DNA of 36,898 bases from a virus (lineage: Duplodnaviria > Caudoviricetes), in IMG/VR virus record IMGVR_UViG_3300037692_000224, positions 1 through 36,898 of that record; one strand, written 5' to 3'. Under the pieces are notes generated by a model. It ran no database searches, was not told the origin of the DNA, and was given only the letters and a program-made list of their open reading frames with translations. A program made the position numbers and the translations under genes. Shown piece after piece: positions 1 to 36,898 of this stretch (positions are counted from its first letter, which is position 1; each line of letters begins with the position of its first letter).

Positions 1-220
1 ATGCCCGTGGCTACTGGACAGTATCAATTCAATGATTCGGGTATTGCAATTTGGAGGTACTTTACCTTGGAAATACAAAGATACCGAATATGAGAAAATG
101 ATCGATGCAGATGCAATCACGACGGAATTTATTCGTTGCCCTGATCCAACTGATGCAGGCTTGGTTGCAAAAGTAATCCGAAAAAAACTGGAGACACCCA
201 AAGAAGCGGGATGGTCATAA
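1..220 (+). CDS. 3' end of a flanking host gene, function unknown (truncated by window edge)
   Basis: The frame of ORF 32..220 is open back to position 2 and stops at TAA 218-220; it lies outside the phage left end. Confidence 0.5.
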   Translation, partial: CPWLLDSINSMIRVLQFGGTLPWKYKDTEYEKMIDADAITTEFIRCPDPTDAGLVAKVIRKKLETPKEAGWS

Positions 221-370
221 ACAAACGGTATTTCAAAACAAGACAGTTGAGCTGACTGGGCCAATCTCGCGGCATTATTGAAATTCTGTACGGGCTTGCA
301 GTGCAAAGCGCTTCTCAGGCGCCCTGCTAATAGGCCGTCCAGCCCCGCTATAGGAAAAACCTACAAAAAG

Positions 371-557
371 TGTAACGGGGTACGAGTATTGAGACCTGCA
401 TAAATAAAGGAAACAAAAGTTAGATAGTTTAAAAAAGGTTGGAGAAACTGAGCGTTAAGTTAAAATTAATGATGGTTAAAATTTTTTCAGGTCTCAAATC
501 AGCTGCCCCGGTTTTTTGGGCTGAACTTGAAACTATGGGCGGGTGATTTGAGACCTG
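371..557. repeat. Left end (attL-like) with putative transposase-binding sites
   Basis: Terminal TG at 371; TGAGACCTG at 390-398, CAGGTCTCAAATC at 488-500 and GATTTGAGACCTG at 545-557. The same motif occurs three times at the right end. Confidence 0.8.
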
Positions 558-628
558 ACTTTCAAGTTTTAAAAAAAATTTAAGGAGTTTGGCTTTTTTG
601 GATCGCAATGCGACCATATATATATAGG

Positions 629-1063
629 TCAGTTCATTACCAGATCATTAAGCTGCCAGCTATTCGAGCCTGTTTTTTCGATCTCTGCTGTGAAATGGTT
701 ACGAAGTGTAGCACCGAAGCCGTTTTGTGAGTCAACCCATGAGTCTATATAATAGATCTGCCCGTTTCGCTTTATGTGACCCGTATATCCATCTAAGACT
801 CCAGGGAAAACGGCTGTAGCTGGTGCTCTAAGGTTGGCTTTGACGTAATTTTCAACCTTGATATAGGCTAAGGTTGATTCATCACCGGCGTCTACCTTAG
901 ACAATGATACAAAATATCCCGGCAGAACAACAACGGCGATAAGAATCGCTAGTATTTTGACTAATGGATGAGTTTTCTTTTTAGGCGGTGCGCCGCAGCT
1001 CGGGCATGTTTTAGCTTTGCTGCTGATACTGCTTTTACATTCCTTGCAGGTGATAAGTGCCAT
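629..1063 (-). CDS. Zinc-ribbon membrane protein (moron next to the repressor)
   Basis: N-terminal CxxC-x10-CxxC (CKEC...CPSC), one hydrophobic helix, then a soluble domain; same strand as the repressor. Confidence 0.75.
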   Translation of the reverse strand: MALITCKECKSSISSKAKTCPSCGAPPKKKTHPLVKILAILIAVVVLPGYFVSLSKVDAGDESTLAYIKVENYVKANLRAPATAVFPGVLDGYTGHIKRNGQIYYIDSWVDSQNGFGATLRNHFTAEIEKTGSNSWQLNDLVMN

Positions 1064-1129
1064 TAATTTCTCCTAATTTAAACCATACCTCATATTGAAA
1101 TGTTGAATAAACGGTAAATACAATCTTTG

Positions 1130-1564
1130 TTATATTACCGCAGAAGTGTCACCCTTATCAAGGGTCCCTTTCTTTTGACGCCATTCTTTAAATAATGGGA
1201 TCTTGTGCATAAGTTCCATTTCGAACCAGGTGAGCCAGCCTGGGTTATCTGACGTCATTTCCCTTAGCCAGAGCTTTATATCTTTTATTAGCGGGTCCTC
1301 CAGGTGGCGGATTTCGCCGTTTGTCTTTTCTGCTTTTACCTCTCCCTGGGGCCGCATTGGTCCGCATCCTGTTACAAGCCATTCGATTGAAACATCGGCG
1401 GCTTCTGCAAGTGCTATTAGTTTTTTTCTGGATGGATCATTATCACCATCTATATAACCCTTGATACTTCGGGGAGATATCCCTGTTTTTTTAGAAATGG
1501 AAGTTATCCCACCAGTATTATCTGCAATTTTTTGCATCCTTTCCCCGAACAAATCTTCTGTCAT
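1130..1564 (-). CDS. Phage repressor (Cro/CI-type HTH)
   Basis: XRE-like HTH (GITSISKKTGISPRSIKGY...PSRKKLIALAEAADVSIEWLVTG), divergent from the early operon. Likely start is the ATG at 1564 (MTEDLFGERM). Confidence 0.85.
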   Translation of the reverse strand: MTEDLFGERMQKIADNTGGITSISKKTGISPRSIKGYIDGDNDPSRKKLIALAEAADVSIEWLVTGCGPMRPQGEVKAEKTNGEIRHLEDPLIKDIKLWLREMTSDNPGWLTWFEMELMHKIPLFKEWRQKKGTLDKGDTSAVI

Positions 1565-1570
1565 AGTCAC

Positions 1571-1701
1571 TTTCAAGTTAGAAGGTGGAACTTGAAAGCG
1601 AACTTGAAAATAATTTTCAAGTTTCAAGTTCGCTTTATGTGTTGTTATTACAATGTCTTGTTAGATTCTCATGAAATATTTTGCAGACGTTTAACTTGAA
1701 A
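1571..1701. promoter_or_regulatory. Cluster of AACTTGAAA/TTTCAAGTT repeats, putative repressor operators
   Basis: Six exact 9-mers starting at 1571, 1589, 1601, 1615, 1622 and 1693 between repressor and ner-like gene; two more at 524 and 560. Confidence 0.7.
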
Positions 1702-1715
1702 ATGCAAAATATTGC

Positions 1716-1744
1716 TTGATCATCTTGCAATATTCCCCTACAAT
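1716..1744 (+). promoter_or_regulatory. Putative sigma70 early promoter
   Basis: TTGATC (1716-1721), 17-bp spacer, TACAAT (1739-1744), pointing into the early operon next to the operator cluster. Confidence 0.55.
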
Positions 1745-1990
1745 CATCCATAAGCCGTTTAGAAATAAACAGGTAGACGGACAGAGAATAGCATCAAAAA
1801 CACATCAATGCAAAGTGCCATTTTGCGCACATTTCCAATAACGGAAAAGGAGCATTTTGAGACGAGAAAAACGGTACACCTCTTATTAGGTTTATTCGAT
1901 AGTCCGACAAAGTAGCCCAAGAAGAAAAAGTTTAACAGGAATAACTAATAATAAGCGTCTTTTATCGCTCAATTAAACAAAGGTTCAACG

Positions 1991-2230
1991 ATGAAAAAGA
2001 GCAGTGTGAGAACGGTCAAAGACAGAACAAAAGCCAGGTCCTGGATGGTGGACAACCATATCCGGCAACGCGATATACAGCTCTCCCTGGGGCATCAATA
2101 CCCAGTGCAGGTATCAGAGACAATGCGAGGCGTTCGTTCTAACCGGGCTGTGCTGGAATATCTGCTTGATAAAGGTTGCCCTGGGGAATACCTGGCCCTT
2201 CCTTTAGATATACTGGAGGTTGAAAGATGA
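1991..2230 (+). CDS. Ner/Cro-like small DNA-binding protein
   Basis: 79 aa basic HTH-like protein in the ner position, with ATGA overlap with the transposase. Confidence 0.65.
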   Translation: MKKSSVRTVKDRTKARSWMVDNHIRQRDIQLSLGHQYPVQVSETMRGVRSNRAVLEYLLDKGCPGEYLALPLDILEVER

Positions 2231-4512
2231 AAGAGTGGTTGGCTGCAGCTGACTTGGTTGGATTGCCTGGGATGCCGGGCACTGTCCAGGGAATTAACGC
2301 AAGAGCAAAGCGGGAGGACTGGGCCTTCCAATCCAAACAAGGTCGCGGTGGCGGCAGAGAATACGCCGTCTCATCGTTACCGAAAGAAACCCGCGACGCA
2401 CTCTGTGAAAAAACCTTAGAGCTTTTACCTGTAAAGGCAGAAAAAAACAAGTCGCTCGCCGTCTACGATCCAGCGCCAGTGCAACCGCTGGCCGATTTGA
2501 AGCAGTGGCAGCGCGAAATATTCGACGCCAGGGTTATAATTTTCCGCGAATTTGAGCGATTGCAGGAACTGCATGGAACCAAGAGCGCGATTACCAAGCT
2601 GCTTGCCCTGGTTGAAACCAATAGTCTGCCAGACGAGCTGCAATATGCAGCAGAGCTGGCCAATGCCAGGCGGGGATCAGGTAGGACCATTTCAAGAGCA
2701 ATGATCCTGCGCTGGCAGAAAACAGTTAAGGAAAACGGCCTGCCGGCCCTGGCTCCAAAACCTGGCGCACAGTCGAACACGGTACCGGAATGGGCCAACT
2801 ACTTTATCAAGTCGTACAACCGGCCACAAAAGCCGTCAGTTACCGATGCCATGAATTTAATGACTGAAATCATGCCCGAAACAATGGCAATGCCGAGTTA
2901 TGACCAGGTCAAACGCTTCAATAAAAGCCGTTCAACCATCGACCGTGAACGTGGCCGTCATTCGCCCAACGCCCTCCGCAAATTCAAGGGCTATATGGAC
3001 CGGATAACCGACGATCTACAGCCGGGAGAGTTGTTTTTGTGCGACGGTCACAGCTTCAAAGCAAAAGTTGCGCACTTTGACCACGGTCGCCCTTTTCACC
3101 CTGAAGTCTGTTGTGTCATCTGCGCAAAGACCCGGCTGGCGGCGGGATGGTCGGCGGGTGTTGCCGAGTCCGGCCAGACTGTCGCCGATGCCCTGCGCCA
3201 TGCCATCACCGTCAACGATGGAAAACCTTATGGCGGGATTCCGGCCATCTTCTATACAGACGGCGGCTCGGGCAATCTCAGCAAGCTGAACACCCACAGA
3301 ATCACCGGCTTTTATGCCCGGCTGGGGATCACCCACAAGACGGGTATACCGGGCAATGCCCAGGGCCGGGGCATGGTGGAAATATTGAATAAATCGCTTT
3401 GGATAAGGGCCGCTAAGAAGTTGCCGACCTTCACAGGAAAAGAGATGGATTCGGGCGTGCAGCGCAAGGTTTATCAGATTCTTGATAAATCGGTCAAGAA
3501 GGGAGTTAAGGCGGATATCCTGCCGTCATGGAACCAGTTTATGGCCTGCTGTGCCGCTGAAATAGATGTCTATAACCGGACTCCGCATAGCAGCCTGCCT
3601 AAATGGACCGACCCTAATACCGGGAGAAAAAGGTACATGGCACCCCTTGAATATTGGGCTCTGCATGTTGTCGAAGGCTGGATGCCTACTGTCCTGCCTG
3701 AAGAGATGGTCAACGATTTGTTCTATCCGCAGATGATAAAAGCCACCAGGCGCGGAGCTGTCACTCTCTTCAAGAACCGCTACAGCAACCGCAATGTACT
3801 CGAACAATACCACGGGCAGCAGGTCATCGTGGAATATGACATCCATAACGCAGAGACAGTACGGGTCAGGGATATGCAGCAACGGCTGCTTTGCACGGCT
3901 TCATTTCAGTCGAGTCAGGCCCGGTTCTTCCCGAAAGAGGTCTCTCAGATCGCTATTGAGAACCGCATGAAAGGCCAAAAGAAACTTATTGCCAATAAAC
4001 TAGAAGATATCAACGCTCAACTTGGTCAGGCGATTGAAATAGAGATGGCCCCTACCCCGCTGACCGAGGATGAAGAACGCCGAGCAGCCGAACTGCTTGA
4101 CGCATACCAGGAGCCGGTTGAAGAGCCAATTGAATTTGACATGTCGCTGCTTGAGCCTCTTCGCCCGCATATGCCCGAGAAAGAGTTTGACGAGTCGCTG
4201 CTTGATGACCGTTTTACCCCGCCATCAGCAACGGAATCGTATGAGTACGACGATGCCGAGGAAGAGGATAGCGAACCGGAAAAAGTGCGGATCTTGCCGG
4301 ATGCCGTAATCGATGCCCGCAGGAAGTTCTCGCCGGTACCTGACGGCGACGCCTGGCTCAACCTGGACGGTTTTGAAAGGTTTGAATATCTGGAAAGATA
4401 CGAGAGTTTGACGGAAAGCCAACAGAAGTGGGTCGCCTACTACAAAACGACTGCCGAGTATGATTTTTTACAGAAATTATACAGGGATATAGAAGTACAA
4501 GAGAAAAAATAA
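2227..4512 (+). CDS. muA: Mu-type DDE transposase A
   Basis: N-terminal Mu HTH (WLAAADLVGLPGMPGT...GRGGGREY); catalytic D (CDGH), D (YTDGGSG) and E (GRGMVE); Mu-like C-terminal domain. Confidence 0.95.
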   Translation: MKEWLAAADLVGLPGMPGTVQGINARAKREDWAFQSKQGRGGGREYAVSSLPKETRDALCEKTLELLPVKAEKNKSLAVYDPAPVQPLADLKQWQREIFDARVIIFREFERLQELHGTKSAITKLLALVETNSLPDELQYAAELANARRGSGRTISRAMILRWQKTVKENGLPALAPKPGAQSNTVPEWANYFIKSYNRPQKPSVTDAMNLMTEIMPETMAMPSYDQVKRFNKSRSTIDRERGRHSPNALRKFKGYMDRITDDLQPGELFLCDGHSFKAKVAHFDHGRPFHPEVCCVICAKTRLAAGWSAGVAESGQTVADALRHAITVNDGKPYGGIPAIFYTDGGSGNLSKLNTHRITGFYARLGITHKTGIPGNAQGRGMVEILNKSLWIRAAKKLPTFTGKEMDSGVQRKVYQILDKSVKKGVKADILPSWNQFMACCAAEIDVYNRTPHSSLPKWTDPNTGRKRYMAPLEYWALHVVEGWMPTVLPEEMVNDLFYPQMIKATRRGAVTLFKNRYSNRNVLEQYHGQQVIVEYDIHNAETVRVRDMQQRLLCTASFQSSQARFFPKEVSQIAIENRMKGQKKLIANKLEDINAQLGQAIEIEMAPTPLTEDEERRAAELLDAYQEPVEEPIEFDMSLLEPLRPHMPEKEFDESLLDDRFTPPSATESYEYDDAEEEDSEPEKVRILPDAVIDARRKFSPVPDGDAWLNLDGFERFEYLERYESLTESQQKWVAYYKTTAEYDFLQKLYRDIEVQEKK

Positions 4513-4515
4513 AAA

Positions 4516-4541
4516 CGAAGCCGGGACGCAACCCGGCTTCG
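4516..4541 (-). terminator. 10-bp hairpin between A and B, terminator-like on the minus strand
   Basis: CGAAGCCGGG-acgcaa-CCCGGCTTCG, preceded on + by an A-rich run (U-tract on the minus strand). Confidence 0.45.
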
Positions 4542-4599
4542 CCCAGGACAACAGCATAGTGCTATTGCCCTTAAATACCAACAATCAGGAGTATACAGC

Positions 4600-5313
4600 A
4601 TGAAAAGAGCAGTTGCAATTACGGCATCAATTAAACGGTATCTAATGGCCATTGAAGGCCTGGAGGGTTCGACCGCCCCGGAGAGGATGTGTTTCGTCTG
4701 GGGTATGCCGGGTGCCGGAAAAACCACGGCTACCGCCTTCGTGGTCAACCGAACGAACGGGGTTTTTGTCCGTGCCCAAAGAATATGGAACATTACCTCC
4801 ATGCTGTCATCGATTGTTGAGCAACTTGAAGGCCAGCCCAGCCGCTTTAGGCAACCCATGTTCGACTATATCGTCCAGAAATTACGCAGAACACAGCGCT
4901 CATTGTTTGTAGATGAAGCCGATTACCTGAATGAAGCCATGATCGAAGTTTTGCGCGATATCCATGACCTTTCAGGACGTCCCGTCACGCTGATAGGTAT
5001 GGATCAGGTACGGCGTGGCCTGGCGCAAAACGAGAGATTTATGCGCAGGATCACCGAGGAAATTAAGTTTCTGCCCCTCGATTTCCTCGACTGCCTGGCG
5101 GTCTACAAGGCGGTTGCCGAGGTTGAGATAGATGAGGATCTACTTATGGCCTTAAACGACGAAGCAAGCGGCAACGTTGGTCTTATCAACAACGGGATAG
5201 GCATGATCGAGAAAGTCGCTCGGAGCAACGGCTGGGCTAGGGCAACCCTGGCGCTCTGGAACAATGGCTCAAAATCTAACCGTAAATTTTTCTTCACCAA
5301 TGGTGGTAAATAG
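4600..5313 (+). CDS. muB: MuB-like AAA+ transposition ATPase
   Basis: Walker A GMPGAGKT, Walker B LFVDEAD and LRDIHD motif; follows the transposase. Confidence 0.92.
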   Translation: MKRAVAITASIKRYLMAIEGLEGSTAPERMCFVWGMPGAGKTTATAFVVNRTNGVFVRAQRIWNITSMLSSIVEQLEGQPSRFRQPMFDYIVQKLRRTQRSLFVDEADYLNEAMIEVLRDIHDLSGRPVTLIGMDQVRRGLAQNERFMRRITEEIKFLPLDFLDCLAVYKAVAEVEIDEDLLMALNDEASGNVGLINNGIGMIEKVARSNGWARATLALWNNGSKSNRKFFFTNGGK

Positions 5314-5324
5314 CAGGTGATTGA

Positions 5325-6125
5325 ATGGTAAAAGACAACAAAAAGACAAAGGAAAAACCGAAGAAAGAGCGCATCACCGCCAGACAGCGAGCCTGGAACT
5401 CTATGCGCATCTTTCGGACGTTCAAAGACGGGGATATTGAGGCTACGGCTGAGATCGGTCTATCAAATCTGAGATCGTTCATCAGCCTGCTTCTTGCCTG
5501 CGGGTATTTGTGCGAGATCGGCAAAACCAGCGAAACCGGAGATAGGCGCAACCCCAGGATAGCCGTGTACACCCTGTTAAACGATAGCGGGCCAAGAACT
5601 CCCCAGCAAGCCAAACCGACAGCGGAAGAAAGAAAGAGAAATCCGCTGAGACTGAAAGGCTTATTCGACCAGAACACCGGAGAGACTATCTGGGAAAACG
5701 GCGAGATAACCAACCCGGCTACCAAAAAAGCCGACAAAGAACTCAGCGCCACAGCCAGACAGCGGGCCTGGAGTATCATGCGGGATTTGGAAACCTTTAC
5801 CGCAAAGGATATCGAGGAGGCTGCGCAGATCGGTTTTTCTAACCTCCGCGAGTTTATCAGCCTGCTGCTCCTGTGCGGCTTTCTGGGAACAACGGGAGAA
5901 AGTAAGGACACCGGGTTTCGTCGCAACACTCAATTGGAAAAGTACATTCTTTTAATTGACAGCGGCCCGAGGACGCCGAAACAAGTACATCCGACAGCAG
6001 CAGAAAAGCGGCAGAACCCTTTGAGATTACGTGGCCTGAGAGACCAGAACACAGGCAAAACAATATGGCCGGAAAGACGGCCGACAGTAAAGGAGCTACA
6101 AAATGGAATGGTTAGACCTGCTTAA
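5325..6125 (+). CDS. Early protein with two tandem winged-HTH-like repeats
   Basis: Two ~106 aa repeats TARQRAW...DSGPRTP...DQNTG(E/K)TIW, offset by 125 codons. Confidence 0.75.
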   Translation: MVKDNKKTKEKPKKERITARQRAWNSMRIFRTFKDGDIEATAEIGLSNLRSFISLLLACGYLCEIGKTSETGDRRNPRIAVYTLLNDSGPRTPQQAKPTAEERKRNPLRLKGLFDQNTGETIWENGEITNPATKKADKELSATARQRAWSIMRDLETFTAKDIEEAAQIGFSNLREFISLLLLCGFLGTTGESKDTGFRRNTQLEKYILLIDSGPRTPKQVHPTAAEKRQNPLRLRGLRDQNTGKTIWPERRPTVKELQNGMVRPA

Positions 6126-6423
6126 AAAAGCGGTGACCGAAGCAGGCAACCAGGCGGCTGTAGCTCGGGAACTTGGCTACTCCCCGGCTGTGATCAGCCA
6201 GGCGCTGCAGGGTATCTATCCCGGCGACACCGAGAAGTTGGCGGCTAAGGTCATCGAAGTATACGGCAACGAGACGGTTGAATGTCCGTTGCTCGGGGTT
6301 ATCACACTGGCGAAATGCGTCAAGAACCAGCAGTTGCCTTTTTCCAGCGCAAACCCCCTGGCGGTAGAGATTTGGGCAACATGCCCGTTATGCAAAAATA
6401 ATAAGAAAAGGTGCAAATTATGA
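6103..6423 (+). CDS. HTH DNA-binding protein with Cys-rich C-terminus
   Basis: NQAAVARELGYSPAVISQ HTH followed by C...C...CPLC; typical of Mu-like early regions. Confidence 0.8.
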   Translation: MEWLDLLKKAVTEAGNQAAVARELGYSPAVISQALQGIYPGDTEKLAAKVIEVYGNETVECPLLGVITLAKCVKNQQLPFSSANPLAVEIWATCPLCKNNKKRCKL

Positions 6424-6833
6424 ACAGTATTCAGTTGGCAGTACACCCCCCAGCCGTCATAAATGTTGAGCAGAAAGCAAAACAAGTATTGGCGGCATTA
6501 TATCAGCTTCAGCCGCAAATCAACATCCGCGGCATGGAACCGGAAGTCGATTTGCTGAGGGGCATGAGAGACGATCTGCGCGAGCTGGTGGAAGAGCTGA
6601 CACGGGATAACCAGCGATTGGCCAGAGTGGTCGGCTCGTGGCGGACCGATGTCATTTCGACCCTTAGAGAATTGAAGAAATGCACCTACAACACAGAGAG
6701 CTCGGAGATGTCCGACGAGGAATTACATAAATTAAGCCTGGTTGCTGAGGTTTTTGCAGACAGGTGCCGGGAATATTTCCAAAGTAAAAAGCAGTTTAAG
6801 GCAATTAAGAATGGTGTGAATCATGGCGCGTAA
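6420..6833 (+). CDS. Hypothetical coiled-coil protein
   Basis: ATGA overlap with the upstream gene; helical heptad pattern. Confidence 0.65.
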   Translation: MNSIQLAVHPPAVINVEQKAKQVLAALYQLQPQINIRGMEPEVDLLRGMRDDLRELVEELTRDNQRLARVVGSWRTDVISTLRELKKCTYNTESSEMSDEELHKLSLVAEVFADRCREYFQSKKQFKAIKNGVNHGA

Positions 6834-7437
6834 AGATGATTTAGGCCGCTGGATCGACGCGAAAGGCGATTCCATCCCGGCAAAGTATGTGGACCCGGTA
6901 GCAAAGAAACGGGATGCAATGGTTGAGAAGCTGCACCGACAGGCCCTGAAGGCTCAGGAGCACCTGCGCAAATTCAAGCAGGCGGTCAGCGCGGATATAG
7001 GCAGTTATCTGGACTGGCTGGCAACCACGGCAGGCGAAGAGAAATTAAATCCAGGCGGAAATTACAGCCTGGACAGTTTTTCCGGTGATCTGCGGGTCAC
7101 CATCAAGGTCAATAAGGTTGTCGCCTTTGATGAGCGGTTGCAGCTGGCCAAGCAAAAGATTGATCGTTGCGCCAAGGCGTGGAGTGTCGGGGCCAATGAG
7201 AACCTCCAGGTTGTCGTTTCTCATGCCTTTTCTACCGACAAAAAGGGCAACGTCGATACCAGCCGAATTCTCGGTCTACGTAACTGGAAGATTAAAGACC
7301 CTGAATGGCAGGCGGCAATGGACCTGATCACCGAGGCTATCACCATCACCGGGACCAGGGAATATCTGTTGTTCCAAACGAAACCGGCACCGGACGCCGA
7401 GTGGAAAACCATCAGGCTTGATTTGGCGGGGGTGTAG
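6823..7437 (+). CDS. DUF3164-like Mu phage protein
   Basis: Motifs GNYSLDSFSG, FDERLQLAKQKID, AFSTDKKGNV and WQAAMDLI resemble the DUF3164 family. Confidence 0.8.
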   Translation: MARKDDLGRWIDAKGDSIPAKYVDPVAKKRDAMVEKLHRQALKAQEHLRKFKQAVSADIGSYLDWLATTAGEEKLNPGGNYSLDSFSGDLRVTIKVNKVVAFDERLQLAKQKIDRCAKAWSVGANENLQVVVSHAFSTDKKGNVDTSRILGLRNWKIKDPEWQAAMDLITEAITITGTREYLLFQTKPAPDAEWKTIRLDLAGV

Positions 7438-7441
7438 TCAG

Positions 7442-7900
7442 ATGACAGAGGACAGAGAACAGAAGCCAGAGAGGAAGCTGCCGACCAAGGAGGAATGGGC
7501 CGCTATTATAGCCGAGCTGTCCGGTAGTTTTGGCCTCGTGAAGCTGGCGGTTGATGGCTATGACCTTTCTATCACCAGAGGGCAAATCGGAAAGAACAAG
7601 CTTGGCCTCATTGTGTATATCAACGGCAGCATTAAGGGCATATGGTACGCACACTATAGATCGACTGATATCAACCCGGAGATACCTGAAGAGACCAGGC
7701 GTTTCTATAGGAAGAAAACACAGTTTTTACACTCTGCTAAAGACCGGGCTTTTTGGTTGAAAGTATACGGAAAGAAGGAAGCTCCTAAGCGGGGGATGGA
7801 TACAAAGTTCATCTCTTATGACCCCAGGTGGCTGAGCGCTACGGCCCTTAAACAGCACCTACTCAAAAACAACCATAATATCGAAGTGGTAAAGGATTAG
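7442..7900 (+). CDS. Hypothetical phage protein
   Basis: Tightly packed ORF in the early operon, ATG at 7442. Confidence 0.7.
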   Translation: MTEDREQKPERKLPTKEEWAAIIAELSGSFGLVKLAVDGYDLSITRGQIGKNKLGLIVYINGSIKGIWYAHYRSTDINPEIPEETRRFYRKKTQFLHSAKDRAFWLKVYGKKEAPKRGMDTKFISYDPRWLSATALKQHLLKNNHNIEVVKD

Positions 7901-7902
7901 CC

Positions 7903-8148
7903 ATGATGGTAGCAGAGACACAGAACGCTCCCATCATGGGGGCACAGGGAGCACGGGCGGATGATAAAAGAAAATCCGTTAAGCGGCTGGCAATGATTTT
8001 CAGCACATGCACCATCGCCGATTGTCCTATTGAATCGGTCTGCATCACACAGCAGAAAGGCGAAAGGGAGGTTATATGCGGCTACTACCTTGGTTCATTG
8101 ACTTTTGGTAGTGGCTCGCAGGTTGTCTGCGGATATAGAGGGAATTAA
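7903..8148 (+). CDS. Small Cys-rich hypothetical protein
   Basis: Packed ORF with SD-like AAGGA upstream; 5 Cys. Confidence 0.55.
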   Translation: MMVAETQNAPIMGAQGARADDKRKSVKRLAMIFSTCTIADCPIESVCITQQKGEREVICGYYLGSLTFGSGSQVVCGYRGN

Positions 8149-8172
8149 GATAAAATCAAGGAATATAAAGAT

Positions 8173-8577
8173 ATGAATAAAAATGATAACGAAGCAGGGC
8201 AAGCTGTCAAAGTGAAACGCCTGGTTAAGTGGTTTGTCTCTGGAGATACCGGCAAAAGTTCAAAAGCCATAGTGGGCGTCATGGAGGGAGTAAGCCCGTG
8301 TGATAAATTTCATGGGTGCCACCCCAGTGACGGCGGCGACTTTGGCCGGTGCTACCGACTGCTTGAGGAAATTCCAGAATACAAAACAAGAATTGACGAG
8401 ATGAAGCCAGTGTCTCCTGAATGGGAGGTGTTAGTTAACCATTGGAACGAATTGTCAGAGATGCACCGGCGGAAAGGCGACATGTACAAAAGAATGAAAG
8501 AACTCTTCGCCACCTGCCCCAGGAGGCCAAACGTTGTTGAACTGGGACCTGGCGTGTCGGTTTCTTTTGGCGCTTAA
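8173..8577 (+). CDS. Hypothetical phage protein
   Basis: SD AAGGA; contains GDTGKSSKAI...HPSDGGDFGRCYRLL, a pattern I recall from uncharacterised phage proteins. Confidence 0.75.
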   Translation: MNKNDNEAGQAVKVKRLVKWFVSGDTGKSSKAIVGVMEGVSPCDKFHGCHPSDGGDFGRCYRLLEEIPEYKTRIDEMKPVSPEWEVLVNHWNELSEMHRRKGDMYKRMKELFATCPRRPNVVELGPGVSVSFGA

Positions 8578-8599
8578 CACTTAGGCACAACACTTAAAA

Positions 8600-8658
8600 G
8601 CGAAACCCCGGCAAGCCGGGGTCGTCGGCGGGCGGTTCCGTCGATCTGATGAGCAGCC
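8600..8658 (+). ncRNA. Hammerhead ribozyme, type II
   Basis: GC-GAAA, stem III (ACCCCGG/CCGGGGT), GTC cleavage triplet 8621-8623, 8-bp stem I (GTCGGCGG/CCGTCGAT), CTGATGA 8646-8652, then GC closing a 2-bp stem II. The 3' tail AGCC can pair with loop I GGTT. Confidence 0.9.
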
Positions 8659-8679
8659 ATAAATGAATTGAGGAAAAAC

Positions 8680-8928
8680 ATGAAAAACAGACTGACAGAC
8701 TTAAATAATCATCTCTTTGCCCAGCTGGAAAGGCTCGGCGAAGAGAATTTAAAAGGCGACAAGCTCCTGGAGGAAGTAACTAGGAGTAAGGCCATAAGCT
8801 CTATCGCCAAGGATATAGTCGCTACAGGCAAGATCGTCCTCGAAGCGCAAAAGGCTATCTGGGAGAGAGACATCAACACAAAGGATGTGCCGAAGATGCT
8901 GCAGGCCGGTGGTAATGATGGGGTTTAA
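8680..8928 (+). CDS. Hypothetical phage protein of the type found upstream of HNH genes
   Basis: SD GAGGA; MKNRLTDLNNHLFAQLERL N-terminus. Confidence 0.8.
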   Translation: MKNRLTDLNNHLFAQLERLGEENLKGDKLLEEVTRSKAISSIAKDIVATGKIVLEAQKAIWERDINTKDVPKMLQAGGNDGV

Positions 8929-9724
8929 GTACATTACAGATCATCTTGCCTTCCTGGAGGCTGGTTTTCCTTTGCTTTCCTGTGCTGATCTGACGGAGCG
9001 GTTCAACACCCATTTTGGATGTGCCCTTTCGGTTGGACAGATTGACGCAACTTTGAATAGATACAAGATAACCAGCGGTCGCGGTGCAGGAAGGATTAAA
9101 GGGTATTCGTTGTTGTTTAGTCCAGAGCAGGTTGATTTCATCAAGGCAAATTATTCACGCTGGCGCATTGTCGAACTTACCGAAGTAGTTAATAAAAAAT
9201 TCGGCCTGCAGATCAAACAGGGACAAGTAAAAAGCTTTGTCAAAAACCATGGCATTGTCTCCGGCCGGACCGGACAATTCGAAAAAGGTCAAATGCCATG
9301 GAATGATGGCACTAAAGGAACGGGGATCTGTAAGCCGAACAGCGGCTGCTTTAATAATGGCCATGTCCCGGCGAACGTCAAACCTGTCGGCCATGAAAGA
9401 GTATGCTCCAAGGACGGCTACATTATCATAAAGACAGCCGAAACCAACCCAAATACAGGTTTCTTCGGATGGTACAGGGCAAAGCATGTTGTCAATTGGG
9501 AAGCTCATAATGGTCCGGTACCGGAAGGTAAGATCCTGCGGTTTAAAGATGGTGATCCTAAAAATTGGGCTATTGAAAACATGGAACTCATCACTAGGGC
9601 CGAACATGCCCGGCTTAACCAGCTTCGATTAAATCAACAGCCGGAAGATCTTCGGGAAACAGTGCGGGTCCTGGCTAAACTGATAGACAGAACTGGCCGG
9701 ATATCAAGGGATTTGCGGCCATGA
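8915..9724 (+). CDS. HNH endonuclease family protein
   Basis: GQFEKGQMPWN repeat-like segment and C-terminal H...WEAHNGPVPEG...FKDGDPKN...ENMELITRAEH HNH_3-like domain. Confidence 0.8.
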   Translation: MMGFKYITDHLAFLEAGFPLLSCADLTERFNTHFGCALSVGQIDATLNRYKITSGRGAGRIKGYSLLFSPEQVDFIKANYSRWRIVELTEVVNKKFGLQIKQGQVKSFVKNHGIVSGRTGQFEKGQMPWNDGTKGTGICKPNSGCFNNGHVPANVKPVGHERVCSKDGYIIIKTAETNPNTGFFGWYRAKHVVNWEAHNGPVPEGKILRFKDGDPKNWAIENMELITRAEHARLNQLRLNQQPEDLRETVRVLAKLIDRTGRISRDLRP

Positions 9725-9882
9725 ACGATTACATAGACATACCGTGCCGGATGCAAAAGAAAACCAAAGTGTCTATGAAATGGTGTGATCTGGCCCAGTA
9801 TCAGCAGCTTTGTATCGGTTGTGCAAATAACGAAAACAGGAAAAGAAGTAAATATCAGGAATTGAAGGATAAAAGAAAATGA
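9721..9882 (+). CDS. Small Cys-containing protein (53 aa, not in the ORF track)
   Basis: MNDYIDIPCRMQKKTKVSMKWCDLAQYQQLCIGCANN...; ATGA overlaps with both neighbouring genes. Confidence 0.6.
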   Translation: MNDYIDIPCRMQKKTKVSMKWCDLAQYQQLCIGCANNENRKRSKYQELKDKRK

Positions 9883-10451
9883 AACTGATCTGCCCCGGCT
9901 GCGGAGCAATCGCCAGCGCTGAAAGCTGGATGAATGATGCCGCTTGCCGAGAAACCTTACTTGTCATAGCCAAACTGCCCGCCCCTCTGTCGGCAGCTGC
10001 TCTCGGGTATATGTCGCTCTTTAGACCAGGTACCCGCGCTCTCAGCTGGAAGAAAGCGCTTCGGCTGGTAAAAGAGATCGACACCCTTACTACCAAGGGC
10101 TTTGTCTCTATCCAGGGCCGTGTGGATCGCAATTGCTCGGCAACTATCTGGTCCAGGGCCATGGAACAGATGGTCGAGCAGCGGGCCGGGCTCAGCCTGC
10201 CGATGCCGAACCATAACTATCTGAAGAAAGTCGCCTATGATCTGGCCGATCAGGCCGATTATCTGGGGGAAAAGAAAGGCCAGACCCAGGCTGCAGCCAG
10301 GCCCAGGACACCGGCACCGGACAGGGCAGAGGCGGATCCACTCCTTGACCCCATGGAAAAGGCCCGGAGGGCATGGGATGAGAAGCATGGCACACCTTCG
10401 GCGGTGATAGATTTAAATGGTCTTTCAAAGATCATTAAAGGGATGGAATAA
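9879..10451 (+). CDS. Hypothetical Mu-like phage protein
   Basis: N-terminal CPGCG; YMSLFRP...LSWKKA and NHNYLKKV motifs; translationally coupled. Confidence 0.75.
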   Translation: MKLICPGCGAIASAESWMNDAACRETLLVIAKLPAPLSAAALGYMSLFRPGTRALSWKKALRLVKEIDTLTTKGFVSIQGRVDRNCSATIWSRAMEQMVEQRAGLSLPMPNHNYLKKVAYDLADQADYLGEKKGQTQAAARPRTPAPDRAEADPLLDPMEKARRAWDEKHGTPSAVIDLNGLSKIIKGME

Positions 10452-10657
10452 TGCGGACATTACACCTTACCTTGCACCGGAAATGGTTTGATCTGATCGC
10501 CAGCGGTAAGAAAGATATCGAAAAACAGCGACAATGCGGCGGCTGCGGGGCATCGATTGTAAGCGACGAAAGCCTTTGCCTCAAGTGCTCGGTGCATCTC
10601 GGTAATAAGGTCATGGCCTGGACCGACAAAGGTAACGGCGACAAGGAGCTGGAATAA
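10451..10657 (+). CDS. Small protein with ASCH-like N-terminus joined to a zinc ribbon
   Basis: LHLTLHRKWFDLIASGKKDIE followed by CGGC...CLKC; TAATG overlaps at both ends. Confidence 0.55.
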   Translation: MRTLHLTLHRKWFDLIASGKKDIEKQRQCGGCGASIVSDESLCLKCSVHLGNKVMAWTDKGNGDKELE

Positions 10658-11088
10658 TGGCACCAACTAAAGCGGATTACGCAAAAATCAACATAGCCTG
10701 CAAAGAGCTGGGCATAGACAAGCATCAATTGATTTCCGACAGGTACAAGGTCGAGTCCTCAAAAGAGCTGTCCACCTGGCAACTTGCCGATCTGTACAAG
10801 CATTTCAAGGGCCTGGGCTGGAAGGTAAAGCGGCTCAAGCAGCCGACGGACAAAGGGACCAATTCCCCTTATTATCAGGATGCCAAGATGCGTAAGATCG
10901 TGGCCATGTGGATTACTCTCCATGCGGCGGGAGCTACCAGGAGCGGCACGGACGCCGCCCTGCAGGCCTATGTCAAGCGGATGACCGGAGTGACCAACCT
11001 GCGCTGGTGTGACGGTGCCCAGTGCTTTAAGGTGATTGAATCATTGAAACAATGGGGGGTCAGAAAAGATGTCGATTTTGAAGTTTGA
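10657..11088 (+). CDS. gemA: GemA (DUF1018) family regulatory protein
   Basis: KINIACKELGID...SSKELS...KIVAMW...LQAYVKRMTGV...VIESLKQW; directly upstream of mor. Confidence 0.85.
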   Translation: MAPTKADYAKINIACKELGIDKHQLISDRYKVESSKELSTWQLADLYKHFKGLGWKVKRLKQPTDKGTNSPYYQDAKMRKIVAMWITLHAAGATRSGTDAALQAYVKRMTGVTNLRWCDGAQCFKVIESLKQWGVRKDVDFEV

Positions 11089-11407
11089 ACTACCGGAAAA
11101 CATGCTGCCCACCATTGAAGAGTTGCCGGGTGATCTGTCGGGAGTGGCGGCGGTGATAGAGGAACTGGCCCCAGGTCTGGGGGTAAAAATTACCCTGGCC
11201 CTGGTTAAGCATTATCGAGGCACCTATATATATTGTCACAACGTCGATGCCATTGAGCGGGCTGCTCGCAATCGCTGGATCAAGCAGCTGCGGGACGCAG
11301 AAATGACGGTACCGGAAATTGCCCGAAGGGTCGGACTTGCAGAGCGCCAGGTGTGGAATATCACCGGGGAAGCGGATATTGATAATAGACAGATGAAACT
11401 GTTTTAA
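11069..11407 (+). CDS. mor: Mor/C family transcription activator
   Basis: LVKHYRGTYIY...RNRWI...EIARRVGLAERQVWNI...QMKLF pattern; follows gemA. Confidence 0.85.
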   Translation: MSILKFELPENMLPTIEELPGDLSGVAAVIEELAPGLGVKITLALVKHYRGTYIYCHNVDAIERAARNRWIKQLRDAEMTVPEIARRVGLAERQVWNITGEADIDNRQMKLF

Positions 11408-11418
11408 ATGGTGAAGAA

Positions 11419-11622
11419 ATGAAAAAAATGAGGTGGCTGCTATTTGTCCCTGCCGGACTGTTTGAAATATTGTTAGCTCTTTCTGCTGGCCTGCTGGCAA
11501 CAATACATTACGTTTGTTCTGTGATTCTTGACATTGCCTATATGCTGCCAAGTATGGATTGGTATTTGGGCGGAGAATATAAGCGAAAGCGGAAGCCGGG
11601 CAAACTGAAAGAGAACAACTGA
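11419..11622 (+). CDS. Small putative membrane protein
   Basis: Long hydrophobic stretch with a basic tail. Confidence 0.45.
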   Translation: MKKMRWLLFVPAGLFEILLALSAGLLATIHYVCSVILDIAYMLPSMDWYLGGEYKRKRKPGKLKENN

Positions 11623-11674
11623 TTGTTTCGAGAGTATTATCAATCTTTAAGCTGGCGTTAAAAAGGGAATAAAC

Positions 11675-11887
11675 ATGGCAGAATATTGGAGAACAGTAAT
11701 AGATAAAAAAACGAGGGTCCATCTGTATGGATTAGGTGATAGTTATACTCTGTGCGGGCTGGATACAGCCGGAGACGATACAGTCCATGATAGGCAGCCG
11801 GAGGCTCTTGAAGGAAAGAAAAGGGTTACTTGCGAGGACTGCCAGCAAATCATTTCTATAGTAAAGGGCCATCTTAAAAAAGACTGA
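11675..11887 (+). CDS. Small putative zinc-binding protein
   Basis: H...TLCG...VTCEDC motif; SD AAGGGA. Confidence 0.6.
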   Translation: MAEYWRTVIDKKTRVHLYGLGDSYTLCGLDTAGDDTVHDRQPEALEGKKRVTCEDCQQIISIVKGHLKKD

Positions 11888-12006
11888 TACTAACTGAATA
11901 TCTTGCATGTGGTTTGACCTGTAGGAAATAGCTAATCTCTTGTTTGTTAATAGTTTATTTTATGATAACTTTGTCAGATTATTAATCATTTTAAATGGAG
12001 GACTGT

Positions 12007-12369
12007 ATGATCGGTAGAATTTTTACGTTATTTCTTTTTTTTGTACTGTTGTTTTGCCAGCCTGCGTTGGCTGGATGTCGGCAATTTATCGAGCTTCACT
12101 CGGCTGCAGATGTTGCCAGGGAGATGGGAACCACCGAAGCATGGGTGGTGGGTAACTATAAAATTAAGCTCTGGAAAAAATCAACTGCCCAGGGGCGTTT
12201 TCCTGCAGTGGGGAATCTTCTTCCTGGCTCCAGAGCCTTGCTTTTAAAGACTTCCGGCCCTGACTTTCAGGTAAAGAGCCCTTATGACGGTTCCACGGGC
12301 TGGGTAAATCAGCTACAAGTCAGTGGTATTTTGATGCAAGACGACATAACATTTATGGCTTGCGATTAA
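12007..12369 (+). CDS. Secreted protein with SH3-like domain (moron)
   Basis: SD GGAGG, signal peptide ending ALA, SH3b-like VGNLLPGS...QVKSPYDGSTGWV; AT-rich upstream region. Confidence 0.65.
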   Translation: MIGRIFTLFLFFVLLFCQPALAGCRQFIELHSAADVAREMGTTEAWVVGNYKIKLWKKSTAQGRFPAVGNLLPGSRALLLKTSGPDFQVKSPYDGSTGWVNQLQVSGILMQDDITFMACD

Positions 12370-12381
12370 AAACAATAAACA

Positions 12382-12411
12382 TTGACACAAACCACAACCA
12401 TGGGCTATCCT
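12382..12411 (+). promoter_or_regulatory. Putative sigma70 promoter of the c4-antirepressor unit
   Basis: TTGACA (12382-12387), 18-bp spacer, TATCCT (12406-12411). Confidence 0.6.
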
Positions 12412-12417
12412 CTCCAT

Positions 12418-12462
12418 GTTGCCGCAAAATCGGCAACCGGGATTGGCGTCCTGGAACAAAGG
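12418..12462 (+). promoter_or_regulatory. c4 a1b1-like upstream target element
   Basis: Hairpin GTTGCCG-caaaat-CGGCAAC, then TTGGCGT (12443-12449) and ACAAAGG (12456-12462), complementary to the two C4 single-stranded segments. Confidence 0.7.
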
Positions 12463-12528
12463 CGGACACCCGCCGCAGTAGTTTTTGTTGGCGGTTTTTT
12501 TGTGTCCGTGGTTTCGACTTCGCTTTTT

Positions 12529-12598
12529 GGCGGGTCGAGCAGGGAGCCTCACGGCTCGCCGGTCCCTTTGTCCGGTACGCCAACCTGTTCGGCCCGCC
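12529..12598 (+). ncRNA. c4: C4 antisense RNA (phage P1 c4 / P4 CI-like)
   Basis: Closing stem GGCGGGTCGAGCAGG/CCTGTTCGGCCCGCC, hairpin GAGCC-tcac-GGCTC, CCGG stem with loop containing CCTTTGT, then TACGCCAA. Confidence 0.8.
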
Positions 12599-12652
12599 TT
12601 TTTTTTTGGCGTAAAAATGGCGAAATATTCACAACCACAAAGGAGCAGCACC

Positions 12653-13330
12653 ATGAAAGAAATTACCGTAAAAGACATTCAGAACAGTATCATAAACCTC
12701 CCAAATAGACCTCCGGCTATGCTGGCAAATCAATTAGCTACAATCTACGGTGTAGAAACAAGACAGATCAACCGGGCAGTCAGTCGCAATCCACAGCGTT
12801 TCCCTGAAGATTTTTGTTTTCGAGCTACTGAATCTGAAGCAAAAAACCTGGTATCCCAAAATGGCACACCCCTAAGTCTTTTCGGTGGACACCTCCCCTG
12901 GATGTTCACCCGATTCGGCGCAAATATGCTTTCCTCCGTTTTAAAATCTCCGATTGCAGCGCAACGCGCAATCCAGATAATGCGGGCCTTCTCCATACTT
13001 GAAGAAACTTATCAGCAACCGCCGATCAACGATACCCAGCCCACAGCCTACGAATTACCAGACACCTCCTCCGGCGTCCCAGCTCATTGCATGGTAATCC
13101 CCATGAAGGAATACATTGAAATGCAAAGGGCCGAAATCAATTACCTGAAGAACATGCTGCCGAGCATGCAACCAAAAAAGAGGAGGCAAAACATACCGCT
13201 AACCGCCGAAAATCGCGCGGAAATAATCGAGTTGAAAAAGCAGGGTCATAGTCAGGCCGAGATAGCCAGGATGACAGGCCGTTCCAGTGCTACCGTGTCG
13301 TTTCTCTGTAATGCTGCCAAGGAGGCATGA
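12653..13330 (+). CDS. ORF6N-domain antirepressor with C-terminal HTH
   Basis: LATIYGVETRQINRAVSRNPQRFPEDFCF...FTRFGANMLSSVLKS...IMRAF is ORF6N-like; HTH SQAEIARMTGRSSATVS; SD AAGGAG before the ATG at 12653. Confidence 0.88.
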   Translation: MKEITVKDIQNSIINLPNRPPAMLANQLATIYGVETRQINRAVSRNPQRFPEDFCFRATESEAKNLVSQNGTPLSLFGGHLPWMFTRFGANMLSSVLKSPIAAQRAIQIMRAFSILEETYQQPPINDTQPTAYELPDTSSGVPAHCMVIPMKEYIEMQRAEINYLKNMLPSMQPKKRRQNIPLTAENRAEIIELKKQGHSQAEIARMTGRSSATVSFLCNAAKEA

Positions 13331-13331
13331 T

Positions 13332-13562
13332 ATGGAAGTTCAGGAACTCATCCAACCGGCTATTTTCTCCTTTGCCGACAGCGATAACCCCGCCGACATG
13401 CTCCAGGGTGCCGCTTATGTAACCAGCTTCGTCAAGGAACTTTCGGCGCATTTCATCGAAAGCGACACGGCTTCCGGCTTGAGTGCTGCCGGAATCAACG
13501 GCCTGTTTTTAATCCTCCAAGGGATAGAAGATACCATTCGAACCGCAGCCGAAAAACTGTAA
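13332..13562 (+). CDS. Hypothetical protein
   Basis: SD GGAGG and ATG at 13332 directly after the antirepressor stop. Confidence 0.6.
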   Translation: MEVQELIQPAIFSFADSDNPADMLQGAAYVTSFVKELSAHFIESDTASGLSAAGINGLFLILQGIEDTIRTAAEKL

Positions 13563-13576
13563 CCGCAACCGAAAAA

Positions 13577-13602
13577 AGGGCGGGTTTGGAACCCGCCCCT
13601 AC
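13577..13602 (-). repeat. REP-like palindrome (GTAG type), copy 1
   Basis: Reverse complement GTAGGGGCGGGTTCCAAACCCGCCCT is identical to 21444-21469. Confidence 0.75.
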
Positions 13603-13793
13603 CTTCCCCTTTTCCTCTTCTTTATTTTTTCTGAAAACCGGCTGTAACCCCCTAAAATACTGCACCCTTACGCCTCTAACTCCACCCGCAACCATTGTAA
13701 AACAATGGCATACAAGATGTTTTTACTACCGGGATGGCCGGGGCGGGGTTGTCCTGCCTCGGTCGGTGGTAGTTAAAGTAAGGCGGGCAGTAA

Positions 13794-14216
13794 ATGAGCA
13801 AATTAAGAGACATGTTAATCAGGCACGAAGGTCTGGTTCTTCGGCCTTACCGGGACACGGTCGGCAAGCTGACCATCGGAGTCGGGCACAACCTTGACGA
13901 CAACGGCATTCCCCACGATATCGCCATGCAGTTGCTGGATGAGGATATCGCCAATACCACGGATGAGCTGCACACTAAATACCCCTGGATCGCCAATCTG
14001 AACATTGTCCGGCAGGATGCCCTGGCCGACATGGCTTTTAACCTGGGGTTGCCTCGTCTGGCCGGTTTTAAAAAGTTGCTGTTTGCGCTGCAGACAGGCG
14101 ACTACATCGAAGCATACACACAGATGCTCGACAGCAAATGGGCTGAGCAAGTCCGAGGCAGAGCCCGCGAACTGGCCCAGATGATCTTGACCGGGGAATA
14201 TTACCATGGGGCTTGA
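13794..14216 (+). CDS. Endolysin, T4-type lysozyme fold (GH24-like)
   Basis: HEGLVLRPYRDTVGKLTIGVGHNL catalytic E-D-T motif; DMAFNLG; DSKWAEQV..RA. Confidence 0.92.
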   Translation: MSKLRDMLIRHEGLVLRPYRDTVGKLTIGVGHNLDDNGIPHDIAMQLLDEDIANTTDELHTKYPWIANLNIVRQDALADMAFNLGLPRLAGFKKLLFALQTGDYIEAYTQMLDSKWAEQVRGRARELAQMILTGEYYHGA

Positions 14217-14664
14217 TTTTACCGGCTTCGGCTCCGTAGCTATCCTTGCAAAAGACTTAGTAGACCGTTTCTTTCCTCCAGCGGCCACCGAAGCGGAAAA
14301 GACCGCTGCCAAGCTCCAGCTCCAGCAGATGCTGGAAGTTCGGGAAAATACCATCGTTGAAACACAACGGGCGGTTATGACCGCAGAAATGGCCCAGGGC
14401 GACGCCTTCACCAAACGGGCCAGGCCTTCCATCGTCTATTTTGGCCTGCTTGCTATCGGCCTTGTGCACGTCCTGCTGCCGGTCTTGGCCTGGGTTGCCC
14501 TGGTTGCCACCGGCAAGGCGCTTACCAATATGCCGAACATTCAATTACCGAGCGAGTTTTGGCTCGCCTGGGGCGGGGTCTGCTCTGTCTGGATAGTCGG
14601 GCGCAGTACCGAGCGTTTCGGCATTGCCAATAAGATTACCGCAGCAATTACAGGCGGTAAGTGA
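14206..14664 (+). CDS. Holin (GTA 3TM/DUF3154-like)
   Basis: AEMAQGDAFTKRARP followed by two hydrophobic helices and GRSTER; next to the endolysin. Confidence 0.8.
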   Translation: MGLDFTGFGSVAILAKDLVDRFFPPAATEAEKTAAKLQLQQMLEVRENTIVETQRAVMTAEMAQGDAFTKRARPSIVYFGLLAIGLVHVLLPVLAWVALVATGKALTNMPNIQLPSEFWLAWGGVCSVWIVGRSTERFGIANKITAAITGGK

Positions 14665-14879
14665 TGGCCGAGCAGTTTGAACTAGCCCAGGAACTGGACG
14701 CCTTATTTCGTCAGCAGGCGATTGAAGAGCAGCTGCGCAAAGGTCGATTAAGGACTGGCCCTTCCCTGAAAATATGTCTGGAATGCGGCGAGTCTATCCC
14801 GCAAAAACGGCGCGAAGCATCCCCAGGATGCACCCATTGTGTGGACTGCGCTGAATTAATTGAAAAAGGACTTTTGTAA
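14664..14879 (+). CDS. TraR/DksA C4 zinc-finger protein
   Basis: CLECGESIPQKRREASPGCTHCVDC. Confidence 0.9.
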   Translation: MAEQFELAQELDALFRQQAIEEQLRKGRLRTGPSLKICLECGESIPQKRREASPGCTHCVDCAELIEKGLL

Positions 14880-15208
14880 TGCCGGACGTAGCCATAGCTA
14901 AAGCGATTGTAGAGATTTTGAGCGTACTCAGCAGCGGCCCCCTGGCGCTGATTGTGCTGGTGCTGATCCTCTTACCACCCACCGCCTTAAGCTGGGCGCT
15001 GTATAAACTGTCCACGGCGCTGGTGGCTCTGCGGGATGAAGTACGCAAAGATAACCGCGAGGCCAACGGTCGCTATGACAACAACGTGGTGCTGGTCCAC
15101 AATTATGAGAAGATGGCCGGGGAGCTTATGACCATGGTCCGGGTGAATGTCGGCACCATGGAGCAGTTGGCAAGCCTCATTAAACATGATCTGCAAAGAG
15201 GAAAGTAA
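14879..15208 (+). CDS. Membrane protein with coiled coil
   Basis: Hydrophobic N-terminal half; TAATG coupling with neighbours. Confidence 0.7.
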   Translation: MPDVAIAKAIVEILSVLSSGPLALIVLVLILLPPTALSWALYKLSTALVALRDEVRKDNREANGRYDNNVVLVHNYEKMAGELMTMVRVNVGTMEQLASLIKHDLQRGK

Positions 15209-15453
15209 TGAACAATAACGCTCTCATGCGTGAGAAACTGGAACGGCTGAAAATCCGCCAGACCAATCTGGAAATCGAAGCCAAAGCATTGGCACGCGAC
15301 ATCCCGCCCTTGATCAACCCTGTCCTGCAGGACGTAATCGAGATGCAGGTAGCCGTTGCAGCAGCAAAGATGGACGATCTTGTCATGCGCCAGGGCGAGC
15401 TGCTGAAGATTCGCGGCCAGATCTGGGACCTGGAGGAAGCACTTGGCCAGTAA
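15208..15453 (+). CDS. Hypothetical coiled-coil protein
   Basis: Coupled ORF in the late operon. Confidence 0.65.
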   Translation: MNNNALMREKLERLKIRQTNLEIEAKALARDIPPLINPVLQDVIEMQVAVAAAKMDDLVMRQGELLKIRGQIWDLEEALGQ

Positions 15454-15880
15454 AGGCGACAAGGGCTATCTGGAGCCCCAGGCACTGCGGCTATATGCCG
15501 AAGGCAATTCCCTCTCGTCAATCAGTGAGCAGCTCGGTGTCTCTGTCACCACACTATCCCGCTGGAAGGCGGACACCAAAGACCCGAAGCAGGACCTGAA
15601 CGATTGGGACAGGGCCAGAGGCCAGAAGCGCGGCAACATCCAGAGACTGCGGGATCTGTTCGAAGAACAGCTTTTGCATTTGGAGACCACGCCTCCCCGG
15701 CAGCGAACAGCGCCGATGATGGACACCTTGAGCAAGATCGGCGCGTTGCTTGAGCGCTGGGACAAGATGGAAAAAACACAGCGGGTGGCCGAAGATGTGG
15801 TCAAGGAAGTTACCAAGGCCGGACTTACCGCTGAAACCGCTAATGACATTCGTCGTCAGATTTTAGGAATCAACGCATGA
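15443..15880 (+). CDS. Putative terminase small subunit (DUF1804-like HTH)
   Basis: HTH LSSISEQLGVSVTTLSRWK, WDRAR motif; SD GGAGG plus TTG start; precedes the large terminase. Confidence 0.78.
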   Translation: MASKGDKGYLEPQALRLYAEGNSLSSISEQLGVSVTTLSRWKADTKDPKQDLNDWDRARGQKRGNIQRLRDLFEEQLLHLETTPPRQRTAPMMDTLSKIGALLERWDKMEKTQRVAEDVVKEVTKAGLTAETANDIRRQILGINA

Positions 15881-17355
15881 GCGCAACCGCTGCCCCTACA
15901 GTCTTTCTCCCCTATCAGCAACGATGGGCGGCGGACAGATCACCCGTCAAGGTGATGGAGAAAAGCAGGCGTATCGGTCTGTCCTGGTCGGAAGCTGCGG
16001 ACGATTCGCTCTATGCCGCCGAGGAGGCCGGTGATGACGTCTGGTATATCGGCTACAACAAGGACATGGCCGAGGAGTTTATCAGCGATTGCGCCGATTG
16101 GGTCAAGAAGTATCAACTTGCTGCCGGTGCCGTGGAAGAAGAGATCCTGGTCGATGAAGATAAGGATATTCTCACCTTCCGCATAAAGTTTGCCAGCGGC
16201 AATAAGATTGTGGCGCTGTCCTCAAGACCTTCCAACCTGCGCGGCAAGGCCGGGCGGGTGGTGATCGATGAGGCGGCTTTCCATGACGATCTGAAAGCGC
16301 TGATCAAGGCGGCTATCGCTCTTTTAATGTGGGGCGGCGAGGTGCGGATCATCTCGACCCATGACGGCGACGGCAATCCGTTTAATGAATTGATCAAGGA
16401 TATCCGCTCGGGCCGGACCCCCTACGCTTTACACCGGGTCACCCTGGACGATGCTCTTGCCGAGGGACTGTATCAGCGGATCTGCTTGACGCTCGGGCGG
16501 GAGTGGTCGCCGGAAGCCGAAGCCGACTGGCGGGAAAACCTTATTAAATTTTACGGCGATGCTGCCGACGAGGAGCTTTTCTGCGTACCGGCCCAGGGCA
16601 GCGGCACCTTTCTTTCCAGGGTCTTGATTGAAAGCTGCATGAGCGAGGGTATCCCGGTTATCCGCTACAGCAAGCCGGATGAATTCAAGTTCCTGCCGGA
16701 AGCTGTCCGGCAGTCGGAGGTGGAAGCCTGGTGTGAAGACACCCTGCTGCCGCTGCTGGAAAAGCTTGACCCGCAGAGGCGGTCATATTTCGGGGAGGAT
16801 TTCGGGCGGACCGGCGATTTGTCGGTCTTTGTTCCTCTGCAAGAACAACAGAACGCCACCTTTGCCGCCCCCTTCATCCTGGAGCTGCGCAACATGCCCT
16901 TTAAGCAACAGGAGCAGATCCTCTTCTATATAGGAGACCGCCTGCCGAGGTTCACCTTCGGGGCACTGGATGCACGGGGCAACGGTCAGTACCTGGCGGA
17001 AGTCGCGGCCCAGAAATACGGGCAGAACCGGATAGCCGAGGTGATGCTGACGGAGAACTGGTACCGGGACACGATGCCGAAATACAAAGCGGCCTTTGAG
17101 GACAAGTCCATCCTGCTGCCCAAGGACGCCGACACCATCGAAGATCACCGGGCCTTCAAGATGATAAAAGGCGTGGCCAAGCTGCCGGACACCAAAAACA
17201 CCGGGCAGGATAAGATGCCGAGGCATGGCGATTCAGGTATTGCCGGGGCGATGGCCTGGTATGCAACGAGGCAGGAAGGTGGCAGCGTTATTGAATTTGA
17301 ATCAACCGGCACCCGAAGTTCAGGCTTTGAAATGTCCGGTTTTATGGGTCGATAA
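15877..17355 (+). CDS. Terminase large subunit (Mu gp28-like)
   Basis: LPYQQRW, EKSRRIGLSW, Walker B VVIDEAAF, GEDFGRTGD and HGDSGIA nuclease motifs. Confidence 0.95.
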   Translation: MSATAAPTVFLPYQQRWAADRSPVKVMEKSRRIGLSWSEAADDSLYAAEEAGDDVWYIGYNKDMAEEFISDCADWVKKYQLAAGAVEEEILVDEDKDILTFRIKFASGNKIVALSSRPSNLRGKAGRVVIDEAAFHDDLKALIKAAIALLMWGGEVRIISTHDGDGNPFNELIKDIRSGRTPYALHRVTLDDALAEGLYQRICLTLGREWSPEAEADWRENLIKFYGDAADEELFCVPAQGSGTFLSRVLIESCMSEGIPVIRYSKPDEFKFLPEAVRQSEVEAWCEDTLLPLLEKLDPQRRSYFGEDFGRTGDLSVFVPLQEQQNATFAAPFILELRNMPFKQQEQILFYIGDRLPRFTFGALDARGNGQYLAEVAAQKYGQNRIAEVMLTENWYRDTMPKYKAAFEDKSILLPKDADTIEDHRAFKMIKGVAKLPDTKNTGQDKMPRHGDSGIAGAMAWYATRQEGGSVIEFESTGTRSSGFEMSGFMGR

Positions 17356-17357
17356 TC

Positions 17358-18857
17358 ATGACGGAAACAGCACAGCTAACAAAAAAGAACGCGCCGCCGA
17401 TAGCCGATGAAATAGCGGTAATAACCAAAGACATCGATATTACGGCGGGTTTCTTTCTCGATAACCCGGACAGCACCATCCTTACCGAATCAAAAGGCAA
17501 AGGGTTGAAGCTGTATGACGAGGTGGACCGTGACGCACATTCCGGCTCGGTGTTACAGACCAGATATCTGTCGGTTGCCGGGGAAAAATGGGAAGTCAAC
17601 CCCGGTGCCGATGATGCCAAATCGCGGGAGATTGCCGACTTTGTGACCCAGTCGCTTAAGGACTGCAATCTGCTCCAGGCGGTCCAGGAGCTGCTGCAGG
17701 GCATCCTGTACGGATATTTCATCGGCGAGATCATGTGGGAAGAACGGGACAAGACTATTGTTCCGGCTAAGATCCTGGCCAAGCATCCCAGGCGCTTCGG
17801 CTTTAGTAAAGAGCGGGAACTTCGCATGTTGACCAAGGCCCAGCCTAAAGAAGGCGAGGCGGTACCGGAGCGCAAGTTCATTGTGTTCAGCTACGGCTCA
17901 AGCGACAACCCCTACGGCAAGGCCCTTGGTCAGCGTTTATGGTGGCCGGTCTGGTTTAAAAAACAAGGAATCCGCTTCTGGCTCATCTTCCTGGAGAAAT
18001 TCGGCATGCCTACCGCCGTCGGCAAGTATCCCTCCGGGGCCAAGGCTGAAGACAAGAAAACCTTGAAAGAGGCTGTGGCTGCTATTCATTCCGAAACCGG
18101 CATCATCGTGCCTGATAGCATGGTGGTTGAGCTGATGGAGGCGTCACGGGGCGGCACGGTTACCTATGAATCACTCTGCGACTATATGGACCGGCAGATC
18201 AGCAAGGCGGTACTTGGCCAGACGCTGACCACTGAAGTATCCGGCCGCGGCTCCTATGCAGCATCCCAGACCCACGACGACGTGCGGCAGGATATAAAGG
18301 TCGCCGATGCCGGGATGATGGCGGAGTGCCTGAACAACACCCTTATCAAGTGGCTGGTTGACTATAACTATGCCGGGGTGACCGAATACCCGAGGATGGT
18401 TTACATCACCCAGAAAGAGTCGGTTTTAAAAGAACTGGCCGAGCGTGACGAGATCTTGACAACCAGGATCGGGGTCCAGGTTGCTGCTAACTATTGGTAC
18501 GACACCTACAACCTGCCGGTGCCTGAAGGCGGTCCCGCTGTTATTCCTCCGGCTACCGGCTATTCGTTGCCTGAATTTGCCGAAGAGGGAAAGGGCGGGT
18601 TTAGAACCCGTCCCTATGGGGAACATCAGAGAGCCCTGGATGAACTTGGTGCCGCTTCGGCTGCTGCCGATCCCCTGGCTGCAAATGAATCACAGCTGGT
18701 GGAAATCGTGCGCACTGCAAGCAGCTACGAAGAGGCCATGGATGGACTGCTGGCCTTTTATCCTCAGCTGGATGTGAGCAACCTGCAGGCCGGTTTGGAT
18801 AACGCTTTACTTAATGGAACGCTGCTCGGGCGCAGGATGGTGCAGGATGGTAATTGA
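17358..18857 (+). CDS. Portal protein (Mu gp29/DUF935-like)
   Basis: NPYGKAL, FLEKFGMP, ISKAVLGQTLTT and GSYAASQTH motifs. Confidence 0.93.
   Translation: MTETAQLTKKNAPPIADEIAVITKDIDITAGFFLDNPDSTILTESKGKGLKLYDEVDRDAHSGSVLQTRYLSVAGEKWEVNPGADDAKSREIADFVTQSLKDCNLLQAVQELLQGILYGYFIGEIMWEERDKTIVPAKILAKHPRRFGFSKERELRMLTKAQPKEGEAVPERKFIVFSYGSSDNPYGKALGQRLWWPVWFKKQGIRFWLIFLEKFGMPTAVGKYPSGAKAEDKKTLKEAVAAIHSETGIIVPDSMVVELMEASRGGTVTYESLCDYMDRQISKAVLGQTLTTEVSGRGSYAASQTHDDVRQDIKVADAGMMAECLNNTLIKWLVDYNYAGVTEYPRMVYITQKESVLKELAERDEILTTRIGVQVAANYWYDTYNLPVPEGGPAVIPPATGYSLPEFAEEGKGGFRTRPYGEHQRALDELGAASAAADPLAANESQLVEIVRTASSYEEAMDGLLAFYPQLDVSNLQAGLDNALLNGTLLGRRMVQDGN
18592..18617 (-). repeat. REP-like palindrome inside the portal ORF, copy 2
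   Basis: AGGGCGGGTTTAGAACCCGTCCCTAT is nearly identical to 22865-22891 and is read in frame as KGGFRTRPY. Confidence 0.7.
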
Positions 18858-19623
18858 CCAGGACTTCGCACTGCCCATGAGGGGTGCCCAGGCTTTCTGG
18901 CGGGACAAGGTCCAGATGGGACCCGGCGAGTTCAAAGCCGTAGCCGAGGAGGTCAAGACCCGTGCCTTTGCCGTCTCGGGCATTGCCAAGGGCGACGAGC
19001 TGAACACGGTCTTTCAGGCTCTGCAGAGAGCTATCGATAACGGCACCACGTTTAAAGACTTCCAGACCGACTGTGAAGAGACTTTCGCCCGGCGCGGCTG
19101 GAACGGCAAGAACCCGTGGCGGGTGGCCAATATCTTCCAGACCAATACACAGACCGCCTACAACGTTGGCCGTTACGACCAGCTGCAGGCCGAAAAGGAT
19201 ATCCTGCCCTACTGGATGTATGACGCCATCAACGACGGTGTGGTCAGGCCGACGCATCGGGATATGGACGGCAGAGTCTACCCGGTCGATCATCATATCT
19301 GGAACAGCTGGTATCCACCCAACGGCTACGGCTGAAGATGCTCGGTGTCAGGTCTGACACGGGAGCAGGTAAAAGACCGGGAGGTGGAGATTGCCATAGA
19401 TAACCCGGACAGCGGAGAGACCGAGCTGGTTAATACCAGCACAGGTGCCGTACGACAGGCGGGGTCAATCAGCCCGGATGTAGGCTTTGAGAATAATCCG
19501 GGCAAAGACTGGTGGCGGCAGACGGACAAGATCATCCGGGACAGGTTGAAAAGTTACCCGCCCGAACTGGCCCGTTTAGTCGAAGCGGAGCTCATGGAAC
19601 TGATAAAGGGGAAAACGTCTTAA
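18847..19623 (+). CDS. Head morphogenesis protein (Mu gpF/SPP1 gp7 family) with in-frame TGA at 19333-19335, candidate selenoprotein (258 aa)
   Basis: ORFs 18814..19335 and 19345..19623 share one frame. Read-through gives YPPNGYG-(TGA)-RCSV, matching the family motif PPNGxxCRC; also IFQTN...AYNVGR and D..VRPTH. A SECIS-like hairpin follows. Confidence 0.85.
19339..19367 (+). promoter_or_regulatory. Putative bacterial SECIS element
   Basis: TGCTC-g-GTGTCA-GGTC-TGACAC-gg-GAGCA starting 3 nt after the TGA; the apical CAGGTCTG equals the apex of the E. coli fdhF SECIS (GGTTGCAGGTCTGCACC). Confidence 0.7.
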
Positions 19624-19727
19624 AATGACCGCCACGCGATTTTTTAACACTTTAGCGCTTGGTGACACGGGCAACATGCCGTGCGTCAAGCACAGAAGAA
19701 TTTAAACATAGTTTAAACGTACATTCA

Positions 19728-20294
19728 ATGTTCAGCGCAGGAATAAAAATCGATGACCGGGAATTGCAAACGGTTCTGACCAGGATTGTCCAGCGAGGGA
19801 CAAACAAGGGCAACGGCCTGAGAACTATCGGCGCAATCGCCCGGGAATCCATCCGCTATAACTTCCGGGCGGGAGGCAGGCCGAACAAATGGCAGGCGTC
19901 CAAACGGGTGGAAGGCAAGCGCGGCCAAACGCTGAGAAAGAGCGGCAGGCTGATGAATTCCATCAGCTCAACCCTGGCCGGTGACCGGGTGATTGTCGGC
20001 ACTAATGTTATTTATGCCGCCGTGCACAATTACGGAGCCAAGAAGGCCAGCTTCGGGACTGTGGTGGCAAGGGTTCCTGCCCATACTAGGAAAAACGCTG
20101 CCGCGAACATGACCAGCGGCAGAAAGAAGACGGCCAGCGGAGTGAGCTTTGTGCGGGCGCATACCAGGAAGATGTCTCTGCCCTGGGGTGATATCCCTGC
20201 CAGGCCGTTCATGCTGCTGCAGCAGGAAGATATCGTGTCGATAGAATCGGCGATAGCAAATCATATGATAGGAGGCGTAAATGCCAAAATTTAA
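19728..20294 (+). CDS. Virion morphogenesis protein (Mu gpG / tail completion S family)
   Basis: LRKSGRLMNSI, VGTNVIYAAVHNYG and IPARPFM motifs. Confidence 0.9.
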   Translation: MFSAGIKIDDRELQTVLTRIVQRGTNKGNGLRTIGAIARESIRYNFRAGGRPNKWQASKRVEGKRGQTLRKSGRLMNSISSTLAGDRVIVGTNVIYAAVHNYGAKKASFGTVVARVPAHTRKNAAANMTSGRKKTASGVSFVRAHTRKMSLPWGDIPARPFMLLQQEDIVSIESAIANHMIGGVNAKI

Positions 20295-21396
20295 GGGCTT
20301 TGAGGATTTTATAGAGATTTTCCGGGGTGGCAAACAGATTGATTCCTCCGGGGCGGAGCATGACGGCGACGCCATGATCGACAAGGCGGTTGCGGCCTTC
20401 TCAGTCAACAAACACGAACCACCCCTGGTGGTTGGACATCCGAAAGACAACGGCCCCGCTTACGGCTGGACTGAAGCCTTGAAGAGCGCGGTGCAGCTGG
20501 ACGGCACCAAGATACTGCTTGCCAAGTTCAAGGATGTCATGCCGGAATTTGAAGAGCTGGTCAGGGCCGGACGTTACAAGAAACGCTCAGCAGCTTTCTA
20601 TCCCGACGGCAGTCTGCGCCATGTCGGCTTTCTGGGAGCGGTACCGCCTGCGGTCAAGGGCTTGGCTGACCTGCAGTTTGACGAAGGGGAGCCGGTATCC
20701 TTTGAGTTTGCCGATTACCGGGCGGGTGTGGTTGCCCGGCTGTTCGGGCGGCTGCGGGAATATCTGATCGAGGAAAAGGGGGTTGAGGCTGCAGACAGGA
20801 TTGTACCTGACTGGGATGTCGATACCTTAAAAGAGGAGGCACTCCGGGATACTGCGGAGGTCTCTTTATACAGCGAAAAAAAAGAAAGGGAGGTCGATGT
20901 GCCTGGACAAGGACAAGCAACAACATTTACCGAGGCAGACATTGAAGCTGCCCGAGAAAAGGCCAAGGAAGAGGGGCGCAAGGCGGCGGTTGCCGAATTT
21001 GCCGAAGCTCAGCGTCAAGAAAAAGATACCGCGACAAAAGCCGCTATCGCCGCTTTTTGTCAAAAGCCGGTGAGTGCAGGCGGACCCCTTCCGGCCTGGC
21101 TTGATGGCGGGCTGAAAGAGTTTATGGAAGGACTGGACAGTGAGGCCACGATTGAATTTATGGAAAAAGGACAACCCGTAAAAAGAAGCAATGTTGACTG
21201 GTTCACCGGCTTTTTAAGCGAACTACCCGAGACGGTGAATTTCAATGAACACGCCAAGGTTGATGAAGATGTGGTCAAGGACGGCGATTACAACGATATT
21301 GCCAGGCGAGCGACCGAGTTCAGGGATGCCGAGGCAGCAGCCGGAAGAAGTATCAGCTTCACCCAGGCCGTGGGCCAGGTAATAAAAGGCAAATAA
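20281..21396 (+). CDS. Prohead protease/scaffold (Mu gpI-like)
   Basis: PLVVGHP...PAYGW, YKKRSA and LRHVGFLGAVPPAVKGL protease motifs followed by an acidic helical C-terminal part. Confidence 0.88.
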   Translation: MPKFKGFEDFIEIFRGGKQIDSSGAEHDGDAMIDKAVAAFSVNKHEPPLVVGHPKDNGPAYGWTEALKSAVQLDGTKILLAKFKDVMPEFEELVRAGRYKKRSAAFYPDGSLRHVGFLGAVPPAVKGLADLQFDEGEPVSFEFADYRAGVVARLFGRLREYLIEEKGVEAADRIVPDWDVDTLKEEALRDTAEVSLYSEKKEREVDVPGQGQATTFTEADIEAAREKAKEEGRKAAVAEFAEAQRQEKDTATKAAIAAFCQKPVSAGGPLPAWLDGGLKEFMEGLDSEATIEFMEKGQPVKRSNVDWFTGFLSELPETVNFNEHAKVDEDVVKDGDYNDIARRATEFRDAEAAAGRSISFTQAVGQVIKGK

Positions 21397-21405
21397 AAAA
21401 GAACC

Positions 21406-21469
21406 GTAAGGGCTGGCTCTAACCCGCCCATCGACAAACGTAAGTAGGGGCGGGTTCCAAACCCGCCCT
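21406..21469 (+). repeat. Two tandem REP-like palindromes, copies 3-4
   Basis: GTAAGGGCTGGCTCTAACCCGCCC (degenerate, 21406-21429) and GTAGGGGCGGGTTCCAAACCCGCCCT (21444-21469). Confidence 0.72.
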
Positions 21470-21496
21470 ATAACAAACAGACAAAGAGAGGTCCAT

Positions 21497-21850
21497 ATGA
21501 AACCCAAATTAACAGAAAACTTTATAGCAGGCGCGGCGATTGCTCCATACCGCATCTGCAAACCAGGTGCCGCCGATGGTACCGCCATTCAAGCTGCAGC
21601 CGTCGGTGATTTTGCCTTCGGGGTGTCCGACTCCCTGGGTGCCGCCATCAATGCCCGTGTCGATATCAAGACCATGGGCCTGGTCGAGGTCGAGTATGGC
21701 GCAGTTGTAGTGCGCGGTGCACTGCTGACCAGTGATGCCGCCGGAAAGGCAGTTACGGCGGTGGCGACCAATAGAACTATCGGTATTGCCAGGGTCTCGG
21801 GCGTTGCCGGTGATATTGGCCAGGCTCTGCTCGCCCAGGGCACAGTTTAA
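21497..21850 (+). CDS. Capsid decoration/cement protein (DUF2190-like)
   Basis: 117 aa Ala/Gly/Val-rich protein with LTSDAAGKAV and IGIA...GDI motifs, between protease and capsid genes. Confidence 0.78.
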   Translation: MKPKLTENFIAGAAIAPYRICKPGAADGTAIQAAAVGDFAFGVSDSLGAAINARVDIKTMGLVEVEYGAVVVRGALLTSDAAGKAVTAVATNRTIGIARVSGVAGDIGQALLAQGTV

Positions 21851-21863
21851 TAAACGGACAGTA

Positions 21864-21892
21864 TAAGGGGCGGGTCCCAGACCCGCCCCTTA
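21864..21892. repeat. REP-like palindrome, copy 5
   Basis: TAAGGGGCGGGTC-cca-GACCCGCCCCTTA upstream of the major capsid gene. Confidence 0.7.
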
Positions 21893-21931
21893 ACCAGACC
21901 AAATTGATTCAATCATCAACAGGAGAATAAA

Positions 21932-22858
21932 ATGCCAGCACCTTTTCCAATTAATCCGGCCTTGATGGCCATTGTTATTGCTTATCGCAATATAAATATG
22001 ATCGCCGACGAGGTACTGCCCAAGGTTCCGGTCGGAAAGCAGGAATTCAAGTGGATGGAACATACCATGGCTGAGGGCTTTACCGTGCCTGATACCAAGG
22101 TTGGCCGGAAATCTCAACCCAACCAGGTGTCGTTCTCAGCTGTCGAGAAGACAGGTTCCACCGAGGACTTCGGTCTTGATGACGCTATCCCGCAAGCCGA
22201 TATCGACAACGCTCCGGAAAATTACGATCCGATTGGCCGATCATCAGAGGGCATCATTAACCTCGTTGAACTTGATCGTGAAGTCCGGGTTGCCTCAACC
22301 GTTTTTAATGCAGCCACCTACGGAGCCAACAACAAGGTGGCCCTGGTCGGCCAGGATCAATTCTCGGATTATGTCAATTCGGATCCTATCTCGGTTATCA
22401 CCGGGGCGCTTGATGCCATGATCATGCGCGGTAATATCCTGACCATCGGTCGAGCTGTTTTCAGCAAGCTTGCCACTCATCCGCAGATTTTAAAAGCGGT
22501 CCACGGCAATTCAGGCGATGCCGGAATTGCTACCAGACGACAGATCGCCGAGCTGTTCGAGTTGGAAGATATCCTGGTTGGTACCGCCCGTGTGAATACC
22601 GCCAGAAAGGGACAGGCCATGTCTCTTGCCCGGACCTGGGGCAATCACCTGGCATTGATTTATCGAGATAAGACCGCCGATACCCGAAGCGGGGTAACCT
22701 TCGGGGTGACCGCCCAATTCGGCACCCGTATCGCCGGACAGTGGGAGGATAAGAACATCGGGCTGCGGGGCGGTACCATGGTTCGTGCCGGTGAATCGGT
22801 TAAAGAGGTGATCTGCGCCCCTGACCTTGGCTATTTTATTGAAAACGCCATCGCCTAA
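21932..22858 (+). CDS. Major capsid protein
   Basis: 308 aa, strong SD AGGAG, expected position; IAYRN..IADEVLP.VPV, LDREVRVA and APDLGYFIENA resemble phage capsid E-like proteins. Confidence 0.85.
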   Translation: MPAPFPINPALMAIVIAYRNINMIADEVLPKVPVGKQEFKWMEHTMAEGFTVPDTKVGRKSQPNQVSFSAVEKTGSTEDFGLDDAIPQADIDNAPENYDPIGRSSEGIINLVELDREVRVASTVFNAATYGANNKVALVGQDQFSDYVNSDPISVITGALDAMIMRGNILTIGRAVFSKLATHPQILKAVHGNSGDAGIATRRQIAELFELEDILVGTARVNTARKGQAMSLARTWGNHLALIYRDKTADTRSGVTFGVTAQFGTRIAGQWEDKNIGLRGGTMVRAGESVKEVICAPDLGYFIENAIA

Positions 22859-22864
22859 GTAACA

Positions 22865-22942
22865 AGGGGCGGGTTTAGAACCCGCCCCTACACAAAGCCC
22901 TGATGTTATTTTGTTCGTAGGGGTGGGTTCTAAACCCGCCCT
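22865..22942. repeat. Inverted pair of REP-like palindromes, copies 6-7
   Basis: AGGGGCGGGTTTAGAACCCGCCCCTAC (22865-22891) and GTAGGGGTGGGTTCTAAACCCGCCCT (22917-22942) right after the capsid stop. Confidence 0.75.
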
Positions 22943-22969
22943 CTTTCTAAAAAGACAAGGAGGCACAAA

Positions 22970-23158
22970 ATGCCCGAGAATAAAGAAGAGACAAAAGAAT
23001 ATATCGTCGTCTCGCCGATCCTCTACAAGAAAAAGCGGTACGAGGTTGACTCTCCGGTGACTATGGAGACCATGCTGGCAGAGCCGCTGGTCAAAACGGG
23101 AGTGTTAAAGGCAGCAGCTCAGGCCGAGGAAAAACCGGCAGCTAAAAAAGGTAAATAA
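22970..23158 (+). CDS. Small head-associated hypothetical protein
   Basis: SD AGGAGG; 62 aa ORF between capsid and gp36-like genes. Confidence 0.7.
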   Translation: MPENKEETKEYIVVSPILYKKKRYEVDSPVTMETMLAEPLVKTGVLKAAAQAEEKPAAKKGK

Positions 23159-23160
23159 TC

Positions 23161-23580
23161 ATGCCCTACGCCACCCTGGACGATCTTAAAAAAATCCTCA
23201 ACGAAGCGGTGTTGATCGATCTGACCGATGATGCCGGGGCTGGCGTCATCGATAGCGCCGTGGTCGATAACAGTCTTGAGGCTGCAGACGTGGAGATCGA
23301 CGCCTATCTCGGCGAACGGTACAGCCTGCCGCTGAGCCCGGCACCGGCTATCGTTGCCAAGCTGGCCGGTGATCTGGCCGTCTTTAACCTCTACTCACGC
23401 AGGGAAGGCCCGCCGGATCACTGGCAGGCCAGGTATAACAATGTGATTAAGATGCTGGCCAAGATCCAGGCCGGAGATATTGGCCTTGGTATCGGAGATC
23501 CTGCGGCAACGGCAAGCGACGGGGCCGAGATCGTCAGTGAAGACAGGATCTTTACCAGAGACACTTTAAAGAACTTTTAA
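23161..23580 (+). CDS. Head-tail adaptor (Mu gp36/DUF1320-like)
   Basis: MPYATLDDL, EIDAYLGERYSLPL and RIFTRDTLKNF motifs. Confidence 0.9.
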   Translation: MPYATLDDLKKILNEAVLIDLTDDAGAGVIDSAVVDNSLEAADVEIDAYLGERYSLPLSPAPAIVAKLAGDLAVFNLYSRREGPPDHWQARYNNVIKMLAKIQAGDIGLGIGDPAATASDGAEIVSEDRIFTRDTLKNF

Positions 23581-23585
23581 AGGCC

Positions 23586-24017
23586 ATGAAAACCCTATTA
23601 ATGAACTGTAAAACCCGGCTGCGAACGGAAATAAGTTATATCCGGCCAGCCGATATTTATATCACCGAGGATATCCGCCTGATTCGCAGTTCCGGCAGTT
23701 ACCCGGCCATCGGCATTAAAGACGGCGGCGTACAGTTTGCGGCTCTTGCCGGGGATCAGGATGAAGACACCCTGACGGTGACCCTGGCGGTTTATGTCTC
23801 CCTGCAGAAACAGGAAGCCATGCTGATCGGTGCAGCCGGTCAGAAAGGCGTCCTTGATGTTGCGGAGGATATCCTGGCCTTACTGAAAGATTATACCTTT
23901 TCCGGCAGCTATGACACTGCCCTGCCGCTTTCCCAGGGAGAGTCTGAAATCCTGATTGAAGGCGGACATGCTATCATGCTGGTTCCGGTAATTATGCAGT
24001 TTACCCGTTTTACCTAA
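23586..24017 (+). CDS. Putative tail terminator protein
   Basis: Position between adaptor and tail tube, 143 aa, YPAIGI motif. Confidence 0.6.
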   Translation: MKTLLMNCKTRLRTEISYIRPADIYITEDIRLIRSSGSYPAIGIKDGGVQFAALAGDQDEDTLTVTLAVYVSLQKQEAMLIGAAGQKGVLDVAEDILALLKDYTFSGSYDTALPLSQGESEILIEGGHAIMLVPVIMQFTRFT

Positions 24018-24043
24018 GTTTCCTAAGTGGAGGATTTGCAGCA

Positions 24044-25090
24044 ATGACAAAAGAAATTACAGGTCGGCAATTTGTCGCAGCCTTTAAAAAAGCGACAGCC
24101 TGGCATACCCCGGTTGCCTGCGGAGCCGGTGACGGTCTGCTTATTACCTCGGATGGTATCAAGGCGACTATCGGCATGGAGAAAGACGACAGCGCCGGGC
24201 AACCCTGGGTCACGGATATCGATCTTGGCGAGATGTCAACGGTCGGTTCTCTTGACGGCTATATGCGCTATGAGGGTATGGATGTGCTGCTGGCCTCGGT
24301 TATGGGCATTGCCGCCGTGCCTGCCCTGGTGATCGGCAGCGAGGCCTACGGCAACACCTATGATATGAAGCCTGAAATCATCGGTGTGTTCGGCACCCTG
24401 GCAGAGCAAAAGCTGACGGATGTGGTCTGGGAATACCCTTCGGTAAAGGTCCACGGCTTTAAGCTGGCAAGCGAGATGAACAAACCCTGTACCATCGGCT
24501 TTGAAATGATCTGCGACAAGCTGGTCCGTGACAGCGCCACCAATACCGTCGGCACCCTGGCAACGGTCGCCCCGCTCAAGGGCCACCGGCTCATCATGAA
24601 TAAAGATACCGTCTTTAGGATCAACGATCAGGACGGCGCGGCGCTGGGCGCAGGTGACGTTGTTAATCCGTCAAGTTTCGAATTGACCGTAACCAGGCCG
24701 ATGGATTCCGAATCGGTAGCCGGGCAGGATGGCGTCACCGAACCTGATGATAATGGCTTTCCTGTGGTTTCCCTCACGTTGAAGTTCCCCCGCTACAATG
24801 AAGCCAACAACGCTTTTTTCTCAGGCTGGGCGGCTGGAACCCCGAAAAAGATGGATATCACCTTCACCGGCAAGCTGATCAGTGACGGCGAATATTATAC
24901 CTTCCGGTTGATCTTGCCGCATCTGCGGATCGCGGACCCCGAGGCTCCACTCTCCGGCCCCGGAAAGATACCCTTTACCATGAAACTTGATTGTGTGGGC
25001 GCTGCAGCTGCTCCCCTTGGCATGACGGCTCTCACCGCTCCCCTGCGTATCGAGGTTGTCAATAAACGCACTACCAACCCGCTGGCCTAA
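24044..25090 (+). CDS. Major tail tube protein
   Basis: 348 aa beta-rich protein with SD GGAGG, upstream of chaperones and tape measure. Confidence 0.75.
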   Translation: MTKEITGRQFVAAFKKATAWHTPVACGAGDGLLITSDGIKATIGMEKDDSAGQPWVTDIDLGEMSTVGSLDGYMRYEGMDVLLASVMGIAAVPALVIGSEAYGNTYDMKPEIIGVFGTLAEQKLTDVVWEYPSVKVHGFKLASEMNKPCTIGFEMICDKLVRDSATNTVGTLATVAPLKGHRLIMNKDTVFRINDQDGAALGAGDVVNPSSFELTVTRPMDSESVAGQDGVTEPDDNGFPVVSLTLKFPRYNEANNAFFSGWAAGTPKKMDITFTGKLISDGEYYTFRLILPHLRIADPEAPLSGPGKIPFTMKLDCVGAAAAPLGMTALTAPLRIEVVNKRTTNPLA

Positions 25091-25104
25091 AGGCTTTGAC
25101 TGAA

Positions 25105-25554
25105 ATGGATAAATTGAATCTTGCCGAACTGATCGACACACGGGAGGAACAGCCGCCGATCTGGGTGGCTTACCCCGGATCATCGATTTTCAAAGTGCTG
25201 ATCCGGCCAATCGGCGGCAAACAGCAGGAATTTATCGAGGCTGCAACTGAGCCGCAATGGGACCTGACCGTCATGAAAAAACGGCAGGTACTCAATTCGG
25301 AAAAATATCTGGAGCTATTCGGCAACTATGTGGTGGCCGATTGGCAGGGTCTGACTGTGGCGGATATCCGGCGGCTGGTTCTGATTAAGGACTGGAAGAA
25401 GATCAAGGGATTTAGGGGTGAAATAGCCTTTGACAAGGCATCCAGGCAGCTTCTTCTTACCTGGGCTCCCGGCTTTACCGCCTGGCTGAACAGGGTCACC
25501 TTTGATATTGAGCGCTTCAACCAGGAGCGGGAGCTTGAGGCCGAAAAAAAGTAA
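25105..25554 (+). CDS. Tail assembly chaperone (gpG-like)
   Basis: Between tube and tape measure genes; ends in slippery GAA AAA AAG TAA. Confidence 0.75.
   Translation: MDKLNLAELIDTREEQPPIWVAYPGSSIFKVLIRPIGGKQQEFIEAATEPQWDLTVMKKRQVLNSEKYLELFGNYVVADWQGLTVADIRRLVLIKDWKKIKGFRGEIAFDKASRQLLLTWAPGFTAWLNRVTFDIERFNQERELEAEKK
25545..25551 (+). other. Programmed -1 frameshift site A AAA AAG
   Basis: X XXY YYZ heptamer in the correct phase; a -1 slip reads AAA GTA ATG GCG into ORF 25554..25877. Confidence 0.75.
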
Positions 25555-25877
25555 TGGCGGCGGTGCAGTTATCGCTGGACTATCCGGCGATTAACTGCAG
25601 GCAATGCCGCCAAAACTTGGAAGAAGACGAGATTGAGCCTGATTGTAAATCCTGCCCGGTAAGTAAATGGGATGGCTTAACCATCCAGCTGCTGGCTCTT
25701 CATGACCGTGTCTGCCCCTGGGGAGATATGGTTCTGTCCGCCGTAGCCCAGGCGATGGATGATTTGGAAATAAAGCCTTCTGATCGTCGTTTAGCCAGGC
25801 GATGCCTGGTCAGTATCCACCGAACCATGAAACATCACCAGAAACAACAGAGCGCGGGAAACCATGCCGACAACTAA
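25554..25877 (+). CDS. Tail chaperone gpT-like segment (frameshift extension)
   Basis: In the -1 frame relative to the upstream chaperone; has CRQC...CKSC; precedes the tape measure gene. Confidence 0.7.
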   Translation: MAAVQLSLDYPAINCRQCRQNLEEDEIEPDCKSCPVSKWDGLTIQLLALHDRVCPWGDMVLSAVAQAMDDLEIKPSDRRLARRCLVSIHRTMKHHQKQQSAGNHADN

Positions 25878-27609
25878 CGCCAAAGTAGCCATAGAATTGT
25901 ATGTCGATGACCAGGGCACCCTGCGAATGAAGGAATTTTCCGCTAAATCGCAAGAAGAGTTCCGCAAGGTCGAGCAGACGGGTTCAGGCGCTGCCGAAAA
26001 ACTAAAAGCATCCTGGGAGAGTGTCAAAGGGGCCTGGTTGGGGATCGTGGCCGGGATCATGGCCATGCGGGAGGCGTGGGACCTTGTGAATCTTGCGGCA
26101 AAAGCCGATGAGCAAAAGCGTTCTTTTGCCTCTCTTGCAGCGTCATATGGAGCTAGTGCAGATCAGATAATTGCCGATCTTAAGAGGGTGAGCGGTGGCA
26201 CTGTCGATACAATGACCCTGGTTAAAAACGCCGGTACTGCCATGATGATGGGCATTGCGCCTGATAATGTGGTCCAGTTGATGAAAATTGCCGGAGCAAC
26301 TGCAAAGATGACCGGCCAGAGCACCGTCAAGGCCTTTGAGGATATCACCCTGGCTGTCGGACGTCAGTCAAAAATGATCCTGGATAATCTCGGTATCATC
26401 CTTGATGTTGATAAGGCAAACGAAGAGTATGCCACATCACTTGGTAAAACAGCGGTTCAACTTACAGACGTGGAACGAAAACAGGCGTTTATGGTAGCAA
26501 CGATGAAAGCCGGTGGTGAGTTGATGGACAAACTCGGACGGCAGACCGACACGGCCTCAGAGAGACTGGCTCGGTTTGCTACCACGGCGACTGATGTGAA
26601 AATGGTTGTGGGTGATTTGCTGCTTCGCGCTTTCAACCTGGTTGAATCGGTAATCTACCGCGCCGGATCGGCCACCTGGTATCTCTTAGGGGCATTTAGT
26701 CCTCTGGTTATGGTTGCCGGCGCACTGACGGACGCGCTGCATATAACCTCGGGGGCGGCTGAAGACTGGGCGCAGAAAACCAAATTCGCCATGGACACCG
26801 CAAACGAAATGAGCGGAAAGGCAAACCTGGCATGGAAGGATATGATTTCCACTAACGATCTCGCCACGGCTGCGCAAAAAAAATATGCCGTCCAGGTTGC
26901 AGGCACCACTGAGGCCATGCAAGAACAGGAGAAATCCCGGCAAAAAATCCTCGATAAGCACAAAAGCGAAGCCGAAAAGAAAGCAGCAGCCGAGAAGGAA
27001 ATGTACGAAGAGGCTGGCTTTGGAGCTGAAAAATATTTTACTGAGGAAGCAAACGAGCTGGTCCGTAAATCAATCAGGTGGAAAGAGGCCGGGGCTAACA
27101 TATATGAGGTTGAGCAGTGGCTGTATAACCAGATCGGCGAGCTTTCAGCCGATGCCTATGAGAAAGGCGAACTTGCCGCCGGATTGGCTATGGACGCGAT
27201 GCAGGATAGATCCCGAACCTTAGCCGACGAGTTTACCGAAAAAACCTTACAGATAGAAAGCCAGCTGGCAGCTGTAGGGGTAACGGTCGAAAACCTGGAC
27301 GGCCAGACCATCGGCCTACGGGCAAGCTTTGACGGCAGTTCCGTGGTCACCGGCATTGACGGCCTGATTGATAAGTTTGAGAAACTGCGCATGGCAGCGT
27401 CCTCTGCACCTTCTACGTCAACAGCGTCATCATCGCCCGAACAAGGCAGCTTTCAAAATTCCGACACCTCTCTCTCCGCCTCACAAGTGGCAGCTGCAGA
27501 GGCCAGTTATTACAACAGCAACGTCACTGTCAACGTCAATCAGCAGGTTTCCCGCTCCGATGTCAATGCCATCGTCAATGAGCAAAAACGCCTGGAGGAT
27601 CGGTCATGA
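25864..27609 (+). CDS. Tail tape measure protein
   Basis: 581 aa Ala-rich helical protein with LDNLGI motif, in the canonical position. Confidence 0.85.
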   Translation: MPTTNAKVAIELYVDDQGTLRMKEFSAKSQEEFRKVEQTGSGAAEKLKASWESVKGAWLGIVAGIMAMREAWDLVNLAAKADEQKRSFASLAASYGASADQIIADLKRVSGGTVDTMTLVKNAGTAMMMGIAPDNVVQLMKIAGATAKMTGQSTVKAFEDITLAVGRQSKMILDNLGIILDVDKANEEYATSLGKTAVQLTDVERKQAFMVATMKAGGELMDKLGRQTDTASERLARFATTATDVKMVVGDLLLRAFNLVESVIYRAGSATWYLLGAFSPLVMVAGALTDALHITSGAAEDWAQKTKFAMDTANEMSGKANLAWKDMISTNDLATAAQKKYAVQVAGTTEAMQEQEKSRQKILDKHKSEAEKKAAAEKEMYEEAGFGAEKYFTEEANELVRKSIRWKEAGANIYEVEQWLYNQIGELSADAYEKGELAAGLAMDAMQDRSRTLADEFTEKTLQIESQLAAVGVTVENLDGQTIGLRASFDGSSVVTGIDGLIDKFEKLRMAASSAPSTSTASSSPEQGSFQNSDTSLSASQVAAAEASYYNSNVTVNVNQQVSRSDVNAIVNEQKRLEDRS

Positions 27610-27971
27610 ACCCTCGTTTTGAACTTGGTGCAAACGTTTTGCAGTTTACCAAAGGCATCCGCTACCCTGTTTCTCGACCTGTGGAAAAGATCCAGGTTAT
27701 TGATCGGACAGGCGGCGGCTCGCTGCAAATCGAGGAACTGGGCATAACCATCAGCACCTTCCCTATTGTCTTCAGAGGCCTGCCCCTGGCCGATTATCAG
27801 GGCTTGAAAACCTGGCACAACACCATCAGCAACGGTGCCGCCAATCAATTTACCTACTACGATGAAGAGGGCGTTACCCATACCGTGCGGCTGCTGACAA
27901 CCAAAATTGATTTTACCGAGACCTCCTATCATCGGTTTGCAGGCGAATTACTCCTTGAGGTAGTCGGATGA
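27606..27971 (+). CDS. Putative distal tail protein
   Basis: 121 aa beta-rich ORF coupled (ATGA) to the tape measure gene. Confidence 0.6.
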   Translation: MNPRFELGANVLQFTKGIRYPVSRPVEKIQVIDRTGGGSLQIEELGITISTFPIVFRGLPLADYQGLKTWHNTISNGAANQFTYYDEEGVTHTVRLLTTKIDFTETSYHRFAGELLLEVVG

Positions 27972-30900
27972 GAACCGATCTGACCGCAGGATTTATCAGC
28001 GCCAAAAACGCCAGCTTCAGACGGCCACGGCAGCTGCTGGTCTTTAAGTTTCCCGAGGCCGGTAACGTCTATATCTCCGACCAGAAACTCGGTGCAGCCG
28101 ATGGACTGAGCAACGAGTATCAGCCGTTAGTTGAAAGTTGGGGTGAACTGCAGGATTCGGCTGGCGATGCCACGGCGGCAGATAACGGCGAGATCCGGCA
28201 GATGACTGTTACCTTGTGGAACGGCGGGGAAAACCCTTTCTCTGATTATTTCCTGGCAGAGTATCCCGAAAACGTTGAAGCTGAGCTGTACCAATGGTTT
28301 GCCGGTTTGCCCGAGTCGAGCAAAGCCTTGATCGACCGTTTTGTAGTACAGGACCCCATCGAATTTGACGAAGCCAGCAGGCTGTTAACCCTTGACCTGG
28401 TTTCCTTGTCAATCCTTTATGAACAGCCCTGCGGCGAGCTGATCACCCGCGAGGCATGGCCGTATGCTGCCGACAGTGATATTGGCAAGGGTATTCCCCA
28501 GGCTTTCGGCAACACCGGCAGGATTCCGGCGCTGAAAGGTAAAACGACGCAGACTCTCCGGCTGCATGGTTCGGTCTTGGCGAACACTATGGTTTTGCCG
28601 GTGTACGAGAATCTGGATGATCTGCTTTTTCCTGCCACCGGAACCGTAATAATAGAAGAAGAAAAAATCCGCTACAGCGGGCGGACCGCCTCGGCTTTGA
28701 CGGTAATTCAAAGAGGCTATCTAAGCGCGGCAGTCGAACACCTGGACAAGCGGGAAATCATCTCGGTAATCAGCGACTATACGTTTCCTCTTTGCGCCGG
28801 TCCAGTGGCCTCTATCGCCAATGTGATGATCGAGGGGTTTCCGGCACCGGCTGGAATTTACACCGTGCGCCCGGACTTGGACCCGGCAAGGGTTATTTTC
28901 AGTGAAAAACCCTGGGTGAAAAAATACGGTGAATCGACCCGATTTCTTGAAATGCAGTTTGACGGGATTACCACCAGTAACACCGCCCTGCAACCTGCCA
29001 ACGCCTATGATGCGGCTGATCTGGCAACCGCCGCTTGTATCAAGCCCGGCAATGCAGTTTTAGGCCTGCGTCAGGTCACGGCAAACACCAATCGCGGCGA
29101 GATTTTAAAAGCCTACCTTGCGGTCGAACACTGGGCCAGCGGTAAAATCTTAGCTGATTTTTGTGAAGTGTGGGTTTCAGGTGTGGGAGTGGTAGGCAGA
29201 TTGTCACGGCCAAATCCAAACGATGAGCTTGCCCTTGATGCCGATGTCGATATTGATCATCCGCATCAACACAGTATAGGGGCAGAGCATCGTCATACCT
29301 ATAACGCCCCTGTTGTAGCGGCAAGCAATCCGCTGCATGGTCACGCATCAACTGTTAGCGGGGCAACGGTTCACGATTCGGGCTTAATCAACGGCTCTTC
29401 CGGTTATCCCTTTCTCACATTTGTTTATCTAGACGATAAAGTCCTGACGTTGACCTATGGCGCAACTGGCCCGCAGTTGTCGCAATCCATCAGAATCAGA
29501 TTTCTAAACCTTGGGGCGGGAAATATCCGGTTTAGAGTTGGAGGCACTGTTTTTCCAACTGTATCGGTTACATGGCAAAGCAGTGTCGAAGAGGTAGATC
29601 AAACAATAAACCTGCCGCCTGGAACAACAACGGCGTATCTTGATGTTTACCACGGGAATATTGTTAACGGTGGACTTCGGTTGATGGATGCCACTATCAG
29701 CTCCCAACTAACAGGGGCGATATCAAACACCGGCGCAGGGGTAACGGCCAGTGTGACCAATCCCGGCAGTGTCGCGAATCAAGGCGCCGATTTATACAAC
29801 GAGCCGATCAAAGCAGCTGACGACGTAGCAAACCTGGCAACGGCTAATCGAGCCGTAAACATCGAAACTCAAGCCAATCCATCGCGGACCGTAGTCAACT
29901 TGTTTGATCTGACCAGCTTTGTCAATTTCAACTGGGCTTGGTTTACCAGCCGGGAAGTCAAAGTCACCTACACCAATGCGGGAGACAACCAAGCTGTCTA
30001 TATCCTCCACGCCTTTTTCGATGTTGAGTATGTGCCAACCGAAGTGGTTTATTCCGATGAGATAACCGCCGAAGTGACCAGCCTCTCCGATTGCATCCGT
30101 CCAGATCTGGCAATTAAAAAGCTGTTGACAACCAGGGCCGGGGTAGCTGCCGCCGATTTTGACAGCGCCTCGTTTACCGCTATCGCGGCAAAGTTCACCG
30201 AGCGTGGCTATCGCCTGGACGGCCTTATCGAAGCTGACGCCACTTTGCGGGATGCCATAAAACGCATTTGCTACCAGAGCCATAGCCGGTTCTTCACTTC
30301 AGGCGGCAAGCTGAAAATGGTTCTGAGAGAAGGACACCCGGCAAGTAAGCCGGTTACGCGCCAGCTCACCGCCGATAATCTACAATTACGCTCTATCTCT
30401 GCCTCACGGCAACCGATGCGGGAGATTTCCAACCGGGTGCAGTTGTTTTTTAAGCGTGATTGGACAGCCAGCGATTCGTCAACATCCGGGTTTCTCGACT
30501 CCGTGACCCGTGAAGATGCTGGGTCAATCGGCAAGTTCGGCCTTAAAGCCAAAGCGGACAGCTATAATTTCGACCTCATCAGAGATATAGCAATGGCCGG
30601 GAAAGTGGCCGATTTCTATCTGATGACCGACGCTTGGCCTTCGACCTTTTATACCTTTCAGGCCTATCTCGATCAATTCGACCTGGAAAAGGAGGATTTA
30701 ATCGAGGTTTCAGCCGGTTTCAACCAGATGAACAAAGTTCCGATGGTTGTAAGGGCCATGAATCGACAGTTCGGCTCGGGCAAAAATTCGTCAATTAACC
30801 TGCTCCGGATCGTCGCCGAAAACCTGTTCTACCTCCTCTCTAAGGTAAGCCGGACAGACGCAGTACTGATCATGGACGCACTATCAATCATGATTACCGA

Positions 30901-31345
30901 GATAGGCGATTATGCAGAGGTAGTACATGCTCTGGAACAGTTGGTGGTCCGCCTGAACGTGAGCAGAACCGACGAAGCAGCCGTTGCCGATCTGCTCCTC
31001 GTCATATGGGAAATGCGCCAGAATCTGGCGGAGGCGGTCACGGCCACGGCTGCGGTACATGCCGACCAAACCTCAGAGCGTAACGATACAGTTGTGATTG
31101 GTGATTTCCCTGAGGCATGGTCGGTGTACGGCTTTGGTAGCGGCGGCTTCGGCCAGGTGCCGTTTGGTGGTTTGTCGGCCTGGAAGCAAAAACACCCGGA
31201 TCAAATTTCTATTTTCGAACGGCTAATCACGGCTCTGAGTGTTTATCGGGCTTCGGCGGTTGTACCTTCAGAAACTCTACTAATCGGCAGCGGTTTCGGC
31301 GGCAAGCTGAGCAGCGGCTTCGGCCTCTCTCCATTTGGGGGTTGA
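27968..31345 (+). CDS. Large tail tip / hub protein
   Basis: 1125 aa, GKGIPQAFG motif, position after the distal tail gene; central His-rich and beta-rich insert. Confidence 0.75.
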   Translation: MRTDLTAGFISAKNASFRRPRQLLVFKFPEAGNVYISDQKLGAADGLSNEYQPLVESWGELQDSAGDATAADNGEIRQMTVTLWNGGENPFSDYFLAEYPENVEAELYQWFAGLPESSKALIDRFVVQDPIEFDEASRLLTLDLVSLSILYEQPCGELITREAWPYAADSDIGKGIPQAFGNTGRIPALKGKTTQTLRLHGSVLANTMVLPVYENLDDLLFPATGTVIIEEEKIRYSGRTASALTVIQRGYLSAAVEHLDKREIISVISDYTFPLCAGPVASIANVMIEGFPAPAGIYTVRPDLDPARVIFSEKPWVKKYGESTRFLEMQFDGITTSNTALQPANAYDAADLATAACIKPGNAVLGLRQVTANTNRGEILKAYLAVEHWASGKILADFCEVWVSGVGVVGRLSRPNPNDELALDADVDIDHPHQHSIGAEHRHTYNAPVVAASNPLHGHASTVSGATVHDSGLINGSSGYPFLTFVYLDDKVLTLTYGATGPQLSQSIRIRFLNLGAGNIRFRVGGTVFPTVSVTWQSSVEEVDQTINLPPGTTTAYLDVYHGNIVNGGLRLMDATISSQLTGAISNTGAGVTASVTNPGSVANQGADLYNEPIKAADDVANLATANRAVNIETQANPSRTVVNLFDLTSFVNFNWAWFTSREVKVTYTNAGDNQAVYILHAFFDVEYVPTEVVYSDEITAEVTSLSDCIRPDLAIKKLLTTRAGVAAADFDSASFTAIAAKFTERGYRLDGLIEADATLRDAIKRICYQSHSRFFTSGGKLKMVLREGHPASKPVTRQLTADNLQLRSISASRQPMREISNRVQLFFKRDWTASDSSTSGFLDSVTREDAGSIGKFGLKAKADSYNFDLIRDIAMAGKVADFYLMTDAWPSTFYTFQAYLDQFDLEKEDLIEVSAGFNQMNKVPMVVRAMNRQFGSGKNSSINLLRIVAENLFYLLSKVSRTDAVLIMDALSIMITEIGDYAEVVHALEQLVVRLNVSRTDEAAVADLLLVIWEMRQNLAEAVTATAAVHADQTSERNDTVVIGDFPEAWSVYGFGSGGFGQVPFGGLSAWKQKHPDQISIFERLITALSVYRASAVVPSETLLIGSGFGGKLSSGFGLSPFGG

Positions 31346-31346
31346 T

Positions 31347-31598
31347 ATGTTTGGTAGGATTAAACCACAGGACATACTCGGCGTAACCGTACAGGCAGCG
31401 ATTAGGGTTTATTGCGCTCACTGCCGGCAACATGTTTTTTATCTAAAAAAAGAAACCGGCGGCGTCCGTGTCGATAACCTGGCGCCGCTGAAAAATGGGC
31501 AACGGCCCGCTAACTTTAGATGTCCGGCATGTAGCCAGGACATCCGGGCCTATGCCCCGGAGCCAACGCTTAGGACTGGCAAGGGGTATTGGAAATAA
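31347..31598 (+). CDS. Small zinc-finger protein
   Basis: CAHC and CPAC motifs; ATG 1 nt after the upstream stop. Confidence 0.55.
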   Translation: MFGRIKPQDILGVTVQAAIRVYCAHCRQHVFYLKKETGGVRVDNLAPLKNGQRPANFRCPACSQDIRAYAPEPTLRTGKGYWK

Positions 31599-31668
31599 GG
31601 GGAATGACCGTCGTGATGACAGGGCAGACCCCCAATCTACTGTCGAGATGACAGAAGGGAAGGCAAAA

Positions 31669-32223
31669 ATGAGTATTAAGAAAAAATTGTTAAAATGGTG
31701 TGTGTTTCAGCTTCAGGCCCTGCTGCTGGTTTTTGCGAGCTGGGCGAATTTTAAGGCGGCGCTTTCCGCCATGGCCGATGGTATTAATCCGGTGGGCAGG
31801 GTCCATTTCATCATCAAGGATAAATTTGGCCGGGTGCGCTATGACTGCTGGCACCCTAATCTGGTTGTCAGCACAGGCAAAAATCATATAGCCGATCAGC
31901 TGGCAAACCGCCAGGAAGCGCAGATGTCGCATATGGCAGTAGGGACAGGGACAACAACACCCCTGGCTACTGATACTGCGCTGATAACCGAACTAGACCG
32001 AAATGCTCTCGACAGCCGAACGCAGGGCAGCGGGGCCGATGCTAATAAGGTGACGTATATTTGCACCTGGGCGGCGGGAGACGGCACCGGAGCTATCACC
32101 GAAGCGGGGATTTTTAACAGCGCCTCCGCTGGGCAGATGCTTTGTCGCTCTGTTTTTCCGGTCAAAAATAAAGAAGTCGGTGAGTCCATGGTCATGACCT
32201 GGATACTCACCATCTCGGCGTAA
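31669..32223 (+). CDS. Tail-associated protein (fibre attachment-like)
   Basis: NLVVSTG, MAVGTGTT...DTAL..EL and ITEAGIFN motifs resemble tail fibre N-terminal/collar domains; the start codon is uncertain. Confidence 0.7.
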   Translation: MSIKKKLLKWCVFQLQALLLVFASWANFKAALSAMADGINPVGRVHFIIKDKFGRVRYDCWHPNLVVSTGKNHIADQLANRQEAQMSHMAVGTGTTTPLATDTALITELDRNALDSRTQGSGADANKVTYICTWAAGDGTGAITEAGIFNSASAGQMLCRSVFPVKNKEVGESMVMTWILTISA

Positions 32224-32234
32224 GGGGGTCAATC

Positions 32235-33761
32235 ATGGCTAATAGCTATACAAATCGGTTGAAAAAACGTCTGCCTGCTGTCGCCGATCCTGGCTGGGGC
32301 GATGAATGGCATGATAACGAAAAGATTGACGATGTCATACAAGGGGCATTGCTGACCGTCAACCGGGTTATTTCGGGCGGTGCGGTGACGGATGGCGGCG
32401 GCTTAACTGTCGATTATACTGATGCTGTTATCCGGCTGGCCGGGGCGCAACTAGATATCGTCGCCGGTAATGTGGCGTTGACTGGCGCACAGGCAGGGGC
32501 ACAGCTGTCCAACTGGCTGTATATCAACGACAGCGGCGCGGTGACGGTTTCCTTGACACCGCCTTCCGGTAATTATATTCCCCTGGCCCTGATTAATACC
32601 GATAGCGTCGGTATCGCGGTCGATGGCGGTGGTAACCCGCTGATTGCGGACCTTCGACCGATGACCGAGGCCGTTTATTTTGCGCCTCCAACTCTTGCCG
32701 ATGCCGGTAAAGCATTGACGGTTATGCCTGATCAGTCGCTTGCTTACCAACAATTTTTAGCTCTCTATCCAACGTTTTACCAGCGGACAGATCCCTTTGC
32801 CATAGTCGCGGCTGGAACAGCTGCCGGACGGCGCAGTCTCCTCACCCCCTCAGCGTTGGGGCTGGTTGTCAACTCTGCATTGTTAACATTCTCTCAATTA
32901 ACAATTGACCTCTCCTTAACGGCCAGCTGGGACAGCATCACCCCGACAAACTATACAGTTGCGGCAAGCCGTGCCGGGAAGAATTTCTACATTTATGCTA
33001 TCGCTGACGGTTTATTGATCTCTGCTAATTCAACTGTCCCTGCAGGGTATACAGCTGATAATAGTCGCAAAGTCGGCGGCTTTCATTGCCTCTGTGTAAA
33101 TGTGGGAACCATTTCAGGCCATCCCCTAACCGGCTTTTTAGCAGGTGATATACTCCCGGCCTCCGTTTGGGATCTTGCACATCGTCCGGTCTGTTCGCCA
33201 GAGGGGATGGTCTATAGTACAGGTAACGGATTATGGGTGGATATCTATCTGCAATCAGGCACAGGGACAAACACGGCGAGCGCCTACGGTGCAACAATCA
33301 CCGATACCCGAGATTGGATGGATTTCGTTGATGACTTGAGGGCCGTGAGCAAACGCCTGTTGACGGACCCTGAGTTCCAGGACATCGCCGCAGGCTCAAA
33401 TGAGGAAACAAATATTACCGGATCTGCAGATCCGGTAACCACAGGTGGGCATATCGATACGGCAGGGCGCAGGATGATTTCAGCAATTGGCTGTGAAGAT
33501 TGCTGCGGGGTTTTAAATCAATGGTTACAGGACCAATCCTTCAGGGCGGAAGCTAGCCAGACGTTTGCCTGGTTTGATCTCCCTGGAGCAAAAGGCAGTC
33601 TGTATATGCAAGGCGCTTTTGGGGACGTTAAGCTGGTCGCGGGTGGTAATTGGGCGATTGGTTCGTATTGCGGGTCGCGGTCGCGTAATGCGAATAGCTA
33701 TCGCTGGTCTACGAATGCGGTTATCGGTTCTCGCGGCTGCGCCCAACGCCAGGGAGCGTAA
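32235..33761 (+). CDS. Tail fibre / receptor-binding protein, DGR target with C-terminal CLec-like domain
   Basis: Mtd-like motifs SVWDL.HRP...EGMV, WVDIYL, GCEDCCGVLNQW and GGNW...GSRG; contains the variable repeat. Confidence 0.88.
   Translation: MANSYTNRLKKRLPAVADPGWGDEWHDNEKIDDVIQGALLTVNRVISGGAVTDGGGLTVDYTDAVIRLAGAQLDIVAGNVALTGAQAGAQLSNWLYINDSGAVTVSLTPPSGNYIPLALINTDSVGIAVDGGGNPLIADLRPMTEAVYFAPPTLADAGKALTVMPDQSLAYQQFLALYPTFYQRTDPFAIVAAGTAAGRRSLLTPSALGLVVNSALLTFSQLTIDLSLTASWDSITPTNYTVAASRAGKNFYIYAIADGLLISANSTVPAGYTADNSRKVGGFHCLCVNVGTISGHPLTGFLAGDILPASVWDLAHRPVCSPEGMVYSTGNGLWVDIYLQSGTGTNTASAYGATITDTRDWMDFVDDLRAVSKRLLTDPEFQDIAAGSNEETNITGSADPVTTGGHIDTAGRRMISAIGCEDCCGVLNQWLQDQSFRAEASQTFAWFDLPGAKGSLYMQGAFGDVKLVAGGNWAIGSYCGSRSRNANSYRWSTNAVIGSRGCAQRQGA
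33631..33744 (+). repeat. DGR variable repeat (VR)
   Basis: 114-bp ungapped match to 33804-33917 with 12 mismatches, all opposite TR adenines. Confidence 0.95.
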
Positions 33762-33803
33762 TTCGAGGCGATTATTTTTGAAGAAAGGGCAAATGCTATA
33801 GGC

Positions 33804-33917
33804 AGCTGGTCGCGGGTGGTAATTGGACGAATGGTTCGAATTGCAGGTCGCGGTCACGTAATGCGAATAACTATCGCTGGAATACGAATGCGAATATCGG
33901 TTCTCGCAGCTGCACCC
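33804..33917 (+). ncRNA. DGR template repeat (TR)
   Basis: Adenine-retaining copy of VR with nine AAY codons in the VR frame, located between target gene and RT. Confidence 0.93.
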
Positions 33918-34052
33918 GGATACAGGAACAGAAGTCAAACTCCCTGGCTGAGCATTTGTCCATGTTTATTAGGGCAACCAAAAGGCAAAATACACGACGG
34001 AGATTGCAGGCGGTTAGTAGGCATGACCGAAAGCCACCTGCAAAATTTAATT

Positions 34053-35063
34053 ATGGCACAAAGACACGGTAATTTATTTGCAAGCATTGTTGACAGTGGC
34101 AACCTCAGTGAAGCCCATGCCAGGGCCAGGAAGGGTAAGTCAGCCATGAGCAATGTGATAGATTTTGACCGCGATATTGAAGGGAATCTGAAGCGGGTCA
34201 GGCAGTCATTGATGGACAAAACGTTTACCACTTCAAAATATCAGGAAAAGTTGATTCATGTCCCAAAAACGAGAACTATCTATGTCTTGCCTTTCAAGCC
34301 CGACCGGATAGTCCAACACGCACTCATGCGAGTGGTTGAGCCGATTTGGGATAGGCTGATGATTAGCGACTCCTATGCTTGCAGAACAGGCAAAGGACAG
34401 CACACGGCAAGCAGGCGGACAATGGAATTTGTCCGTCAATATAAGTACTACCTTCAGGCTGATATTTCCAAGTTTTACCCGAGCATAGATCAGGCTATTC
34501 TAGCGGATATCGTCCGGCAAAAAATCAAATGCAAGGATACCTTGTGGTTAATAGACGATATCATTTACTCATTCCCCGGCGAAAAGAACGTGCCAATCGG
34601 CAACTATACTTCGCAATGGTTTGGTAATCTTTACCTGCATGAGCTGGACCGTACAGTCAAACACGTATATAAAATACCTGCTTACCTCAGGTACTGTGAT
34701 GATTTTTGCCTCTTCAGTAACGACAAGCGCCAGCTGCAGGAACTTAAAGAAACCATACGGGAATTTCTCGCGGAAAAGTTGAAACTTACCTATAGCTTTG
34801 CAGAAGTTTTTCCCACTAAACACGGGGTTGATTTCCTCGGATATCGGCACTTCCCTAAAGGTTATATCCTGCTCAGGAAGAGCACAGCCCAAAGGGTTAA
34901 ACGACGATTAAAGTTACTGCCGAAGCTGCTCGCCCTGGGGAAGGTCACGCCGGAACAATATCGCTCATCCCTTGCCTCGACAAGAGGCTGGTTAAAGTGG
35001 GCAAACACTCATAATTTGCAGGTTGCAACCTGCCTTGATCGATTGGAGGGAAAGCTGAAGTGA
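34053..35063 (+). CDS. DGR reverse transcriptase
   Basis: DRIVQHA, SYACRTGKGQH, ADISKFYPSI, PIGNYTSQWFGNLYL, YLRYCDDF and GVDFLGY; ~336 aa from the ATG at 34053, with no maturase or endonuclease extension. Confidence 0.95.
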   Translation: MAQRHGNLFASIVDSGNLSEAHARARKGKSAMSNVIDFDRDIEGNLKRVRQSLMDKTFTTSKYQEKLIHVPKTRTIYVLPFKPDRIVQHALMRVVEPIWDRLMISDSYACRTGKGQHTASRRTMEFVRQYKYYLQADISKFYPSIDQAILADIVRQKIKCKDTLWLIDDIIYSFPGEKNVPIGNYTSQWFGNLYLHELDRTVKHVYKIPAYLRYCDDFCLFSNDKRQLQELKETIREFLAEKLKLTYSFAEVFPTKHGVDFLGYRHFPKGYILLRKSTAQRVKRRLKLLPKLLALGKVTPEQYRSSLASTRGWLKWANTHNLQVATCLDRLEGKLK

Positions 35064-35353
35064 AAAGGTTCGCCGATTTTAATACAGACGCAAAACCACT
35101 AGACGGCGAAAAGATAAAAATCGATGACATACTTAATATGGAGGTCAACGTCATTGGTTACAACATTCGTAAAAGTAAGTACGACAAAAACGCTTCGGGG
35201 AAATGCCTTGGCCTGCAAATTGAAAAGGCTGGTGACCGCAGGCTGGTCTTTACCGGCTCTGATGTATTGATAGACCAGCTCGAAAGATACGGGGCGCAGA
35301 TCCCTTTCATTACGACAATACGCAAGATTGATCGATATTATACCCTCTCATAG
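35060..35353 (+). CDS. Small protein coupled to the RT, candidate DGR accessory factor
   Basis: GTGA overlap with the RT stop and SD GGAGG; beta-rich pattern, unlike the all-helical Avd. Confidence 0.7.
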   Translation: MKRFADFNTDAKPLDGEKIKIDDILNMEVNVIGYNIRKSKYDKNASGKCLGLQIEKAGDRRLVFTGSDVLIDQLERYGAQIPFITTIRKIDRYYTLS

Positions 35354-35362
35354 GATGACCAG

Positions 35363-36034
35363 ATGCTAAACACTAAATTTGATTATGAATATATAAAGGA
35401 CTCCAATCAACCCGATTGGATGCAGCAGTGGCTTAATTTGCTGGATAGCCGGTGGATTGTGAAGGACAACGAGCTTGTTGAGGATGCTAATGCACCTATT
35501 TTCAGAATGGGTTTCACTGTAGACAATATTACGACGATTACAGGACACGCAGGTTACACCCCAGGACAGCTTAAATGGTACACGTCACAGCCTGATCGAT
35601 ACCAGCTTATTAATAACGTGTATGTGCAGGTTGATGGATGGTCGGAAGCCAATGCTGCCGGGAAATTAAACGCAGCGCAAGCCGCGCGATGGGACGAAAT
35701 CAAAGCAGAGCGTGAGAAACGCATGAATGGAGGCTTTAAAGTCCAGGTTCAACCTGGTGTATATAAATGGTATCACTCCGACCAACCATCGCGGACCCAG
35801 CATTTAGGCTTAATCTTGGCCGGGGCATCTGTCCCACCCATCCCATGGAAAACGATGGATGGAACTTTTGAGGTTCTGACACCGGCAATTGTGACTGCTA
35901 TTTTCGCCAGTGCATTTGCCTTAGACACGGCGCTCTTTAACGTGGCCGAACAACACGAGGCGTTTATGATGTCTAGCCCGGACCCGGCATCTTACGACTT
36001 CTCGACAGGCTGGCCGGAGAAGTATGGTGACTAA
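35363..36034 (+). CDS. Tail fibre assembly-like protein (DUF4376-like C-terminus)
   Basis: WDEIKAERE...WYHSD...WKTMDGTF...YDFSTGWP motifs. Confidence 0.75.
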   Translation: MLNTKFDYEYIKDSNQPDWMQQWLNLLDSRWIVKDNELVEDANAPIFRMGFTVDNITTITGHAGYTPGQLKWYTSQPDRYQLINNVYVQVDGWSEANAAGKLNAAQAARWDEIKAEREKRMNGGFKVQVQPGVYKWYHSDQPSRTQHLGLILAGASVPPIPWKTMDGTFEVLTPAIVTAIFASAFALDTALFNVAEQHEAFMMSSPDPASYDFSTGWPEKYGD

Positions 36035-36054
36035 CTTTCAAATGGTGAACGGAT

Positions 36055-36504
36055 ATGAAATTTTGTGCAGCGTTTTATAAAGCAACACGGCCCGGCATAG
36101 CAGGATTATATAACCGGCTGGTGCGCTGGTGGGACAACGGCAAATATAGCCATTGTGAGCTGGTATTCTCTGACGGGTGCGCGGCCTCAGCTTCCTTTCT
36201 TGATGGCGGGGTTCGGTTTAAGAAGATCGATTTCAACCCGCAACGCTGGGATTTCATAGACCTACCTGTAGGCCAAGAGGCCGTAGCCAGAAAGTGGTTT
36301 ACCGACCATAAGGGCGAAAAGTACGACTTGATCGGGAACCTCCGCTTTGCGCTGGATTTCTTGCCGGATAATAAAAACAAATGGTTCTGCAGCGAGGCCC
36401 TGGCTGATGCCTTGGGTATCTCCGAGCCGTGGAGATTAGGCCCAAACGGACTGGCGGCGGTCTTAAAAAACAACACAAACACGGTTCCAGTGCTCAGTTG
36501 TTAG
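36055..36504 (+). CDS. Putative permuted papain-like (NlpC/P60) protein
   Basis: YSHCELV precedes G.KYD and WFCSE, the His-before-Cys order of permuted NlpC/P60 enzymes. Confidence 0.65.
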   Translation: MKFCAAFYKATRPGIAGLYNRLVRWWDNGKYSHCELVFSDGCAASASFLDGGVRFKKIDFNPQRWDFIDLPVGQEAVARKWFTDHKGEKYDLIGNLRFALDFLPDNKNKWFCSEALADALGISEPWRLGPNGLAAVLKNNTNTVPVLSC

Positions 36505-36522
36505 GGTGTTAGTTTGAAATCT

Positions 36523-36560
36523 AAACAAAAAAGAGGCATAGATCCGCCTCTTTTTTGTTT
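36523..36560. terminator. Bidirectional intrinsic terminator at the end of the late operon
   Basis: AAACAAAAAAGAGGC-atagatcc-GCCTCTTTTTTGTTT, a 15-bp perfect inverted repeat. Confidence 0.85.
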
Positions 36561-36632
36561 CAAGAAACATAGCAGTTTAAGGCTCAATAATTTCAAATTA
36601 AAGAGCGTTAAAAAACTCGATTATTAACGCTC

Positions 36633-36705
36633 CAGGTCTCAAATCAGGTGCACATCAGGTCGCAAAGCAACTGCCCACAGGTCGCAAATCGCGCGCCCCG
36701 CTACA
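36633..36705. repeat. Right end (attR-like) with three putative transposase-binding sites
   Basis: CAGGTCTCAAATC (36633), CAGGTCGCAAAGC (36656) and CAGGTCGCAAATC (36678) at 22-23 bp period, ending CCCCGCTACA at 36705. Confidence 0.82.
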
Positions 36706-36898
36706 CTACACCCGCTACAAAAGCAGCACTTTTTATTTCCCAACCAGCTATCCTCCCCCTTGACTTTTTAAAAATATTTCGTATTAGTTAATATTAACAA
36801 TGAACAAATATTAATTAACCGCGTGTACCCTACCCTACTGTCTTTCAGCCACGGGAAATCAGGTGAGTTCTCATGAATATTGGGACGTCGATCAGAAG

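Follow-up and report, generated by a model that had tools for sequence, protein, structure and literature searches.

An in-frame TGA, probably read as selenocysteine, in the gpF head protein gene of a Mu-like phage

An in-frame TGA in the gpF gene

Does an in-frame TGA in the minor head protein gene of a Mu-like phage mark a broken gene, or is it a selenocysteine (Sec) codon? An earlier inspection of the DNA (the sequence-only reading) proposed the latter, with the TGA replacing a conserved Cys of gpF, a SECIS-type hairpin directly 3' of it and decoding by the host. The stretch of DNA analysed here, referred to as the window, is a complete virus record of 36.9 kb in which a Mu transposase lies at 2227-4512, accompanied by repressor, lysozyme, portal, head and tail genes and a diversity-generating retroelement. 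The following features of the window are relevant.

17358..18857, plus strand: portal gene (PF06074, E 4e-110), overlapping the start of gpF; its product is a likely binding partner of gpF, by analogy with SPP1 gp6-gp7
18847..19623, plus strand: gene for the MuF/gpF (SPP1 gp7-like) minor head protein, 258 codons with TGA163 read through; a 'short' MuF without effector tail
19255..19257, plus strand: His137 of the R-x-x-H motif, invariant, the predicted metal-site partner of Sec163 and Cys165
19333..19335, plus strand: in-frame TGA, predicted Sec163, at the first Cys (Cys1) of the invariant C-R-C motif
19339..19341, plus strand: Cys165, the second Cys (Cys2) of the motif; loci L079 and L081 carry TGA at this Cys instead
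19339..19367, plus strand: two-tier hairpin, a candidate bacterial SECIS based on folding and conservation, with its loop 15 nt past the UGA
19659..20294, plus strand: downstream virion morphogenesis gene, an intact gpG-like ORF (PF05069) whose true start is probably ATG 19728

The frame 18847-19623 ends in TAA, and its sole internal stop is the TGA at 19333-19335 (codon 163), which falls within the motif PPNGYG*RC. When this codon is read through, the protein matches PF04233 over residues 54-167 (E 3e-21; 76.7 bits against a cut-off of 29.6) and TIGR01641 with 54 bits (cut-off 39.65). Full-length Cys homologues share 58-82% identity with the window gpF, and C163-R164-C165 is invariant in 66 aligned sequences (65 homologues and the read-through query). 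The TGA does sit, as had been claimed, at the position of an invariant Cys.

The gene resembles MuF1/Phage_Mu_F members such as Mu gpF and SPP1 gp7 in its domain matches, its short architecture and its place directly after the portal gene in the head module, the adjacency by which MuF1/gp7 genes are recognised; unlike those of Mu gpF and SPP1 gp7, its codon 163 is UGA. Assignment to the MuF polymorphic toxins was rejected: the available text of PMC5576092 describes these as carrying a C-terminal effector extension of at least 100 aa, and the window protein has about 90 residues after the MuF domain, without a second Pfam match.

Assembled contigs of runs X2, X3 and X4 span the TGA codon without change, as does the contig of X1, a possible source run, and a metagenome contig (L057) that is identical to the window at 721 of 726 nt also has TGA. 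Another contig, from X12 (~89% identity), spans the codon without a listed change, and was left out of this count because 5 of its 24 differences are unlisted; in runs X5, X6 and X7 the codon lies outside the coverage. The unchanged codon in the X2-X4 contigs and L057 rules out a sequencing or assembly error, and at the level of assembled contigs the TGA is genuine.

TGA is an ordinary stop in this phage genome, since 13 of 45 selected plus-strand ORFs in the window terminate in it. The head genes neighbouring gpF align without internal stops in 23 of 27 TGA loci (no match was found in the other 4). Genome-wide reassignment of TGA (codes 4/25), which the sequence-only reading had already set aside, is therefore ruled out.

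Recurrence of TGA at one codon of the gpF family

The rival to Sec decoding that survives best is a nonsense mutation in a dispensable head gene, whereby a chance TGY-to-TGA change persists and the hairpin is a by-product of the codons for VSGLT. It draws on the report that SPP1 gp7 is dispensable for assembly (available text of PMC6316719 and PMC5576092), and on the existence of decayed gpF genes with TAG or non-Cys TGA (L222-L224). It was weighed against the distribution of stops in gpF genes at large.

Three collections (viral, genome and metagenome) were scanned for motifs bearing TGA at Cys1, with the score on an HMM of Cys homologues as the filter on matches. True gpF genes with TGA at Cys1 numbered 13 among the 16 viral matches, 5 among the 11 from genomes and 15 among the 23 from metagenomes; the score removed 3, 6 and 8 false pattern matches, respectively. 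The set comprises 27 distinct sequences including the window, or 24 once near-identical ones are collapsed; L016/L017 and L006 were missed by the motif regex and read by hand. Further TGA members came from other routes, namely L006 (60% identical), L221 (a prophage in genome G290) and L212/L218; L006, L221 and L212 are three additions beyond the 24, two of them from the CxxC-type subfamily. Searching for the SPP1-type motif returned 18 matches, of which 2 were true genes, representing one distinct peptide. Nine records terminate at the TGA-site codon; in 8 truncated protein records that stop exactly there, the stop codon itself is not visible.

When 254 upstream-domain sequences are placed on a tree, 18 changes account for the 31 rows that are TGA or truncated (median identity 43%), compared with a shuffled mean of 29.7. 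One all-TGA clade has five members, and all-TGA clades span about 64-92% identity. Against a Cys baseline of ~6,400 viral stretches, the 13 Sec-type forms make up ~0.2% of pattern-matching viral genes. The TGA form is rare, its members dispersed through the tree, and the homologue check proposed with the sequence-only reading, TGA at the same codon in diverged phages, came out positive with the 24 distinct genes.

Comparable changes elsewhere in the motif did not behave in this way. In the viral collection TGG at the Cys1 codon, an equally simple change, gave no true gene among 5 matches, and a TGA or TAA stop at the Trp preceding the motif gave no match at all; at the Cys2 codon TGA was true in 2 of 13 matches and TGG in none. 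Across 15,676 codons of 112 Cys genes there was no internal stop, the lone stop found being a natural end. An even sample was drawn from the phylum of Desulfovibrio cuneatus (G002; 401 genomes), where a PF04233 search returned 67 matches: three carried TGA at Cys1 and three had stops elsewhere (two TAG, one non-Cys TGA). With the centre genome removed, TGA at Cys1 is seen in 2 of 66 matches versus ~0.03 expected from the three other stops (p = 4e-4). The phylum of the Alistipes MAG G009 (301 genomes) gave 34 PF04233 matches, none with TGA at Cys1 and one with TAA. Decay of gpF occurs, but it does not account for the pile-up of TGA at Cys1.

The sequence past the TGA is under purifying selection. 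In TGA genes the frame stays open for 52-321 codons beyond the motif, and over this part dN/dS ranges from 0.07 to 0.28 in 8 of 12 TGA-TGA pairs, the remaining 4 being saturated; for the window and L004 it is 0.28. Three TGA-Cys pairs gave similar values (0.23-0.30). Because the ancestral state of the window clade is uncertain, some of the constraint seen there may be older than the TGA.

The hairpin next to the codon and its Cys relatives

The hairpin reported by the sequence-only reading was recovered with the stems and loop given there. Its lower stem pairs TGCTC (19339-43) with GAGCA (19363-67), its upper stem pairs GTGTCA (19345-50) with TGACAC (19355-60), and the loop is GGTC (19351-54). 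The folding energy is -15.1 kcal/mol (z -3.8), a stability reached by 0 of 200 shuffles. Against synonymous-codon randomisation the signal is weaker (z -1.96, p = 0.04, from the row for L057), a marginal value that counts in favour of a nonsense mutation. The 8-nt apex, CAGGTCTG, is identical to that of E. coli fdhF; it begins 13 nt past the UGA in the window versus 16 nt in fdhF, confirming the 3-nt difference noted before, and the upper stem, unlike that of fdhF, is perfectly paired.

The bSECIS rules were re-implemented from the available text of PMC13188914: a loop of 3-9 nt with G in the first two loop positions, an upper stem of 4-16 bp, an MFE of -7.5 or lower and a UGA-to-loop spacing of 16-37 nt. 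With its GGTC loop, 6-bp upper stem and energy of -15.1 kcal/mol the window hairpin lies within the first three limits, and its spacing of 15 nt is 1 nt under the lower bound, in a count whose convention is not given in the source text used. According to the available part of PMC13326102, about 13% of catalogued selenoprotein genes are without a canonical SECIS.

Applied to the family, these rules accept 18 of 24 TGA genes versus 27 of 112 Cys genes (p = 4e-6), and over the 45 nt past the codon the mean z against synonymous randomisation is -1.0 in the 24 TGA genes versus -0.18 in the 112 Cys genes (p = 1.6e-4); the sequences being related, all p values given here are optimistic. TGA and Cys genes were alike in folding z in three control segments. 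Taken individually, only 5 of the 24 TGA genes reach p<=0.05 by synonymous randomisation.

Most TGA members carry a different hairpin, with its loop about 23-26 nt past the UGA, near the 19-22 nt seen in the selD genes of three hosts; L035, the prophage locus of D. cuneatus DSM 11391, is of the 23-nt type. For this main register 5 of 7 pairs show compensatory changes, and its pairing and covariation score was matched by 0 of 500 shuffles; a register test selects 17 of 24 TGA genes versus 9 of 112 Cys genes, the register having been picked after the data were seen. A second register did not rise above shuffles (157 of 500), and RNAalifold returned no consensus structure over 23 TGA loci. Registers slip among the TGA members, and neither the two Cys2-TGA genes nor L212 has a model-type hairpin. 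The window, L057 and L004 share the more proximal hairpin, whose fdhF-like apex is clade-specific; across 6 clade sequences, 0 of its 8 pairs show a compensatory change. On the expectation of covarying hairpins in diverged phages the picture is mixed: the main family register lies above all shuffles, while the second register, the RNAalifold run and the window clade gave no such signal.

The upper 16 nt of the window hairpin are identical in L004 (TGA) and L002 (Cys). The window, L004 and L002 agree at every base of the five codons GTG TCA GGT CTG ACA, while about half of the synonymous sites elsewhere differ, which suggests selection at the RNA level on these hairpin codons.

The closest DNA relatives of the window are L001 (82% identical) and L002/L003 (76%), which have Cys together with the same hairpin; 15 of the 17 loci from the search for closest DNA relatives are Cys. 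A nonsense mutation would look like this, and the sequence-only reading had itself named Cys relatives with the same hairpin as grounds for abandoning Sec. Such relatives exist, but they do not overturn the Sec reading, because TGA recurs in many lineages and the clade mixes both forms. As to the companion expectation, that Cys versions lose the hairpin, a smaller share of Cys than of TGA genes fits the bSECIS rules, and L001-L003 retain it.

Two 90%-identity clusters each mix full-length Cys records with truncated records. The tree shows TGA or truncated rows intermingled with Cys rows, and places L006, also TGA, at a greater distance. The Cys and Sec forms appear to have been interconverted many times. 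Recent switching that leaves the hairpin behind would fit the Cys relatives, by analogy with Cys-reverted selenoprotein genes that keep a remnant SECIS (FdhA, HesB-like; available text of PMC1794560), as L001, L002 and L114 keep theirs; a hairpin that came first and made a UGA tolerable also fits. Switching in gpF appears frequent and two-way inside the 90%-identity clusters, whereas PMC1794560 describes mostly one-way change from Cys to Sec.

TGA at one codon in 24 or more lineages with equally easy control changes absent, the identity range of the all-TGA clades, purifying selection beyond the stop, hairpin enrichment and the TGA in three further runs all argue against a nonsense mutation, which we consider very unlikely.

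Hosts, decoding and the predicted role of gpF

Named relatives of gpF and the transposase are mostly from Desulfocapsa, Desulfobulbaceae, Desulfofustis, Desulfobulbus, Desulfuromusa and Syntrophotalea (44-54% identity), with a single Rhodanobacter record also among them, and a host in the Desulfobacterota is likely for the window phage. The phage DNA was found in sediment and soil metagenomes, with no RNA dataset among its listed carriers. A scan of the whole 36.9 kb gave no tRNA gene and no Rfam tRNA-Sec match.

A TGA prophage is present in D. cuneatus DSM 11391, Ca. Bilophila faecipullorum and three MAGs, one from the Pseudomonadales, one from the Nitrospiraceae and one belonging to the phylum sample of D. 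cuneatus. Each of these five genomes has selA, selB and tRNA-Sec, and 4 of the 5 have selD. A sixth host, G290, has selA, selB and a tRNA-Sec match of 52.6 bits (cut-off 47), so that 6 of 6 hosts of related TGA prophages carry selA, selB and tRNA-Sec. At the base rate of 16,621 Sec-pathway species in 64,762 (available text of PMC13326102), the chance of this is 3e-4 if the hosts are independent, but they are partly related. Four of the six are Desulfobacterota or probably so, a Sec-rich group, and 3 of 5 control (chance-match) genomes have selA as well. The association of TGA prophages with Sec hosts is modest evidence, supporting rather than decisive.

A Sec-type UGA may also be read as Cys, either through the selC* tRNA-Cys(UCA) and SelB* of some Desulfobacterales or through leaky suppression, and the product would then be an ordinary Cys protein. 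In E. coli, deltaproteobacterial tRNAs of this kind inserted Cys at a Sec-type opal codon (available text of PMC5389517), and the likely host group of the window phage overlaps the selC* group. Against this, the same text places opal-anticodon selC* mainly in a Desulfobacterales subgroup, in genomes that also have a full Sec system, and TGA gpF genes occur in Pseudomonadales, Nitrospiraceae and Desulfovibrionaceae genomes as well; we rate Cys read-through a shade below the nonsense mutation, as a slight possibility.

Least probable of all is a programmed split, a regulatory device in which translation truly stops at the UGA, yielding a 162-aa N-terminal protein, while the C-terminal part is translated on its own from GTG 19345 or produced at a low level: an in-frame GTG ORF (19345-19623, 92 aa) is present, codon +4 is Val in 21 of 24 TGA loci and downstream purifying selection would be expected here too, but the stop interrupts the invariant CRC motif, where the Pfam domain ends, and is in every case at a Cys codon, the Val codon is GTG in only about half of the loci, and the GTG is buried in a stem with no Shine-Dalgarno-like run before it by eye.

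Recurrence, controls, purifying selection, hairpin enrichment and the Sec-positive hosts of related prophages together support the original proposal of a Sec codon with a 3' SECIS-type hairpin decoded by the host. On this comparative evidence it is very likely that the gpF family is recoded at the Cys1 codon, and we hold with good confidence that UGA163 of the window gpF is itself read as selenocysteine by host machinery. The window gene is slightly less certain than the family because its hairpin is short-spaced and its host is only a likely member of the Desulfobacterota. In the proposed mechanism, the host would be a Sec-using member of the Desulfobacterota whose SelB and tRNA-Sec decode UGA163, SelB binding the hairpin directly 3' of the codon.

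His137, Cys163 and Cys165 are invariant among the aligned homologues, and R-x-x-H is present in 143 of 144 loci; SPP1-gp7-type relatives have CxxC in the corresponding stretch. We infer from this pattern that the 258-aa product may hold a Zn-type site in which Sec163 would be one ligand beside His137 and Cys165. The sequence-only reading had pictured a UxC motif that could link particle production to selenium supply, redox state or host range; its pattern seems closer to a metal site than to a redox UxC. Neither sequence search nor Foldseek found a solved relative of the protein; its AlphaFold model has a pLDDT of 81, and VIA-align likewise gave no solved relative, its best Z of 6.2 covering only the C-terminal helix pair.

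SPP1 gp7 binds the portal and is packaged in few copies, and only ~25% of virions without it are infectious (available text of PMC6316719 and PMC5576092). Only for SPP1 gp7 are portal binding and a role in infection established. If gpF behaves similarly, one or two copies would enter the virion by way of the portal, and the protein would aid DNA delivery; selenium shortage would then cause termination, leaving a 162-aa fragment without the metal site, and would lower infectivity without stopping assembly. The earlier suggestion that particle production is tied to selenium is probably too strong, because gp7 affects infectivity and is dispensable for SPP1 assembly (PMC6316719). As the two forms have been interconverted many times, Sec looks like a permitted, host-dependent substitute for Cys and not a requirement.

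Like the bacterial selenoprotein genes described in the available text of PMC13188914, of which E. coli fdhF is the prototype, the gpF gene has an in-frame UGA at a conserved Cys with many Cys homologues, an adjacent 3' hairpin with G at the loop start and, for the related prophages, Sec-positive hosts. It differs from known bacterial selenoprotein genes in being a phage late structural gene and not a gene for a cellular redox enzyme. Neither the 119-family table of the 2026 review (PMC13188914) nor the 87-family table of PMC9312934 lists a phage head protein, and the words 'phage' and 'capsid' are absent from the main text of deep-Sep and BSepDB. The BSepDB supplement (~4.0 million characters, with the family table possibly outside it) holds no phage term. 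No phage selenoprotein is named in the accessible text of 10.1101/2022.07.06.499078, PMC5029168, PMC1976440, PMC5512222 or PMC5389517, and openly available literature, at the level of titles and listings, yielded no phage selenoprotein or Sec-containing gpF.

A broader proposal, which we offer tentatively and regard as doubtful in its full extent, is that MuF/gp7 is a virion selenoprotein family: temperate phages of Sec-using, mostly anaerobic bacteria would have repeatedly and independently recoded a metal-site ligand to Sec, evolving an in-ORF SECIS each time, so that infectivity depends on host selenium and productive host range on SelB compatibility. The catalogued prokaryotic selenoproteins are cellular and mostly redox or metal-handling proteins. 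If gpF does contain Sec, the use of Sec would reach bacterial viruses and a structural function in DNA delivery, phages would be seen to adapt to the recoding apparatus of their hosts, and TGA gpF genes would currently be annotated as truncated. The Cys and Sec alleles within 90%-identity clusters are a rare natural series on the origin and decay of SECIS elements and on Sec outside catalysis, and the conserved site may mark a metal centre that has been overlooked in the MuF domain, itself poorly understood. D. cuneatus DSM 11391 is a cultured strain that carries a TGA gpF prophage, and the claim is therefore testable.

TGA-containing gpF genes, their hosts and database records

The TGA-containing gpF locus L034 sits in the complete chromosome of a Pseudomonadales MAG in which selA, selB, selC and selD are present, and this is the sole non-anaerobe type among the hosts seen with a TGA gpF. 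TGA also lies at the same first Cys in the SPP1-gp7-type gpF members L221 and L212/L218, which carry a CxxC upstream. L221 has a GC-rich hairpin, and its host genome (G290) is Sec-positive. In the gpF genes L079 and L081 it is the second Cys that is TGA (C-R-U), and a search of both for a model-type hairpin found none.

For the database proteins P0123, P0126, P0127, P0128, P0043, P0053, P0061, P0081 and P0122, the annotation ends at the position of this codon (152-162 aa); these records are probably mis-truncated.

RNA elements and retroelement of the window

Features in the window
8598-8662, +, hammerhead ribozyme, type II (match to RF02276 at 56 bits)
12405-12604, +, C4 antisense RNA with a1/b1 target (RF01695, RF03163)
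32235-35063, diversity-generating retroelement (reverse transcriptase, template repeat, variable repeat)
33816-35063, its reverse transcriptase (PF00078 match)
~33804-33917, its template repeat
~33630-33743, its variable repeat (3' end, Mtd-like tail-fibre gene)

The hammerhead match is intergenic within the early operon. The C4 antisense RNA matches are overlapped by an isrK match, and they precede the ORF at 12485-13330, which is putatively antirepressor-like. Template and variable repeats differ by 12 mismatches over 114 positions, 12/12 at template adenines.
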